Assembly (NCBI RefSeq): GCF_054482525.1
Contig: NZ_CM137006.1
Direction: 5' to 3' (one strand)
DNA length: 64,000 nucleotides
Shown here one piece after another: positions 1 through 64,000 of this stretch. Within the stretch, counting starts at the first letter, position 1. The number at the start of each line of letters is the position of its first letter. The notes beneath the pieces are model-generated. The model had not been told where the DNA came from and made no database searches. It saw only the letters and a list, made by a program, of their open reading frames with translations. The position numbers were made by a program, and so were the translations under genes.

Positions 1-9760: not shown

Positions 9761-9951
9761 CTTTTGTTAACTCCTTTTTATAGATGCGGGAGGTAATTCC
9801 TCACCCCGGTGCCGATTTTCAGGCATCCTGATTTAACTTAGCACCCGCAACTTAACTACAGGAAAACAAAGAGATAAATGTCTAATCCTGATGCAAATCG
9901 AGCCGATTTTTTTATCTTTACGGACTTTTACCCGCCTGGTTTATTAATTTC

Positions 9952-9982
9952 TTGACCTTCCCCTTGCTGGAAGGTTTAACCT
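9952..9982 (+). promoter_or_regulatory. copA promoter with CueR (MerR-family) operator in 19-bp spacer
   Basis: TTGACC -35 followed by dyad CCTTCCCCTTGCTGGAAGG (9956-9974), then -10 region; matches the known PcopA/CueR box. Confidence 0.85.
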
Positions 9983-10022
9983 TTATCACAGCCAGTCAAA
10001 ACTGTCTTAAAAGGAGTGTTTT

Positions 10023-12527
10023 ATGTCACAAACTATCGACCTGACCCTGGACGGCCTGTCCTGCGGTCACTGCGTTAAACGCGTGAAAGAAAGTCTCGAA
10101 CAGCGCCCGGATGTTGAGCAGGCGGATGTGTCTGTCACTGAAGCGCACGTTACCGGGACTGCCAGTGCAGAACAGCTGATCGAAACCATCAAACAAGCGG
10201 GTTATGACGCATCTGTAAGCCACCCAAAGGCTAAACCGCTGGCGGAGTCATCAATCCCGTCGGAAGCACTGACAGCGGTTTCTGAGGCGCTTCCGGCAGC
10301 GACCGCCGATGACGATGACAGCCAGCAGTTGCTGCTGAGCGGCATGAGCTGCGCCAGCTGTGTCACCCGCGTACAAAATGCGCTGCAAAGCGTACCGGGC
10401 GTCACTCAGGCACGGGTAAACCTGGCGGAGCGTACTGCGCTGGTGATGGGCAGTGCCTCCCCACAAGATTTAGTGCAGGCGGTGGAAAAAGCGGGCTACG
10501 GCGCGGAAGCGATTGAAGATGACGCTAAACGCCGCGAGCGCCAGCAAGAAACCGCCGTCGCTACGATGAAGCGCTTCCGCTGGCAGGCAATTGTCGCACT
10601 GGCGGTGGGTATCCCGGTGATGGTCTGGGGGATGATCGGCGATAACATGATGGTCACCGCCGACAACCGCAGCCTGTGGTTGGTTATCGGCCTGATAACC
10701 CTGGCGGTAATGGTTTTCGCCGGCGGGCATTTTTACCGCAGCGCATGGAAAAGCCTGCTGAACGGTGCAGCGACGATGGATACGCTGGTGGCGCTAGGTA
10801 CTGGCGTGGCGTGGCTCTATTCGATGAGCGTCAACCTGTGGCCGCAGTGGTTCCCGATGGAAGCGCGACATCTTTATTACGAAGCCAGCGCGATGATTAT
10901 CGGTCTGATCAATCTCGGTCATATGCTGGAAGCGCGCGCACGTCAGCGTTCTTCAAAGGCGCTGGAGAAATTACTCGATTTAACCCCACCGACGGCGCGC
11001 CTGGTAACTGACGAAGGTGAAAAAAGCGTGCCGCTGGCAGATGTTCAGCCAGGTATGTTGCTGCGCCTGACGACCGGCGACCGTGTGCCGGTAGATGGTG
11101 AGATTACTCAAGGCGAAGCGTGGCTGGATGAAGCGATGCTGACGGGCGAACCTATCCCGCAGCAAAAAGGCGAAGGCGATAGCGTCCATGCCGGGACAGT
11201 GGTACAGGACGGCAGTGTGCTGTTTCGTGCCAGTGCGGTCGGCAGCCATACTACGCTGTCACGGATCATTCGCATGGTGCGACAGGCCCAGAGCAGCAAG
11301 CCTGAAATCGGCCAACTGGCGGATAAAATCTCCGCCGTGTTTGTGCCGGTAGTGGTAGTCATTGCGCTGATCAGTGCGGCAATCTGGTATTTCTTTGGTC
11401 CGGCACCGCAGATTGTCTATACCCTGGTGATTGCCACCACGGTGCTGATTATCGCCTGTCCGTGTGCGCTGGGACTGGCGACGCCGATGTCGATTATTTC
11501 GGGCGTCGGGCGGGCGGCTGAGTTTGGCGTGCTGGTGCGGGACGCCGACGCGCTGCAACGCGCCAGTACGCTCGACACCGTGGTGTTCGATAAAACCGGG
11601 ACGCTGACCGAAGGGAAGCCGCAGGTTGTCGCAGTGAAAACATTTGCTGATGTTGATGAAGCGCAAGCATTGCGTCTGGCGGCGGCGCTGGAGCAAGGTT
11701 CCAGCCACCCGCTGGCACGGGCGATCCTCGATAAAGCAGGTGATATGCAGCTACCGCAGGTCAACGGTTTCCGCACATTGCGCGGGCTGGGTGTGAGCGG
11801 TGAAGCTGAAGGTCATGCGGTATTGCTGGGCAATCAGGCGCTGTTAAATGACCAGCAAGTTGATACTAAAGCGATTGAGGCAGATATTTCAGCTCAGGCA
11901 TCGCAAGGGGCAACGCCTGTGCTGCTGGCGGTTGACGGGAAAGCGGTAGCCCTGCTGGCTGTACGCGATCCGTTGCGTAGTGATAGCGTGGCGGCGCTGC
12001 AACGCCTGCATAAAGCGGGATATCGTCTGGTGATGCTAACCGGGGATAACCCAACCACCGCCAATGCGATCGCCAAAGAAGCAGGGATTGATGAGGTGAT
12101 AGCCGGGGTGCTACCGGACGGTAAAGCCGAAGCGATCAAACGTCTGCAAAGTGAAGGACGTCAGGTGGCAATGGTGGGCGACGGCATTAACGACGCGCCA
12201 GCGCTGGCCCAGGCGGATGTCGGTATTGCGATGGGTGGCGGCAGTGATGTTGCCATTGAAACCGCGGCGATTACCCTGATGCGCCATAGCCTGATGGGTG
12301 TTGCAGATGCGCTCGCGATTTCCCGCGCAACGCTGCGCAATATGAAGCAGAACCTGCTCGGTGCGTTTATCTACAACAGCATTGGTATTCCGGTCGCCGC
12401 CGGTATTTTGTGGCCGTTCACTGGAACACTGCTTAACCCGGTGGTTGCCGGAGCGGCAATGGCGCTCTCGTCGATTACCGTAGTGAGTAACGCCAACCGA
12501 TTGCTGCGGTTTAAACCGAAGGAATAA
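10023..12527 (+). CDS. copA: Cu(I)-exporting P-type ATPase
   Basis: 834-aa ORF with two N-terminal CxxC metal-binding domains ([16 protein letters not shown]), CPC motif ([12 protein letters not shown]) and DKTGTLT phosphorylation motif. Confidence 0.97.
10223..10229 (+). other. copA: Programmed -1 ribosomal frameshift site in copA (slippery CCCAAAG) producing the short CopA(Z) metallochaperone
   Basis: C CCA AAG at codons 68-69; -1 frame reads CCC AAA GGC TAA, terminating immediately, as described for CopA(Z). Confidence 0.8.
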
Positions 12528-12698
12528 GTACATCATTACGGATGCACTGCTTTAGGGTGGCGCATCCGTTATAGGGAAATTATTCTACGCGACCTTTTTT
12601 GCACGCATACAAACACATCAAACAAGTCCCCAACTCCATTTGCGATTTGCGCCATCCCTCCCCGCGCGCTAGCATGATATTTCACAAAGGGAGGTCGT

Positions 12699-13493
12699 AT
12701 GGATCTGTTGTACCGGGTAAAAACGCTTTGGGCCGCGCTGCGCGGTAATCATTACACCTGGCCTGCTATCGATATCTCTCTTCCCGGCAATCGCCATTTT
12801 CATCTGATTGGCAGTATTCATATGGGCAGCCACGATATGGCTCCCCTGCCCACCCGTTTGCTCAAAAAGCTCAAAAACGCCGATGCGCTGATCGTCGAGG
12901 CGGATGTTTCCACCAGCGATACGCCTTTTGCTAATTTGCCTGCCTGCGAGGCGCTGGAAGAGCGCATTAGCGAGGAGCAACTCCAAAACCTGCAGCACAT
13001 TAGCCAGGAGATGGGCATTTCTACCTCACTCTTTTCTACCCAACCGCTGTGGCAAATCGCGATGGTTCTTCAGGCGACGCAGGCACAAAAACTGGGGCTG
13101 CGGGCAGAATACGGTATCGATTACCAGCTATTGCAGGCGGCGAAGCAACAACATAAACCCGTGATTGAACTGGAAGGGGCAGAAAACCAGATTGCCATGT
13201 TGCTCCAGCTCCCTGACAACGGACTGGCGCTGCTGGACGATACGCTGACCCACTGGCACACCAATGCACGGTTGCTGCAACAAATGATGAGCTGGTGGCT
13301 GAATGCGCCGCCGCAAAATAATGAAATAACGCTGCCTAATACGTTCAGTCAATCGCTGTACGATGTGCTGATGCATCAGCGAAATCTCGCCTGGCGGGAC
13401 AAATTATGCGCCATGCCGCCGGGGCGCTATGTGGTCGCAGTCGGTGCACTACACCTGTATGGAGAAGGGAATTTGCCGCAGATGTTGCGCTAA
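12699..13493 (+). CDS. ybaP: TraB/GumN family protein YbaP
   Basis: 264-aa ORF MDLLYRVKTLWAALRGNHYTWPAIDISLPGNRHFHLIGSIHMG..., recognised as E. coli YbaP. Confidence 0.9.
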   Translation: MDLLYRVKTLWAALRGNHYTWPAIDISLPGNRHFHLIGSIHMGSHDMAPLPTRLLKKLKNADALIVEADVSTSDTPFANLPACEALEERISEEQLQNLQHISQEMGISTSLFSTQPLWQIAMVLQATQAQKLGLRAEYGIDYQLLQAAKQQHKPVIELEGAENQIAMLLQLPDNGLALLDDTLTHWHTNARLLQQMMSWWLNAPPQNNEITLPNTFSQSLYDVLMHQRNLAWRDKLCAMPPGRYVVAVGALHLYGEGNLPQMLR

Positions 13494-13575
13494 AAAAATG
13501 GCCAATATCGCTATTGGCCCGTCAAAGAGGAATTTCATTTTTTTATTATTATGCCGTCACTTTAAGCGACGGTGT
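13494..13575 (-). ncRNA. chiX: ChiX (MicM/SroB) small regulatory RNA
   Basis: Reverse complement reads ACACCGTCGCTTAAAGTGACGGCATAATAATAAAAAAATGAAATTCCTCTTTGACGGGCCAATAGCGATATTGGCCATTTTTTT, matching my recollection of ChiX, including the terminator hairpin GGCCAATAGCGATATTGGCC plus U-tract; located in the ybaP-ybaK spacer as in K-12. Confidence 0.85.
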
Positions 13576-13681
13576 AACTCGATTGTCGCTCAATCTCACC
13601 ATCCTGCCAATACTCTTAGGCAAGATGACTCTTTTTTTTGGACCGCCATCAGGCGTATGCTTGCTTCGTTTTTTTGTTTAA

Positions 13682-14176
<495 letters not shown>

Positions 14177-14212
14177 GCATTGTGCCGGATGCAAATATCC
14201 GGCACTTTCGGA

Positions 14213-15865
14213 TTACTGCCAGCTCACCTCACCTTTCGGTTCATAGACACTCACATCCAGCGGCGAGCTCTTCTGGATATACGCTTTCAGCACTTCGGCA
14301 TCAATAAAGCCGGTATTCACATAGCCCGGTTTGTTATCAAGGCGCGGATAGCCATCACCGCCGGTGGCATTGAAGTTTAATGTCGCCATACGATAAGTTT
14401 TCGCCGGATCGACCGGTTCGCCTTTGATTTTAAGGTCGTCCAGTTTGCCGCCTTTCGCCACAAAGCTAACGTTAGCAAATTGCGGGTAGGCACCTGAATC
14501 TGGCTTCATCTGCGCAACGGCGGTCAGGTAATCAATCACCTCTTTCCCGGTCATGTCGGCATACACCACCACATTGCCGAATGGCTGCACTTTCAGCACG
14601 TTTTTATAGCTGATATCGCCTGCTTCGATAGAATCACGAATTCCGCCTCCACTCATCACCGCAAAGTCAGCACCAGTGCGATCCATTTGGGCTGCCAGAA
14701 TCAACCGCCCCATATTGGTCTGTACAAAACGCACTTTGTCACGATCGCCTTCCAGACGACCATTGGTTTCGCCTATTTTCACTTCCAGCTGCGCTTTGCC
14801 TTTGTTCTGGAACGGTGATAACAGCGAGATCATTTGCTGGTTTTCAGCGATTTCAGGAGTGTAAAGCACGCGCTCGCTTTTCCCGTCTTCCCAGGTAACT
14901 TTCTTCTTCAGGTTCACCGGAATCAGCTGGTAGTTAACCATTTTCATTTCGCCATTACGAAACTCAAAATCAGCCCGTCCCACGTATTTGCCCCACTCAT
15001 GCGCCTGCACAATCCAGATGCCGTTTTGTTGATCCGGTTTGCATGGCGTACCCGGCACGTAATCGACCTGTTTTTTGTTTTCTGCCGCCATGCAGACCGG
15101 ATCTTGCGAGTGACCACCGACGATCATCGCCAGCGATCCGGCAGGCAGCGCGCGCGCCATCTCCACATCGCCCGGTGCGTTAGAGCCGTGCTCACCATTG
15201 TCGTAATGCCCCATATGGGTCGCCGCGATAATAATGTCTGGCTTTTCTGTCTGTTGCAGCTCCTGAATCACCAGCTTCGCTTCATCGGCGGGCTTACGGA
15301 ACTCAATATCGGTGAAGTTTTCTGGGTTGCCTAACTTCGCTGTGTCATCCGTCGTCAGGCCAATAACGGCAATTTTCAGATCCTGACGCTTAAACAGCGC
15401 CCATGGTTTAAACAGGCGCTCGCCGGTACTTTTCTGGTAGATATTGGCAGAAAGTAACGGGAACTTTGCCCACTTTTCCTGCTGGCGTAATACGGTGAGC
15501 GGGTTATCAAATTCATGATTACCGATTGCCATCGCATCGTAACCCACCAGATTCATGCCGCGAAAATCAGGTTCGGCATCCTGTAAGTCAGACTCGGGCA
15601 CGCCAGTGTTAATGTCGCCACCGGAAAGTAGCAGCACGCTACCGCCTTCAGCCGCAACCTCTTTGCGGATACCATCCACCAGCGTTTTTTGCGCCGCCAG
15701 ACCATATTCGCCATATTCATTGCGCCAAAAATGCCCATGATGATCATTGGTGTGCAGAACTGTAATTTTGTAGGTTTTATCCTGCTCATACGCCAGAGCA
15801 GTTTCACTCGCCAGTGTAAATGTGGTTAACAGTGCTAACGCCACGCCCCGCTGCAATAATTTCAT
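14213..15865 (-). CDS. ushA: Periplasmic 5'-nucleotidase / UDP-sugar hydrolase
   Basis: 550-aa ORF with signal peptide and metallophosphatase motifs (VLHTNDHHGHF, GNHEFD). Confidence 0.95.
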   Translation of the reverse strand: MKLLQRGVALALLTTFTLASETALAYEQDKTYKITVLHTNDHHGHFWRNEYGEYGLAAQKTLVDGIRKEVAAEGGSVLLLSGGDINTGVPESDLQDAEPDFRGMNLVGYDAMAIGNHEFDNPLTVLRQQEKWAKFPLLSANIYQKSTGERLFKPWALFKRQDLKIAVIGLTTDDTAKLGNPENFTDIEFRKPADEAKLVIQELQQTEKPDIIIAATHMGHYDNGEHGSNAPGDVEMARALPAGSLAMIVGGHSQDPVCMAAENKKQVDYVPGTPCKPDQQNGIWIVQAHEWGKYVGRADFEFRNGEMKMVNYQLIPVNLKKKVTWEDGKSERVLYTPEIAENQQMISLLSPFQNKGKAQLEVKIGETNGRLEGDRDKVRFVQTNMGRLILAAQMDRTGADFAVMSGGGIRDSIEAGDISYKNVLKVQPFGNVVVYADMTGKEVIDYLTAVAQMKPDSGAYPQFANVSFVAKGGKLDDLKIKGEPVDPAKTYRMATLNFNATGGDGYPRLDNKPGYVNTGFIDAEVLKAYIQKSSPLDVSVYEPKGEVSWQ

Positions 15866-16082
15866 ACTTCTCTCCCTGACCTGATTTCAACGTGTTGAAA
15901 AATAGTATGACGCGACATCATAGACAAGTCTGCGTCCGGTGAAGATAAATCTGCATCCAGATTAGAAATTCTGTATTCAGCGTTGAGACTTCCTTCAGGC
16001 GACGCATACAGGTATGTTAGTCGGGTAATAATCACAAATAAGATCATTCTTTACATCGCAACCCTGAAAAAGTGACTTTCCT

Positions 16083-17303
16083 ATGGCAATGAGTGAACAA
16101 ACCCAGCCTGTGGCGGGCGCGGCTGCGTCAACGACCAAGGCCCGAACATCGTTTGGTATTTTAGGTGCTATCAGCCTCTCACATCTGCTGAACGACATGA
16201 TCCAATCGCTGATTCTGGCGATTTATCCACTGCTTCAGTCAGAATTTTCTCTGACATTTATGCAGATTGGCATGATAACCCTCACCTTCCAGCTCGCCTC
16301 TTCGCTACTGCAACCGGTGGTCGGCTACTGGACCGATAAATATCCGATGCCGTGGTCGTTGCCGATTGGCATGTGCTTTACCTTAAGTGGTCTGGTGCTA
16401 CTGGCGCTGGCGGGCAGTTTTGGCGCAGTTCTGCTGGCGGCGGCGCTGGTCGGTACCGGTTCATCGGTCTTTCATCCGGAATCTTCTCGCGTGGCCCGTA
16501 TGGCTTCTGGCGGGCGTCATGGCCTGGCGCAATCTATCTTTCAGGTCGGCGGCAACTTTGGCAGTTCCCTGGGGCCCTTGCTGGCGGCGGTGATTATCGC
16601 GCCTTATGGTAAAGGCAACGTTGCCTGGTTTGTGCTTGCGGCACTGCTGGCGATCGTGGTGTTGGCGCAAATCAGCCGTTGGTACTCGGCACAGCACCGA
16701 ATGAATAAAGGAAAACCCAAAGCGACGATTATCAATCCACTGCCGCGAAACAAAGTGGTACTGGCGGTCAGCATTCTGTTAATCCTCATTTTCTCGAAAT
16801 ATTTCTATATGGCGAGCATCAGCAGCTATTACACCTTTTATCTGATGCAAAAATTCGGATTATCTATCCAGAATGCTCAGCTTCATCTGTTTGCCTTCCT
16901 GTTTGCCGTTGCGGCAGGTACGGTGATCGGCGGGCCTGTAGGGGATAAAATTGGGCGGAAATATGTGATTTGGGGCTCTATCCTCGGCGTTGCGCCGTTT
17001 ACGCTGATTTTACCCTACGCCAGCCTGCACTGGACGGGGGTTTTAACGGTGATTATTGGATTTATCCTCGCTTCGGCATTCTCTGCCATTCTGGTCTACG
17101 CTCAGGAGCTACTTCCGGGACGTATCGGTATGGTTTCTGGACTCTTTTTCGGTTTTGCTTTTGGCATGGGAGGTCTGGGAGCGGCAGTTCTGGGGCTTAT
17201 CGCCGATCACACCAGCATCGAGTTAGTCTATAAAATCTGTGCTTTCCTGCCACTATTGGGGATGTTGACCATATTCCTGCCTGATAACCGGCATAAAGAG
17301 TGA
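16083..17303 (+). CDS. fsr: Fosmidomycin resistance MFS transporter
   Basis: 406-aa MFS-type membrane protein, recognised as Fsr; conserved position between ushA and ybaL. Confidence 0.9.
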   Translation: MAMSEQTQPVAGAAASTTKARTSFGILGAISLSHLLNDMIQSLILAIYPLLQSEFSLTFMQIGMITLTFQLASSLLQPVVGYWTDKYPMPWSLPIGMCFTLSGLVLLALAGSFGAVLLAAALVGTGSSVFHPESSRVARMASGGRHGLAQSIFQVGGNFGSSLGPLLAAVIIAPYGKGNVAWFVLAALLAIVVLAQISRWYSAQHRMNKGKPKATIINPLPRNKVVLAVSILLILIFSKYFYMASISSYYTFYLMQKFGLSIQNAQLHLFAFLFAVAAGTVIGGPVGDKIGRKYVIWGSILGVAPFTLILPYASLHWTGVLTVIIGFILASAFSAILVYAQELLPGRIGMVSGLFFGFAFGMGGLGAAVLGLIADHTSIELVYKICAFLPLLGMLTIFLPDNRHKE

Positions 17304-17541
17304 TTTCATTGCAGCCAAAGGCAAACTTTGGCTGCATCATTTTACAGTCGCCATAAGCCTTTCCTCTGTTAAACCGCCTTCAGTTTTCCGATCCGTGCTT
17401 TTTTTTGCAGCTAATTCCATTTTTCTGCAAAATTCAACAATTATTCATAAACATCATCAATGAAATTGTCATAAACTATTACCTGTAATTTTGGTTTTCC
17501 CGGCCAAAAATGGACAATAACCACCAGGAAAAGGAGACGGA

Positions 17542-19218
17542 ATGCATCACGCCACCCCGCTTATCACCACCATTGTTGGCGGCCTTGTGCTCGCCTTTAT
17601 CCTCGGCATGCTGGCCAATAAACTACGTATTTCTCCTCTGGTGGGATATCTGTTAGCGGGTGTGCTGGCAGGACCATTCACTCCGGGCTTTGTTGCCGAT
17701 ACCAAGCTTGCGCCGGAACTGGCTGAACTGGGCGTCATTCTGTTGATGTTTGGCGTGGGTCTGCACTTTTCGCTGAAGGATTTGATGGCGGTAAAGGCCA
17801 TCGCCATTCCCGGCGCGATCGCCCAGATAGCCGTGGCGACGCTGCTGGGTATGGCGCTCTCCGCCGTGCTGGGCTGGTCGTTAATGACCGGTATCGTGTT
17901 CGGCTTATGCCTTTCCACCGCCAGTACCGTGGTGTTACTGCGCGCACTTGAAGAACGGCAATTAATAGACAGTCAGCGTGGGCAAATCGCCATCGGTTGG
18001 TTGATTGTGGAAGACCTGGTAATGGTTCTGACGCTGGTGTTGCTGCCCGCAGTGGCAGGAATGATGGAACAAGGCGATGTGGGCTTTGCCACTCTTGCTG
18101 TCGATATGGGGATCACCATCGGCAAGGTGATCGCATTTATCGCCATTATGATGCTGGTAGGTCGCCGTCTGGTGCCGTGGATTATGGCACGCAGCGCAGC
18201 AACCGGTTCCCGTGAGCTGTTTACCCTGTCGGTGCTGGCGCTGGCGTTAGGGATTGCCTTTGGTGCGGTGGAGCTGTTTGATGTCTCCTTTGCACTCGGT
18301 GCGTTCTTTGCCGGGATGGTACTGAACGAGTCTGAACTGAGTCACCGTGCCGCCCACGATACGCTGCCATTGCGCGACGCGTTTGCGGTGCTGTTTTTTG
18401 TCTCCGTCGGGATGTTGTTTGATCCGTTAATTCTGATTCAGCAACCGCTGGCAGTGCTGGCGACGCTGGCGATTATTCTGTTTGGTAAGTCGTTAGCCGC
18501 GTTTTTCCTGGTGCGACTGTTTGGTCACTCCCAACGTACGGCATTAACTATCGCCGCCAGCCTGGCGCAAATTGGTGAGTTCGCGTTTATCCTGGCGGGA
18601 CTGGGCATGGCGCTGGATCTGTTGCCGCAAGCCGGGCAGAACCTGGTACTGGCAGGGGCGATTTTGTCGATTATGCTCAATCCGGTCCTGTTTGCGCTGC
18701 TGGAGAAATATCTGGCGAAGACCGAAACGCTGGAAGAGCAGACGCTGGAAGAGGCTATCGAAGAAGAGAAGCAGATCCCAGTGGATATTTGCAACCATGC
18801 GCTACTGGTAGGTTACGGTCGTGTAGGCAGCCTGCTGGGGGAGAAATTGCTCGCCTCTGATATTCCGCTGGTGGTGATTGAGACGTCACGAACCCGTGTT
18901 GATGAACTGCGAGAGCGCGGGGTCCGCGCAGTATTGGGCAATGCGGCGAACGAAGAAATTATGCAACTGGCGCATCTGGAATGTGCTAAATGGCTGATCC
19001 TGACGATTCCCAACGGTTATGAAGCGGGCGAGATTGTGGCATCTGCCCGCGCGAAAAATCCGGATATTGAGATTATCGCCCGCGCCCATTATGACGATGA
19101 AGTGGCGTATATCACCGAACGTGGCGCGAATCAGGTAGTGATGGGTGAGCGTGAAATTGCCCGTACTATGCTGGAACTGCTGGAAACGCCACCGGCGGGT
19201 GAGGTGGTGACGGGGTAA
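17542..19218 (+). CDS. ybaL: CPA2-family cation/proton antiporter with C-terminal TrkA-N (RCK) domain, YbaL
   Basis: 558-aa ORF; N-terminal Na+/H+-exchanger-like membrane domain, C-terminal Rossmann-like GYGRVG motif. Confidence 0.9.
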   Translation: MHHATPLITTIVGGLVLAFILGMLANKLRISPLVGYLLAGVLAGPFTPGFVADTKLAPELAELGVILLMFGVGLHFSLKDLMAVKAIAIPGAIAQIAVATLLGMALSAVLGWSLMTGIVFGLCLSTASTVVLLRALEERQLIDSQRGQIAIGWLIVEDLVMVLTLVLLPAVAGMMEQGDVGFATLAVDMGITIGKVIAFIAIMMLVGRRLVPWIMARSAATGSRELFTLSVLALALGIAFGAVELFDVSFALGAFFAGMVLNESELSHRAAHDTLPLRDAFAVLFFVSVGMLFDPLILIQQPLAVLATLAIILFGKSLAAFFLVRLFGHSQRTALTIAASLAQIGEFAFILAGLGMALDLLPQAGQNLVLAGAILSIMLNPVLFALLEKYLAKTETLEEQTLEEAIEEEKQIPVDICNHALLVGYGRVGSLLGEKLLASDIPLVVIETSRTRVDELRERGVRAVLGNAANEEIMQLAHLECAKWLILTIPNGYEAGEIVASARAKNPDIEIIARAHYDDEVAYITERGANQVVMGEREIARTMLELLETPPAGEVVTG

Positions 19219-19220
19219 AC

Positions 19221-19350
19221 CGTGGTTGCCGGATGTAAAATATGAAAAATATGTAGGCATGATAAGACGCGCCAGCGTCGCATCAGGCATCGAGAGCCAA
19301 ATGCCAGATGCGGCGTGAACGCCTTATCTGGCCTACGAACCGACGATAAC
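19221..19350. repeat. REP/BIME repetitive extragenic palindromes between convergent ybaL and gsk
   Basis: Tandem imperfect palindromes of the GCCGGATG...CATCAGGC / GCCAGATGCGGCGTGAACGCCTTATCTGGCCTAC type. Confidence 0.75.
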
Positions 19351-20655
19351 TTAACGATCCCAGTAAGACTCTTCCAGGCTGTCTTCACGCTCCGGCAAGC
19401 CGCGCGTTAAACGAGGTGAATGCTGGTTCAGTACCTGATAGCTCACACGGTTAGCATATTTACACACCTGCGCTAACGATGAATAAGTTAACCAGGTGAA
19501 TTTATGTTTGCTGGAGTTTGGTACGTTGCTACGGTGGTAGCTGTTGGCGGTAATGTCATGCAGCAAGGCTGCCAGTGCGCCATCCCCTGCTCCGTTAGTG
19601 TTCATGATTTTTTCCGGCCCGCCCATGTACGGCGCAATGTGCGAATAGACACGCAGCGGATTCTGGCAATCCTTGTGGCGCATGGCGCGGCTAAACTCAT
19701 ACTGGTTAAATTCCGCTATAGCGCCCGGCAGCAACGGATGCTGGGTTTTACGTTTCGCTTCGTCTTCAGTAAAGCCCGCCATATACAAGCCGATTGGCCC
19801 GGCGGTGCACAGCACCAGATCAACCCAGTCCAGCGCCTTGTCAGATGCCAACAACGGATCGCTTTCTCCGGTCAACGCTTCGGCCTCATCTTCGTTCATC
19901 GCAAGGATAGAGACGTGATCTTTGAGGAATTGCTGCCACCACTGCGGATTCTCGGCAATGACAAACTTGGTGCCCAGCGTCAGCACCACCGGTACGTTAT
20001 ATTTCTTCGCGTACTCAATGGCTTTCATGGTTGCTTCCGGCATGGGTTCACCCGGCTTGCAACGCACCAGATAAGAAGTGAGAACCAGTGCCGAGGCTCC
20101 GGCAATCACATCTTCCGGAATACTTTCAGCCCGCAGCTGGTTCATGTGGCCAGGGCTGATAGCAAAGGTACGTTCCCCGGACTCGCCAATCAGCGTAAAG
20201 CAACGACCAATCGGGCCATCCACGCCTTGTAGATAGTTAAGATCGGTACGGCTGGAGGTGTTACACAGGTAACGATAGGCATAGCTGCCAATTTCAATAT
20301 TGCTGCACATGACGCCCAGCAGCACCGAACGGTCGTCCGCGAGCACCGAGTAGTTGTGCATGGTGTTACCAATAGTGCCACCCGCAAATTGATGGGTAAT
20401 CAGGTTTTTCTGTTTTAGTTCCTGATAAAGCGCTTCGGCTACGTCATCCTCAATCACCAGTGAATGCCCGGCGCTTAATCCATAACGCTCAATGAATTCG
20501 TCATCCACTTTCGCTTCAATATCGACCAGCGTTTGATCGATACCCACTACCCAGGCGGCGCTGGTTTCGTTTTCTGGCTGGAACTGCTGAAGCAGCGGAT
20601 CGCGTGCATTTACAGGGAAGTAATGTTTGGATTTACGTTTACCGGGAAATTTCAT
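19351..20655 (-). CDS. gsk: Inosine-guanosine kinase
   Basis: 434-aa ORF MKFPGKRKSKHYFPVNARDPLLQQF..., recognised as Gsk. Confidence 0.95.
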   Translation of the reverse strand: MKFPGKRKSKHYFPVNARDPLLQQFQPENETSAAWVVGIDQTLVDIEAKVDDEFIERYGLSAGHSLVIEDDVAEALYQELKQKNLITHQFAGGTIGNTMHNYSVLADDRSVLLGVMCSNIEIGSYAYRYLCNTSSRTDLNYLQGVDGPIGRCFTLIGESGERTFAISPGHMNQLRAESIPEDVIAGASALVLTSYLVRCKPGEPMPEATMKAIEYAKKYNVPVVLTLGTKFVIAENPQWWQQFLKDHVSILAMNEDEAEALTGESDPLLASDKALDWVDLVLCTAGPIGLYMAGFTEDEAKRKTQHPLLPGAIAEFNQYEFSRAMRHKDCQNPLRVYSHIAPYMGGPEKIMNTNGAGDGALAALLHDITANSYHRSNVPNSSKHKFTWLTYSSLAQVCKYANRVSYQVLNQHSPRLTRGLPEREDSLEESYWDR

Positions 20656-20806
20656 GGTTGTTTTTACGGGTGGTTAACTGAGCGGCGAATGTTAACACAA
20701 TCTGACGGGAGCGCGCGAGACGCAGCCAGTTTCAATATCAGCAGGCGGGATCGCATTTTCATGGCAGTGGTTCCTTACAATGACGTAATTTGAAAGGAGT
20801 TTTTGC

Positions 20807-21766
20807 ATGAAGCCGGAAAACAAATTACCCGTTCTGGACCTTATTTCTGCTGAAATGAAGACCGTTGTGAATACTCTTCAGCCGGATTTACCGCCCTGGC
20901 CCGCAACGGGAACGATTGCTGAGCAACGACAGTATTACACACTTGAGCGCCGATTCTGGAATGCGGGCGCTCCAGAAATGGCAACCAGAGCTTACATGGT
21001 TCCAACAAAATATGGGCAGGTGGAAACACGTCTCTTTTGTCCGCAGCCAGATAGCCCGGCGACGCTATTTTATTTGCATGGCGGCGGTTTTATTCTCGGC
21101 AATCTTGATACCCACGATCGCATCATGCGCCTGCTGGCAAGCTACAGCCAATGTACGGTGATTGGCATTGATTACACCCTTTCACCTGAAGCGTGTTTTC
21201 CGCAAGCGATAGAGGAAATTGTGGCTGCCTGTTGTTATTTCCACCAGCAGGCGGAAGATTATCAAATCAATATGTCCCGCATTGGCTTTGCCGGTGATTC
21301 CGCAGGTGCCATGCTGGCGCTCGCCAGTGCGTTGTGGTTGCGTGATAAACAGATCGATTGCGGTAAAGTTGCGGGCGTTTTGCTGTGGTATGGGCTTTAC
21401 GGATTACGGGATTCCGTGACTCGTCGTCTGTTGGGCGGTGTCTGGGATGGCTTAACGCAACAGGATTTACAGATGTATGAAGAGGCGTATTTAAGCAACG
21501 ACGCGGACCGCGAGTCGCCGTATTACTGCCTGTTTAATAATGATCTCACTCGCGAAGTTCCGCCCTGTTTTATTGCCGGGGCGGAGTTCGATCCGCTGCT
21601 GGATGACAGCCGTCTGCTTTACCAGACGTTAGCGGCGCATCAGCAGCCCTGTGAGTTCAAACTCTACCCAGGCACGCTGCACGCCTTTTTGCATTATTCA
21701 CGGATGATGAAAACCGCCGACGAGGCTCTTCGCGACGGCGCTCAATTCTTTACCGCTCAGCTTTAG
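20807..21766 (+). CDS. aes: Acetyl esterase
   Basis: 319-aa ORF with HGGGF oxyanion-hole motif and GDSAG nucleophile motif (alpha/beta hydrolase, HSL family). Confidence 0.95.
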
Positions 21767-22725
21767 CGATACGCGGCAACAAGATTAGCCATCATTTCAA
21801 TATGTTCCGGCGTGGCATTAAGCGCCGGAATATATTCGTATTTTTTCCCGCCCGCACCGAGGAAGACCTCACGGTTTTGCTCGGCAATCTCTTCCAGCGT
21901 CTCCAGACAATCCGCAGCAAAGCCCGGGCACATCACCTGAATATGACCTACGCCTTTTTCTCCGAGCATTTTCAGCGTTTCGTCGGTATAAGGCATCAGC
22001 CAGGGTTCCCGCCCAAAGCGCGACTGAAAGGTCATCATCACTTTTTCCGGTGCCATCCCCAGTGCGGAAGCCAGTTCGCGAGTCGTTGTGCGACAACGTT
22101 GCGGGTAATCATCGCCTTCATCGGCATAACGCTGGGGAATGCCATGATAAGAGAGCAGCAGCAGATCTGGTTCGCCATGTTTGGCAAAAGAAGCACGTAC
22201 TCTGTTCGCCAGTGCATTAATGTAATCGTGGTTATCGGCGTAATCACGAATAAACGATATCCCCGGAATGCTACGTTTGCGCGCCAGAATGCGTGCCAGT
22301 TCATCCCATACCGCACCGACCGTTGAACAGGAGTATTGCGGATAAAGCGGCAGCACCACAATATGATCTACATGCTCTGCCAGGAGTTCATCTACGGCGC
22401 TTTCCAGTGATGGCGAGCCGTAGCTCATTCCCAGCGCTACGGGCGTCTCCGGTAAACGTTGTGCCAGCGCCTGCTGTTGCTGGCGGCTGTAAACCATCAG
22501 TGGCGAGCCACCTTCCATCCAGACAGAAGCATACAGCTTCGCCACACGCGGCGAGCGCAGTGGCAAAATCACGCCGCGCAGCAATGGCCACCATAACAAC
22601 CGTGAGGTATCAACCACACGTCTGTCGCTTAAAAATTGTTTCAGATAGCGTTTTACCGCTTCAGGTGTGGGGGCATCGGGCGTACCCAGGTTTGCCAGCA
22701 GGATACCGGTTTTAGTCTGACGCAT
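21763..22725 (-). CDS. hemH: Ferrochelatase
   Basis: 320-aa [41 protein letters not shown]...; 4-bp convergent overlap with aes. Confidence 0.95.
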
Positions 22726-22856
22726 TACCGCCTCTTATCGATTCAACTTGTTGATAATTGTAGCGGAAAAGTGAAGAAGAAGAACTAATTGCTGTGAGAG
22801 GTATTGCCTGAGGAGGATGAGCAGACCTGCCCGAAAGCAGATCTGCTGCGGCTTGA

Positions 22857-23573
<717 letters not shown>

Positions 23574-23649
23574 TCAAGAAAGGCACCTGGGGCTGAAACG
23601 GTTAATGGCGAGATAATTTGCGGAAAGTTCAGATGATGAAAAGAAATAA

Positions 23650-24358
23650 ATATCCTCCGGCATAGCCGGAGGTTTTTCAAATGCGCCTATAAGGCTCTCT
23701 TACCAGCCGCGCCCTAACAGGCGCACACGATCTGACATTTGCATCCAACTTCGTTACTTACGGCCCGTAAACGGGCTGCCCGGATAGGGAATCGATAACT
23801 GCTCTCCCATTTTATCCTCTTCAAGCTGGTGCTTTATGTAATCCTGTATCTTCGCCGTGTTCTTACCCACCGTATCGACGTAGTACCCTCTGCACCAGAA
23901 CTCCCTGTTCCTGTATTTGAATTTCAAATCACCAAACTGCTCGTAAAGCATCAGACTGCTTTTCCCTTTCAGATATCCCATAAAGCCGGATACGCTCATT
24001 TTGGGCGGGATCTCCACAAGCATATGGATATGATCTGCACAGCATTCAGCTTCCAGAATCCGTACACTTTTCCACTCACACAGCTTTCTCAAAATACTGC
24101 CTATTGCTCTACGCTTCTCTCTGTAGAACACCTGTCTTCGGTATTTTGGCGCAAAAACTATGTGATATTTACAGTTCCATCGGGTGTGCGCTAAGCTCTT
24201 TTCGTTCCCCATTGGGACCCCCTTTTGATTTCTTGTTTGACACTTGCAGTTGCCAGACCGCAAGGTGTTTTAACAAATCAAAAGGGGTTTTAATAACTGG
24301 CTTAAAGCTGAAAGCTTTCCGGAACCCCCAGCCTAGCTGGGGGTTTTCTGTGCACAAA
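23650..24358 (-). mobile_element. IS200-family insertion sequence (IS200/IS605 family), approximate boundaries
   Basis: Contains the Y1 (HUH) transposase gene; hairpin AACCCCCAGCCTAGCTGGGGGTT (24322-24344) upstream of tnpA resembles the IS200 left-end stem-loop; the htpG-adk spacer is ~890 bp here versus ~180 bp as I recall in K-12, i.e. ~710 bp extra. Ends are estimated to +/-40 bp. Confidence 0.75.
23754..24212 (-). CDS. tnpA: IS200 transposase TnpA (Y1 HUH transposase)
   Basis: 152-aa product from internal Met: MGNEKSLAHTRWNCKYHIVFAPKYRRQVFYREKRRAIGSILRKLCEWKSVRILEAECCADHIHMLVEIPPKMS..., near-identical to IS200 TnpA as I recall it. Confidence 0.9.
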   Translation of the reverse strand: MGNEKSLAHTRWNCKYHIVFAPKYRRQVFYREKRRAIGSILRKLCEWKSVRILEAECCADHIHMLVEIPPKMSVSGFMGYLKGKSSLMLYEQFGDLKFKYRNREFWCRGYYVDTVGKNTAKIQDYIKHQLEEDKMGEQLSIPYPGSPFTGRK

Positions 24359-24393
24359 AATGCCGGATGACACGAGGGTCATCCGGCATTACA

Positions 24394-26268
24394 TCAGGAA
24401 ACCAACAGCTGGTTCATACGGCGAATAAACAGGTTCGGATCTTCCAGCGTACCGCGCTCTGCCAGCAGCGCCTGATCCAGCAGCAGTTCTACCCACTCGC
24501 TGAACTTCGCTTCATCTTCAGTATCTGCCGCACGTTTCACCAGTACGTGATCCGGGTTCAGTTCGAAGATGTATTTCACTTCTGGCACTTTCTGGCCCGC
24601 CGCAGCGAACAGTTTCGCCATCTGAGTGCTCATTTCGTCCGCGTCGGTAGAAACAATCGCTGGCGTATCGGTCAGACGGTGAGTCAGACGGACATCTTTC
24701 ACGCGCTCGCCGAGCAGGGCTTTCACACGGTCGATGAACGGAGTCAGGGCTTTCTCCGCTTCTTTCGCGCTCTCATCAACTTCGTCAGCCAGTTTTTCCA
24801 GCGACTCGTCAACTTTAGACACAGACTGGAACGGTTTACCGTCGAACTCAGTCAGATAGTTCATCATCCACTCATCGATGCGGTCGGAAAGCAGCAGAAC
24901 TTCGATGCCTTTCTTACGCAGCAGTTCCAGGTGCGGGCTGCTCTTCGCTGCCGCATAGCTGTCTGCAGTGATGTAGTAGATTTTCTCCTGCCCTTCTTTC
25001 ATGCGGGAAACGTAGTCTTCCAGAGACACGGTCTGCGCAGAAGAATCGGTATGAGTAGACGCAAAACGCAGCAGTTTGGCGATCGCTTCCTGGTTAGCGA
25101 AATCTTCCGCCGGACCTTCTTTCAGTACCAGGCCAAACTGTTGCCAGAAGGTCTGGTATTTTTCCGCGTCGTCTTTCGCCAGTTTTTCCAGCATTTGCAG
25201 CACACGCTTGGTCAGCGCATTGCGCAGGTTACGCGTTACCGTGCTGTCCTGGAGGATTTCACGGGAAACGTTCAGCGGCAGATCGCTGGAGTCAATCAGA
25301 CCACGCACGAAGCGCAGATAGTTCGGCATGAACTGTTCTGCGTCGTCCATGATGAACACACGCTGGACGTACAGTTTCAGGCCATGTTTATGATCGCGGT
25401 TCCACATATCCCACGGAGCCTGGGACGGAATGTACAGCAGGCTGGTGTACTCCTGCTTACCTTCAACGCGGTTGTGGCTCCAGGTCAGCGGATCGTTAAA
25501 GTCGTGGGCGATGTGTTTGTAGAACTCTTTGTACTCTTCATCGGTGATTTCCGACTTGTTACGAGTCCATAGCGCCTGCGCTTTGTTGATTTTTTCCCAG
25601 GAGATAACGGTTTCGCCGTCTTTCTCTTCGCGTTTTTCGATCTCTACCGGCAGCGCGATATGGTCGGAGTATTTGCTGATGATGGAACGCACGCGCCAGT
25701 CATCGAGGAACTCGTCTTCGCCTTCACGCAGATGCAGGGTGATTTCAGTACCACGATCTTCTTTGGTGATGTCGGCAACGGTGTATTCACCTTCACCAGC
25801 CGATTCCCAGAAAACACCGTTTTCTGGTTTTTCGCCTGCCGCGCGAGTACGCACGGTCACTTTGTCGGCCACTATAAACGCAGAGTAGAAACCAACACCA
25901 AACTGACCGATCAGCTGGCTGTCTTTCGCCTGGTCAGAACCCAGGGATTCGAGGAATGATTTGGTGCCGGATTTAGCGATAGTCCCCAGATGGTCTATCA
26001 CTTCGTCGCGGGTCATCCCCACGCCGTTATCGGAGATGGTCAGCGTGCGCTTGTCTTTATCGAAAGAGACACGAACGCGCAGTTCGCCATCACCTTCGTA
26101 CAGATCCGGGTTAGAGAGCGCACGGAAACGCAGCTTGTCCGCCGCATCGGAGGCGTTAGAGATAAGCTCACGCAGGAAGATTTCTTTATTGGAATAGAGA
26201 GAATGGATCATCAGGTGCAGAAGCTGCTTCACTTCTGACTGAAAACCACGAGTTTCTTGTCCTTTCAT
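24394..26268 (-). CDS. htpG: Chaperone Hsp90
   Basis: 624-aa ORF with GHKL ATPase N-terminal domain, recognised as HtpG. Confidence 0.97.
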
Positions 26269-26319
26269 GTAGGTCTACCTCAATAATGCCATTTTAAGGT
26301 TAAAAACAGGATGAGGGAG

Positions 26320-26348
26320 AGATGGGGACAAGGGGGAATAATTTCAAG
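26320..26348 (-). promoter_or_regulatory. Sigma-32 heat-shock promoter of htpG
   Basis: Minus-strand reads CTTGAAA (-35) ... CCCCATCT (-10) with 14-bp spacer. Confidence 0.75.
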
Positions 26349-26377
26349 CGAGAGCAGGTGATCCTGCTCTCGTTTGC

Positions 26378-26982
26378 TTAAAAACGAATCTTATGACGCC
26401 CGGCAAGGGAGTGTGACAGCGTGGTGCCATCGACCATTTCCAGCTCGCCGCCAACCGGTACGCCATGAGCGATTCGGCTGGCTTCCACGTCATATTGCGC
26501 GCAAAGCTCGGCAATGTAGTTAGCGGTAGCTTCACCTTCAACCGTGGGGTTGGTGGCGAGGATCACTTCAGTGATTTTTTCCTCTGCCAGACGCTGTTCC
26601 AGACGATCAAGGCCGATATCATCCGGACCGATGCCGTCCAGCGGTGACAGGTGCCCCATCAACACAAAATAACGGCCTGAAAACTGCCCCGTCTGCTCAA
26701 TGGCGTAGATGTCCGCCGGACTCTCCACCACGCAGATTTGACCGTTTTCCTGACGACGCGGATTCGAACAGATGTTACAGACTTCCTGTTCGGTGAAGGT
26801 GCGGCAATCGGCGCAGTGGCCGATTTCCGACATCGCCCGGGTGAGCGCCTGCGCCAGACGCATCCCGCCGCTACGATCGCGCTGAAGCAGCGTGAACGCC
26901 ATACGCTGCGCCGACTTCGGGCCAACGCCCGGCAGGCAGCGCAGTGCTTCCATAAGCTGTGTTAACAGCGGGCTGGTTTGCA

Positions 26983-26983
<1 letters not shown>
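26378..26983 (-). CDS. recR: Recombination protein RecR
   Basis: 201-aa ORF with C4 zinc finger (CADCRTF...CNIC) and Toprim domain. Confidence 0.95.
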
Positions 26984-27327
<344 letters not shown>

Positions 27328-27364
27328 TCACGTTAAGGATGACGAACGTAAGCTGTGCTTACGA

Positions 27365-29296
27365 TCAAATGGGGCGGATACTTTCTTCATCCAGCTCCGC
27401 ATCGAAGAACCGACGCAGAGTCTGAATATTATTATCCGCAATAATGGACTCGCGCGCCTGCGCAAGTTTTTCTTCGTATATCGCCTGACGCCATTCCAGC
27501 GGCGTACGCACCGCGGGATTATCATCTTCAACGATAGTCAGTTCAACCGTTGAACCTTTTAACGTGCTCAACGCTTCAGCCAGTTTTTGCTGTGCGCCGC
27601 GGTTGTTCAAATGCCGCTGAGAGGAGCGCAAATGCAGACATACTGCGTTGTCGCTCTCCTCTTTCCAGGCATTTAAGGCCACCTGTTCGACCAGTTTTGG
27701 TAGCGAAAGTTGGCTCACCTGTGCCGCCCACGGGTCGCGCTCAATGGCTTCTGCCGCCAGCTTCGCCGCCAGTTCCGGCGTTTTTTCATGTTCCAGCGCT
27801 TTTTTTAGCGCCTTCGGCGTGGCGACCACTTCTTTTTGCTGCATCACTGGAGTGGTGGCCTTCCAGCGATACGCTTCTTTTTTGGCTGGCGCTTTTTCCA
27901 GCGCCGATGGCACCGGACGCGCCTGAACGCGATCGGTGACCGAAGCCAGTCTTTCCAGCGCAGCGTTATTCACCGGCCGCGCGCGGGTAGCGGCTGCCGG
28001 TTCACTCTTTTTTGCTTTGGTTGCTCCCTGCACGCGCTGCAACTGCTGGCGCGCCGCCAGCACCTGGCTGGTGGTTTCCGGGAGCGGTACAGTCGGTGCC
28101 TGCTGCGGCGCTGATTGCGGTTGCGGCGGCACCTGGGTTGGCGTCATTACTGCCGTTGGCGCGACGGGCGCAAAGGACTGGCGTGGCACTTCTGGCTCAG
28201 GCAGCGGCATACGCGGATGGAACGCCAGCGCGCGCAACAGCGTCATCTCAACGCCCATACGGCGGTCTGGCGCATACGGTAATTCTTTGCGACCAATCAA
28301 CAGCGTCTGATAGTAAAGCTGAATATCCGTCGGCGGTATGGTGCGCGCCAGTTCACGCATCCGCAGCTCGATGGCGGCCATATCGTTGCCAAGTGCAGCA
28401 GGCGAAAGTTGTACCATCGCAATACGATGCAACAGACCGAGCATTTCCACCAGCAACGCTTCCCACTCGATACCACGGGCAGCGGCTTCATTAATCAGCG
28501 CCATTACGCGCTCGCCGTTGGCCTCGACCATCGCTTCAACCAGCGACAGCGCCTGATCGTCGTCAAGCGTACCCAGCATCGCACTGACCGCCTGGGTTGA
28601 AACCTGGCCGTCACCGCTGGCAATCGCCTGGTCGGTCAGACTTAAGGCATCTCGCAGGCTGCCTTCAGCGGCGCGCGCCAGTAATTGCAACGCCCGCGGC
28701 TCGTGAGCGATATGTTCTTCGTTGAGGATGTGCTCAAGCTGATGGCGAATTTGCTCGACATCCAGCGCCTTGAGATGAAATTGCAAACAGCGTGACAAAA
28801 TCGTCACCGGCAATTTCTGTGGATCGGTCGTCGCCAGCAGAAACTTAACGTGCTCCGGCGGCTCTTCAAGGGTTTTTAACAGTGCGTTAAAGCTGTGGCG
28901 CGACAGCATATGCACTTCGTCGATCAGATAAACTTTGAAACGACCACGCGCCGGAGCGTACTGGACGTTATCCAGCAGGTCGCGAGTGTCTTCAACTTTA
29001 GTGCGCGAGGCGGCGTCGATTTCAATCAGATCGACAAAGCGCCCCTGCTCGATTTCACGACAGTTATCGCACACGCCGCACGGCGTCGCGGTAATGCCGG
29101 TTTCGCAGTTTAGTCCCTTCGCCAGCAGTCGGGCGATAGAGGTTTTTCCGACGCCACGGGTGCCGGAAAAAAGATAAGCATGATGAATACGCCCTAACGA
29201 CAAGCCGTTCGCCAGTGCGGTCAGCACATGTTCCTGGCCGACGACGTCAGCAAAGGTTTGTGGGCGCCATTTTCGGGCTAAGACCTGATAACTCAT
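27365..29296 (-). CDS. dnaX: DNA polymerase III subunits tau and gamma
   Basis: 643-aa ORF with AAA+ clamp-loader motifs (GTRGVGKTS). Confidence 0.97.
   Translation of the reverse strand: MSYQVLARKWRPQTFADVVGQEHVLTALANGLSLGRIHHAYLFSGTRGVGKTSIARLLAKGLNCETGITATPCGVCDNCREIEQGRFVDLIEIDAASRTKVEDTRDLLDNVQYAPARGRFKVYLIDEVHMLSRHSFNALLKTLEEPPEHVKFLLATTDPQKLPVTILSRCLQFHLKALDVEQIRHQLEHILNEEHIAHEPRALQLLARAAEGSLRDALSLTDQAIASGDGQVSTQAVSAMLGTLDDDQALSLVEAMVEANGERVMALINEAAARGIEWEALLVEMLGLLHRIAMVQLSPAALGNDMAAIELRMRELARTIPPTDIQLYYQTLLIGRKELPYAPDRRMGVEMTLLRALAFHPRMPLPEPEVPRQSFAPVAPTAVMTPTQVPPQPQSAPQQAPTVPLPETTSQVLAARQQLQRVQGATKAKKSEPAAATRARPVNNAALERLASVTDRVQARPVPSALEKAPAKKEAYRWKATTPVMQQKEVVATPKALKKALEHEKTPELAAKLAAEAIERDPWAAQVSQLSLPKLVEQVALNAWKEESDNAVCLHLRSSQRHLNNRGAQQKLAEALSTLKGSTVELTIVEDDNPAVRTPLEWRQAIYEEKLAQARESIIADNNIQTLRRFFDAELDEESIRPI
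27971..28013 (-). other. dnaX: dnaX programmed -1 frameshift signal (A AAA AAG heptamer plus downstream stem-loop) yielding gamma
   Basis: Minus strand reads GCA AAA AAG AGT GA with A-AAA-AAG at codons 429-430, then stem-loop CCGGCAGCCGCTACCCGCGCGCGGCCGG; -1 frame gives Lys-Lys-Glu-stop. Confidence 0.9.
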
Positions 29297-29424
29297 TGGC
29301 AGGCTCTGAAACGCTGGAAGGTGGATTCACGAAGGGGTAATGCTAACACAGCCCCGTCAGAACGGCGAGGCTGAATGCACATCTTGTGCTGTCCGTAGCG
29401 TGGGCAGCACAAGACTGGCGATGA

Positions 29425-29976
29425 TTAATGGCCCGGGAACGGAACAAGGCTGTAGCTGGTAATGCCCTGTTTTTCGAGACGCTGTTCGCCGCCGAGATCG
29501 AACAGGTTGATAATGAACGCAGCATCAGCCACTTCACCACCCAGACGACGGATCAGTTTAACGGTCGCTTCGATAGTACCGCCGGTTGCCAGCAGATCGT
29601 CCACCACCAGAACTTTGTCGCCCGGTTTGATGGCATCAACGTGGATTTCCAGCTGATCGGTGCCGTATTCCAGGTCGTAAGTTTCACTGATGGTTTCACG
29701 CGGCAGTTTGCCCGGTTTACGGACCGGCACAAAGCCAACGCCCAGACCCAGAGCTACCGGAGCGCCAAACAAGAAGCCACGCGCTTCGGTGCCGACAACT
29801 TTGGTAATGCCCGCATTTTTGTAACGCTCAACCAGCAAGTCGATGCTGAGAGCGTAAGCTTTCGGGTCTTCCAGTAAGCTGGTGACATCACGGAAAAGAA
29901 TGCCGGGTTTTGGGTAGTCCTGAATGCTTTTGATGCTATTTTTGAGATACTCAAGCTGCTGTGCAGTCGCGGTCAT
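29425..29976 (-). CDS. apt: Adenine phosphoribosyltransferase
   Basis: 183-aa product from [30 protein letters not shown]...; the ORF-track entry extends 18 codons upstream. Confidence 0.95.
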
Positions 29977-30128
29977 AAGTGTATGCCTGCTTGTTACGGT
30001 GGTACTCACGGCGCGTTTTAAACGTATCAAAAGTAACAGTTGTTTAACCTTTGACCGCCTGCGCCTGTGCTCGAAAACGCCAGAATGTACTGGCTGTACG
30101 CAATAATTGCAACTGCGATTGTTGTGCT

Positions 30129-30506
30129 TCAGTGCTTTTCTTGCTTTTCATCAATCACCGGAATTCGCCACATATAAAAAAGCAAACAGGCGAGAATAAC
30201 CAGCAACATAATGCGTACCCATGGCATCTGGACGAACCACAGAGAAATTGCAAACGTGAGCAAAATAAGCAAAATCGCCCGTGGTTTGACGCCGCGCGGC
30301 ATCGCATGATGTTTCTGCCAGAAACGTAGATAGCTGCCAAACCATGAGCGGTACAGCAACCAGGCGTGAAAGCGCGGGGAAGAACGGGCAAAGCACCAGG
30401 CCGCCAGCAGGATAAACGGCGTCGTCGGTAATACCGGTAATACCACGCCCAGCGTACCCAGCACTACCGCCAGCCAGCCAATGATGATTAAAATGATTCG
30501 TTGCAT
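30129..30506 (-). CDS. ybaN: Inner membrane protein YbaN (DUF454)
   Basis: 125-aa hydrophobic ORF, conserved position between apt and priC. Confidence 0.88.
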
Positions 30507-30575
30507 ATTGAGTGTTGTCAGCTTACAGAGTTGCTACTTTAGCATAACAATTATCATTTTCATTGAGGTCTTATC

Positions 30576-31103
30576 GTGAAAACCGCCCTGCTGCTGGAAA
30601 AACTGGAAGGACAGCTCGCTACGCTGCGTCAGCGTTGTGCCCCGGTAGCGCAATTTGCCACGCTAAGTGCCCGTTTTGACAGGCACCTTTTTCAGACTCG
30701 TGCGACAACACTGCAGGCTTGTCTCGATGAGGCAGGCGATAACCTGGCTGCGCTTCGTCATGCCGTTGAGCAACAGCAACTGCCGCAAGTGGCCTGGCTG
30801 GCGGAACATCTGGCGGCGCAACTGGAGGCTATAGCGCGTGAAGCCACAGCCTGGTCGCTACGCGAGTGGGATAGCGCACCACCCAAAATTGCCCGCTGGC
30901 AGCGTAAACGTATTCAGCATCAGGATTTTGAGCGGCGGCTACGTGAAATGGTTGCCGAACGCAGAGCCCGCCTGGCGCGGGTAACCGATCTCGTGGAACA
31001 GCAAACGCTGCATCGTGAAGTAGAAGCCTATGAAGCGCGCCTGGCGCGGTGTCGCCATGCGCTGGAAAAAATCGAAAACAGGTTAGCGCGTTTAACCCGC
31101 TAG
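30576..31103 (+). CDS. priC: Primosomal replication protein N'' (PriC)
   Basis: 175-aa [42 protein letters not shown]..., recognised as PriC. Confidence 0.93.
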
Positions 31104-31116
31104 CAATGGAGAGAGT

Positions 31117-31278
31117 ATGTCACTGGAAAATGCCCCTGACGATGTCAAACTGGCTGTCGATTTGATTGTGCTGCTGGAAGAAAATCAGATCCCAGCCCGC
31201 ACCGTGCTGCGCGCGCTGGATATTGTAAAACGCGATTATGAAAAGAAATTAACGCGCGATGATGAGGCGGAAAAGTGA
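31117..31278 (+). CDS. ybaM: Small protein YbaM (DUF2496), 53 aa
   Basis: Not in the ORF track (below length cut-off); read directly: ATG at 31117, [56 protein letters not shown] at 31276-31278; RBS GGAGAG upstream. Confidence 0.85.
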
Positions 31279-31289
31279 GAAATAAATAG

Positions 31290-31440
31290 GGCCGCTAAAT
31301 GTCCCCTAAGATTGTGGGCAAACGCAAAACTGCCTGATGCGCTACGCTTATCAGGCCTACACCGCTCCTGCAATATATTGAATTCTTGCGGTTCCGTAGG
31401 CCGGATAAGGCGGTCACGCCGCATCCGGCATGAACAACGC
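31290..31440. repeat. REP/BIME elements between ybaM and mscK
   Basis: Imperfect palindromes GCCTGATGCGCTACGCTTATCAGGCCTAC and GCCGGATAAGGCGGTCACGCCGCATCCGGC. Confidence 0.75.
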
Positions 31441-31489
31441 GCACTTTGTCAGTAATCTCGGGGCAACTAAATGTCGCCCCCTTTGGTTA

Positions 31490-34400
31490 TTACCCAACCG
31501 CTGGTGTCGGATCGTCGCCTTTGTAGTCGCGTTTTACTTCCGTCACCTCATCGCCCTTCTCGTTGTGCAGATGCACTTCAAGCTGGTTAAAGGCAATGTT
31601 GATGTCGTTTTCACGGCACAGCTGATCGATAGTACGGTTCAGCTCATCGACAGTACGGCTACGGTCACGCAGTTCACGCACATACAGACGCAGCTCATGA
31701 TCCAACGTGCTGGCACCAAACGCCGTAAAGAAGACTTCCGGCATTGGTTCGTGCATCACCCTTGGGTGCTCAGTCGCCGCCTTCAGTAACACTTTACGCA
31801 CTTTTTCCAGATCGGAGCCATAGGCCACGCCGAGACGGATCACCAGACGCGTAGTAGTGTCAGTCAACGACCAGTTGATCAGACGCTCGGTAACAAACGC
31901 TTTATTCGGGATGATCACTTCTTTGCGATCGAAATCGGTAATCGTTGTCGCACGAATACGGATCTTACTTACTGTCCCCGAGAAGCTACCAATGGTTACC
32001 GTATCGCCAATACGCACCGGACGTTCGAACAGAATGATCAAACCGGAGACGAAGTTACCAAAAATTTCTTGTAAACCAAAACCAAGACCTACGGATAATG
32101 CTGCGGCCAGCCACTGGAGTTTATCCCACGAGACGCCCAGCGATCCGAACACCGTCATCGCACCAACGGCAATAATGATGTAGTTAAGGATGGTAGTAAT
32201 GGCATACGACGCGCCCTGGCGCATATTCAGTCGCGAGAGCACCAGCACTTCCAGCAAACCAGGCAGGTTGCGAATCAACGCCCAGGCCACCATTGAGGCG
32301 ATAATCGCAAACAACAGACTGCCCATGGTGACGTTTTTCACCACCGCAGCACCAGCTTCAGTACCGTTGTAATGCCAGAGCGTGATGCTGTCCAGATAGC
32401 TGAACACGGTGATCAAATCGGACCAAATTGCCCAGAACATGACACCGAACAGCGCAAACATCAGCAACATGGTAATACGCAGCGTCTGCTGGTTAACCTG
32501 CTCCAGTGCAATGGTGGGTTCTTCCGGCGGTTCGGCACCTTCTGCGCCCTCTTTCACCAGATTCTGCCGACGCGCCAGCGCACGACGCCAGGCGATACGC
32601 CGCGCCGCTACGCTTAAGCCGCGCAATACCGTCTGGTACAGCAGGTTCCAGATGATCACCAAATAAACGGTTTCAATCCAACGCCCGGAGAGGCGCAGCG
32701 TGGTGTAGAAATAACCCGTGGCGGTCAGCACCATCAACGCAATCGGGATAATCGACAGTACGGTAATGGTGACCAGTCGCATGGTGTGCGACTCTTTATC
32801 ACGCCAGCTTTCGCGGCACATCGGCCATACCAGGAAGGCAATCAGCAGCAGGTTGAAGAAAATCATCGCCTGCCCCAGCACATCATCCATCAGATGCAGC
32901 GGGGAAAGTTCTGCCACCACAGACCAGAAATGGATAGGCAGCAATGCGAGACTGATGCGGACAATTTGCCGACGCCAGTGGCTGGTCTGCTGTTCCGGCA
33001 TACCAAAGTGACGCACGGCAACGCCGTTTTTCTCCAGTACCTTCCAGCACAGGCCAAACACCAGCCAGAAAATCGCCAGTTTTTTACTGAACGACCATAG
33101 CAGTTCGCTGATGTTGAGCTGCATGGTCAACAGAATCAGGCCAACCGCGAGAATAATCAGGCACACCGGCAGCGCACGGATCAGGTCGATAAGGATCGCT
33201 TTTGGTGTGTTGAGCTGGCTGTCGTTACGCAGGGAACCCACAGCGGAAGCCAGTTTTTGTTGATACGCTTTCAGCCAGCCCAGACGCCAGTGGATCAGCC
33301 CGGCAATCAACAGCAGCGGCAAACCGGCGAGGAAAGCGATAAAAACGGCAGGCCAGGCTTTTTCCCAGTTCACCGTGATTTTCATCGACTTAAATTCATC
33401 TTTCAGGCTTTGTGGGAACGCTTTGATCCAGTCCCAGTCCATTGGACGGTTACTGTTCACCCAAAAGATTTGCTGAGTCAGGATGGATTTCAGGTTTTTC
33501 GACACACTCATCAACTGCTGCTGGTTGATTTGCAGGTTAATGGCCATCATCAGCTGGTTACCCAACTGTTTGTTAAGCTGATCCAGCAATTCGCGACGCA
33601 TATCAACCACTTGCAATAACGCATCGTGAACTTCGCTGTTGACTTCGTTGGCGTGACCTTCTTCCAGTTTGTTGACGAACGCATCGCTCTGGAAGAGTGC
33701 ATCACGCTGCTGGTTGACTTCAAACTGTTCGAGACGCAAATCCGCGATGCGGTTGGTCATGTTTTCCAGTTCATCCGCCGAGGGCAGCGTTTGTTGTTGC
33801 TGGTAAAGGATACGAGACAACAGCAGGCTGCCCTTCAGGACGGCAATCTGCTCTTTAATATTGCGTTCCGATTGCAGCGCCCGCTCCAGCCAGTTTTTGA
33901 CTTTAATGTTTTGCTGCATCAACTGATTACCGTTTTCAGTCGCGGTAATCAGACGCTGACTTAACTGCTGGTTAATTTCCAGTTCCTGCTTCACCAGCGG
34001 ATTAGCCTGAATACGCGCGGCTTCATCCGGGGAGACGGCTTCCTGCGCCGTTTTTTCGGTTAAAGTCAGGCGCTTGCTGTTTACTGCTTCTTGCAACAGC
34101 TGCAACTGATGCTCCAGACGGGCGCTGTTCGCCGTCACGTAATCCCGTTGCTTTTGCAAGGTATCCTGTAAGACTGTGTTCCCTTCCAGGCTTTTACGCT
34201 GCTGGTCAATCTCGGCATTCAGCAAAGCCTGCTGAGCCTGCATTAACACTTTCTGGCTGGGACGTAAGGCAGTCTCGCCGACATCAGTCCCATCCAGACG
34301 ACTGCGAATTTGTTGCAGCTGCTGCGAAGCGTTATACATCGCATTTTGCACGCGTTCGGGCTGCGTCTGTAACGAAACCAGCTGGCTGTTATAAGACGCC

Positions 34401-34852
34401 AGATCGTTTTGTGCGTTTTGCAAATCGTCCAGCGCCTGGGCAACGCGAGTTTCCAGCTGGCGCAACGAAAGCGTGCTCAGAATTTTGCGCGTTTCTTCGT
34501 CGTTATCGACATCGCTAAGTGCTGTTAACGCCGCGGTCGCCTGGCGCATTTTTTCCGGCGCTTCAGCGACTTTTTGCCGTAGCTGAACTGTCTCTTCTTT
34601 TACGCGATCGATTTTATCGAGGGTGGCTAATGTATCTGTCAGATCCTGCTGCACCAGTTTGTCCTGAGCAGAAAGATCTTTTTGTTTATTTAGTGAGTCA
34701 AGTTGCGCCTGCAGGTCCGCTTTTGTCGGCAGATCACCATTCGATGACGCCCGCGCAAACGCCGTGTTCTGGCATAACAAGACAAAAACAAAAGCAATAA
34801 ATGCTGAAAAAACAAAATGCCGTGATCGTTTGTAATACTGGAACATAGTCAT
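31490..34852 (-). CDS. mscK: Potassium-dependent mechanosensitive channel MscK (KefA)
   Basis: 1120-aa ORF with long periplasmic coiled-coil N-terminus, multiple TM helices and MscS-like C-terminal domain. Confidence 0.95.
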   Translation of the reverse strand: MTMFQYYKRSRHFVFSAFIAFVFVLLCQNTAFARASSNGDLPTKADLQAQLDSLNKQKDLSAQDKLVQQDLTDTLATLDKIDRVKEETVQLRQKVAEAPEKMRQATAALTALSDVDNDEETRKILSTLSLRQLETRVAQALDDLQNAQNDLASYNSQLVSLQTQPERVQNAMYNASQQLQQIRSRLDGTDVGETALRPSQKVLMQAQQALLNAEIDQQRKSLEGNTVLQDTLQKQRDYVTANSARLEHQLQLLQEAVNSKRLTLTEKTAQEAVSPDEAARIQANPLVKQELEINQQLSQRLITATENGNQLMQQNIKVKNWLERALQSERNIKEQIAVLKGSLLLSRILYQQQQTLPSADELENMTNRIADLRLEQFEVNQQRDALFQSDAFVNKLEEGHANEVNSEVHDALLQVVDMRRELLDQLNKQLGNQLMMAINLQINQQQLMSVSKNLKSILTQQIFWVNSNRPMDWDWIKAFPQSLKDEFKSMKITVNWEKAWPAVFIAFLAGLPLLLIAGLIHWRLGWLKAYQQKLASAVGSLRNDSQLNTPKAILIDLIRALPVCLIILAVGLILLTMQLNISELLWSFSKKLAIFWLVFGLCWKVLEKNGVAVRHFGMPEQQTSHWRRQIVRISLALLPIHFWSVVAELSPLHLMDDVLGQAMIFFNLLLIAFLVWPMCRESWRDKESHTMRLVTITVLSIIPIALMVLTATGYFYTTLRLSGRWIETVYLVIIWNLLYQTVLRGLSVAARRIAWRRALARRQNLVKEGAEGAEPPEEPTIALEQVNQQTLRITMLLMFALFGVMFWAIWSDLITVFSYLDSITLWHYNGTEAGAAVVKNVTMGSLLFAIIASMVAWALIRNLPGLLEVLVLSRLNMRQGASYAITTILNYIIIAVGAMTVFGSLGVSWDKLQWLAAALSVGLGFGLQEIFGNFVSGLIILFERPVRIGDTVTIGSFSGTVSKIRIRATTITDFDRKEVIIPNKAFVTERLINWSLTDTTTRLVIRLGVAYGSDLEKVRKVLLKAATEHPRVMHEPMPEVFFTAFGASTLDHELRLYVRELRDRSRTVDELNRTIDQLCRENDINIAFNQLEVHLHNEKGDEVTEVKRDYKGDDPTPAVG

Positions 34853-34979
34853 GATGAATGAAGGTTTCTGAACCTGAAGAACGACCTGAAAAAGTCAAAC
34901 CGCAAGAATATCACGACGCAGTGAACCAGAATAGCAACGACGAAAATGTCCAGGAAAAATCCTGGAGTCAGATTCAGGG

Positions 34980-35627
34980 TTATTCGTTAGTGGCAGGATT
35001 ACGAAGCGTGGGGCACAGGAGATACATCTCCAGTAAGATGGCAACGTAATCGCGGGCTTCTTTTTTAAGATCAAAAGATTGCGGGGCAAAGAGCCAGTTT
35101 TCCATCAGGCCGGAAATATAGCCGCGCATAATAATTGCTGCGCGACGCGTCATTAAATCCGCAGGCAACATTTTCGCTTCAATACAATGTTTTAACGTTT
35201 GTTCTATACGGTCATAACTTTCCAGACAGAGATTACGTTGTGCCTGTTGCACAACAGCCATTTCTCCGACAAATTCGCATTTGTGGAATATAATCTCCAT
35301 CAATAATCGACGCCGTTCTTCTGTCACCGTGGATTCAAGAACATGAATTAATATCTCTCTTAATACTGAGAGTGGATCGCCAGGGAATTTTGCCTGATAC
35401 TCAAGCTCTAGTTCACCAATATTGGATTCTGACAGTTCCCAGATCTCACTGAACAAATCCGACTTGTCTTTAAAATGCCAGTAGATTGCACCGCGCGTAA
35501 CGCCAGCTGCTTTTGCAATCTCGCCCAGCGAGGTGGATGATACCCCCTGCTGTGAGAAAAGACGTAGAGCCACATCGAGGATGTGTTGGCGCGTTTCTTG
35601 CGCTTCTTGTTTGGTTTTTCGTGCCAT
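34980..35627 (-). CDS. acrR: TetR-family repressor AcrR
   Basis: 215-aa ORF with N-terminal TetR HTH; divergent from acrAB. Confidence 0.95.
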
Positions 35628-35655
35628 ATGTTCGTGAATTTACAGGCGTTAGATT

Positions 35656-35679
35656 TACATACATTTGTGAATGTATGTA
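35656..35679. promoter_or_regulatory. AcrR operator (24-bp palindrome) in acrR-acrAB divergent promoter region
   Basis: TACATACATTTGTGAATGTATGTA read directly. Confidence 0.88.
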
Positions 35680-35768
35680 CCATAGCACGACGATAATATA
35701 AACGCAGCAATGGGTTTATTAACTTTTGACCATTGACCAATTTGAAATCGGACACTCGAGGTTTACAT

Positions 35769-36962
35769 ATGAACAAAAACAGAGGGTTTACGCCTCTGGC
35801 GGTCGTTCTGATGCTCTCAGGCAGCTTAGCCCTAACAGGATGTGACGACAAACAGGCCCAACAAGGTGGCCAGCAGATGCCCGCCGTTGGCGTAGTAACA
35901 GTCAAAACTGAACCTCTGCAGATCACAACCGAGCTTCCGGGTCGCACCAGTGCCTACCGGATCGCAGAAGTTCGTCCTCAAGTTAGCGGGATCATCCTGA
36001 AGCGTAATTTCAAAGAAGGTAGCGACATCGAAGCAGGTGTCTCTCTCTATCAGATTGATCCTGCGACCTATCAGGCGGCATACGACAGCGCGAAAGGCGA
36101 TCTGGCGAAAGCCCAGGCTGCAGCCAATATCGCGCAATTGACGGTGAATCGTTATCAGAAATTGCTCGGTACTCAGTACATCAGTAAGCAAGAGTACGAT
36201 CAGGCTCTGGCTGATGCGCAACAGGCGAATGCTGCGGTAACTGCGGCGAAAGCTGCCGTTGAAACTGCGCGGATCAATCTGGCTTACACCAAAGTTACCT
36301 CTCCGATTAGCGGTCGCATTGGTAAGTCGAACGTGACGGAAGGCGCATTGGTACAGAACGGTCAGGCGACTGCGCTGGCAACCGTGCAGCAACTTGATCC
36401 GATCTACGTTGATGTGACCCAGTCCAGCAACGACTTCCTGCGCCTGAAACAGGAACTGGCAAATGGCACGCTGAAACAAGAGAACGGCAAAGCCAAAGTG
36501 TCGCTGATCACCAGTGACGGCATTAAGTTCCCGCAGGACGGTACGCTGGAATTCTCTGACGTTACCGTTGATCAGACCACTGGGTCTATCACCCTACGCG
36601 CTATCTTCCCGAACCCGGATCACACTCTGCTGCCGGGTATGTTCGTACGTGCACGTCTGGAAGAAGGGCTTAATCCAAACGCTATTTTAGTCCCGCAACA
36701 GGGCGTAACCCGTACGCCGCGTGGCGATGCCACCGTACTGGTGGTTGGCGCGGATGACAAAGTGGAAACCCGTCCGATCGTTGCAAGCCAGGCTATCGGC
36801 GATAAGTGGCTGGTGACAGAAGGTCTGAAAGCAGGCGATCGCGTAGTAATAAGTGGGCTGCAGAAAGTGCGTCCTGGTGTCCAGGTAAAAGCACAAGAAG
36901 TTACCGCTGATAATAACCAGCAAGCCGCAAGCGGTGCTCAGCCTGAACAGTCCAAGTCTTAA
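35769..36962 (+). CDS. acrA: Multidrug efflux pump periplasmic adaptor AcrA
   Basis: 397-aa product from MNKNRGFTPLAVVLMLSGSLALTGC (lipoprotein signal); the ORF-track entry starts 12 codons upstream. Confidence 0.96.
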   Translation: MNKNRGFTPLAVVLMLSGSLALTGCDDKQAQQGGQQMPAVGVVTVKTEPLQITTELPGRTSAYRIAEVRPQVSGIILKRNFKEGSDIEAGVSLYQIDPATYQAAYDSAKGDLAKAQAAANIAQLTVNRYQKLLGTQYISKQEYDQALADAQQANAAVTAAKAAVETARINLAYTKVTSPISGRIGKSNVTEGALVQNGQATALATVQQLDPIYVDVTQSSNDFLRLKQELANGTLKQENGKAKVSLITSDGIKFPQDGTLEFSDVTVDQTTGSITLRAIFPNPDHTLLPGMFVRARLEEGLNPNAILVPQQGVTRTPRGDATVLVVGADDKVETRPIVASQAIGDKWLVTEGLKAGDRVVISGLQKVRPGVQVKAQEVTADNNQQAASGAQPEQSKS

Positions 36963-36981
36963 CTTAAACAGGAGCCGTTAA

Positions 36982-40134
<3,153 letters not shown>

Positions 40135-40153
40135 TACAACGTGTAATCACAAA

Positions 40154-40176
40154 GGCCGCGCAAGCGGCCTTTTTTA
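40154..40176 (+). terminator. Rho-independent terminator after acrB
   Basis: GGCCGC-GCAA-GCGGCC stem-loop followed by TTTTTTA. Confidence 0.8.
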
Positions 40177-40679
40177 TGCATAACCGACGAACATTAAGAA
40201 GTCATTGAACCACCAACTCAGGATCTCATACGAAAACCAGTATTAAACACGTTTAAAATTCATAAAAAATACTGATTGTTAGTTAATTTATATTAAGTAG
40301 CGCTAATAGATTTAATAATCCATAATCATTTAGAGGCTATTCTTAATTATTTGCGGTAATTCTTTATTCATTCCTCGGTTATTACGTCATATTCAGAGCA
40401 ATCCTGGTATTAGTGTTACCAATTTCATCTGGCGATAATCCTGAAATGTTATGAACAGTTCGAGCAAACTGCTTTTACCTGCTGCGGGTTAGTGCTAGTA
40501 TGAAAAAGTAAGTCCTGTCCCGCTTCCTTCCTAATTGTAATTTTTCGTAATAATGCGATGAAAACCTGCAAAGAGTGGCTTATAGTTAAGCTAACAAACG
40601 AGAGGGCAAGTCCAGGTCAGTAAGTTTTTTCCATCCCGAAAGGTGTCCGTTAGTTCAACCACTAAGAAGGGGACGCGTT

Positions 40680-41054
40680 ATGGATGAATACTCACCCAAA
40701 AGACATGATATCGCACAGCTTAAGTTTCTCTGTGAAACCCTGTATCATGACTGTCTTGCAAACCTTGAAGAAAGCAATCATGGCTGGGTTAACGACCCAA
40801 CCTCGGCGATCAACCTCCAGTTGAATGAACTGATTGAGCATATTGCGACCTTCGCACTTAATTACAAAATTAAGTATAATGAAGACAATAAGCTCATTGA
40901 GCAGATCGACGAATATCTGGATGACACCTTTATGTTGTTCAGCAGTTATGGTATTAATATGCAGGATCTTCAGAAATGGCGGAAGTCAGGTAATCGACTA
41001 TTCCGTTGTTTTGTCAATGCGACGAAAGAGAATCCTGCGAGTTTATCTTGTTAG
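40680..41054 (+). CDS. tomB: Hha toxicity modulator TomB (YbaJ)
   Basis: 124-aa [40 protein letters not shown]..., immediately upstream of hha; preceded by a ~550-bp AT-rich leader. Confidence 0.9.
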
Positions 41055-41079
41055 AATTATTACAACCATGGGTAGAAGT

Positions 41080-41298
41080 ATGTCCGAAAAACCTTTAACG
41101 AAAACCGATTATTTAATGCGTTTACGTCGTTGCCAGACAATTGACACGCTGGAGCGTGTTATCGAGAAAAATAAATACGAATTATCAGATAATGAACTGG
41201 CGGTATTTTACTCAGCCGCAGATCACCGCCTCGCCGAATTGACCATGAATAAACTGTACGACAAGATCCCTTCCTCAGTATGGAAATTTATTCGCTAA
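41080..41298 (+). CDS. hha: Haemolysin expression modulator Hha (H-NS co-regulator)
   Basis: 72-aa product [72 protein letters not shown]; embedded in a longer out-of-context ORF-track entry. Confidence 0.93.
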
Positions 41299-41469
41299 TA
41301 AATAATTCGCTTTCGGAGCTATAACCGGCTGTTTATTAAGAATTTTATACTTTTTCGCCATGAAGACATACCCTATGTGATCTTTATCACACAGATGTAA
41401 TGGGAACGTTCTCTTCACTGACTTTTCGTCTTACTGTGTTGCCGCATTTTCAGCAACCGGAGGTCAGTA

Positions 41470-42021
41470 ATGAGCACAGAAAAAGAAAAGATGATTGCTG
41501 GTGAGTTGTATCGCTCGGCAGATGAGACGTTATCTCGCGATCGCCTGCGCGCTCGTCAGCTTATTCACCGATACAATCATTCCCTGGCGGAAGAGCACAC
41601 ATTACGCCAGCAAATTCTCGCTGATTTATTCGGTCAGGTGACAGAGGCTTATATTGAGCCAACGTTTCGCTGTGATTATGGCTATAACATTTTTCTCGGC
41701 AATAATTTTTTCGCCAACTTCGATTGCGTGATGCTTGATGTCTGCCCTATTCGCATCGGTGATAACTGTATGTTGGCACCAGGCGTTCATATCTACACGG
41801 CAACACATCCCATCGACCCTGTAGCACGTAATAGCGGTGCTGAACTGGGGAAACCCGTCACCATCGGTAATAACGTCTGGATTGGCGGACGCGCGGTCAT
41901 TAACCCTGGTGTGACCATTGGTGATAACGTCGTGGTAGCCTCAGGTGCAGTTGTCACAAAAGATGTCCCGGACAACGTTGTCGTGGGCGGTAATCCAGCC
42001 AGAATAATTAAAAAATTGTAA
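41470..42021 (+). CDS. maa: Maltose O-acetyltransferase
   Basis: 183-aa ORF with left-handed beta-helix hexapeptide repeats. Confidence 0.93.
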
Positions 42022-42136
42022 TCGGTTTTTCGCAACTGTTATGCAAAATTGTGGTAAATCTGTTACTTTCCCTCTACTATTCCCACGTTAAAATAGGGTG
42101 TTCCCTGGAAAGTTGCAGATACCACGAAGGCAAACG

Positions 42137-42607
42137 ATGACCGAAATACAACGCCTGCTGACCGAAACGATTGAGTCTCTGAATACCCGCGAAAAACGCG
42201 ACAACAAACCCCGCTTTAGTATCAGTTTTATCCGTAAACATCCGGGGCTGTTTATCGGTATGTACGTTGCTTTTTTTGCCACCCTGGCGGTGATGTTGCA
42301 GTCCGAAACGCTTTCAGGCTCTGTCTGGCTACTGGTGGTATTATTTATCCTGCTTAATGGTTTCTTCTTTTTCGATGTCTACCCACGCTACCGCTATGAA
42401 GATATCGACGTGCTGGATTTCCGCGTTTGCTATAACGGCGAATGGTACAACACGCGCTTTGTACCTGCCGCGCTGGTTGAAGCCATCTTGAACTCTCCGC
42501 GTGTCGCGGATGTTCATAAGGAACAACTGCAAAAAATGATCGTCCGTAAAGGTGAACTGTCTTTTTACGATATTTTTACCCTCGCTCGCGCCGAATCAAC
42601 ATCTTAA
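42137..42607 (+). CDS. ylaC: Inner membrane protein YlaC
   Basis: 156-aa product from [27 protein letters not shown]... with two hydrophobic helices; start chosen at internal Met of the track ORF. Confidence 0.85.
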
Positions 42608-42764
42608 ATTAGGGTTACATACCAGGCGTAAAGCTCTGCGCCTGGTCAAATGACAACGATCGTTTCCACCCATCACTTCATGAAATCCCGGCTCTACCTC
42701 CTTATCTCCTGCCAGCCTTTTTCCACAATCAGATATACTTTCCCTACACTGTGTTAATAAGGAT

Positions 42765-44321
42765 ATGCTGGTGAGAACACGACATCTGGTCGGCCTTATT
42801 TCGGGAGTACTGATTCTTTCAGTATTGCTGCCTGTCGGCTTAAGCATCTGGCTGGCCCATCAGCAGGTAGAAACATCATTTATTGAAGAGCTGAATACGT
42901 ATTCCTCCCGCGTCGCTATTCGGGCCAATAAGGTGGCGACACAAGGGAAAGATGCGCTGCAAGAGCTGGAAAGATGGCAAGGCGCTGCCTGTAGCGAAGC
43001 CCATCTCATGGAAATGCGTCGGGTATCTTACAGTTATCGCTATATTCAGGAAGTGGTTTATATCGATAACAACGTTCCCCAGTGTTCGTCTCTGGAGCAT
43101 GAAAGCCCGCCCGATACCTTCCCCGAGCCAGGTAAAATTTCGAAAGATGGTTATCGTGTCTGGTTAACATCGCATAACGATTTAGGCATTATCCGTTACA
43201 TGGTCGCCATGGGAACGGCACATTATGTCGTCATGATCGACCCTGCTTCCTTTATTGATGTCATTCCCTATAGTTCATGGCAAATTGATGCCGCCATTAT
43301 TGGCAATGCCCATAACGTTGTCATAACCAGCAGCGATGAAATTGCTCAGGGAATTATTACCAGACTACAAAAAACACCCGGTGAGCATATCGAAAATAAT
43401 GGAATCATTTACGATATCCTGCCCTTCCCGGAAATGAATATTTCGATCATCACCTGGGCTTCAACGAAAATGTTGCAGAAAGGCTGGCATCGGCAAGTCT
43501 TTATTTGGTTACCGCTCGGGTTGGTGATTGGCCTGCTGGCAGCGATGTTTGTGCTGCGTATTTTGCGCCGTATCCAGTCACCGCATCATCGGCTGCAGGA
43601 TGCTATCGAAAATCGTGATATTTGCGTGCACTATCAGCCGATTGTCTCCTTAGCCAATGGCAAAATTGTCGGTGCTGAGGCACTGGCGCGCTGGCCGCAG
43701 ACAGACGGTAGTTGGTTATCACCAGATAGTTTTATTCCGCTGGCACAGCAAACGGGCCTTTCTGAGCCATTGACGCTACTGATTATAAGAAGCGTCTTTG
43801 AAGATATGGGCGACTGGCTGCGTCAGCATCCGCAGCAGCATATTTCGATCAATCTTGAATCCACCGTGCTCACCTCGGAAAAAATCCCGCAATTGCTGCG
43901 TGAAATGATCAATCACTATCAGGTTAATCCCAGACAGATCGCGCTTGAACTCACTGAACGCGAGTTTGCCGATCCGAAAACCAGCGCCCCGATAATTTCT
44001 CGCTACCGGGAGGCGGGCCATGAAATTTATCTTGATGATTTTGGTACGGGGTATTCAAGTTTAAGTTATTTACAGGATCTGGATGTCGACATTCTGAAGA
44101 TAGATAAATCTTTCGTTGATGCGCTGGAATATAAAAATGTCACGCCGCATATCATCGAAATGGCAAAAACACTGAAACTGAAAATGGTAGCGGAGGGAAT
44201 CGAAACCAGTAAACAAGAAGAGTGGTTACGCCAGCATGGCGTGCACTACGGTCAGGGCTGGCTCTACAGCAAGGCATTACCGAAAGAAGATTTCTTACGC
44301 TGGGCCGAGCAACATTTGTGA
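42765..44321 (+). CDS. pdeB: c-di-GMP phosphodiesterase PdeB (YlaB), CSS-motif sensor plus EAL domain
   Basis: ~516-aa ORF; N-terminal TM plus periplasmic domain, C-terminal EAL domain (EALARW..., DDFGTGYSSL). Start codon ambiguous (ATG 42765 or GTG 42771). Confidence 0.9.
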   Translation: MLVRTRHLVGLISGVLILSVLLPVGLSIWLAHQQVETSFIEELNTYSSRVAIRANKVATQGKDALQELERWQGAACSEAHLMEMRRVSYSYRYIQEVVYIDNNVPQCSSLEHESPPDTFPEPGKISKDGYRVWLTSHNDLGIIRYMVAMGTAHYVVMIDPASFIDVIPYSSWQIDAAIIGNAHNVVITSSDEIAQGIITRLQKTPGEHIENNGIIYDILPFPEMNISIITWASTKMLQKGWHRQVFIWLPLGLVIGLLAAMFVLRILRRIQSPHHRLQDAIENRDICVHYQPIVSLANGKIVGAEALARWPQTDGSWLSPDSFIPLAQQTGLSEPLTLLIIRSVFEDMGDWLRQHPQQHISINLESTVLTSEKIPQLLREMINHYQVNPRQIALELTEREFADPKTSAPIISRYREAGHEIYLDDFGTGYSSLSYLQDLDVDILKIDKSFVDALEYKNVTPHIIEMAKTLKLKMVAEGIETSKQEEWLRQHGVHYGQGWLYSKALPKEDFLRWAEQHL

Positions 44322-44362
44322 ATTGTAGGGCTGACGGCACGCCGCACAGCCCGTCACGCTAC

Positions 44363-44716
44363 CTATTCGTCGATGATTGACTCGAATCCGCCATAGATCA
44401 TTCGCTTACCATCAAACGGCATGGACTCGCCGAACTCTTTCATCCGTGGGTCCGACATCATCTTTTGATTAGCAGCGTCGCGGACCTCTTTTGAAGGGTA
44501 TTCAATCCAGCTAAAGACAACCTCTTCATTCTCTTCCGCTTTCACCGCCATACGAAAATCGGTCACTTTGCCATCCGGTACATCGCTGGCCCAGCATTCG
44601 ACAATACGAAGCGCGCCAAACTCTTTAAACAATGGCGCGGCCTTAGCGGCCATTTCCCGATAGGCATCCTTTTTATCGGCAGGAACGGCAACCACAAAAC
44701 CATCAACATACTTCAT
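44363..44716 (-). CDS. ybaA: DUF1428 family protein YbaA
   Basis: 117-aa ORF MKYVDGFVVAVPADKKDAYREMAAKAAPLFKEFGALRIVECW... Confidence 0.88.
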   Translation of the reverse strand: MKYVDGFVVAVPADKKDAYREMAAKAAPLFKEFGALRIVECWASDVPDGKVTDFRMAVKAEENEEVVFSWIEYPSKEVRDAANQKMMSDPRMKEFGESMPFDGKRMIYGGFESIIDE

Positions 44717-44826
44717 CAGACATACCTCCGAAGCGTACTGCGCAGCCAGAAAATTCTTGCGACGTCAGTCGTGGTTAAAGTTTAGCCATATTGGGATTTT
44801 TTGACGAAACGCTGGGAGGCAGAAAT

Positions 44827-44940
44827 GGGTGGGGGCCCTGCCAGCTACATCCCGGCACACGCGTCATCTGCCTTGGCTGCTTCCTTCCGGACCTGACCTG
44901 GTAAACAGAGTAGCGTTGCGGGAGAACCAACAGAGCCCCC
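44827..44940 (-). ncRNA. ffs: 4.5S RNA (signal recognition particle RNA)
   Basis: Minus strand reads GGGGGCTCTGTTGGTTCTCCCGCAACGCTACTCTGTTTACCAGGTCAGGTCCGGAAGGAAGCAGCCAAGGCAGATGACGCGTGTGCCGGGATGTAGCTGGCAGGGCCCCCACC, the E. coli 4.5S RNA; overlapping track ORFs are spurious. Confidence 0.95.
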
Positions 44941-45016
44941 ATTGAGAGCGTTGAGAACCAACGCGCAGGCGCATTATCACTGCTGCCCCGGCTAATTGCA
45001 ACCCATTGCGTGCCGG

Positions 45017-45406
45017 ATGCTGGTTTCTTGCGCAATGCGACTTCACTCGGGCGTTTTTCCAGATTATGCTGAAAAATTACCTCAGGAAAAAAAGATGGAA
45101 AAAGAAGATTCATTTCCCCAACGCGTCTGGCAAATCGTCGCCGCTATTCCCGAAGGCTATGTCACCACTTACGGTGATGTGGCGAAACTGGCAGGATCGC
45201 CCCGCGCCGCGCGCCAGGTGGGCGGTGTGTTAAAGCGTCTCCCTGAAGGCAGCACCTTGCCCTGGCACCGGGTGGTTAATCGCCACGGCACAATTTCGCT
45301 AACCGGACCGGATTTACAGCGTCAACGACAGGCATTACTGGCAGAAGGTGTGATGGTATCGGGAAGCGGGCAAATCGACTTGCAGCGTTATCGCTGGAAC
45401 TACTAA
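45017..45406 (+). CDS. atl: Alkyltransferase-like DNA repair protein Atl (YbaZ)
   Basis: 129-aa product with MGMT-like DNA-binding fold lacking the active-site Cys (TYGDVAKLAGSPRAARQVGGVL); start chosen at internal Met MLVSCAM. Confidence 0.85.
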   Translation: MLVSCAMRLHSGVFPDYAEKLPQEKKMEKEDSFPQRVWQIVAAIPEGYVTTYGDVAKLAGSPRAARQVGGVLKRLPEGSTLPWHRVVNRHGTISLTGPDLQRQRQALLAEGVMVSGSGQIDLQRYRWNY

Positions 45407-45436
45407 CCCTCTCCGGGCGGAGAGGGTTAACTGCGC

Positions 45437-46009
45437 TTAATATTGCGTAGGAGCTGGAACTGCCGAAGACGGATTCACCTGGGTTGGTGAAGTTGAAGGT
45501 ACGGTAGTCGTTGCGCCACCGCTGGCCTGAACCGGCACGGCGGTTTGCTGTACCGGCACCAATGTCAGGTCGGCTTTCATTCCGCCCTGGTTGATCACCG
45601 GCTGAACGGTATCGGTAATAAATACCAGTTTGTCATTCACGGTAATCGCCGCACTCAACAGAATACGCGCATTCGGCTGAACATCTGCCGGGTTAAATGG
45701 CAGAACAAAGCTGAATGGTGACTGTTTGCCTTCGGTACGCACCGCTTTCTGCGCCAGTACTTTTGACGGTGCATCGGCTAACGACGCGTCAGAAAGTGTC
45801 ACGGTCAGCACAGCATCAGGCGGCAGTGCGACTTTCTGACGGATCCAGACGGTACCGGAGACATTCGGTTGCTGGATAGCAGGTTGTTGTGTTGCTGAAA
45901 TAGACGTATTTGCAGCCGGTGCTGGCGTCTGAATATCCGCGCTTTTATCTGCGCAAGCCGCCAACGCAATCGCAACCGCTAAACCACTGGCCATGTGCAC
46001 GAGTTTCAT
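45437..46009 (-). CDS. ybaY: Outer-membrane lipoprotein YbaY
   Basis: 190-aa ORF with lipobox (LAACA). Confidence 0.9.
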   Translation of the reverse strand: MKLVHMASGLAVAIALAACADKSADIQTPAPAANTSISATQQPAIQQPNVSGTVWIRQKVALPPDAVLTVTLSDASLADAPSKVLAQKAVRTEGKQSPFSFVLPFNPADVQPNARILLSAAITVNDKLVFITDTVQPVINQGGMKADLTLVPVQQTAVPVQASGGATTTVPSTSPTQVNPSSAVPAPTQY

Positions 46010-46226
46010 TCACTTCTCCTTATTATCAATGCACCAGCGGGCTAACTTTCCTCGCCGGAAGAGTGGTTAACAAAATAGTAACGTCAACAAGTGTGGCACA
46101 CATCACGCATTTCTGCCTGTAATTAGCCCGTAATTCAGACCATTGCACCCATCGGACCAGTGGCAAATTTGCGTTATACTCAACTCACTTTGGCTTGCTG
46201 CGGCAGCTTTGTTACTGGAGAGTTAT

Positions 46227-47087
46227 ATGAGTCAGGCGCTAAAAAATTTACTGACATTGTTAAATCTGGAAAAAATTGAGGAAGGACTCTTTCGCGGCCA
46301 GAGTGAAGATTTAGGTTTACGCCAGGTGTTTGGCGGCCAGGTCGTGGGTCAGGCCTTGTATGCTGCAAAAGAGACCGTCCCTGAAGAGCGGCTGGTACAT
46401 TCGTTTCATAGCTACTTTCTTCGCCCTGGCGATAGTAAGAAGCCGATTATTTATGATGTCGAAACGCTGCGTGACGGTAACAGCTTCAGCGCCCGCCGGG
46501 TTGCTGCTATTCAAAACGGCAAACCGATTTTTTATATGACTGCCTCTTTCCAGGCACCAGAAGCGGGTTTCGAACATCAAAAAACAATGCCGTCCGCGCC
46601 AGCGCCTGATGGCCTGCCTTCGGAAACGCAAATCGCCCAATCGCTGGCGCACCTGCTGCCGCCAGTGCTGAAAGATAAATTCATCTGCGATCGTCCGCTT
46701 GAAGTCCGTCCGGTGGAGTTTCATAACCCACTGAAAGGGCACGTCGCAGAACCGCATCGTCAGGTGTGGATCCGCGCAAATGGTAGCGTGCCGGATGATC
46801 TGCGCGTTCATCAGTATCTGCTCGGTTACGCTTCTGATCTTAACTTCCTGCCGGTAGCTCTACAGCCGCACGGCATCGGTTTTCTCGAACCAGGAATTCA
46901 GATAGCGACCATCGACCATTCCATGTGGTTCCATCGCCCGTTTAATTTGAATGAATGGCTGCTGTATAGCGTGGAGAGCACCTCGGCGTCCAGCGCTCGC
47001 GGCTTTGTGCGCGGTGAGTTTTATACCCAGAATGGCGTGCTGGTTGCCTCGACCGTTCAGGAAGGGGTAATGCGTAATCATAATTAA
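46227..47087 (+). CDS. tesB: Acyl-CoA thioesterase II
   Basis: 286-aa product from [44 protein letters not shown]...; the ORF-track entry starts 28 codons upstream. Confidence 0.95.
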
Positions 47088-47093
47088 AAAAAT

Positions 47094-47125
47094 AGCCGGA
47101 GGTGAAAACCGTCCGGCTGTTTTTT
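47094..47125. terminator. Bidirectional terminator between convergent tesB and amtB
   Basis: AGCCGGA-N11-TCCGGCT stem-loop flanked by A-run upstream and T-run downstream. Confidence 0.8.
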
Positions 47126-47135
47126 GCAGTGCTTG

Positions 47136-48422
47136 TTACGCGTTATAGGCATTCTCGCCGTGGCTGTTGACGTCCAGCCCTTCTCGCTCCTGTTCTTCAG
47201 GCACACGCAGACCAACCGTCAGATCCGCCAGTTTGTAGCCAATAAACGCCACCACACCGGACCAGACAATCGTAATGGCAATGCTTTCCAGCTGTACCAG
47301 CAACTGATGGCCCATCGTCACACCTTCAGCGAAGCCCACGCCGCCCAGCGAGCTGGCGGCAAAAATCCCGGTCATGATACAGCCGACAATGCCACAAACG
47401 CCGTGCACACCAAAGACATCGCAGGGATCATCCACCCGCAGCAAGCGTTTGAGCATGGTAACGCCCCACAAGCCCGCTAGACCCGCTACCACGCCGATAA
47501 TCAACGCGCCGCCAACACCAATGTAGCCACAGGCTGGCGTCACGCCGACCAGACCGGCAATCGCGCCAGAACACGCTCCCAGCAGTGAAGGCTTACCACG
47601 CAGCGCCCATTCACCGAAGATCCAGCCAAGAATCGCCGCCGCCGTTGCGACCACAGTATTCACAAATGCCAGTGCTGCGATTTCATTCGCCGTGCCCGCT
47701 GACCCGGCGTTAAAGCCAAACCAACCGATATAGAGAATGGCAGTCCCGGTGAAGACCATCGGCAGGTTGTGCGGTTTAAACGCCTCTTTGCCGAAGCCCA
47801 CGCGTTTGCCTATCAGATACGCGCCCACCAGACCGGCGATTGCGGCGTTAATGTGCACCACCGTGCCACCCGCGAAATCCAGCGCACCGTGAGAAGCCAG
47901 CAAACCACCGCCCCACACCATATGCGCAATCGGAATGTAGGAGAGCGTCAGCCATACCACCACGAAAATCAACACAGCTGAGAAGCGGATTCGTTCCGCC
48001 AGCGCCCCAACTATCAAGCCTACGGTAATGCAGGCAAACGATCCCTGAAACGCTACGTGAATATACTGATAAATGCTGCCCATCACCGCCGTCAGTTCGA
48101 TGTTTTTCAGCATCAGCCAGTTAATGTTGCCGAAGAAGTTGTTGCCCTCACCAAACGCCAGCGAGTAACCGTAAACCACCCAGAGAATACAGACCAGTGC
48201 AAACGTCACCGTCACCTGCGTCAGCATCGACAGCACGTTTTTGCCGCGAATCAACCCACCGTAAAACAGGGCAATCCCCGGAATAGTCATAAACAGCACC
48301 AGCGCAGTACAGATCATCATAAACGCATTGTCGGCTTTATCGGCCACCGCAGGTGCAGCCATTACCAGTCCCGGCAGCATCGCCAGTGAAGCAAGCCCAG
48401 TTTTTATCGTCGCTATCTTCAT
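47136..48422 (-). CDS. amtB: Ammonium transporter AmtB
   Basis: 428-aa ORF with signal peptide and Amt/MEP/Rh family membrane core. Confidence 0.96.
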   Translation of the reverse strand: MKIATIKTGLASLAMLPGLVMAAPAVADKADNAFMMICTALVLFMTIPGIALFYGGLIRGKNVLSMLTQVTVTFALVCILWVVYGYSLAFGEGNNFFGNINWLMLKNIELTAVMGSIYQYIHVAFQGSFACITVGLIVGALAERIRFSAVLIFVVVWLTLSYIPIAHMVWGGGLLASHGALDFAGGTVVHINAAIAGLVGAYLIGKRVGFGKEAFKPHNLPMVFTGTAILYIGWFGFNAGSAGTANEIAALAFVNTVVATAAAILGWIFGEWALRGKPSLLGACSGAIAGLVGVTPACGYIGVGGALIIGVVAGLAGLWGVTMLKRLLRVDDPCDVFGVHGVCGIVGCIMTGIFAASSLGGVGFAEGVTMGHQLLVQLESIAITIVWSGVVAFIGYKLADLTVGLRVPEEQEREGLDVNSHGENAYNA

Positions 48423-48451
48423 TTTTCGTTCCTGTTGCTGTGTGCCAGAGA

Positions 48452-48790
48452 TTACAGCGCCGCTTCGTCGGCTTCGCCGGTACGAATACGAATGACGCGT
48501 TGCAATTCAGCGACAAAGATTTTGCCGTCGCCAATTTTTCCGGTGTAAGCCGCCTTACTGACGATATCGATCACTTCATCGAGTTGGTCATCAGCAATCG
48601 CCACATCAATTTTTACTTTTGGCAGAAAGTTGACGCTGTATTCCGCTCCCCGGTACAGCTCGGCATGCCCTTTCTGACGCCCGAAACCTTTCACTTCGGT
48701 GACGGTCAGGCCCTGAATACCAATGGAAGATAACGCTTCACGAACGTCTTCCAGCTTGAATGGTTTGATTATCACGGTCACCAGCTTCAT
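48452..48790 (-). CDS. glnK: Nitrogen regulatory protein PII-2 GlnK
   Basis: 112-aa product MKLVTVIIKPFKLEDVREALSSIGIQGLTVTEVKGFGRQKGH... (Tyr51 uridylylation loop); the ORF-track entry is extended upstream. Confidence 0.96.
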   Translation of the reverse strand: MKLVTVIIKPFKLEDVREALSSIGIQGLTVTEVKGFGRQKGHAELYRGAEYSVNFLPKVKIDVAIADDQLDEVIDIVSKAAYTGKIGDGKIFVAELQRVIRIRTGEADEAAL

Positions 48791-48849
48791 AGATCCCCTC
48801 CGGTCAGAATTCGGTAATGGTTCTGCTACACGAAGAAGGTATTGCAAGC

Positions 48850-48869
48850 GGTGTGCCAGAAATGAAAAA
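48850..48869 (-). promoter_or_regulatory. Sigma-54 (-24/-12) promoter of glnK-amtB
   Basis: Minus strand reads CTGGCACACCGCTTGCAATA (GG-N10-GC) about 60-80 bp upstream of glnK. Confidence 0.85.
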
Positions 48870-48970
48870 CGAGAAGGAGAGCAGGAAGTTAAGAAGATTG
48901 AAAACAAAAACGCACTATGACAGTGCACAGTGCGTTACATTTTTGCACCAACGATGAAATATTGCGCTAT

Positions 48971-52517
<3,547 letters not shown>

Positions 52518-52546
52518 GCGTTGTGTCCTGACCTGATTCTGGATAT

Positions 52547-53005
52547 TTATTCGATGGGTAAAGAAGTGGTGTATTTAATCTGTTCCATCGCGAAGCTGGA
52601 AGTGACGTCCGACAGCCCCGGCACGCTGTTTACCAGACGCTTATAAAACTCGTCGTAGCGTTTCATGTCGGCAACCTGGACGCGCATCAGATAATCGTAT
52701 TCACCGGCCATGCGCCAGAACCCCAGCACTTCTGGCATTTCGGTAACCACCGTGACAAAGCGGCAATACCATTCGCTGCTGTGATGTTGCGTTTTTATCA
52801 GCACAAAGGCAGTCAGGCCGAGGCCTATTTTTTCCGGATCCAGCAGGGCGACTTTGCCGATAAGAATACCGTCGTCCTCCAGCCGTTTCAGACGCTTCCA
52901 GCAGGGGGTAGTTGTCAGATTAACGGCTTCAGCCAGTGCCTGCAAAGAGAGGGTGCAATCCTGCTGTAGTAAGGCCAGCAGCTTACGGTCAATTTTATCT
53001 AACAT
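52547..53005 (-). CDS. decR: Lrp/AsnC-family transcriptional regulator DecR (YbaO)
   Basis: 152-aa product from [48 protein letters not shown]...; the ORF-track entry extends 76 codons upstream. Confidence 0.9.
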
Positions 53006-53157
53006 AGCCCTTCCACGGAGAATTTTTTTCTCTTTTAATTCTATTTTAAAGGTGAAATCGCGACAATTTATTCTGTGCGGTTTAAACACCACGGCACAAA
53101 ATGACAAATTCAACGCAAAAAAAACCGGGCAATTGCCCGGTGCTGGAAGGGATCTCG

Positions 53158-53976
53158 TTATTCGGGGGAATAAGGTAGATGTGGATAGTCCAGCCAGTGC
53201 GTCAAATAGTGAGAGACAGCCTGATTTCGGCAATGTCCAATCACCGGTAAATGCGGGAGCTCCGCGCGCAATTGCGGCATCGCATTGCCCATAATAAATC
53301 CGCTACCGACGCTGCCTAACATTTCGCGATCGTTCATCGCATCACCAAAGGCCATGCAATCGCGCAACGATAAACCTAAATGTTGGGTCAGCACCGTCAA
53401 TGCAGCGCCTTTATTGCAGCCCACCGGCAGCACTTCGAGGCAATCCGTGGCGGAAAAACACAAATGTGCACGCTCGCCTAATGCTTCGTATAGCTGGATC
53501 TGCAAGCGTGTAAGATCGTCGTGATCGCCACAGAAGCAGATCTTGGTGACGCTGCCGAGTGGCATTTTTTTGACATCGATTATCTGATAACGAAAACCGC
53601 TATAGACAAATGCCTGCAACAACGCAGGGATCTCTTTCCCGGTAAACCAACCGTCGTCATTGAAGATATGCATGCTGGCTCGGGTATCCCATTGCTGATA
53701 CAGCACCAGCTCCGCGACATCCGCAGGTAAATCATCACGATGTAAAAGTTCACCTTCCAGAGAATGCACGCGCGTTCCGTTGCCGGTAATCAAATATGCA
53801 TCCAGCGATAGCGCCCCGAGAATATGCTGCATCTCCAGCGCATGACGCCCCGTGGCAAAAGTGAGGGTAATGTCGCGTTCACGCAGTCGCGCCAAAGTAG
53901 AGAGGGTTTTCTCACCTAAATGATGGTCAGGCATCAATAAAGTGCCATCCATATCAAATGCTGCCAGACGAGCCAT
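53158..53976 (-). CDS. cof: HAD-family phosphatase Cof (HMP-PP phosphatase)
   Basis: 272-aa product [14 protein letters not shown]... (HAD motif I DMDGT). Confidence 0.93.
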
Positions 53977-54075
53977 TTCTTTCTCCACTCTGTGACACGG
54001 TTAATGGTGATTGAGTATCACCTGATATATACGGAAGTAATAGTGAATAGTTAAATAATATTGTTCCGGGTTTAT

Positions 54076-55776
54076 ATGCGACTGCTCAACCGTCTTAACC
54101 AGTATCAACGTCTGTGGCAACCTTCCGCCGGAAAGCCGCAAACCGTCACCGTCAGCGAACTGGCCGAACGCTGTTTTTGCAGCGAACGCCATGTTCGTAC
54201 GCTGTTACGCCAGGCACAGGAGGCGGGATGGCTGGAGTGGCAGGCGCAGTCAGGACGCGGAAAGCGCGGGCAACTACGCTTTCTGGTCACGCCAGAATCG
54301 CTACGCAATACGATGATGGAACAGGCGCTGGAAACCGGAAAGCAGCAAGATGTGCTGGAGCTGGCGCAACTGGCCCCAGGTGAGCTGCGCACTCTGTTAC
54401 AGCCGTTTATGGGCGGACAATGGCAAAACGATACACCCACGTTGCGTATTCCATACTATCGCCCGCTCGAACCGCTACAACCGGGCTTTTTGCCCGGCCG
54501 TGCCGAGCAGCATCTCGCCGGACAGATATTTTCCGGCCTGACCCGCTTCGATAATAATACCCAGCGCCCGATTGGCGATTTAGCGCATCACTGGGAAACC
54601 TCTGCTGACGGGTTACGCTGGGACTTTTATCTTCGTTCAACCCTACACTGGCATAACGGCGATGCAGTAAAAGCCTCACACTTACACCAGCGATTATTGA
54701 TGCTGTTACAACTGCCAGCACTGGATCAATTATTTATTAGCGTGAAGCGTATTGAAGTCACCCATCCGCAGTGTCTGACCTTCTTTTTGCATCGCCCTGA
54801 TTACTGGCTTGCGCACCGGCTGGCGAGCTATTGCAGCCATCTGGCGCATCCGCAATTCCCACTGATCGGCACGGGTCCTTTTCGCTTAACACAATTCACA
54901 GCGGAGCTGGTGCGCCTGGAAAGCCATGATTATTACCATTTACGTCATCCGCTGCTTAAAGCGGTTGAGTACTGGATAACTCCGCCGCTTTTCGAAAAAG
55001 ATTTGGGAACCAGTTGTCGGCATCCCGTGCAAATCACCATCGGCAAACCGGAGGAGCTGCAACGGGTCAGCCAGGTCAGTAGTGGCATCAGTTTAGGTTT
55101 TTGCTATTTAACGTTGCGCAAAAGTCCCCGACTGTCCCTCTGGCAGGCGCGAAAAGTGATCTCCATTATTCATCAATCCGGTTTATTACAAACGTTAGAA
55201 GTCGGAGAAAACCTGATCACCGCCAGTCATGCATTACTGCCAGGCTGGACTATTCCGCAATGGCAAGTACCGGATGAGGTCAAACTACCGAAAACCTTGA
55301 CGCTGGTTTATCACCTACCGATAGAACTTCATACCATGGCAGAACGTCTACAGGCGACACTGGCAGCGGAAGGCTGTGAACTCACAATTATTTTTCATAA
55401 CGCAAAAAACTGGGACGACACGACCCTACTGGCACACGCAGACCTCATGATGGGCGACAGATTAATTGGCGAAGCACCGGAATATACCCTGGAGCAATGG
55501 CTGCGTTGCGATCCACTATGGCCACATGTTTTCGACGCTCCAGCATACGCACATCTACAATCGACACTGGATGCCGTGCAAATAATGCCTGATGAAGAAA
55601 ACCGATTTAATGCCCTGAAAGCGGTTTTTAGCCAGTTAATGACAGATGCGACGCTGACGCCGCTGTTCAACTATCACTATCGCATTAGTGCCCCTCCCGG
55701 CGTGAACGGTGTGCGACTGACACCGCGCGGCTGGTTTGAATTTACCGAAGCCTGGCTTCCCGCGCCGTCGCAATGA
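54076..55776 (+). CDS. ybaE: Solute-binding-protein-like protein YbaE
   Basis: ~566-aa ORF divergent from cof, conserved position before queC; start chosen at MRLLNRLNQYQRLWQ. Confidence 0.85.
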   Translation: MRLLNRLNQYQRLWQPSAGKPQTVTVSELAERCFCSERHVRTLLRQAQEAGWLEWQAQSGRGKRGQLRFLVTPESLRNTMMEQALETGKQQDVLELAQLAPGELRTLLQPFMGGQWQNDTPTLRIPYYRPLEPLQPGFLPGRAEQHLAGQIFSGLTRFDNNTQRPIGDLAHHWETSADGLRWDFYLRSTLHWHNGDAVKASHLHQRLLMLLQLPALDQLFISVKRIEVTHPQCLTFFLHRPDYWLAHRLASYCSHLAHPQFPLIGTGPFRLTQFTAELVRLESHDYYHLRHPLLKAVEYWITPPLFEKDLGTSCRHPVQITIGKPEELQRVSQVSSGISLGFCYLTLRKSPRLSLWQARKVISIIHQSGLLQTLEVGENLITASHALLPGWTIPQWQVPDEVKLPKTLTLVYHLPIELHTMAERLQATLAAEGCELTIIFHNAKNWDDTTLLAHADLMMGDRLIGEAPEYTLEQWLRCDPLWPHVFDAPAYAHLQSTLDAVQIMPDEENRFNALKAVFSQLMTDATLTPLFNYHYRISAPPGVNGVRLTPRGWFEFTEAWLPAPSQ

Positions 55777-55840
55777 ATAGCTGGTCCGGGTTAATCGCAG
55801 GCGTTACCATAACGCTTTTATTGTTCAAGCAGGATTATCT

Positions 55841-56536
55841 ATGAAACGTGCTGTCGTTGTGTTCAGTGGAGGCCAGGATTCCACCACCTGTCTGGTGCAG
55901 GCATTACAACAATATGATGAAGTCCATTGCGTAACGTTCGATTACGGTCAGCGGCATCGCGCAGAGATCGACGTGGCACGCGAGCTGGCCCTGAAACTGG
56001 GCGCTCGTGCACATAAAGTGCTGGATGTGACACTGCTCAACGAACTGGCGGTCAGTAGCCTGACGCGTGACAGCATTCCGGTGCCTGATTATGAACCTGA
56101 AGCCGATGGCATCCCGAATACGTTTGTCCCAGGGCGTAATATTTTGTTCCTGACACTGACGGCGATATATGCGTATCAGGTAAAAGCAGAAGCCGTCATT
56201 ACCGGCGTCTGCGAAACGGATTTCTCCGGCTACCCGGATTGTCGTGATGAGTTTGTGAAAGCACTGAACCATGCCGTCAGTCTGGGTATGGCGAAAGATA
56301 TTCGTTTTGAAACGCCGCTGATGTGGATTGATAAAGCGGAAACCTGGGCGCTGGCTGATTATTACGGCAAACTGGATTTAGTGCGTAACGAAACGCTGAC
56401 CTGTTATAACGGCATTAAAGGTGACGGTTGCGGTCATTGCGCAGCATGTAATTTACGCGCCAATGGTTTGAATCATTATCTGGCCGATAAACCGACGGTG
56501 ATGGCAGCGATGAAGCAGAAAACCGGGTTGAGGTAA
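55841..56536 (+). CDS. queC: 7-cyano-7-deazaguanine synthase
   Basis: 231-aa ORF with PP-loop SGGQDS and C-terminal Zn-binding cysteines (CGHCAAC). Confidence 0.95.
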
Positions 56537-56587
56537 TTATTCCGGGTGTCGCCGGATGCGGCTTGAGCATCCGGCACCACAAAACGT

Positions 56588-56986
56588 TTACTTAACCATC
56601 TGCTCCAGCTTTTCGCGCAATTCCCCTTCCAGAGCTAATGCTTTCTGCGTTTTAAGATCAATACAAACAAACGTAATAAGCGCATCCGCTACCACCTGCC
56701 CTTCCGGCTCCAGTGTAATGACCTGGCTTAGGATGCCGCTTTTACCGTTTAATTGCTGCAACTGACTGGTAATGGTTAACAGGTCGCTTAATACCGCCGG
56801 GCGACGATAGTTAATATTGATATTGACCACCACGAAAGCGATGTTATGGGCCGTCATCCACTGAAAACTGTCGCTATTTTCCAACCCATCCCAGCGGGCT
56901 TCTTCGAGAAACTCAAGGTAGCGAGCGTTGTTAACGTGCTGGTAAACATCGAGATGATATCCACGAACTTTGATTTGTGTTTGCAT
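56588..56986 (-). CDS. fadM: Long-chain acyl-CoA thioesterase III FadM (YbaW)
   Basis: 132-aa hotdog-fold ORF MQTQIKVRGYHLDVYQHVNNARYLEFLEEARW... Confidence 0.92.
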   Translation of the reverse strand: MQTQIKVRGYHLDVYQHVNNARYLEFLEEARWDGLENSDSFQWMTAHNIAFVVVNININYRRPAVLSDLLTITSQLQQLNGKSGILSQVITLEPEGQVVADALITFVCIDLKTQKALALEGELREKLEQMVK

Positions 56987-57049
56987 AGCGCAATAACCTT
57001 ACGTTGTTGTTATAAGTACAGAGGCCATAACTGGTATGACCTCTTTAGC

Positions 57050-59473
<2,424 letters not shown>

Positions 59474-59664
59474 GGTGTAACAACACTCCGCTGTAGATGA
59501 CTGTGTACCTCACGCAACGTATCGATGCGCGCAAAGGCCTATTGTGACAAGAAACGGGGGCAATTGTCAGCCCACAAGACGCAGAAAGTCACCGAATACA
59601 AATAAAAAAGGCACATCAGTAGATGCGCCCTTGAACTTCGTCACATCCCCACTGGGGACAACGC

Positions 59665-59937
59665 TTAGTTTACCGCGTCTTTCAGTGCTTTACCTGCACG
59701 GAAGCTCGGTACTTTAGCGGCAGCGATGGTGATCTCTTTACCGGTCTGCGGGTTGCGGCCAGTACGGGCAGCACGCTCTTTAACGGCAAAAGTACCAAAA
59801 CCTACCAGTGCTACATCATCCCCTTCTTTCAGAGATTCAGTTACGGAAGCAATAATAGCATCTAACGCACGGCCAGCCGCAGCTTTAGAGATATCAGCCC
59901 CTGCAGCAATCTTGTCGATCAATTGAGATTTATTCAC
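59665..59937 (-). CDS. hupB: DNA-binding protein HU-beta
   Basis: 90-aa [53 protein letters not shown]... Confidence 0.97.
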
Positions 59938-60145
59938 TCTTCTCTTCCTCTTTATAATTTATATCGCACTTGAATCCTTCAAGGTACGAACGCGCAGCAG
60001 TTATATCAGGCCAGCCATCCCCTTACAACACCCCTTAATAAGGGCAAGCCCGATCCGCCATCTAACTTAGCGAGACAAAAAAAGGCTGGCAAGCCCGAAT
60101 TAGCCTGCCAGCCCTGTTTTTATTAGTGCATTTTGCGCGAGGTCA

Positions 60146-62500
60146 CTATTTTGCAGTCACAACCTGCATGCCAGACGGTTCATTTTGCAGCGCCAGAGTC
60201 AGAACTTCCTCAATGCGCTTCACAGGATGAATGTCCAGATCGGCAATTACGTTGTCAGGAATCTCTTCCAGATCGCGTTTATTTTCGAACGGAATTAACA
60301 CTGTTTTAATCCCGCCGCGATGCGCTGCCAGTAGTTTTTCTTTCAAACCACCGATCGGCAGTACCTGACCACGCAGAGTGATCTCACCGGTCATTGCCAC
60401 ATCGGCACGAACCGGGTTACCGGTCAGGCAAGAAACCAGCGCGGTGCACATAGCAATACCGGCACTCGGACCATCTTTCGGCGTCGCACCTTCCGGTACG
60501 TGGACGTGGATGTCACGTTTTTCGTAAAAATCAGGGTTGATCCCCAGTTTTTCCGCACGCGCACGAACCACCGTTAACGCCGCCTGAATAGACTCCTGCA
60601 TCACTTCGCCGAGCGAACCGGTATAGGTCAGTTTGCCTTTACCCGGAACACATGCGGTTTCAATGGTCAGCAAGTCACCGCCCACTTCCGTCCACGCCAG
60701 ACCGGTTACCTGACCGACACGGTTTTCGTTATCCGCGCGACCATAGTCGAAACGCTGAACACCGAGATAGTCATGCAGGTTATCGCCGTTAATTTCGATA
60801 TGTTTTAATGACTTATCGAGCAGTAACTGCTTAACCGCTTTGCGACACAGTTTGGAGATTTCACGCTCCAGACCACGCACGCCCGCCTCACGGGTGTAGT
60901 AACGAATAATGCCGATAATGGCACTATCGTCGACGGTCAGCTCACCTTTTTTCAGTGCATTACGTTCAATCTGCTTCGGCAGCAGGTGACGTTTGGCGAT
61001 GTTCAGTTTTTCATCTTCGGTATAACCGGAGAGGCGAATCACTTCCATACGATCCAGCAGCGGTGCCGGAATGTTCATGGAGTTCGACGTCGCGACAAAC
61101 ATCACGTCGCTGAGATCGTAATCCACTTCCAGGTAGTGGTCGCTGAACGCTACGTTCTGCTCTGGATCCAGCACTTCAAGCAGTGCAGAGGCCGGATCGC
61201 CTCGCATGTCAGAAGACATTTTGTCGATCTCATCGAGCAGGAACAGCGGGTTTTTCACGCCCACTTTCGCCATTTTCTGGATCAGTTTACCCGGCATAGA
61301 ACCGATGTAAGTACGGCGGTGACCACGGATTTCCGCTTCATCACGCACGCCGCCCAGCGCCATACGGACATATTTACGCCCGGTGGCTTTGGCAATGGAC
61401 TGACCAAGAGAGGTTTTACCTACCCCCGGCGGCCCTACCAGGCAGAGGATCGGTCCTTTGATTTTGTTGACACGGCTTTGAACCGCAAGATACTCAAGGA
61501 TACGATCTTTCACGCGCTCCAGACCATAATGGTCGGTATCAAGGATTTCCTGCGCCTGACGCAGGTCTTTTTTGACCTTGCTACGCGCATTCCACGGCAC
61601 CTGTACCATCCAGTCGATATAACCACGCACTACGGTCGCTTCTGCCGACATCGGAGACATCATTTTCAGCTTCTGCAACTCTGCTTCCGCTTTCTCTTTT
61701 GCCTCTTTCGGCATTTTCGCCGCGTCGATTTTGCGCTTCAGGGCTTCGTTTTCGTCCGGCGCGTCGTCCATTTCACCGAGTTCTTTCTGAATAGCTTTCA
61801 TTTGCTCGTTCAGATAGTACTCACGCTGGGATTTCTCCATCTGCTTTTTAACGCGGTTGCGAATGCGTTTCTCAACCTGCAGCAGATCGATTTCCGATTC
61901 CATCATTGCCATCAGATATTCCAGACGTTCGTTAACGTCGGACATCTCCAGAACGGACTGTTTGTCAGCCAGTTTCAGCGGCATATGTGCAGCAATGGTA
62001 TCCGCCAGACGCGCCGGGTCGTCGATGCTATTCAGCGACGTCAGCACTTCTGGTGGGATTTTTTTGTTCAGCTTGATGTAGCCTTCGAACTGGCTGATTG
62101 CAGTACGCACCAGCACTTCCTGTTCCCGCTCATCAATGGTCGGCGACTCCAGATACTCCGCCTTCGCAGAAAAGTGTTCGCCATTGTCAGAGAGCGCAGA
62201 AATACGCGCGCGCTGTAACCCCTCGACCAGCACTTTGACGGTGCCGTCAGGCAGTTTCAGCATCTGCAATATAGAGGCCACGGTCCCGACGGTGAAAAGA
62301 TCGTTTACACCCGGCTCATCCGTTGAAGCTTCTTTCTGCGCGACCAGCATAATTTTTTTATCATGGTCCATCGCCGCTTCCAGACAACGGATAGATTTTT
62401 CCCGCCCGACAAATAAGGGGATGACCATGTGCGGATAAACCACCACATCGCGCAGCGGCAATACGGGGATTTCAATGCGTTCAGAACGCTCAGGATTCAT
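60146..62500 (-). CDS. lon: ATP-dependent Lon protease
   Basis: 784-aa product from [36 protein letters not shown]...; Walker [10 protein letters not shown] and catalytic PKDGPSAG motif; the ORF-track entry starts 15 codons upstream. Confidence 0.97.
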
Positions 62501-62583
62501 AGAGCTCTCTCTTAGTTTAATTTCCGCCAGGTAATCAGATGACACGACTGTGCTTCACGCCATCTATTAACATGTACGTCAGT

Positions 62584-62610
62584 ATATGGGGATGTTTCCC
62601 CCACATTCAA
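62584..62610 (-). promoter_or_regulatory. Sigma-32 heat-shock promoter of lon
   Basis: Minus strand reads TTGAATG (-35) ... CCCCATAT (-10). Confidence 0.7.
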
Positions 62611-62687
62611 CGCCGAGAATAGAGGAAAAATTAAAGGGGAGATAAAATCCCCCCTTTTTGGTTAACTAATTGTATGGGAATGGTTAA

Positions 62688-63962
62688 TTATTCACCAGAT
62701 GCCTGTTGCGCTTCCGGCTTGCCATAAATCAGCAACGGCTTGCTTTGACCATCAATTACCGATTCGTCGATAACCACTTTTTCGACGTCTTCCATGGACG
62801 GCAGATCGTACATGGTATCGAGCAGTGCGGCTTCTACGATGGAACGCAGGCCACGGGCACCGGTTTTACGCGCCATCGCTTTCTTAGCGATAGCATCCAG
62901 CGCCTCGTCACGGAATTCCAGATCCACGCCTTCCAGATTAAACAGCGCCTGATACTGCTTGGTCAGGGCGTTTTTCGGCTCTTTGAGGATCTGAATCAGA
63001 GCTTCTTCGCTCAGTTCATTCAACGTTGCGACAACCGGCAGACGACCAATAAACTCAGGGATAAGACCAAACTTGATCAGATCTTCCGGTTCAACCTGCG
63101 CCAGCAGCTCGCCTTCGCTTGCTTTGTCGGACTTCGCTTTTACCGTCGCGCCAAAACCAATGCCGGAGCCGGTTTCTACACGATGGGAAATCACTTTATC
63201 CAGACCGGCAAACGCACCGCCACAAATAAACAGGATCTTAGAGGTATCAACCTGCAAGAATTCCTGCTGCGGATGTTTACGCCCACCTTGCGGTGGAACA
63301 GCAGCTACCGTACCTTCGATCAGTTTCAACAGTGCCTGCTGTACGCCTTCACCGGAAACGTCTCGGGTAATGGACGGGTTGTCTGACTTACGAGAAATCT
63401 TGTCGATTTCATCGATGTAGACAATCCCGCGCTGCGCTTTCTGTACGTCGTAATCGCACTTTTGCAACAGCTTCTGAATGATGTTTTCAACGTCTTCGCC
63501 CACATAACCGGCTTCGGTCAGCGTGGTTGCGTCGGCCATGGTGAACGGGACGTCCAGCAGGCGCGCCAGCGTTTCAGCCAGCAGCGTTTTACCGGAACCG
63601 GTCGGACCGATCAGCAGAATGTTACTTTTGCCCAACTCGACACCATTGCTGGTATCGCCGTTGCGCAGACGTTTGTAATGGTTGTATACCGCGACCGCCA
63701 GCACTTTTTTCGCCTGTTCCTGGCCGATAACGTAATCGTCCAGGTGGTTACGAATTTCATGCGGCGTCGGTAGCGCACTGCGTTCACGATGCGGTGCAAC
63801 TTCTTTAATCTCTTCGCGAATGATGTCGTTACATAAATCAACACATTCGTCGCAGATATACACGGATGGACCGGCAATCAGCTTGCGCACTTCATGCTGG
63901 CTTTTGCCGCAAAAAGAGCAATACAGCAATTTGCCTGAGCCATCTTTGCGTTTATCTGTCAT
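62688..63962 (-). CDS. clpX: ATP-dependent Clp protease ATP-binding subunit ClpX
   Basis: 424-aa ORF with N-terminal zinc-binding domain (CSFCGK...CDEC) and AAA+ motifs (GPTGSGKT). Confidence 0.97.

Positions 63963-64000: not shown

Follow-up and report, generated by a model that had tools for sequence, protein, structure and literature searches.

The copA frameshift site of an Escherichia coli chromosome and comparative support for its predicted downstream pseudoknot

A site of -1 programmed frameshifting in the copA gene of Escherichia coli was reportedly described by Meydan et al. in 2017 (Mol Cell 65:207), and Drees et al. are said to have described, in 2017 as well (Mol Microbiol 106:635), the making of its product, CopA(Z), through frameshifting together with "differential transcript formation." A 2017 paper on the E. 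coli copA frameshift reportedly went further and proposed frameshifting in ATP7B, the human copper ATPase that is orthologous to CopA. These proposals have had different fates. Ribosome profiling flagged copA, where efficient -1 frameshifting gives a 70-aa putative chaperone (PMC5009743), and the truncated protein, CopA(Z), is described as a copper chaperone that protects the cell (PMC6771820). The stimulators of this event are the slippery sequence, a pseudoknot, and the nascent chain (PMC7558416), and in single-molecule assays the copA pseudoknot and two stem mutants of it acted as stimulators of -1 programmed ribosomal frameshifting (PRF), the copA pseudoknot being an efficient one (PMC6182138). 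E. coli copA frameshifting has since been upheld, whereas the claim for human ATP7B is unsupported by unfused reporters, ribosome profiling, or conservation analysis (PMC9548414). The frameshift in copA is, in other words, already known: it has been published, independently confirmed, and annotated in both the RefSeq record of K-12 and UniProt.

Two kinds of known systems lie close enough to this one to be instructive. The first is frameshifting itself, for which copA, dnaX, and prfB are the three well-characterised cases in E. coli (PMC10861913). Like copA, dnaX is a chromosomal gene with -1 PRF outside any mobile element, its shifted frame reaches a stop after one more codon, and the outcome is a functional protein encoded by the 5' portion of a longer ORF and shorter than its full product. 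In dnaX the signal includes an upstream Shine-Dalgarno-like element and a downstream stem-loop. In copA, by contrast, there is a downstream pseudoknot, and the nascent chain has an effect as well (PMC7558416). The second kind is the copper chaperones of the CopZ/Atox1 type, which resemble CopA(Z) in being soluble, in having about 70 aa, a single HMA domain, and a CxxC motif, and in having an ATPase of the CopA type as partner (PMC7558416). CopZ is encoded by a gene of its own (copZ in Enterococcus hirae and Bacillus subtilis), whereas CopA(Z) has no separate gene, recoding setting free the first domain of the pump to act in its stead (PMC10187127).

In this paper, we have tried to ask how one particular copy of copA compares with these systems, and what the sequence can add to a story that experiments have largely told. 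The copy lies in a stretch of 64,000 nucleotides of an E. coli chromosome, which we refer to as the window. Its zero-frame ORF (10023..12527, plus strand) encodes the 834-aa Cu(I)-exporting P-type ATPase, as judged from an ORF scan, from the translation, and from the match to the annotated copA of strain PCN033, to which a 601-base query (positions 9900-10500) is 100% identical. The same 601-base region was found in 5422 of 5426 complete E. coli genomes, each time annotated as copA, and the neighbourhood in PCN033 (ybaT, glsA, copA, ybaP, ybaK, and ushA) is the gene set of the E. coli copA region. The closest experimental reference is the K-12 site, which shares with the window the gene, the heptamer at codons 68-69, the GGC UAA that follows, and the downstream structure; the two are separated by strain-level differences only, and the cassette itself is unchanged, base for base, starting at the heptamer and continuing past the downstream structure. 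Upstream of the cassette there are a few synonymous changes, one added A in the 5' UTR (immediately ahead of the Shine-Dalgarno sequence), and the substitution I38V, which is the only residue at which the peptide preceding the shift site, and with it the 70-aa product, departs from that of K-12. The cassette is, by these measures, an ordinary one for E. coli.

Transcription of the gene would begin from a promoter that we read from the sequence at 9952..9982 (plus strand), with a -35 element TTGACC, a 19-nt spacer, and a -10 element TAACCT. The spacer contains the dyad CCTTCC-N7-GGAAGG, and the layout is kept in K-12, Citrobacter, and Enterobacter. We take it to be the copper-responsive layout of the MerR/CueR type, CueR being assigned from established knowledge. 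A sigma-70 scan did not detect this promoter, because its spacer is 19 nt long.

What does the frameshift site look like? Counted in codons from the ATG at 10023, copA reads CAC at codon 67 (10221-10223), CCA at codon 68 (10224-10226), AAG at codon 69 (10227-10229), and GCT at codon 70, so that the slippery heptamer C-CCA-AAG, of the form X_XXY_YYZ in the zero-frame register, occupies 10223..10229 on the plus strand. Read instead in the -1 frame from 10223, the same letters give CCC AAA GGC TAA, that is, P, K, G, and stop, with the glycine codon and the UAA at 10229..10234 and the stop itself at 10232-10234. At this heptamer tRNA-Pro and tRNA-Lys are able to re-pair on CCC and AAA. The initial annotation, made from the letters of the sequence, had claimed a C-CCA-AAG heptamer at codons 68-69 (within 10215-10235), a GGC TAA next in the -1 frame, and a shifted product of about 70 aa; the codon count places each of these where it was said to be, and residues 1-69 plus the added glycine make exactly 70. 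We found no sequence evidence that contradicts a frameshift cassette in copA.

The recoded CopA(Z) coding region would extend over 10023..10234 on the plus strand, with 10023..10229 read in frame 0 and 10229..10234 in frame -1. Within it lies the first HMA domain (Pfam PF00403; residues 8-62, at 10044..10208, plus strand), which aligns to profile positions 3-62 of 62 when the 70-aa product is compared with the family (E = 8e-14) and includes the copper-binding motif GLSCGHC, with its CxxC, at residues 11-17. The domain ends at residue 62 and the shift comes at codons 68-69, at the end of the first metal-binding domain. The predicted product is, therefore, exactly one complete HMA metal-binding domain. 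That this product is the reported chaperone CopA(Z), as had been proposed from the sequence, also holds up, because the literature, RefSeq, and UniProt agree on it. The RefSeq record of K-12 MG1655 contains a two-piece joined CDS in copA (511168..511379, YP_009518752.1, "soluble Cu(+) chaperone") whose 212 nt correspond exactly to window positions 10023..10234, and UniProt names the K-12 70-mer "Isoform Soluble copper chaperone CopA(Z)." The window's 70-mer, with I38V, had no entry in the protein collection that was searched. The feature was further said to be hidden in the ORF track, and it is: the PGAP annotation of PCN033 gives the full-length copA only.

That is, there is an annotation gap. 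PGAP and ORF tracks give only the 834-aa CopA, here and in nearly all E. coli genomes, and outside K-12 they omit a 70-aa chaperone that published work shows to be a real product of the gene. In biological terms, recoding in copA ties the making of a copper pump to that of its chaperone on one copper-induced mRNA.

Heptamers are short, and one might imagine that this one, together with the stop that follows it, is a product of chance, in which case whatever conservation surrounds it would reflect only the constraint of protein sequence and codon usage on an inter-domain linker. Some of the numbers in the window are congenial to such a view. CCCAAAG by itself is not over-represented (4 occurrences against the 8.5 expected from shuffles), and among the ORFs of at least 200 aa, which together have 17,420 codons, there are 26 in-frame heptamers of the form X_XXY_YYZ. 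The bare heptamer is, then, unremarkable; the heptamer with a prompt -1 stop is a rare configuration. Only 2 of the 26 have a -1 stop one codon past the heptamer, and these are copA, whose heptamer is the sole in-frame X_XXY_YYZ among its 834 codons, and dnaX, where the site is A-AAA-AAG at 28013-28007 on the minus strand, within a 643-aa ORF, and is an exact match to the dnaX frameshift sequence. Beyond the window, an explanation by chance is contradicted by published experiments (ribosome profiling and reporters) and by the annotation of the reference genome. The comparison of species, to which we come below, makes it harder still to hold, and we regard its probability as negligible.

As an aside on dnaX, a wholly mechanical filter (a heptamer followed promptly by a -1 stop), when passed over this window, yields two genes that the literature names as -1 cases, and nothing more (cf. 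PMC10861913).

The initial annotation had also proposed a prediction of the downstream mRNA pseudoknot, and we found a candidate of the H type. It starts 5 nt past the heptamer, in the range of about 5-9 nt that is usual for canonical -1 cassettes. Stem 1 would be formed by a 5' arm ACCGCUG (10235..10241, plus strand; extendable to 10233 in E. coli) and a 3' arm CAGCGGU (10273..10279, plus strand), the latter falling inside the loop of stem 2. Stem 2 would be formed by a 5' arm GUCGGAAGC (10259..10267, plus strand), which falls inside the loop of stem 1, and a 3' arm GCUUCCGGC (10289..10297, plus strand). Taken singly, stem 1 has 7 bp at about -10.5 kcal/mol, and stem 2 has 9 bp at about -14.2 kcal/mol. 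Folding was done with ViennaRNA, which treats nested structures only (no pseudoknots), and the minimum free energy (MFE) fold that it gives for 10230-10300 (71 nt) contains a 9-bp hairpin stem that is stem 2, both arms of which come from this fold. The nested MFE of the 71-nt segment is ordinary (z = -1.37). A search of Rfam left the region without any family, the best matches having E of about 4-10 and lying far under the gathering scores. Because the nested MFE is unremarkable and the thermodynamic argument weak, the case for the pseudoknot leans on the comparison of species.

For that comparison, we assembled copA genes from E. coli, Citrobacter, Enterobacter, Photorhabdus, Salmonella, Raoultella, Xenorhabdus, two species of Providencia, Proteus, Moellerella, Serratia, and Yersinia. 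A contig scan, dominated by matches to the universal P-type ATPase motif MVGDGIND, had yielded mostly distant CopA homologues and three from Enterobacterales, and it was supplemented with protein searches and contig look-ups. (In the first protein search with the E. coli query, near-identical Raoultella entries predominated.) An in-frame CCCAAA followed by A or G, with a -1 stop after one codon, was present in 12 of the 13 copA genes compared, E. coli duplicates being left out of the count. The heptamer is CCCAAAG, identically, in K-12, Citrobacter, Enterobacter, Salmonella, and Raoultella, and CCCAAAA in seven genes of Yersiniaceae and Morganellaceae, and the position of the -1 stop is constant in all 12 cassette genes, as UAA in Enterobacteriaceae and as UGA elsewhere. 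In Moellerella, copA has neither the heptamer nor the stems. Among the 12 distinct Enterobacterales sequences, 11 have both stems at equal distances, the exception being Xenorhabdus, with no stem 2 3' arm at the aligned place.

A small alignment of 12 related sequences (A2) allowed covariation to be examined. The cells of the predicted pseudoknot are paired in 91% of cases, and displacing the 3' partners by 1-3 columns lowers the figure to 18-48%, the structure having been derived from one of the 12 sequences. Four pairs have changed on both sides. One is in stem 1 (columns 13-60, G-C or A-U), and it switches between lineages; the compensatory changes in stem 2 affect three pairs, namely, columns 40-78 (G-C or A-U), 42-76 (C-G or U-A, the latter in Proteus, with CUGGAA...UUCCAG), and 47-71 (G-C, C-G, or U-A). 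The other six of the seven pairs of stem 1 are invariant in A2 and hence uninformative. Some of the conservation of the stems could, of course, be conservation of protein, since the stems lie within coding sequence. It is here that the notion of a chance site protected by a constrained linker meets its main difficulties, inasmuch as the changes in the stems are compensatory, and the AT-rich Proteus lineage retains arms that are rich in G+C.

A second line of evidence comes from synonymous sites. We compared five genera of Enterobacteriaceae, using residue pairs with the same amino acid, in 807 windows of 27 codons, and found a synonymous codon difference of 0.049 in codons 66-92 versus 0.43 over the whole gene. 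No other of the 807 windows in copA is as low. In linker codons 86-89, just 3' of stem 1, amino acids vary freely; no part of the protein is less conserved than the linker, and yet it has the lowest synonymous variation in the gene, which is not what constraint on the linker peptide alone would give. Covariation and synonymous constraint together support the view that the predicted pseudoknot has been maintained by evolution.

Within E. coli, the site is held with similar rigor. An 80-mer that includes the heptamer and the pseudoknot is identical in 5344 of 5422 genomes, and a 30-mer that includes the heptamer and the stop matches exactly at no fewer than 28 of its 30 bases in 5412 of the 5422, while the 601 nt around the site differ by more than 1% in 2072 genomes.

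Could the short protein arise in some other way? One might suppose that most CopA(Z) is made from a shortened copA transcript, or by processing, and that the RNA structure is there for the formation or the stability of that transcript. The title of Drees et al. does report a second, contributing route, and the downstream structure is both G+C-rich and conserved, as such a supposition would have it. A truncated transcript, however, needs no conserved heptamer in frame, and it needs no -1 stop that is fixed in position while switching from UAA to UGA. An intrinsic terminator at the pseudoknot was searched for, and none was found; the terminator-like sites within 9760-10500 are all outside the pseudoknot, and what follows stem 2 is AGCGACC, without a U run. 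A message lacking a stop would, moreover, be expected to yield products tagged by tmRNA instead of a 70-mer with a defined end at Gly. For these reasons, we consider a mainly transcript-derived CopA(Z) to be very improbable. It is possible that the truncated-transcript route is an addition to frameshifting; it is no substitute for it. We have also rejected transcriptional slippage, for it would have no more than 3 nt of A in a row to work on, and what has been conserved fits re-pairing of tRNAs.

The reading that we prefer is that the site in the window is, almost certainly, the cassette for programmed -1 ribosomal frameshifting in E. coli copA. The published evidence for function, taken with a cassette sequence identical to that of K-12, supports a cassette that is real and probably functional here as well. 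For the occurrence of the shift, its efficiency, its stimulation by pseudoknot and nascent chain, and the protection from copper that the product gives, we rely on the literature. What we add is support, from covariation and synonymous constraint, for one specific predicted pairing of the pseudoknot. The present data leave the published picture of copA unchanged, and the comparative data support its pseudoknot independently.

In that picture, some of the ribosomes on the copA message would arrive at C-CCA-AAG, their P site occupied by tRNA-Pro and their A site by tRNA-Lys. There the pseudoknot (10235-41 with 10273-79; 10259-67 with 10289-97), standing at the mRNA entrance, would oppose its own unwinding. 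Both tRNAs could then move back by one base, tRNA-Pro exchanging CCA for CCC and tRNA-Lys exchanging AAG for AAA, and the shifted ribosome would decode GGC and terminate at UAA, releasing the 70-residue first HMA domain as CopA(Z), the soluble chaperone for Cu(I). Unshifted ribosomes would go on to make the full 834-aa copper-exporting ATPase. A single mRNA, presumably under the control of CueR, would in this way provide pump and chaperone in a fixed ratio.

How far might this arrangement extend beyond E. coli? In a set of 77 distant CopA genes, 5 show a heptamer closely followed by a -1 stop where a metal-binding domain ends; the frequency is 0.24% of positions at domain ends versus 0.08% elsewhere, the cases being mostly runs of A in AT-rich genomes and the signal too weak to interpret. 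Closer to home, the comparative data suggest two- and three-domain versions of the product in related bacteria. Perhaps the cassette is an old module of the Enterobacterales that always stands before the last metal-binding domain of CopA, so that lineages with extra domains would release chaperones with several HMA domains; Moellerella would have lost the cassette, and loop 1 would be frozen beyond the needs of the stems. We find ourselves evenly divided about this proposal, taken as a whole. In the Enterobacterales genes compared here, the cassette does stand before the last metal-binding domain, and products of two and three domains are predicted for CopA proteins that have 3-4 HMA domains. 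If the proposal is true, these would be two-HMA products of ~139-140 aa in Photorhabdus, Xenorhabdus, Serratia, Yersinia, and Providencia rustigianii, and three-HMA products of ~207-210 aa in Providencia rettgeri and Proteus mirabilis.

Loop 1 (codons 74-79) deserves a last word. In Enterobacteriaceae its synonymous sites are frozen as well, and CUGGCGG could pair there with CCGUCGG to form an alternative hairpin. A freeze that goes beyond what the stems need hints at an additional RNA contact or at this alternative pairing.

The copA recoding cassette, which we define as a slippery heptamer, a -1 stop one codon later, and a downstream pseudoknot, is shared by the copA genes of Photorhabdus (L004, 1009-1079), Xenorhabdus, Providencia, Proteus, Serratia, and Yersinia (L085-L087 and L089-L091). 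Each of these genes carries CCCAAAA as its heptamer, with a -1 UGA one codon past it, and in each the pseudoknot of stems 1 and 2 is also present, excepting only the 3' arm of stem 2 in Xenorhabdus. The cassette is placed past the second of three HMA metal-binding domains (codons 137-138) or past the third of four (codons 205-208), and the predicted products would therefore contain two or three metal-binding domains, not one.

Two lineages depart from this pattern, each in its own way. In Xenorhabdus nematophila (L085), whose heptamer falls at codon 138, stem 1 is retained along with the heptamer itself and the -1 stop; because the linker is longer here, stem 2 lacks its 3' arm at the aligned position after the heptamer, and a weaker partner, CUCCGG, is found about 50 nt further downstream. 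The copA of Moellerella wisconsensis (L088) encodes 999 aa with four CxxC motifs, and the linker ahead of its last HMA domain has neither an in-frame slippery heptamer nor the stem 1 motif CCGCTG; this lineage appears to be without the recoding cassette. Its HMA domains 2 and 3 have near-identical peptide sequences and look like a recent tandem duplication.

How far beyond these genera might such sites extend? Among 77 distant copA-like genes, five (L007, L021, L028, L056, and L065) combine a slippery heptamer in the reading frame with a -1 stop no more than 5 codons on, in every case 45-62 codons past a CxxC motif, and at that distance a heptamer with a near -1 stop occurs at roughly three times the rate seen elsewhere in the N-terminal regions of those genes. 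Four of the five heptamers are A-rich runs; the cleanest case is L056, a single-HMA gene with GGGTTTT and a stop after 2 codons. The signal in these distant homologues is too weak to interpret.

Closer to home, loop 1 of the pseudoknot (10242-10258; codons 74-79 of copA) is almost unvarying at synonymous sites across five genera of Enterobacteriaceae (GAG TCA TCA ATC CCG), an invariance that exceeds what the two stems require. An alternative 7-bp hairpin, CUGGCGG (10239-10245) with CCGUCGG (10257-10263), is a competitor of both stems.

Within the long ORFs of the window, only one other in-frame slippery heptamer is met by an immediate -1 stop: the dnaX frameshift site A-AAA-AAG (28007-28013, within a match at 28002-28015, minus strand), at codons 429-430 of a 643-aa ORF. 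It is followed in the zero frame by GAG UGA, with the -1 stop one codon later.

Upstream of copA lies its promoter (9952-9982), whose 19-nt spacer holds the dyad CCTTCC-N7-GGAAGG; by its sequence, the layout is of the MerR/CueR type, and it is kept in Citrobacter and Enterobacter. A generic sigma-70 scan did not pick up this promoter because of the long spacer. In the 5' UTR (about 10010-10014), directly upstream of the Shine-Dalgarno sequence, the window has one A more than K-12 (TTAAAAGGAG versus TTAAAGGAG), and codon 38 (10134-10136) is GTC rather than the ATC of K-12, a change (I38V) that falls within the CopA(Z) product.

The copA 5' region has no match whatever in 4 of 5426 complete E. 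coli genomes, and at two places in the collection it is matched on plasmids, not chromosomes. Strain PCN033 is 100% identical to the window over the copA region (9900-10500), and its annotation table gives no gene between copA and ybaP, a gap of 171 nt in the window (12528-12698), whereas in K-12 the two genes are about 795 nt apart, with the regulator gene ybaQ between them. In PCN033, a gene for a TolC-family outer-membrane protein adjoins ybaT (in the window, upstream of ybaT, below about 7500); this difference from K-12 and that in ybaQ were read from annotation tables alone.

Follow-up and report, generated by a model that had tools for sequence, protein, structure and literature searches.

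A probable deletion scar of the antitoxin gene ybaQ between copA and ybaP in Escherichia coli of phylogroup D

In the 64-kb stretch of DNA analysed here, which we call the window, the genes ybaT, glsA, copA, ybaP, ybaK and ushA follow one another in this order, and the spacer of 171 bp (12528-12698) that is bordered by copA on the left and by ybaP on the right had been singled out by an initial annotation as a place from which the gene ybaQ appeared to be missing. The copA stop at 12527, the ybaP start at 12699 and the gap between them, as given there, are found at the same coordinates in the ORF list of the window, and the 36-bp gap between ushA and ybaK, which had been described as matching K-12, is identical in a K-12-like strain. 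The spacer and its two borders contain the following features:

10023-12527, plus strand: copA, copper-exporting P-type ATPase, 834 aa, intact (ORF list; annotation in NZ_CP051753.1, 100% identical).
12538-12569, no strand: GC-rich hairpin directly after copA (RNA fold of 12520-12600: -24.4 kcal/mol, z = -3.45).
12585-12605, minus strand: ybaQ remnant, the last 6 codons and the stop (R-A-K-K-V-A-TAG), agreeing at 21/21 positions with the ybaQ 3' end of E2348/69 and of ATCC 25922.
12605-12606, no strand: deletion junction, from the alignment with E2348/69, K-12 and ATCC 25922.
12606-12619, minus strand: short remnant, of the toxin-less type, from upstream of ybaQ (CATACAAACACATC); its right limit is approximate.
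12620-12698, plus strand: apparently ancestral upstream region of ybaP, which aligns with E. albertii.
12699-13493, plus strand: ybaP, TraB/GumN family protein, 264 aa, intact (ORF list; annotation in NZ_CP051753.1).

In the ORF list of the window, nothing of the expected size of about 113 aa and carrying an HTH_3 or TIGR02607 domain lies in the copA-ybaP spacer (12528-12698); the only ORFs that overlap the spacer, of 31-49 aa, were set aside as mechanical. Both YbaQ and its cognate toxin HigB-1 are undetectable by tblastn across the whole window (best E 0.5 to 9), so that, with the toxin and the antitoxin genes both absent, the locus holds no functional type II toxin-antitoxin system. Directly downstream of ybaP, and overlapping its last bases, lies the sRNA gene sroB (13492-13575, minus strand; Rfam RF00368, 82 bits, E 2e-11), which the comparison strains have too and which was the sole match of an Rfam search with the window spacer and three alternative alleles.

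The description of ybaQ as the gene of an antitoxin-like regulator proved apt: YbaQ matches the HigA family of antitoxins (NCBIfam TIGR02607) with 105 bits against a cut-off of 47.7, and the Pfam domain HTH_3 (PF01381) with 43.6 bits. In B2-type strains ybaQ is preceded upstream by the gene of HigB-1, a HigB-like toxin (Pfam PF05015, 112 bits), which is intact (100 aa) in EcST1193 and frameshifted in ATCC 25922. Rousset et al. describe ybaQ as the antitoxin and repressor of higB-1, essential only in those B2 and F strains in which higB-1 is intact; knockdown of ybaQ derepresses higB-1, and in phylogroup D both genes are reported as lost (bioRxiv 10.1101/2020.05.25.114553). Furthermore, ybaQ has been classed as a solitary antitoxin by RASTA-Bacteria (PMC2374986), and ChIP-exo has identified YbaQ as a DNA-binding factor of the Xre family (PMC6237786). 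Operator-like inverted or direct repeats were not found at seed 6 in the regions upstream of higB-1, ybaQ and ybaP, and when the window spacer and the undeleted alleles were scanned for promoter and terminator consensus sequences, nothing exceeded shuffle expectation.

The spacer was aligned with four types of allele, which differ in what they carry between copA and ybaP:

ATCC 25922: ybaQ and a frameshifted RelE/ParE toxin gene.
K-12-like strain and MG1655: ybaQ without toxin; three REP/BIME units of ~101 bp before ybaQ.
E2348/69: ybaQ without toxin and without REP.
FDAARGOS_1280: no ybaQ; other filler.

The initial annotation had placed ybaQ of K-12 between ybaP and copA, and would have been contradicted by a K-12 spacer of ~170 bp; in fact, the two genes are 794 bp apart in K-12 MG1655, and the spacer contains ybaQ (342 bp), which converges on copA across a gap of 315 bp and diverges from ybaP across one of 137 bp. 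The allele closest to the window is that of E2348/69, from which the window spacer differs by the lack of exactly 373 bp (E2348/69 locus 1561-1933), corresponding, with this allele as the reference, to ybaQ codons 1-107 and 52 bp upstream. Up to 12605 the window has kept the final 21 nt of ybaQ, encoding the last residues of the YbaQ C-terminus (...EERAKKVA) and contiguous with the same flank as in E2348/69 and ATCC 25922; from 12606 on it continues with DNA that in E2348/69 is situated 52 bp ahead of the start codon of ybaQ, and the two breakpoints have in common a 2-bp GC microhomology. Because of the remnant, its contiguous flank and the match to E2348/69 minus 373 bp, these alignments indicate that the spacer is a true ybaQ deletion scar, produced secondarily, and not an original intergenic region.

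The size of the loss had been put at ~0.6-0.7 kb, and this holds for the difference in length from the K-12 spacer, which is 623 bp; the deletion itself accounts for 373 bp of it, the remaining 250 bp being the REP/BIME array, which is missing also from many ybaQ-bearing alleles. This array, located after copA, varies by steps of ~101 bp between ybaQ-bearing strains, with locus spans of 1222, 1323, 1424 and 1525 bp; there are three REP units in K-12, one in E. albertii and none in the window.

The initial annotation had left the choice between a clean deletion and a natural absence, and it is the 21-nt remnant at 12585-12605 that decides for the deletion. According to the second possibility, the lineage would never have had ybaQ and the spacer would be the original intergenic region, as might be expected from the distribution of the gene outside E. 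coli. In a scan of one genome per species, performed with a degenerate pattern for the C-terminus of CopA and yielding at least 120 loci from about 100 species of Enterobacterales, the synteny copA-ybaP-ybaK is nearly universal among the loci listed, and a YbaQ homologue between copA and ybaP is found, among these loci, in the E. coli representative only; no ybaQ is present at the listed sites of E. albertii (the only member of the genus beside E. coli in this sample, which extends neither to E. fergusonii nor to the cryptic clades), Salmonella enterica subsp. arizonae, Citrobacter, Enterobacter, Klebsiella, Serratia, Yersinia and others. Within E. coli, moreover, a site that looks never to have been occupied does exist. 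In E. albertii the hairpin, a single REP unit and a segment of 78 bp (CTTTCGTTTCAAAGC...CACTGAACAAG) make up the spacer. The FDAARGOS_1280-type allele, also devoid of ybaQ and present in 347 of the 5426 complete E. coli genomes (6.4%), has in its right flank a stretch that is 88% identical to this segment (E 2e-17); since the segment is common to this allele and to E. albertii, the FDAARGOS_1280-type allele looks like an unoccupied site and the window allele like a secondary loss. The same segment is absent from the module-bearing alleles and from the window, where we find 13-bp matches to its last bases only, together with sequence of the module type upstream of ybaQ and the 21 nt identical to its 3' end. 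An ancestral absence of ybaQ from the window lineage is, for these reasons, very improbable.

The flanks on which the two ybaQ-less alleles occur are closely related, and their mismatches to the window amount to 1.3% and 0.7%. The FDAARGOS_1280-type allele begins to diverge from the window exactly at the copA stop, which is TGA (1826-1828) in the former and TAA (12525-12527) in the latter, so that the alternative spacer starts at the last copA codon. In the 347 genomes the copA-ybaP spacer is filled by a GC-rich dispersed repeat of ~270 bp (FDAARGOS_1280 locus 1862-2133), absent from the window. This repeat is present in 2-8 copies (median 4), with identities of about 91-97%, in 5425 of the 5426 complete E. 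coli genomes, and in K-12 one copy lies between aqpZ and lysO (2501-2771 of the locus L008). The repeat is unannotated, folds far better than shuffled sequences (z = -4.6 on one strand and -5.1 on the other), has no Rfam match at E<0.1 and was matched to no named repeat or RNA.

For the presence or absence of ybaQ among E. coli genomes, of which the initial annotation had proposed a survey, we relied on megablast-level matches in 5426 complete genomes and on set arithmetic. DNA of ybaQ is found in 4834 of them, at 4838 places, so that almost every genome has a single place for it, and DNA of higB-1 in 1266. The undeleted E2348/69 allele used as query matches 5017 genomes, that is the 4834 with ybaQ and another 183 that match its flanks only; a 121-bp query across the junction matches 1453 genomes, namely the 1266 with higB-1 and another 187, and these 187 are covered at >=80%. 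The simplest reading of these figures is that ~183 genomes (3.4%) have the scar and no ybaQ anywhere, and that ~4 are similar to E2348/69. The alleles, with about 60 of the 5426 genomes outside the assigned classes, are distributed as follows:

higB-1 and ybaQ: 1266 genomes.
ybaQ only: 3568 genomes.
Scar, by the reading just given: ~183 genomes.
Other ybaQ-less allele (FDAARGOS_1280 type): 347 genomes.

The same counts bear on the general possibility that the short spacer is an assembly or sequencing artefact, or that ybaQ has been relocated elsewhere in the genome. An artefact is contradicted by the identical junction in ~183 independently assembled complete genomes, and a relocation by the 183 genomes (5017 minus 4834) without ybaQ DNA at any place, by the near constancy of one ybaQ place per genome and by the lack of a YbaQ-like ORF in the 64-kb window; we regard either explanation as scarcely credible. 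The junction belongs, in addition, to a coherent lineage. Over the compared regions (12200-13000 and 11800-13500) the window matches, with 100% identity, E. coli SCU-102 (NZ_CP051753.1), a strain of phylogroup D and ST973 (PMC11251922); with the phylogroup given in that source and both higB-1 and ybaQ absent, it corresponds to the loss reported for group D by Rousset et al. The same junction is present in strains named as ST69 or ST70, in SCU-313 (ST69), in SCU-105 (ST394) and in PCN033. It is identical also in HR12-1, whose copA differs from that of the window at 61 of 1825 sites (3.3%) and whose ybaP side differs by 0.7% (comparison over window positions 10700-14500); the presence of the junction beside a diverged copA implies that the scar is old enough to have been shuffled by recombination. 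The mosaic pattern of HR12-1 points to a recombination breakpoint near the scar.

A further question is whether toxin and antitoxin disappeared together or in succession. In a single-step event, higB-1 and ybaQ would have been deleted together from a higB-1-bearing allele. In favour of this, the left flank of the window, with no REP array and with GTTATAGGGAAATTATT, is of a type whose other occurrences are precisely the 1266 genomes with higB-1 and 187 others. The sequence at the right of the junction tells against it: CATACAAACACATCAAACAAGTCC matches the toxin-less alleles, with 100% identity to E2348/69 and near identity to K-12, and is unlike the promoter region that higB-1 has in ATCC 25922, while E2348/69 provides a full undeleted twin that has no toxin. 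Likewise, the segment 12606-12619 (CATACAAACACATC) matches toxin-less E2348/69 and K-12 and neither the higB-1-bearing ATCC 25922 nor the empty site of E. albertii. We therefore consider a joint deletion improbable. Since ~15 bp to the right of the junction match toxin-less alleles and not the higB-1 promoter region of ATCC 25922, the loss of the toxin appears to have preceded that of the antitoxin; these ~15 bp, together with one progenitor-like allele in the B2 strain E2348/69, suggest this order, and the progenitor-like allele could itself be a recombinant. Toxin first would also be the only order free of toxin-mediated killing, because the antitoxin is indispensable as long as the toxin is intact, as reported by Rousset et al. 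(bioRxiv 10.1101/2020.05.25.114553).

Taken together, we consider it highly probable (about 0.9) that a 373-bp deletion of ybaQ, specific to this lineage and later than the loss of higB-1 in a module acquired in the E. coli lineage, left the spacer as its scar. A higB-1/ybaQ toxin-antitoxin module would have been inserted between copA and ybaP in this lineage; in the ancestor of the window allele higB-1 would have been lost first, leaving an orphan antitoxin as in K-12, and ybaQ, having no toxin to neutralise, would have become dispensable. Illegitimate recombination or slippage between two GC dinucleotides may then have removed codons 1-107 and the 52 bp upstream, with the hairpin on the copA side and 93 bp upstream of ybaP remaining intact, and the scar would then have spread within phylogroup D (ST69, ST70, ST394, ST973 and others) by inheritance and, in part, by recombination. 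Once higB-1 was gone, the loss of ybaQ was presumably neutral.

What remained at the two sides of the junction is relevant to the expression of the neighbouring genes. The hairpin at 12538-12569 is present also in ATCC 25922, E2348/69, K-12 and E. albertii, and in the ybaQ-bearing alleles it sits between the convergent copA and ybaQ; because of this location it is probably a terminator common to both genes, which the window has kept. It was not called by a simple terminator scan. Upstream of ybaP, the GCGCGCTAGCATG box (12664-12676) and the ribosome-binding site are alignable as far as Salmonella and Citrobacter, and this conservation makes 12620-12698, in which no match to the sigma-70 consensus was found, a candidate promoter region. 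Within it, at 12638-12651, a 7-bp tandem duplication (ATTTGCG) is present in E2348/69 and HR12-1 as in the window, and absent in K-12, ATCC 25922, FDAARGOS_1280 and E. albertii. Since the hairpin and the 93 bp upstream of ybaP, with the GCGCGCTAGCATG box and the ribosome-binding site, are retained, the expression of copA and ybaP would be expected to be unchanged by the deletion.

As for the origin of the module, the listed outgroup copA-ybaP sites without ybaQ indicate that it was inserted in the lineage of E. coli. On 176 enterobacterial plasmids there are related higBA modules, with 70-75% nucleotide identity over ~90% of the module length, a resemblance that would agree with the chromosomal higB-1/ybaQ module being of mobile origin. 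The plasmid HigBA modules of Enterobacteriaceae have the same gene order as higB-1/ybaQ, a toxin of the RelE/ParE family followed by HigA; they are intact, carried on plasmids and only distantly similar, and none of this kind is present in the window. The arrangement copA-ybaP-ybaK with a short copA-ybaP spacer is kept from Escherichia to Yersinia, Serratia, Photorhabdus and Proteus, and at a few of the loci, such as L027, L088, L101 and L122, copA and ybaP are separated by 0.9-2 kb, which suggests other insertions at the same site.

The orphan antitoxin gene ybaQ of K-12 (b0483) is the gene that formerly occupied the window spacer, and its K-12 form is likewise without toxin; in K-12 the gene is complete (342 bp) and copA is followed by a REP/BIME array of three units, whereas the window keeps 21 nt and no REP array. 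The higB-1/ybaQ locus of Rousset et al. occupies the same copA-ybaP site, and the window strain, of phylogroup D and without both genes, agrees with their account. The absence of ybaQ is thus not new: it is an ordinary lineage marker of phylogroup D, already published (bioRxiv 10.1101/2020.05.25.114553). The available text of Rousset et al. gives no breakpoints, which are defined here as a 373-bp event with a 21-nt scar; further points beyond that text are the evidence for the loss of the toxin before the antitoxin, the second ybaQ-less allele resembling a never-occupied site and the evidence from outgroups against ybaQ being ancestral to Enterobacterales. These additions are incremental, and so are the allele frequencies and the placing of the module's origin in E. 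coli.

In the literature, ybaQ is treated as a conserved (core) gene of E. coli. With about even confidence, we propose instead that it is the relic of a higBA insertion confined to the E. coli lineage, all the stages of whose life cycle are still extant: the unoccupied site (347 genomes), the complete module (1266), the orphan antitoxin (3568) and the scar (~183), with both ybaQ-less states in closely related phylogroup D backgrounds. If this is true, the loss described for phylogroup D would comprise one true loss and one allele that maybe never had the module or was restored by recombination. The scar, neutral-looking and of little weight in itself, can serve as an easily read marker of a part of phylogroup D that includes the uropathogenic lineage ST69. 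It also has some value as a worked example of how reductive evolution proceeds in a chromosomal toxin-antitoxin module, where the antitoxin would be losable only after the toxin. Furthermore, ybaQ is not universal, being absent from 11% of the complete genomes, and these gaps bear both on the extra conserved function that has been claimed for the orphan antitoxin and on studies that take ybaQ for a 'core' gene or an integration landmark.

Follow-up and report, generated by a model that had tools for sequence, protein, structure and literature searches.

The 64,000-nt stretch of E. coli chromosomal DNA analysed here (the window; contig NZ_CM137006.1 of assembly GCF_054482525.1) raises, at the 3' end of its ybaP gene, the question of which gene lies on the opposite strand, how far this gene reaches into ybaP and whether the hairpin at its end terminates ybaP transcription as well. 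An earlier note had placed the small RNA ChiX there, antisense to ybaP, at 13494-13575. When the whole window was scanned against Rfam 15 (cmscan), six matches exceeded the curated thresholds, among them RF00368 (sroB, the ChiX/MicM/RybC family) at 13492..13575 on the minus strand (E=1.8e-10). The search with the ChiX family model, which the note had named as a check, returned the family at full length, i.e. model positions 1-83 of 83 without truncation, and with 82.1 bits as compared to a gathering score of 44 bits. The 84-nt RNA encoded at this site (ChiX, also MicM/SroB/RybC; its nucleotide n is window position 13576 - n) is 100% identical to that of K-12 b4585, and the 281 bp from 13440 to 13720 equal the K-12 sequence except for a single base inside ybaP, where the change looks synonymous. 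In the K-12 MG1655 annotation, relative to which the orientation of the window is reversed, chiX (b4585) locates to 507204..507287 (+) and ybaP to 507286..508080 (-), the two overlapping by 2 nt. Term-seq work showed K-12 507287 (+) to be a very strong 3' end under three of three growth conditions, classified as 'primary chiX, antisense ybaP' (Adams et al. 2021, PMC7815308, supplementary file 1), and this position corresponds to window 13492. The antisense ChiX gene is thus borne out by the RF00368 score, the K-12 identity and the mapped 3' end, whereby the 5' end given earlier (13575) is exact and the other boundary (13494) fell short by 2 nt.

The locus is ChiX itself rather than a relative, as each defining feature that could be tested was found. 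With ChiX of K-12 it shares the sequence, the length of 84 nt, the ybaK/ybaP context, the 2-nt overlap, the 5' hairpin, the AAN linker, the seed, the terminator, the U7 tail and the complementarity to both chiP and the chbBC spacer, and the RNA itself shows no difference from the K-12 copy. That the family match arose by chance, or marks a decayed, non-functional chiX copy, has a vanishingly small probability and was ruled out, given that the sequence is identical to the functional K-12 gene including its promoter region, that the RF00368 score is almost twice the family threshold and that chiX is present in the window as a single copy at the syntenic site. Among complete E. coli genomes, chiX was found in 5422 of 5426, with at least 99% identity in 5011. 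Both the identification and the overlap with ybaP are already known, ChiX ranking among the most thoroughly studied sRNAs of enterobacteria and the overlap standing in the K-12 reference annotation. It is regarded as nearly certain that 13492-13575 (minus) is E. coli chiX, with the promoter, the Hfq contacts, the chiP and chb roles and the overlap reading as proposed in the following.

The gene resides between ybaK and ybaP and is oriented opposite to both. Convergent with it is ybaP (12699..13493, plus; ORF list and RefSeq annotation), encoding a TraB/PrgY/GumN family protein of 264 aa whose PF01963 domain (147 bits, Pfam) extends to residue 264, while ybaK (13697..14176, plus; ORF list, PF04073 and annotation) is divergent from chiX and encodes the Cys-tRNA(Pro) deacylase, a tRNA-editing domain protein (PF04073, Pfam). 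Further out, copA (10023-12527, plus) and ushA (14213-15865, minus) flank this group. The expectation that an annotation confined to open reading frames would miss chiX held for strain PCN033, which is 100% identical to the window over 13300-13800 and for which the RefSeq/PGAP annotation of this region lists copA, ybaP, ybaK and ushA only. In non-K-12 E. coli, chiX is omitted by the RefSeq automatic annotation despite an identical sequence. Next to this, the spacer between copA and ybaP (12528-12698) comprises only 171 bp and homology to K-12 stops 86 bp upstream of ybaP; K-12 carries ybaQ (b0483, an HTH regulator) between ybaP and copA, which is lacking there in the window, as in PCN033. On the other side, the convergent pair ushA(-)/ybaK(+) shares a strong hairpin (14182-14205, dG about -17) in its 36-nt spacer (14177-14212). 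The ushA 3' end was mapped to K-12 506602 (Term-seq, PMC7815308), i.e. window 14177, where it adjoins the stop codon of ybaK, and no U-tract follows the hairpin, which is hence a candidate for a non-canonical or bidirectional terminator or for a processing stop.

Folding of ChiX yielded a structure of dG -24.1 kcal/mol (z -3.9), which beats 199 of 200 dinucleotide shuffles. Its 5' stem-loop (nt 4-22, 13554..13572 on the minus strand; MFE fold) is followed by an A/U-rich linker, nearly invariant in the cross-species alignment, in which counting identified four in-register AAN motifs, AAU AAU AAA AAA (nt 26-37, 13539..13550, minus). The seed or target-pairing region UCCUCUUUGACGGG (nt 45-58, 13518..13531, minus), as defined by target complementarity, leads into the Rho-independent terminator GGCCAAUA-GCGA-UAUUGGCC (nt 57-76, 13500..13519, minus; terminator scan, dG -11.0), an 8-bp GC-anchored stem, and the A plus seven U's behind it (13492..13499, minus) reach to the Term-seq 3' end. 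Judged by these motifs, a Rho-independent terminator with U7 and four AAN motifs, ChiX belongs to the Hfq-dependent class II sRNAs, for which, in the case of ChiX, the poly-U tail was reported to bind the proximal and the four AAN motifs the distal face of Hfq (PMC7987339). Within the linker, 13539-13545 reads AAAAAAA in the window and in K-12 as compared to AAAAAUA in several other Escherichia genomes (loci L004, L028, L054, L058, L077 and L088), a polymorphism that falls within the AAN region. Upstream of the gene, the promoter scan identified a candidate sigma-70 promoter (13582..13610, minus) consisting of a -35 element TTGGCA (13610-13605), a 17-nt spacer and a -10 element GACAAT (13587-13582), the latter 6 nt before the +1 at 13575; this is a consensus match, of which one was found as compared to 0.7 expected in shuffles. 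Among the loci listed, the upstream element GAGCGACAAT is kept in Enterobacteriaceae genera, but not in Serratia, Rahnella or Proteus.

For the role of the RNA, complementarity to the two established targets was examined using the K-12 target sequences, not those of the window strain. Over 12 nt, the ChiX seed is perfectly complementary to each of the two targets. The chiP (ybfM) site lies in the 5' UTR at 8-19 nt ahead of the AUG, which places it on the Shine-Dalgarno sequence, and the second site lies in the chbB-chbC spacer. A complement of this length was reached by 5 of 1000 (chiP) and 8 of 1000 (chbBC spacer) dinucleotide shuffles of ChiX. Full-length RNAduplex predictions of ChiX with its targets were set aside as they gave long-looped, inflated structures, for which reason the length of the exact complement, together with the shuffles, was relied on. 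Earlier work described ChiX as constitutively made and silencing chiP, with the chbBC spacer acting as a destabilising decoy (bioRxiv 10.1101/2021.05.11.443692; PMC7815308). The suggested mechanism assumes that chiX is transcribed, probably constitutively, from the sigma-70 promoter at 13582-13610 and that the transcript ends at its Rho-independent terminator, with the U-tail reaching 2 nt into the ybaP stop codon. Hfq is bound by the poly-U tail (proximal face) and the four AAN motifs (distal face). The seed UCCUCUUUGACGGG, single-stranded and adjoining the terminator stem on its 5' side, pairs with the chiP Shine-Dalgarno region, whereby the chitoporin is silenced. Upon induction of the chb operon by chitosugars, the chbB-chbC spacer RNA pairs with the same seed and causes ChiX decay, by which the repression of chiP is relieved. 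Identity, coordinates, structure and conservation, two-target complementarity and the conserved overlap were established here, and the mode of Hfq binding, constitutive expression, chiP repression and decoy-induced decay are taken from the literature.

In order to follow the locus across species, one genome per species was scanned with the seed-plus-stem pattern GAAATTCCTCTTTGACNGGCC, which matched at least 120 loci from about 25 genera of Enterobacterales; conservation of the seed and of the first stem bases within this set is circular, as both are part of the search pattern. Using YbaP and YbaK of the window as tblastn queries, the order ybaK(-)/chiX(+)/ybaP(-) was found in all 116 non-Proteus loci of the 121 listed, with the five Proteus loci differing. 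The ybaK-chiX-ybaP synteny was stated likewise in PMC4355480 and PMC3384567, and the Proteus ChiX homologue was treated in PMC4355480. Among 101 unique homologues, the terminator stem shows compensatory changes from A-U to G-C at two pairs, in 13 and 6 sequences, respectively. The 5' hairpin is present as 78 different sequences, each of at least 5 pairs, with a median dG of -10.7 and a median z of -2.55 in per-sequence folding. This procedure was used because RNAalifold, run on a plain MAFFT alignment, recovered the terminator only, having missed the variable and hence misaligned 5' hairpin.

How far the two genes interlock follows from the bases themselves. The ybaP stop codon TAA occupies 13491-13493 and the last two U's of ChiX occupy 13492-13493, i.e. 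they are the complement of the stop-codon AA, and therefore the genes share 2 nt and do more than abut. Of the two arrangements allowed for by the earlier note, abutment or overlap, it is the overlap, of 2 nt as in the K-12 annotation, that applies. To place this in the cross-species set, each ybaP frame was walked to its first stop, whereby 121 loci were examined. In 103 of the 121 loci listed, the frame closes with a TAA that shares exactly 2 nt with the end of the ChiX U-run; this group spans Escherichia as well as Serratia and Rahnella, and its YbaP proteins are 58-98% identical. In eight further listed loci a gap of 3-138 nt separates ybaP from chiX, while the ybaP frame enters chiX by 17 nt in four and by 87 nt in one. 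The latter five loci (L027, L029, L061, L078 and L105; Phytobacter, Kosakonia and some Enterobacter-like genomes) carry a G in place of the A after the ChiX U-run, which lets the ybaP frame run on into chiX by 17 nt, or by 87 nt in L027, and the coding sequence there overlaps the terminator hairpin of the sRNA.

Across the loci listed, the tail of YbaP after the conserved GEGNLPxxL comprises 1 to 5 residues and yields 42 distinct C-terminal 14-mers; these variable tails nonetheless end at the TAA within the complement of the U-tail. The other two plus-strand frames stay open well past chiX and meet their stops at 13681 and 13713, hence a frameshift close to the ybaP stop would lengthen the protein considerably. 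Two mechanical open reading frames in these frames (13406-13681 and 13429-13713, plus; 91 and 94 aa) cross the anti-chiX region and are probably not genes. The overlap may accordingly be read as genome compaction, in which the ybaP frame would run to the first in-frame stop, a TAA that the strand opposite the ChiX U-tail provides, and this TAA would be kept in frame because long extensions are selected against; we infer this from the distribution of stops, and some of the 103 of 121 could be due to phylogenetic inertia. A comparable layout is found in K-12 with arcZ, which ends at 3350697 (+), and the convergent arcB, whose coding sequence runs from 3350689 (-), the overlap being 9 nt (locus L125). 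As with chiX and ybaP, an sRNA terminator lies in the end of a convergent gene, but arcZ belongs to another sRNA family and the overlap is larger; sRNA terminators placed within the stop region of a convergent gene are hence a recurring layout. In about 85% of the species examined, among the loci listed, the ybaP stop codon is a physical part of the Hfq-binding tail of ChiX, so that ChiX is hit whenever the end of ybaP is mutated or deleted by engineering, and vice versa.

The earlier note had further considered that the ChiX hairpin probably terminates ybaP from the other side as well. In the ChiX sense (minus strand), the hairpin (dG -11.0 kcal/mol) is followed by AUUUUUUU with 7 U in 8 nt and a T-tail weight of 2.82; in the ybaP sense (plus strand) it forms with dG -10.1 kcal/mol and is followed by CGUCAAAG with 1 U in 8 nt and a T-tail weight of 0.33. 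The latter flank lies opposite the conserved ChiX seed, to which it is complementary, and therefore cannot be U-rich. A canonical bidirectional terminator is defined by an A-tract upstream and a U-tract downstream of the hairpin, and with one U among the eight nucleotides of CGUCAAAG the U-tract is lacking in the ybaP direction. The consensus scan likewise reported no plus-strand intrinsic terminator at the ChiX hairpin, but the minus-strand one only. As a canonical terminator of ybaP, the hairpin is therefore unsupported. No other intrinsic terminator was found by the scan on the ybaP strand until a weak one a short distance before ybaK (13650-13663), and in the lineages with a gap between ybaP and chiX a separate ybaP terminator was found in none of eight. 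An extended plus-strand A7-U7 structure around the hairpin, followed by UUAUUAU (dG -14.3, T-weight 1.33), was considered as ybaP terminator and rejected because of its closing stem of A-U pairs only, its 17-nt internal loop and its weak tail.

Experimental 3' ends were consulted in published tables. The Term-seq tables hold no ybaP-sense 3' end at this locus, and the ybaK 3' end was likewise undetected (PMC7815308), which suggests low expression of both genes; in the SMRT-Cappable-seq supplements, ybaP, chiX and ybaK are without mention. That the hairpin nevertheless acts as a bidirectional terminator is possible though somewhat doubtful, and two forms of this idea have to be told apart: a canonical, strong one and a weak one, in which the hairpin would pause the ybaP polymerase until it collides head-on with the dense flow of polymerases leaving the strong chiX promoter, about 90-120 bp ahead. 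The strong form conflicts with the single U in 8 nt, the T-weight of 0.33 as compared to 2.82 and the plus-strand scan; the ybaP-sense flank is fixed as seed complement in all 121 loci listed. Common to both forms is that the hairpin also forms in the ybaP-sense RNA, starting 6 nt after the ybaP stop, and that between this stop and the far side of chiX no alternative intrinsic terminator was found in E. coli and the eight gap lineages. ChiX furthermore accounts for about 5.3 million of about 8 million RIL-seq fragments, an abundance so extreme that the convergent traffic has to be heavy, and the convergent ushA/ybaK pair has its Term-seq 3' end at a hairpin that is without a U-tract. The weak form has against it that neither the Term-seq nor the SMRT-Cappable-seq tables give a ybaP-sense 3' end and that ybaP-sense RIL-seq fragments start throughout K-12 507215-507289 (minus strand), i.e. 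beyond the hairpin.

Precedents for the weak form come from convergent gene pairs of E. coli, whose bidirectional terminators were reportedly described by Ju and colleagues in 2019. For such pairs, terminators that 'do not resemble intrinsic terminators' were documented and a collision model was proposed (Wang et al. 2022, bioRxiv 10.1101/2022.10.23.513370). According to this collision-type model (Liu laboratory), both 3' ends lie at the shared hairpin, and termination is Rho-independent with an efficiency that depends on convergent transcription. The pair chiX/ybaP resembles these cases in that one hairpin is shared, one direction is unlike an intrinsic terminator and opposing transcription is heavy; it differs in that one direction is a textbook intrinsic terminator, that the partner is an 84-nt sRNA gene with its promoter about 90 bp beyond the hairpin and that only the ChiX 3' end is mapped in the Term-seq and SMRT-Cappable-seq tables, as compared to both ends in collision-type terminators. 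By this analogy, pausing at the hairpin and head-on collision would be a plausible way for ybaP transcription to end.

RNA that is untranslated past a stop codon represents the standard situation for Rho loading. A further explanation, held as tentative and with no more weight than that of a bidirectional terminator, thus assumes that ybaP ends by Rho-dependent termination, or by diffuse collisions, past its stop, with the hairpin merely shielding the processed 3' end against 3'-5' exonucleases and marking the end of the mature mRNA without causing termination. The ybaP RNA is indeed untranslated past its stop codon, and Rho-terminated 3' ends were reported to be trimmed back, unstable or hard to detect (Adams et al., PMC7815308). 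On the opposite strand, Rho does act at this locus: K-12 507468 (+) was given a Rho score of 3.7 (p = 4e-10), with upstream/downstream coverage of 1492/22 without and 2100/115 with bicyclomycin (Adams et al. 2021, supplementary file 2, PMC7815308). By coordinate arithmetic this peak corresponds to window 13311 (minus), antisense inside ybaP and ~181 nt downstream of the ChiX 3' end, which implies that a fraction of chiX transcription passes its terminator. The mapped 3' end of ushA/ybaK at a hairpin lacking U's fits a shielding role, too. However, the Adams table gives no Rho region on the ybaP-sense strand here, and the 3' region is A/U-rich rather than C-rich and hence a poor rut site.

In addition, it may be asked whether ybaP transcripts end near the hairpin at all or run across the whole of chiX, which is encoded on the other strand, and perhaps on into ybaK, thereby forming a non-contiguous operon ybaP-[chiX]-ybaK. 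If so, the 3' region of this mRNA would be perfectly complementary to ChiX. We consider such read-through unlikely, although several observations are in line with it: ybaP and ybaK share a strand and are separated by 203 bp in every non-Proteus locus listed, the promoter scan gave no plus-strand promoter-like site for ybaK in 13200-13900, and the first plus-strand terminator is the weak one at 13650-13663. The simple promoter scan is insensitive, though, the strong convergent promoter should stop most of the read-through, and the 3' ends of ybaP and ybaK missing from Term-seq point to low expression.

RIL-seq contributes to both sides. Under the label ybaP.EST3UTR, abundant fragments were reported on the minus strand at K-12 507215-507289 (507204-507428 in one replicate), with ArcZ and SdsR as chimera partners, and the authors stated that 'ybaP.EST3UTR was considered to be ChiX' (PMC10954441). 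ChiX proper is listed there on the plus strand, with about 5.3 million fragments (PMC10954441). The minus strand is the ybaP-sense one, so that the labelled fragments run from the stop codon across the anti-chiX region, and the ybaP-sense region K-12 507189-507289 (-) corresponds to window 13490-13588 (+). The signal, about 0.2% of that of ChiX, could be a strand artefact or a real read-through RNA, and fragments of the latter kind, if real, argue against efficient termination at the hairpin. In favour of an artefact are its small size, its limits, which in most replicates coincide almost exactly with the ChiX coordinates, and the decision of the RIL-seq authors themselves to count it as ChiX. 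In favour of a real RNA is that SdsR nt 33-42 are perfectly complementary, over 10 nt, to UGCGCUAAAA (window 13486-13495, plus), a segment that includes the ybaP stop (4 of 200 shuffles), with ChiX offering SdsR no complementarity beyond chance; the SdsR complementarity thus favours the ybaP-sense strand, whereas that of ArcZ fails to tell the strands apart.

Going one step further, ybaP mRNA might pass the hairpin and cross chiX such that its 3' UTR constitutes a cis-encoded, perfectly complementary ChiX partner kept across Enterobacterales along with the stop codon that lies within the ChiX tail, an idea to which we assign a very low probability. Were it true, the ybaP 3' UTR would be a built-in ChiX sponge, or a route by which ChiX controls ybaP and ybaK, and the 'ybaP.EST3UTR' fragments (PMC10954441) would represent real anti-ChiX RNA that is bound to Hfq and pairs with SdsR and ArcZ. 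For the handling of interactome data at chiX/ybaP it means that a strand-blind procedure can mislabel ybaP-sense reads as ChiX.

The remaining five Rfam matches of the window lie elsewhere: the Hfq-binding RNA STnc490 (24222-24345, minus; RF01405, 146 bits, full length), the sRNA sraA (62572-62667, plus; RF02029, 106.7 bits, full length), the programmed -1 ribosomal frameshift element of dnaX (27968-28032, minus; RF00382, 96.8 bits), a naRNA4/REP-type element (19256-19333, minus; RF02564, 74.3 bits) and ffs, the 4.5S SRP RNA gene (44836-44932, minus; RF00169, 68.1 bits).

Follow-up and report, generated by a model that had tools for sequence, protein, structure and literature searches.

The extra DNA found between htpG and adk in the window, by which we mean the whole 64-kb stretch of DNA that was analysed, was identified by sequence comparison as a complete copy of IS200C, an insertion sequence already known in the IS200 group of the IS200/IS605 family that carries tnpA only. 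With a probability of about 0.85, this copy moved as single-stranded DNA into the lagging-strand template behind the htpG terminator, and adk was probably left unaffected. Comparison with further insertion sites revealed a general rule, according to which the left ends of IS200-group elements abut a GC-rich host hairpin followed by a T tract that ends in TT. We consider this apparent homing to terminators to be of greater interest than the htpG-adk copy itself.

The IS200C copy between htpG and adk

Relative to K-12 the window is reverse-complemented, and its htpG-adk spacer measures 892 nt against 180 nt in K-12, that is, 712 bp more. The initial annotation had placed an IS200-family element of ~710 bp at 23650-24358, between the htpG stop codon and the region upstream of adk and co-oriented with both genes. 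The element was indeed present, with all three genes on the minus strand, and its limits could be refined to those given in Table 1; the distance to the adk start codon, put earlier at ~150 bp, was measured as 143 nt. Comparison with K-12, which had been suggested as a check, revealed a K-12 spacer without the insert, the empty site reading GGCATTTTT^CTTTTCATC and, in wider context, ...CATCCGGCATTTTT^CTTTTCATCATC....

The ends of IS200C were placed by comparing 12 distinct E. coli sites, both htpG junctions included, together with tandem copies from Y. pestis. Junctions were read by direct string comparison; a global MAFFT alignment against K-12 put the large gap in the wrong place. The termini were thus defined as GTGCACAG on the left and GGATATTTATT, i.e. 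GGAGGATATTTATT, on the right, with the tail ATATTTATT and an ambiguity of 1-3 T at the junctions.

Table 1. Positions of the element, its parts, the neighbouring genes and the structured RNAs in the window
Feature	Position	Strand	Basis or remark
IS200C element, complete, 711 bp	23645-24355	-	K-12 empty-site comparison; identical copies elsewhere; RefSeq annotation in PCN033
tnpA, Y1 (HUH) transposase, 152 aa, intact	23754-24212	-	ORF list; Pfam; motifs
Left-end perfect hairpin, AACCCCCAGC-TAG-GCTGGGGGTT	24323-24345	-	Rfam STnc490 positions 1-23; fold -18.7 kcal/mol
tnpA 5'UTR stem-loop, Shine-Dalgarno region included	24219-24287	-	Fold -37.2 kcal/mol, z = -5.3
Right-end hairpin, CCTCCGGC-TAT-GCCGGAGG	23654-23672	-	Terminator scan; fold -15.9 kcal/mol
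htpG	24394-26268	-	Stop codon 24394-24396
Native htpG intrinsic terminator hairpin, host sequence	24359-24390	-	Also in the IS-free spacer of K-12
T tract of the htpG terminator, target site	24356-24360	-	IS left end attached at the tract's 3' end
adk upstream region, uninterrupted	23502-23644	-	K-12 alignment; only two SNPs differ
adk	22857-23501	-	ATG at 23501
sroB	13492-13575		Rfam
naRNA4	19256-19333		Rfam
dnaX frameshift element	27968-28032		Rfam
ffs (SRP RNA)	44836-44932		Rfam
sraA	62572-62667		Rfam

All 711 bp of the element recur with 100% identity at glcA, fabF and other sites. The name IS200C was taken, as an indirect indication, from the NCBI PGAP/RefSeq label of the identical protein: the transposase TnpA is the same as RefSeq WP_000526135.1, 'IS200/IS605-like element IS200C family transposase', and this exact protein was seen on many contigs. 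The presence of IS200C between htpG and adk was already known, as RefSeq annotates the element at the same site. All of the traits of the IS200 group that could be tested were found in the element. More specifically, terminal inverted repeats are lacking, GTGCACAG... and ...ATATTTATT being non-complementary as read from the sequence, and a subterminal hairpin is located at each end. The only annotated gene inside the element is tnpA, with no tnpB, and the other open reading frames of at least 40 aa overlap tnpA on one strand or the other.

The intact 152-aa Y1 transposase of the initial annotation was borne out by the RefSeq identity and by a match to the Pfam family PF01797 (Y1_Tnp; 4.4e-38) which covered the whole model (2-121/121); residue 61 marks an H-I-H (HUH) motif and residue 109 the tyrosine motif GYY. 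The terminator-like hairpin of the left end, which had been proposed at 24322-24344, was found with a shift of 1 nt. In Salmonella IS200, the left-end hairpin is a bidirectional terminator and the presumed TnpA-binding hairpin (PMC4513863, PMC5435999), at which ~85% of impinging transcripts are terminated (PMC5435999), and the 5'UTR stem-loop is a translational repressor of tnpA (PMC4513863). Both structures are spanned in the window by a full-length match to Rfam RF01405 (STnc490), located at 24222-24345 on the tnpA strand, with 146 bits where the gathering score is 56. According to Ellis et al. 2015 (PMC4513863), STnc490/art200 is antisense to the tnpA 5'UTR; the match on the tnpA-sense strand therefore marks the region of the small RNA and not its strand. 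At the other end of the element, the right-end hairpin is followed by ATATTTATT (23645-23653), and the structure is terminator-like on both strands.

The htpG terminator, a 13-bp stem (-22.1 kcal/mol, z = -5.4) with a run of five T's behind it, stands intact upstream of the IS. Since the 143 nt ahead of adk are K-12 sequence apart from the two SNPs, adk retains its own upstream region. A promoter scan of positions 23300-24600 returned no consensus sigma-70 site, neither an adk promoter nor an outward-facing promoter of the IS, at a threshold above the likely adk promoter TTGAGG-N17-TATCGT (8/12), so that sites of such strength were missed. As far as can be judged from these sequence features, the IS copy probably leaves adk expression unaffected, and adk would be at most slightly better insulated, via the additional hairpin that each end of the IS contributes.

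Matches to IS200C were found in 3,100 of the 5,426 complete E. coli genomes and none in the other 2,326; copies near full length occurred in 2,063 of the 5,426, at up to 35 places per genome. The htpG-adk insertion is rare, being carried by six of these 5,426 genomes, with the empty arrangement in 5,416. Three of the carriers, PCN033, SCU-102 and 19KM1776, make up one lineage, to which the window is 100% identical over a 1.1-kb region, and the other lineage consists of B20105 and two assemblies of strain 405. Over the 711 bp, the IS of this second lineage is 100% identical to that of the window, while the flanks differ at ~10 of 400 positions (~2.5%). The junction reads GGCATTTTT|GTGCAC in the window and GGCATTTTTCTT|GTGCAC in B20105/405, the latter lying 3 nt further along the T-rich tail. 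This combination of an identical IS, diverged flanks and displaced junctions shows that the T-tail of the htpG terminator was hit twice independently, the six carriers representing these two events.

Without the IS, the B20105 flanks give exactly the K-12 sequence GGCATTTTTCTTTTCAT, with neither duplication nor deletion, and this cleaner event thus shows that no target duplication was made. In the window lineage six T's run across the junction (24356-24361), against five in every IS-free genome found. The genome collection held no IS-free close relative of this lineage, the best being 98.8% identical with a 1-nt gap. The extra T may stem from a 712-bp variant of the IS, from slippage or from the gain of 1 nt at insertion; given this base and the want of a close IS-free relative, the insertion in the window lineage cannot be called perfectly clean. 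The rarity of the insertion and the different junctions of its two lineages agree with the earlier suggestion that it could serve as a lineage marker. As such it is handy for the PCN033/SCU-102/19KM1776 and B20105/strain 405 lineages, and it otherwise matters little.

Over 61 kb the window differs from PCN033 by eight SNPs and an indel in siiEA. This giant gene for a BapA-related adhesin begins within positions 1-7200 of the window (573231-580425 of PCN033), where a gene for a TolC-family outer-membrane protein is also located; it is marked as frameshifted in PCN033 by RefSeq, and the indel lies at about position 2515 of the window. The Rfam RNA elements sroB, naRNA4, the dnaX element, ffs and sraA are ordinary core-genome elements, and no tRNA genes were found in the 64-kb window.

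Host hairpins at the left ends of IS200-group elements

All 12 distinct E. coli sites of IS200C, the two htpG junctions being counted, follow a hairpin and a T tract, and a co-oriented gene ends 35-60 nt upstream in nine of the ten places with gene calls. The target hairpins differ from site to site and were found at glcA, fabF, guaA and other genes known only by their Pfam domains. Those of htpG and glcA share a REP-like core, GCCGGATGA...TCATCCGGC, as a result of which BLAST extended some IS matches ~35 nt past the IS.

For the comparison across taxa, the 23-nt left-end hairpin was used as a query against one genome per species, and 120 loci were obtained from E. coli-like genomes, Yersinia (IS1541), Vibrio, Brenneria, Dickeya, Edwardsiella, Mailhella and others. 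To be scored, a host hairpin had to have a perfect stem (7 bp or longer, with four or more G:C pairs) whose end lay 0-10 nt from the IS. Such a hairpin stood ahead of the IS in 105 of 130 distinct left-end flanks (81%); by the same definition the figure was 3.2% for windows drawn at random and 4.8% when these were T-rich and ended in TT. The spacing between the stem and the IS had its mode at 4-6 nt. TT closes 115 of the 130 flanks, the last four bases being mostly TTTT, TATT, TGTT or TCTT, and the right end of the IS itself closes with TATT, which is related to these target tetranucleotides. IS200 is at times found inserted inside genes (hisD984 in Salmonella), so the preference for terminators is not absolute.

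GC skew taken in the orientation of the IS was positive at 80 of 93 loci (p = 6e-13) and amounted to +0.022 over 63 kb of the window. A positive skew in this orientation places the top strand of the IS on the lagging-strand template, and insertion is, as a rule of the family, biased to that template (PMC5027513).

At two junctions in Y. pestis NCTC5923 (L082 and L129) a right end is followed directly by a left end, which indicates tandem copies, and the right-end hairpin stands where the host terminator otherwise would. Head-to-tail tandems of IS1541 with a spacing of 710 bp were observed in the same strain (L083 2661-3393; L085 12605-13337), the right-end tail ATATTTATT(T) being fused to the left end GTGCCCAG. 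These junctions are compatible with the one expected in the circular transposition intermediate, to which they appear identical.

The exact 23-nt left-end hairpin was also encountered in MAGs of distant phyla (L017-L045, L061-L077), often at contig ends. These MAGs are labelled Oxalobacter, Bacillota, Mailhella, Peptococcaceae, Saccharibacteria, Elusimicrobiaceae and Desulfovibrio, and their left-end tips vary (GTGAAACGAA, GTTAAAAGAA, GTATGAAGAA and others). The presence of the hairpin in these bins reflects either very wide horizontal spread of a single conserved structure or binning artefacts.

Proposed insertion mechanism and rival explanations

We propose that IS200C transposed by 'peel and paste', whereby its left end would have been attached to the T tract behind the htpG hairpin, at the 3' end of that tract. 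In IS608 and ISDra2, TnpA acts on single-stranded DNA, where it binds the subterminal hairpins; the top strand is cut out as a circle in which the right end meets the left end, and the circle is reinserted 3' of a short target without duplication (PMC5027513, PMC7290912, PMC3333891). Members of the family have no inverted repeats, cause no duplication and insert 3' of a specific short sequence (PMC7290912, PMC3333891). A single-stranded host terminator, with its hairpin and a T-rich tail ending in TNTT, would resemble the right end of the IS. In the circular intermediate the left end is normally joined to the right end, so that a terminator of similar appearance may be preferred as a target, and the new copy would come to occupy a transcriptionally quiet and nearly neutral 'safe harbour'. 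That IS200-group transposases might recognise host terminators as structure-specific sites, because terminators mimic the right end, is a tentative proposal which we advance with some doubt.

The idea of a right-end mimic specifically predicts an A tract located 5' of the target hairpin, as a mimic of the guide (cf. GAAAAA before both IS hairpins). No enrichment of such tracts was seen, which speaks against this version of the idea, and the A tract was rejected as a requirement, at least two A:T pairs being present in 43% of cases against 40% at 97 unoccupied terminator-like sites (p = 0.76).

The association with hairpins could in part reflect the survival of neutral insertions and not the recognition of a target. 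Taken as the whole explanation, IS200 would hit T-rich sequence generally and only harmless insertions, such as those behind terminators, would survive. Near-neutrality is indeed expected of insertions behind terminators, the TNTT tetranucleotide is common, and the hairpins adjacent to the IS resemble ordinary terminators, both in loop size and in their content of A tracts. We nevertheless regard this explanation as unlikely, since it fits poorly with the tight spacing of the hairpins, whose stems are separated from the IS by 0-10 nt (mode 4-6), and with their presence in 81% of the IS flanks as opposed to 4.8% of random T-rich windows. It also fits poorly with two independent insertions 3 nt apart in a single terminator, with the existence of right-end-to-left-end tandem copies and with an IS1541 copy between pheL and pheA in Yersinia, where the IS may abut the attenuator hairpin and where attenuation may no longer regulate pheA (PMC3082878).

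The initial annotation had raised the possibility that the insertion insulates adk from heat-shock read-through out of htpG. Retention of the IS as an insulator or regulator of this kind would be in keeping with the ~85% termination at the left-end hairpin of Salmonella IS200 (PMC5435999), with a right-end hairpin and T-rich tail that look like a terminator on both strands, and with the shared orientation of the IS, htpG and adk. However, read-through was presumably limited already before the insertion, given the intact native terminator of htpG that precedes the IS, and the 143 nt leading up to adk are unaltered save for two SNPs. The insertion is moreover confined to six of 5,426 genomes, and selection specific to adk is not needed when essentially all IS200-group copies lie behind some terminator. 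The use of such sites almost everywhere suggests that the position reflects target choice and not selection for the regulation of adk. Insulation of adk by the IS is thus possible but would be redundant, nothing suggests that it explains the presence of the insertion, and we judge its retention for this purpose to be highly improbable. We further consider it extremely improbable that the IS is ancestral at htpG-adk and that most strains owe their K-12-type empty site to its precise excision. Precise excision is a property of the IS200/IS605 family (PMC5027513), yet the site is empty in 5,416 of 5,426 genomes, the junctions differ between the two occupied lineages, and the IS does not differ at any position from copies elsewhere, as against flanks that diverge by ~2.5% between the lineages.

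Insertion of single-stranded IS200C behind the htpG terminator is the reading that we retain. With regard to the wider pattern, a recent preprint reported, on statistical grounds, that IS200/IS605 elements have terminator-like sequences ahead of them, which were read as limiting transposase expression (10.1101/2025.07.22.666184). An explicit account of terminator homing by IS200/IS1541 as a form of target choice was not found in the literature that was searched, and an earlier description may exist in the classical IS200 and IS1541 papers. If true, terminator homing would be a dedicated 'safe-harbour' strategy that explains the low cost and silence of IS200, as well as the high copy number tolerated alongside its apparent dormancy. 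The landing places of new copies would become predictable, and annotators should then assign the hairpins flanking IS200-type elements to the host and not to the IS. It would also provide a simple structure-guided system of single-stranded DNA targeting, to be studied beside IS608 and TnpB.

Comparison with known systems

IS200 of Salmonella enterica and IS200C of E. coli are alike in their length of ~707-711 bp, their single tnpA gene and its 152-aa Y1 transposase, and they share the left-end hairpin terminator, the 5'UTR stem-loop that hides the Shine-Dalgarno sequence, STnc490/art200 and the lack of inverted repeats. No structural difference was found between them; only the position at htpG-adk is uncommon. 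IS1541 of Y. pestis and Y. pseudotuberculosis has the identical 23-nt left-end hairpin, the same right-end hairpin CCTCCGGCTATGCCGGAGG plus ATATTTATT, and the same placement behind a host hairpin and T tract. It differs in the left-end tip, which is GTGCCCAGAA as opposed to GTGCACAGAA in IS200C, in its much higher copy number and in the occurrence of tandems.

IS608 of Helicobacter pylori and ISDra2 resemble IS200C in their Y1 HUH transposase, subterminal hairpins and 'peel and paste' transposition, and likewise insert 3' of a short sequence without duplication and with a bias to the lagging-strand template (PMC5027513, PMC7290912). They differ in that a tetra- or pentanucleotide suffices as their target (TTAC and TTGAT, respectively), whereas the target of IS200C is a loose TNTT with a host hairpin nearly always ahead of it, and in that they also carry tnpB.

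Class C group II introns reportedly insert just after the stem-loops of intrinsic terminators, as is said to have been described by Robart, Seo and Zimmerly in 2007. They share with IS200C the 'safe harbour' behind genes, after terminators, but are retroelements with an RNA-based mechanism and without sequence or protein similarity to IS200.

Lastly, TnpA-REP/RAYT is a Y1 relative of the IS200 TnpA, and REP-targeting insertion sequences and REPtrons similarly have extragenic hairpins as the substrates or targets of their transposases (PMC3333891). A link to REP sequences is seen in the target hairpins of htpG and glcA, which carry the REP-like motif GCCGGATG. The REP systems differ from IS200C, whose targets are diverse terminator hairpins and not a single REP family, and which is a mobile insertion sequence and not a fixed REPtron.

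Follow-up and report, generated by a model that had tools for sequence, protein, structure and literature searches.

A K-12-identical DnaX frameshifting element in an Escherichia coli genome

Few bacterial recoding signals have been studied as thoroughly as the frameshift signal of dnaX, and gamma, the shorter of the two products of this gene, is an experimentally established subunit of the DNA polymerase III clamp loader. In dnaX, 50% of ribosomes move into the −1 frame and end translation one codon further on (PMC5009743). In E. coli the heptamer A_AAA_AAG is exceptionally prone to shifting, because the single tRNA-Lys of the species forms a stronger pairing with AAA than it does with AAG (PMC5009743). 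Frameshifting is stimulated both by an upstream Shine–Dalgarno (SD) interaction and by a stem-loop that has 11 bp in the wild type (PMC5009743), and the upstream stimulator has been assigned to the SD-like motif AGGGAG (PMC5009743, PMC7282821). Efficiencies of 50–80% have been reported, along with the hairpin inhibiting both the binding of tRNA in the A site and translocation, and the wild-type dnaX linker has been described as AGUGA (PMC7282821).

Related systems reach a similar outcome by other means or use the same heptamer to another end. In both Thermus thermophilus and Caulobacter crescentus, the same gene yields a shorter gamma that lacks the C-terminal domains of tau (PMC5009743); the first of these takes the route of transcriptional slippage and the second that of tau proteolysis, whereas the dnaX described here is, in our reading, of the translational type known from E. 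coli. The frameshift sites of IS911 and the IS3 family have the same A_AAA_AAG, often with an SD upstream of it and a structure downstream (PMC4066793, PMC5009743). In these insertion sequences, however, the shift fuses two open reading frames into a longer transposase, whereas in dnaX termination follows at once and the product is shorter.

Here we describe the dnaX gene of a 64-kb stretch of E. coli DNA (the window, meaning the whole stretch that was analysed). We consider it very probable, at about 0.97, that the feature within this gene is the canonical programmed −1 ribosomal frameshift cassette of E. coli dnaX. The likeness to the K-12 element extends to its length (65 nt), the codons at which the shift is placed (429–430) and the lengths of both products (gamma, 431 amino acids; tau, 643 amino acids).

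The gene, the cassette and the predicted products

The neighbours of the gene are apt on its upstream side and ybaB, recR and htpG on its downstream side (open reading frame list, 25500..30500). Its protein scores 982.5 bits against the NCBIfam equivalog model NF005942, 'DNA polymerase III subunit gamma/tau' (cut-off, 613), and 445 against TIGR02397 (cut-off, 250). The Pfam domains of tau follow in the order PF13177, PF22608, PF12169, PF12168 and PF12170, which corresponds to domains I–III and then IV and V: DNA_pol3_delta2 (residues 20–178), the lid (182–230), gamma3 (232–358), tau_4 (417–498) and tau_5 (500–640). The equivalog score above the cut-off and the presence of domains I–III, IV and V place the protein in the DNA polymerase III subunit gamma/tau family.

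The region around the shift site reads, on the minus strand, GUG CAG GGA GCA ACC AAA GCA AAA AAG AGU GAA CCG GCA GCC GCU ACC CGC GCG CGG CCG GUG AAU, and the features within it are listed in Table 1. The heptamer stands in the X_XXY_YYZ register (gene position 1284, frame offset 2), with AAA and AAG as codons 429 and 430. A spacer of 10 nt (28023..28014) separates it from AGGGAG on its 5′ side, and a hairpin begins 5 nt 3′ of it. This hairpin (ACCGGC-A-GCCGC-UACCC-GCG-C-GC-G-GCCGGU) is built from a 6-bp lower stem, ACCGGC/GCCGGU, an A.G apposition and a 5-bp upper stem that contains one bulged C and carries the loop UACCC; its folding energy is −16.3 to −18.7 kcal/mol (−16.3 kcal/mol for 28 nt). 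The covariance model of the DnaX frameshifting element, RF00382, matches with a score of 96.8 bits (E = 1.9 × 10−21; gathering score, 35), and a scan of the whole 64-kb window at the gathering score returned this as the sole DnaX match. The score, the register of the heptamer, the SD-like motif at 10 nt, the stem-loop and the −1 frame stop after Lys-Lys-Glu all agree with the RF00382 element.

Table 1. Coordinates of dnaX, its predicted products and the parts of the frameshift cassette (positions in the window).
Feature	Position	Strand	Basis or remarks
dnaX zero-frame open reading frame, tau (643 amino acids)	27365..29296, stop codon included	minus	open reading frame list
gamma coding region (431 amino acids)	28002..29296	minus	codons 1–430 in frame 0 (29296..28007), then −1 slip
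slippery heptamer A_AAA_AAG	28007..28013	minus	begins with the third base of codon 428 and continues through codons 429–430; Rfam positions 20–26
internal Shine–Dalgarno-like AGGGAG, 5′ stimulator	28024..28029	minus	sequence reading; Rfam positions 4–9
purine-rich linker AGUGA (5 nt)	28002..28006	minus	joins heptamer to hairpin; holds the −1 frame UGA (28004..28002)
3′ stimulatory hairpin (11 bp)	27972..28001	minus	minimum free energy fold and Rfam consensus structure
Rfam RF00382 match, DnaX frameshifting element	27968..28032	minus	model positions 1–65 of 65
second in-register heptamer, CU[A_AAA_AAA]	27806..27800	minus	overlaps an AAAAAAG copy at 27805..27799

The initial annotation had placed A AAA AAG at codons 429–430 and a GC-rich stem-loop downstream of it, and both are borne out, the first by the computed register and the second by the fold and the Rfam match. 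The interval that it gave, 27971–28013, almost exactly covers the stretch from the heptamer through the 5-nt linker to the end of the hairpin; it excludes AGGGAG, the third part of the cassette, which went unmentioned, as did the location on the minus strand. Its length for tau, 643 amino acids, is that of the open reading frame list, and gamma, put at about 431 amino acids, comes to exactly this number by translation of the −1 frame.

After a −1 slip, G28007 would be read a second time, as part of GAG (Glu), and the next codon would be the UGA of the linker; translation of the −1 frame from the first A of the heptamer gives K-K-E-stop. The computed gamma has 430 zero-frame residues plus this Glu and ends in ...ATKAKKE, and its extent of 1,295 nt equals that of the joined gamma coding sequence of K-12 (YP_009518751.1). 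Domain III is complete at residue 358, before the shift site, and most of domains IV and V lies beyond that site, so gamma is predicted to be without the tau-specific domains. Termination after residue 431 would leave a clamp-loader subunit that has neither domain IV, which binds DnaB, nor domain V, which binds the polymerase alpha subunit.

Experiments published for K-12, whose sequence is identical, lead us to infer that frameshifting takes place in this strain with an efficiency of about 50–80%, and the mechanistic details that follow derive from the same experiments. A ribosome at A_AAA_AAG would have tRNA-Lys on AAA in the P site and on AAG in the A site. The internal AGGGAG, 10 nt upstream, would pair with the anti-SD sequence of 16S rRNA, and the 11-bp hairpin, 5 nt downstream, would stand at the mRNA entry channel, where it would hinder translocation and the binding of tRNA in the A site. 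About half of the ribosomes would slip back by one base to AAA_AAA, because AAA is a better pairing partner than AAG for the sole tRNA-Lys of E. coli (anticodon mnm5s2UUU). The slipped ribosomes would read GAG and stop at UGA, giving a gamma of domains I–III with a short tail, and those that remain in frame would produce the full-length tau, with domain IV for the binding of DnaB and domain V for that of polymerase alpha in addition. No tRNA genes were found when the 64-kb window was scanned for them, and the decoding of both AAA and AAG by a single tRNA-Lys with a UUU anticodon is expected from the identity of the organism as E. coli and from published work (PMC5009743).

Conservation in E. 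coli and other Enterobacterales

The 65 nt of the cassette are those of K-12 MG1655 without a single difference. The statement that the region is fully conserved, which had been offered together with a comparison to K-12 as its check, holds in this sense: neither the heptamer nor the stem-loop carries a mutation relative to MG1655. In that genome, dnaX lies at 492092..494023 and is accompanied by a separate, joined coding sequence for gamma. The two alleles are 98.65% identical over the gene, and the 26 nucleotide differences (25 synonymous substitutions and M578T) lie solely outside the cassette. The substitutions closest to it fall at positions 1128 and 1440 of the gene, with none in 1129–1439; as a sign of synonymous constraint, this substitution-free block of 311 nt is too weak (simulated P of approximately 0.05 for a block that contains the cassette and 0.26 for any block).

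Other E. coli genomes give the same picture. The present dnaX is 100% identical to that of strain PCN033 and of three other strains, and RefSeq annotates a 'DnaX frameshifting element' of 65 nt in PCN033, at the position that corresponds to the Rfam match; it lists this feature under the match in other top hits as well. The gene was found in 5,424 of 5,426 complete E. coli genomes, and the cassette is free of internal mismatches in at least 5,372 of the 5,426. Over its whole length, dnaX is only 95–99% identical to the present allele in 5,348 complete genomes.

For a wider view, we scanned the GTDB collection, with one genome per species, using a pattern that comprised the upstream half of the cassette (AGGGAG-N10-AAAAAAGAGTGA) and left the hairpin unconstrained. 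Among the matches listed, which number at least 120, at least 75 loci are of the enterobacterial form and reach far enough downstream to be analysed. With the window added, they yielded 63 distinct sequences, each of which was folded individually, and 39 are in the alignment. We acknowledge that the presence of AGGGAG throughout this Enterobacterales alignment was demanded by the search pattern and is no independent evidence. The hairpin forms at the same offset after the linker in 62 of the 63 distinct sequences. All hairpin-forming sequences among the matches listed share a CCGGC/GCCGG lower stem with a purine–purine apposition above it, and the upper stem, the loop and the encoded amino acids vary by genus.

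The cassettes of Citrobacter, Enterobacter, Kosakonia, Pantoea, Erwinia, Mixta, Serratia and Buttiauxella resemble the present one in the hairpin offset and the lower stem, in addition to the order of SD-like motif, 10-nt spacer, heptamer and AGUGA that the pattern required. They differ from it above the lower stem, where Enterobacter has GCGC-CAGGAAGA-GCGC and some Pantoea have GCGCG-UUC-CGCGC, and in the closing pair, which is G-C rather than A-U in Erwiniaceae and Buttiauxella.

Eight base pairs are common to all types of hairpin, and in the alignment of 39 of the sequences listed, 99% of their cells are paired in register, compared with 20–57% when the 3′ partners of the same eight pairs are slid by 1–3 columns. 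Two of the pairs carry compensatory changes. Of these 39 sequences, 24 have A-U as the closing pair and 14 have G-C, and in one Mixta sequence a G-C pair has become A-U through changes on both sides. Covariation of this kind agrees with the Rfam structure. It is modest, in that five of the eight common pairs are invariant and the compensatory changes probably come from few evolutionary events.

The 18-base pattern also had matches in Collinsella (at least about 40 among those listed), which we examined as a distant dnaX-like cassette and rejected. A sigma-70-like gene carries these matches at its 5′ end, and AAGGGAG there is most likely the initiation SD for a GUG located 5 nt downstream. The independent match families from outside the enterobacteria number about eight among those listed, compared with about nine chance matches expected for 18 bases in 2 × 298 Gb, and the Collinsella matches are best explained as coincidence.

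Other routes to a shorter DnaX and a second heptamer

A shorter DnaX could also arise at the level of transcription, if RNA polymerase slipped on the A-run and those mRNAs that had thereby acquired or lost a base were translated to a nearby out-of-frame stop. T. thermophilus dnaX provides the precedent, and a homopolymeric A-run is present at the site in this gene too. However, the run consists of six A followed by G, whereas efficient bacterial slippage has been described on nine A or T (PMC5009743), and the homopolymer of about nine A that marks a Thermus-type recoding site is absent here. The SD-like motif 10 nt from the heptamer and the hairpin 5 nt from it are conserved and have no role in transcriptional slippage, and work on the identical K-12 sequence attributes the event to the ribosome (PMC5009743, PMC7282821). 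An A-run of 6 nt rather than 9, in combination with stimulators that act on the ribosome, points to the translational mechanism of the E. coli type for the present dnaX, and we regard slippage of the polymerase as highly improbable.

Proteolysis of full-length tau, to which the heptamer and the hairpin would be incidental, is the source of gamma in C. crescentus (PMC5009743). For the gene considered here we rate it just as improbable. It leaves unexplained why a −1 frame stop follows immediately 3′ of the heptamer, and three stimulatory elements at their exact spacing and the match to the Rfam model speak against it, as do the joining of the K-12 gamma coding sequence at the same site and the frameshifting of 50–80% observed in experiments with the identical sequence (PMC5009743, PMC7282821).

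The heptamer and the hairpin, taken singly, are weak evidence for a recoding signal. Bare AAAAAAG occurs in 22 copies in the window, compared with 13.1 expected, and a comparison of the hairpin with dinucleotide shuffles of the same GC-rich sequence shows no significant gain in stability (z = −1.63 with 28 nt folded; z = −1.16 with 71 nt folded). As these z-scores are not significant, our case for the hairpin draws on homology and on the pairing across genera, and thermodynamics was not used. Combined, the signals are highly specific by virtue of the RF00382 match. A chance pairing of heptamer and hairpin in a GC-rich linker-coding region, without any recoding function, which the commonness of the heptamer and the unexceptional fold might suggest, is the least probable alternative and is effectively refuted by the covariance-model E value, the maintenance of the cassette in E. 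coli genomes and a hairpin that keeps its offset across genera despite sequence turnover.

Two further candidates in the gene were set aside. The AAAAAAG at 27883..27877 stands in the register GCC_AAA_AAA_G, which is no tandem-slip heptamer, and an Rfam match to STnc460 in the 3′ end of dnaX is below threshold (26 bits; gathering score, 70) and was taken as chance.

The present allele has a second in-register heptamer (Table 1), created by a synonymous change of Leu497 from CTG to CTA relative to K-12. An identical 89-mer around it occurs in at least 325 of the 5,424 complete E. coli genomes. A −1 shift at this heptamer would give a product of 503 amino acids (...LKK+SAGT), cut at the boundary between domains IV and V. 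A_AAA_AAA is listed as one of the motifs whose frameshifting exceeds 0.10% when stimulators are absent, and E. coli genes contain AAAAAAA less often than expected (PMC4066793). Around this second heptamer there is no SD-like motif at 10 nt and no hairpin at 5–8 nt, and folding of the local sequence gives z = −0.30; with no stimulators evident around it, we rejected it as a programmed site and regard it as incidental. That it gives rise to a third DnaX product of 503 amino acids at a low level, either by a ribosomal −1 shift or by transcriptional slippage on the run of seven A, seems to us a long shot. Such a product, if real, would keep the DnaB-binding domain IV and be without the alpha-binding domain V.

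Meaning for annotation and for the family

The cassette is already known and identical to the reference, and it brings no new biology. Across genera, the comparison illustrates once more a known point, namely that the position of the hairpin and its lower stem are kept and its upper part turns over. The value of the finding is annotational. Plain calling of open reading frames gives tau alone and misses gamma, as the initial annotation had remarked and as the open reading frame list, with its 643-residue frame only, bears out. A complete annotation of dnaX therefore needs a joined coding sequence for gamma and a frameshift element; to be added for this genome are the gamma coding sequence (29296..28007 joined to 28007..28002, minus strand), the frameshift element and the SD-like element.

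Genomic setting and dnaX conservation

Besides the DnaX element, five structured RNAs scored above the Rfam gathering score in the window (see table), and all of them fit the part of the E. coli chromosome that surrounds htpG-dnaX. Across both strands of the whole window, AAAAAAG occurs 22 times compared with 13.1 ± 3.6 copies expected from dinucleotide shuffles, a mild excess (22 was reached in only 2 of 100 shuffles). Among 5,426 complete E. coli genomes, 2 had no dnaX match, and 2 of the 5,424 matches fell on plasmid-labelled records; both kinds of case probably reflect replicon labelling or assembly issues.

Features in the window and at loci from the one-genome-per-species GTDB scan (L-handles).
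Feature	Sequence	Coordinates	Strand	Remarks
sroB	window	13492..13575	-	Rfam, 82 bits
naRNA4	window	19256..19333	-	Rfam, 74 bits
STnc490	window	24222..24345	-	Rfam, 146 bits
M578T (ATG>ACG)	window	27563..27565	-	dnaX codon 578, alpha-binding domain V
Slippery heptamer CU[A_AAA_AAA] (7-A run)	window	27800..27806	-	dnaX codons 497-499, in register
Third AAAAAAG inside dnaX	window	27877..27883	-	codons 472-473
small SRP RNA	window	44836..44932	-	Rfam, 68 bits
sraA	window	62572..62667	+	Rfam, 107 bits
Candidatus Pantoea persica cassette	L054	3006..3033	-	SD-like element, heptamer and -1 UGA retained
Citrobacter-like dnaX cassette	L067	3024..3051		record titled Chryseobacterium sp. 18061
Collinsella pattern match	L036	9769..9796	-	5' end of 453-aa sigma-70-like ORF

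Cassette-like matches in other genomes

The search pattern comprised 18 specified bases (AGGGAG-N10-AAAAAAGAGUGA), and among the matches listed the number of independent non-enterobacterial families carrying it is in line with chance. About 40 Collinsella loci besides L036 have the pattern among these matches (L004, L005 and L014, for example). In Collinsella a primase-like ORF precedes the sigma-70-like ORF. The heptamer has the register CC[A_AAA_AAG], a UGA stands in the -1 frame, and AAGGGAG is probably the initiation SD of a GUG located 5 nt downstream. The Chryseobacterium record is likely to be contaminated or mislabelled, because the study that produced it also yielded a 'Citrobacter sp. 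18056' assembly. In Candidatus Pantoea persica the canonical hairpin is absent or rearranged (GCCGGCAGCGUCGGCUAAC...), the sole non-standard fold in 63 distinct enterobacterial sequences among the matches listed.

A second in-register heptamer in dnaX

Compared with E. coli K-12 MG1655, tau differs by a single amino acid, M578T, and the remaining 25 differences are synonymous. One synonymous change, Leu497 CTG>CTA, creates a second slippery heptamer in register within dnaX. The 89-mer surrounding it has an identical copy in 325 of the 5,424 complete genomes with a dnaX match. Neither an SD-like element nor a hairpin is evident near this site as a stimulator. The third AAAAAAG was rejected as a tandem-slip heptamer, given that its register is GCC_AAA_AAA_G and not X_XXY_YYZ. 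A -1 shift at A_AAA_AAA would yield a DnaX product of 503 aa that ends in ...LKKSAGT, and the protein would be cut at the boundary between domains IV and V.

Follow-up and report, generated by a model that had tools for sequence, protein, structure and literature searches.

The 545-bp spacer that separates acrB from tomB in a 64-kb window of Escherichia coli DNA (the whole stretch that we analysed) is a real, conserved control region and not an accident of one strain. We consider it highly probable that this spacer is a non-coding composite, in which acrAB transcription is terminated and tomB-hha is controlled from a proximal sigma-70 promoter, P1 (Table 1). According to this model, P1 would fire at about 40591 to give a leader of ~89 nt, and a CpxR-type repeat would link P1 to envelope stress. 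PdhR, H-NS and, in other genera, probably RcsB would act from farther upstream to modulate or silence P1, with an AT core offering a nucleation site for H-NS, and a hairpin together with Rho would end acrAB transcription within ~120 nt of the acrB stop codon, providing insulation. Hha acts with H-NS to silence horizontally acquired genes, and TomB counteracts Hha. Because Hha and TomB tune silencing, the inputs to the tomB-hha promoter decide when silencing is tuned. What the analysis adds is mainly a correction, namely that the leader is short and that promoter-upstream DNA and acrAB termination signals make up the long gap.

Table 1. Features of the acrB-tomB spacer and the operon that it controls (window coordinates)
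Feature	Position	Strand	Description and basis
acrB intrinsic terminator	40151-40175	+	Stem AAAGGCCGC / GCGGCCTTT, loop GCAA, T-run 40170-40175
C-rich, fast-evolving stretch	40176-40254	+	Escherichia-specific; ends at the mapped Rho termination region at ~40255
AT core, probable H-NS nucleation stretch	40255-40375	.	22.3% GC, 121 bp; composition and published H-NS flag on the spacer
RcsB-like palindrome, decayed in Escherichia (TCAGAGCAATCCTG)	40393-40406	.	Cross-genus conservation and consensus fit
PdhR-type box ATTAGTGTTACCAAT	40409-40423	.	Consensus match and published PdhR control
Candidate distal promoter P2	40474-40501	+	TTTACC-16-TAGTAT with preceding TG (extended -10); predicted start ~40508
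22-nt block TAATTGTAATTTTTCGTAATAA with CpxR-type repeat GTAAT-N5-GTAAT (40537-40551)	40532-40553	+	Conservation and motif
Proximal sigma-70 promoter P1	40558-40586	+	-35 ATGAAA 40558-40563, 17-bp spacing, -10 TATAGT 40581-40586
tomB-hha 5' UTR, ~89 nt	40591-40679	+	Transcript of Clarke 2014; conserved runs
5' UTR motifs	CCATCCC 40631-40637; TGTCCGTT 40644-40651; Shine-Dalgarno AAGGGGA 40667-40673	+	Conserved runs
tomB	40680-41054	+	ORF and RefSeq annotation; operon under spacer control
hha	41080-41298	+	ORF and RefSeq annotation; operon under spacer control

The window runs in reverse to K-12 480-486 kb (K-12 coordinate = 521388 minus window coordinate), and acrA and acrB (36985-40134), tomB, hha and maa all lie on its plus strand. 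The first-pass annotation had placed about 545 bp of AT-rich non-coding DNA before tomB, and this stands: the last base of the acrB stop codon is 40134 and tomB starts with an ATG at 40680, leaving 40135-40679, with a GC content of 0.374, lower than in the window (0.525) and in acrB (0.536), and neither RefSeq nor K-12 annotates any feature inside it. The K-12 spacer (480709-481253) is likewise 545 bp long, which ranks first among the 44 spacers of K-12 455-505 kb (the runner-up measures 245 bp). At the sequence level the two are 97.8% identical, and eight of their 12 differences over 545 bp fall within the unconstrained 40151-40253. Among complete E. coli genomes, 5423 of 5426 contain the spacer at one copy per genome, split or partial in ~34 of the 5423. 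The acrB-tomB arrangement is kept in 75 Enterobacteriaceae species, whose spacers span 435-559 bp (median 509) at 35-40% GC, and both length and AT content are maintained over ~25 genera. When spacers from ~30 genera were aligned, a small set of conserved runs remained; these runs are informative because the lineages split long ago and neutral sites should be largely randomised. Most of 40176-40250 and 40420-40530 is not conserved in the cross-genus alignment.

The hexamers of P1 score 9/12 in a consensus scan, the -10 hexamer TATAGT is unchanged in 30 genera, and ATGAAA-17-TATAGT was reported as the constitutive sigma-70 promoter of tomB-hha (Shimada 2014). The tomB/hha transcript made by Clarke (2014) runs from -89, its primer beginning CTAACAAACGAG, which places the end at window position 40591, 4 nt past the last base of the -10; this end was set when the construct was designed, in a study that also mapped 5' ends. 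An E-sigmaS/RNAP ChIP-seq peak has also been assigned to tomB and falls at ~40496-40691 after an offset of ~+777, on our assumption that the ChIP paper used older coordinates. For the K-12 tomB-hha (ybaJ-hha) region, RegulonDB/EcoCyc and Shimada 2014 give the same hexamers, the H-NS flag and CpxR and PdhR membership, with no essential difference from the present strain. Both the region and its promoter, as well as the main regulators (sigma-70, CpxR, PdhR and H-NS), are already in the literature and databases. Where transcription starts, that H-NS binds, that tomB-hha belongs to the CpxR and PdhR regulons and that Rho terminates transcription are points taken from published work. The anatomy of the spacer, its conservation and the covariation of the terminator stem come from the present analysis, and which block each protein would occupy is our own assignment.

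Activity confined to the proximal part of the spacer has been described in Salmonella: GFP is expressed from the proximal ~250-bp fragment but not from fragments centred ~380 and ~800 bp upstream, and deleting the proximal fragment mimics the tomB and hha mutant phenotype (PMC5133643). The fragment centred ~380 bp upstream would correspond to the AT core of E. coli. Besides this proximal-only activity, the Salmonella Typhimurium p922 locus (PMC5133643) has the CpxR block, the -10 and the 5' UTR motifs in common with E. coli; unlike E. coli, it carries a near-perfect RcsB-type box, TAAGAATATTCCTG, and is without the PdhR box and the 75-bp Escherichia insert. TomB binding to the tomB-hha promoter has been reported in Salmonella as well (PMC5133643). 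With a transcript that starts at -89 and upstream Salmonella fragments that are silent, the long 5' UTR proposed in the first-pass annotation is not supported, whereas its description of a complex regulatory region is borne out by the sigma-70 promoter, the CpxR and PdhR memberships, the H-NS flag and the RNAP ChIP peak. Of the simpler arrangement against which that description had been set, a single proximal start with no upstream transcripts or protein binding, one half holds, since the start is proximal; the other half does not, since upstream protein binding is documented.

Conserved runs continue into the short leader, as CCATCCC, TGTTCGGT, CACTCA and AAGGGGATGCG. RNAalifold pairs CCAUCCC with the Shine-Dalgarno GGGG and the start codon. 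Of the alignment cells, 95% would allow the resulting CAUCCC:GGGAUG helix to form, compared with at most 67% for slid controls, and about six out of eight other genera show it in their MFE or centroid fold. We found no covariation in this helix (alifold -3.06 kcal/mol, 0 compensatory pairs), as both of its sides are almost invariant; Escherichia reads GGGGACG, which breaks one pair and leaves it uncompensated. Fold z-scores ranged from -0.77 to +1.55, a structure signal no better than that of shuffles. Two other foldings were discarded: an alternative register of Shine-Dalgarno pairing was no better than the contiguous CAUCCC:GGGAUG, and a CCGAA/UUCGG hairpin in the 5' UTR, with 1 compensatory pair in five sequences and 68% pairing, was no better than shuffles. 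The complementarity of CCAUCCC to the Shine-Dalgarno region is a new lead, short of a finding, and may gate TomB translation.

Immediately upstream of P1, the 22-nt block contains TTGTAATTTTTCG, which is unchanged in 30 genera, and the rest of the block is nearly so. Its repeat, GTAATTTTTCGTAAT, matches the CpxR repeat GTAAA-N5-GTAAA at four of five positions in each half and lies 40-54 bp upstream of the transcript start. The pattern GTAAW-N5-GTAAW occurs twice in the window against an expectation of 0.36, and the same CpxR pattern recovered the cpxP site GTAAAACAACGTAAA, used as a positive control. Both tomB and hha are CpxR targets in RegulonDB, and tomB belongs to the CpxR iModulon; a CpxR ChIP-exo study does not have tomB among its own direct peaks, though the gene is in the iModulon and RegulonDB lists. 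In Yersinia pseudotuberculosis the orthologous operon, ymoB-ymoA, has a CpxR motif 56 bp upstream of TSS2, which is bound by CpxR~P, and this binding raises promoter activity (PMC13353760). Measured to the proximal start, the distance is ~56 bp in Yersinia and 54-56 bp in E. coli. Comparing the two by description, Yersinia differs in having two mapped starts, at -188 and -106 (PMC13353760), whereas the documented E. coli start is the proximal one only. From the motif and this analogy we infer that the invariant block is a CpxR site, at which CpxR~P, positioned at about -40 to -54, would activate P1 under envelope stress. The N5 spacer of the repeat is invariant too, beyond what CpxR needs, so the site may be under a further, overlapping constraint, such as a second protein or an UP element.

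The repeat can also be followed outside the acrB-tomB arrangement. In Erwinia and Pantoea it is retained at -147 and -150, the same distance from the ATG as in E. coli. There tomB does not adjoin acrB, and a 117-aa gene whose family is unassigned ends ~143 bp upstream of tomB; in Erwinia the stop codon of this gene overlaps the CpxR-type repeat. Mangrovibacter has an acrB-tomB spacer of 846 bp in which the CpxR-type repeat is lost and TATAGT is kept. Elsewhere in the window, the other GTAAW-N5-GTAAW occurrence is GTAAAAGTCCGTAAA (9917-9931, minus strand), a perfect CpxR-type repeat.

The two Yersinia starts raise the question of a second promoter in E. coli. P2, a possible element predicted ~172 nt upstream of tomB, would give a ~172-nt leader with the CpxR block inside it, and CpxR~P could then switch transcription between P1 and P2. 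We regard such a two-promoter arrangement as possible, if on balance doubtful. It would parallel ymoBA, where the CpxR motif lies between the two starts (PMC13353760); Citrobacter, Salmonella, Klebsiella, Raoultella and some Enterobacter have TGnTAnnnT/TATAAT-like elements that precede the CpxR block by 39-58 bp; and the RNAP ChIP peak reaches ~40496. However, the P2 element is missing in E. albertii and three other Escherichia lineages, its hexamers total 8/12, under the scan threshold, and -10-like hexamers arise by chance in AT-rich DNA. P2 is offered as a new but modest lead, next to the proximal promoter P1 of the preferred model.

Farther upstream, ~70 non-Escherichia species carry the 14-bp palindrome TAAGAATATTCCTA, in most cases with 0-2 mismatches. 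Its position is constant, 165-180 bp ahead of the CpxR-type block, and it forms a conserved run in the 30-genus alignment. We call it RcsB-like from its agreement with the 14-bp palindrome TaAGaatatTCctA / TNRGANNNNTCYNA, which we take to be the operator consensus of RcsB/RcsAB. Both TAAGAATATTCCTA and our positive control, the rprA promoter box TGAGACGAATCTGA, agree with TNRGANNNNTCYNA. The wza box, a second control for RcsAB, gave no match within 3 mismatches, being 4 mismatches off, and its failure marks this RcsAB consensus as soft. Nearly all Enterobacteriaceae genera have kept the palindrome, which is decayed in Escherichia, beside the PdhR box: the E. coli copy retains eight of the nine specified positions of TNRGANNNNTCYNA with 5 mismatches to the 14-mer, and chance alone would produce the degenerate RcsB pattern about twice in 64 kb. 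In contrast to RcsB/RcsAB operators, the spacer palindrome is at least 100-135 bp from any candidate start and does not lie next to a -35. The conservation of an RcsB-type box across genera is a new, modest lead, and the palindrome may function as a putative Rcs input.

The PdhR box sits 2 bp beside the RcsB-like palindrome and, in the cross-genus alignment, is confined to Escherichia. ATTAGTGTTACCAAT is the sole match to ATTGGTNNNACCAAT with one mismatch in the 64 kb (the PdhR criterion being the palindrome ATTGGTnnnACCAAT), and the spacer of the box differs from K-12 at 40417. The tomB-hha operon is cited as a published direct target of PdhR. The 'PdhR box' given for tomB in a 2020 gSELEX paper, AACGGAATCGACCAGCT (8/14), is a weak and different site: a sequence search showed that the coordinates in the paper are older K-12 ones, offset by ~+777, and that the site falls not in the spacer but within the 3' part of acrB (39664-39680, minus strand). 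We rejected it as a 5' UTR site.

Taken as a set, the proximal repeat would wire tomB-hha to Cpx and the palindrome ~170 bp farther upstream would wire it to Rcs, with CCAUCCC gating TomB translation. We put this forward tentatively and think it unlikely to hold in full. In the literature we found no description of an Rcs input or an anti-Shine-Dalgarno element. If true, the RcsB-type box or the anti-Shine-Dalgarno pairing would mean one more envelope-stress input or translational layer, an incremental gain.

Within the 64 kb, a GC content of 27% or less over 120 bp is reached in just two places, the AT core and 7361-7490, the latter of which also holds a 3-mismatch RcsAB-like match at 7384-7397. 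Across genera the core is conserved in patches, with footprints at AAATTCATAAAAAATACTGATTG, TTTATAT, AATAAT (40314-40319) and AGAGGCTATTCTTA (40332-40345). The first-pass annotation had expected nucleoid-protein binding, and the acrB-tomB spacer as a whole was indeed flagged as H-NS-bound (Shimada 2014). Prediction of H-NS sites divided on this point: the decamer TCGATAAATT was not enriched in the spacer, which has a single 2-mismatch match, whereas a core of 22% GC is present. H-NS probably nucleates on this core, at 40255-40375.

The part that we propose for the ~350 bp upstream of the CpxR block is predicted from conservation, and beyond the proximal ~150 bp the spacer could instead be AT-rich filler, coated non-specifically by H-NS and with no specific function. 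Such a reading would fit the poor conservation of most of 40176-40250 and 40420-40530, and it would fit a natural strain, E. coli TUM13773, in which a copy of IS1 takes the place of 380 bp equivalent to window 40243-40622. Lost with those 380 bp are the AT core, both the RcsB-like and the PdhR box, the CpxR block and P1, together with ~30 nt at the start of the leader, and the element ends ~57 nt before the tomB ATG. Transposon insertions are also tolerated and have even been selected: the clones that emerged from 700 generations of competition included one with a DARS1-carrying transposon in the K-12 tomB-acrB spacer, an outcome left unexplained by the authors (PMC5010248). Against filler stand the retention of spacer length and AT content in ~25 genera, the fixed position of the RcsB-like palindrome and other runs across long-diverged genera, and the near invariance of 40255-40375 within Escherichia while its flanks vary. 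We judge the absence of any specific distal function to be improbable, and retain the composite model for the spacer as a whole.

At the acrB end of the spacer, the hairpin at 40151-40175 is the acrB intrinsic terminator. It starts 17 nt past the acrB stop codon and consists of a 9-bp GC-rich stem followed by T6, folds at -19.5 kcal/mol (z = -2.8) and is kept in 74 of 75 species. Its stem covaries, with compensatory variants AGGCCGC/GCGGCCT, GGGCCGC/GCGGCCC and AGGTCGC/GCGACCT. Downstream of it, 40176-40254 is missing in other genera, and most E. coli are 90-95% identical to the present strain there. The interval 40176-40255 contains 19 C against 11 G. We considered the 75-bp Escherichia-specific insert as a repeat element and rejected the idea, as it occurs at one copy per genome. 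A Rho termination region has been mapped to K-12 481133(-), which is window 40255, with a score of 2.08 and p = 5.6e-6 (Adams 2021, supplement 2), and the same study called no Term-seq 3' end at the acrB hairpin. The lack of a 3' end at the hairpin suggests that Rho backs up a leaky terminator, and, with the Rho region lying downstream, that some acrB read-through exists. Term-seq 3' ends do occur 72 nt into tomB (window 40752, K-12 480636) and at the tomB/hha junction (window 41081, K-12 480307), and hint at premature termination or processing inside the operon; RNase E cleavage was reported in the tomB/hha junction region (Clarke 2014).

Read-through of this kind, or a far-upstream promoter (e.g., at 40314-40319), could in principle produce a 5' UTR of 350-545 nt that acts as RNA. 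The TATAAT-like hexamer at 40314-40319 is conserved in many genera, the hairpin has no Term-seq 3' end and a Rho region downstream, and Yersinia has a second, more distal start (PMC13353760), all of which would agree with a long leader. But in Salmonella no promoter activity came from the fragment centred ~380 bp upstream (PMC5133643), Rho halts read-through at ~40255 (Adams 2021), the published transcript starts at -89 (Clarke 2014), the spacer gives neither an Rfam family nor a structure signal, and 40420-40530 is poorly conserved. We therefore hold a long leader to be very unlikely, and keep the ~89-nt leader from P1.

The first-pass annotation had also allowed for unannotated small ORFs or sRNAs, an idea that found no backing here. 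At a permissive E-value, the best Rfam match in the spacer reached at most 26.5 bits, where the gathering score is 66.8, and the weak sRNA matches (uxuA, isrD, STnc180 and STnc540) all fell on the acrB hairpin, far below threshold; at the gathering score, eight orthologous loci gave no match. None of the 14 ORFs of 10-40 codons in the spacer has a usable, properly spaced ribosome site, and their lengths and sequences differ across genera. Although several such ORFs exist, an ATG at 40451 lies within the conserved motif TAAC-N3-ATGAA and an 'orphan' Rho-terminated transcript signal has been placed at 40255 (Adams 2021), we give almost no credence to a hidden gene for a small protein or sRNA, given that the ORFs from the conserved ATG vary in length and sequence between genera, that the 21-codon ORF at 40558 has its first codon within the -35 hexamer, ahead of the point where the transcript starts, that RefSeq and K-12 annotate nothing there and that the only terminator in the spacer is that of acrB.

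Past the operon, the hha-maa spacer contains a perfect CRP-type palindrome, TGTGA-TCTTTA-TCACA (41376-41391). The palindrome precedes the maa ATG (41470) by ~80-95 bp and was also scored as terminator-like on the minus strand in the promoter/terminator scan.
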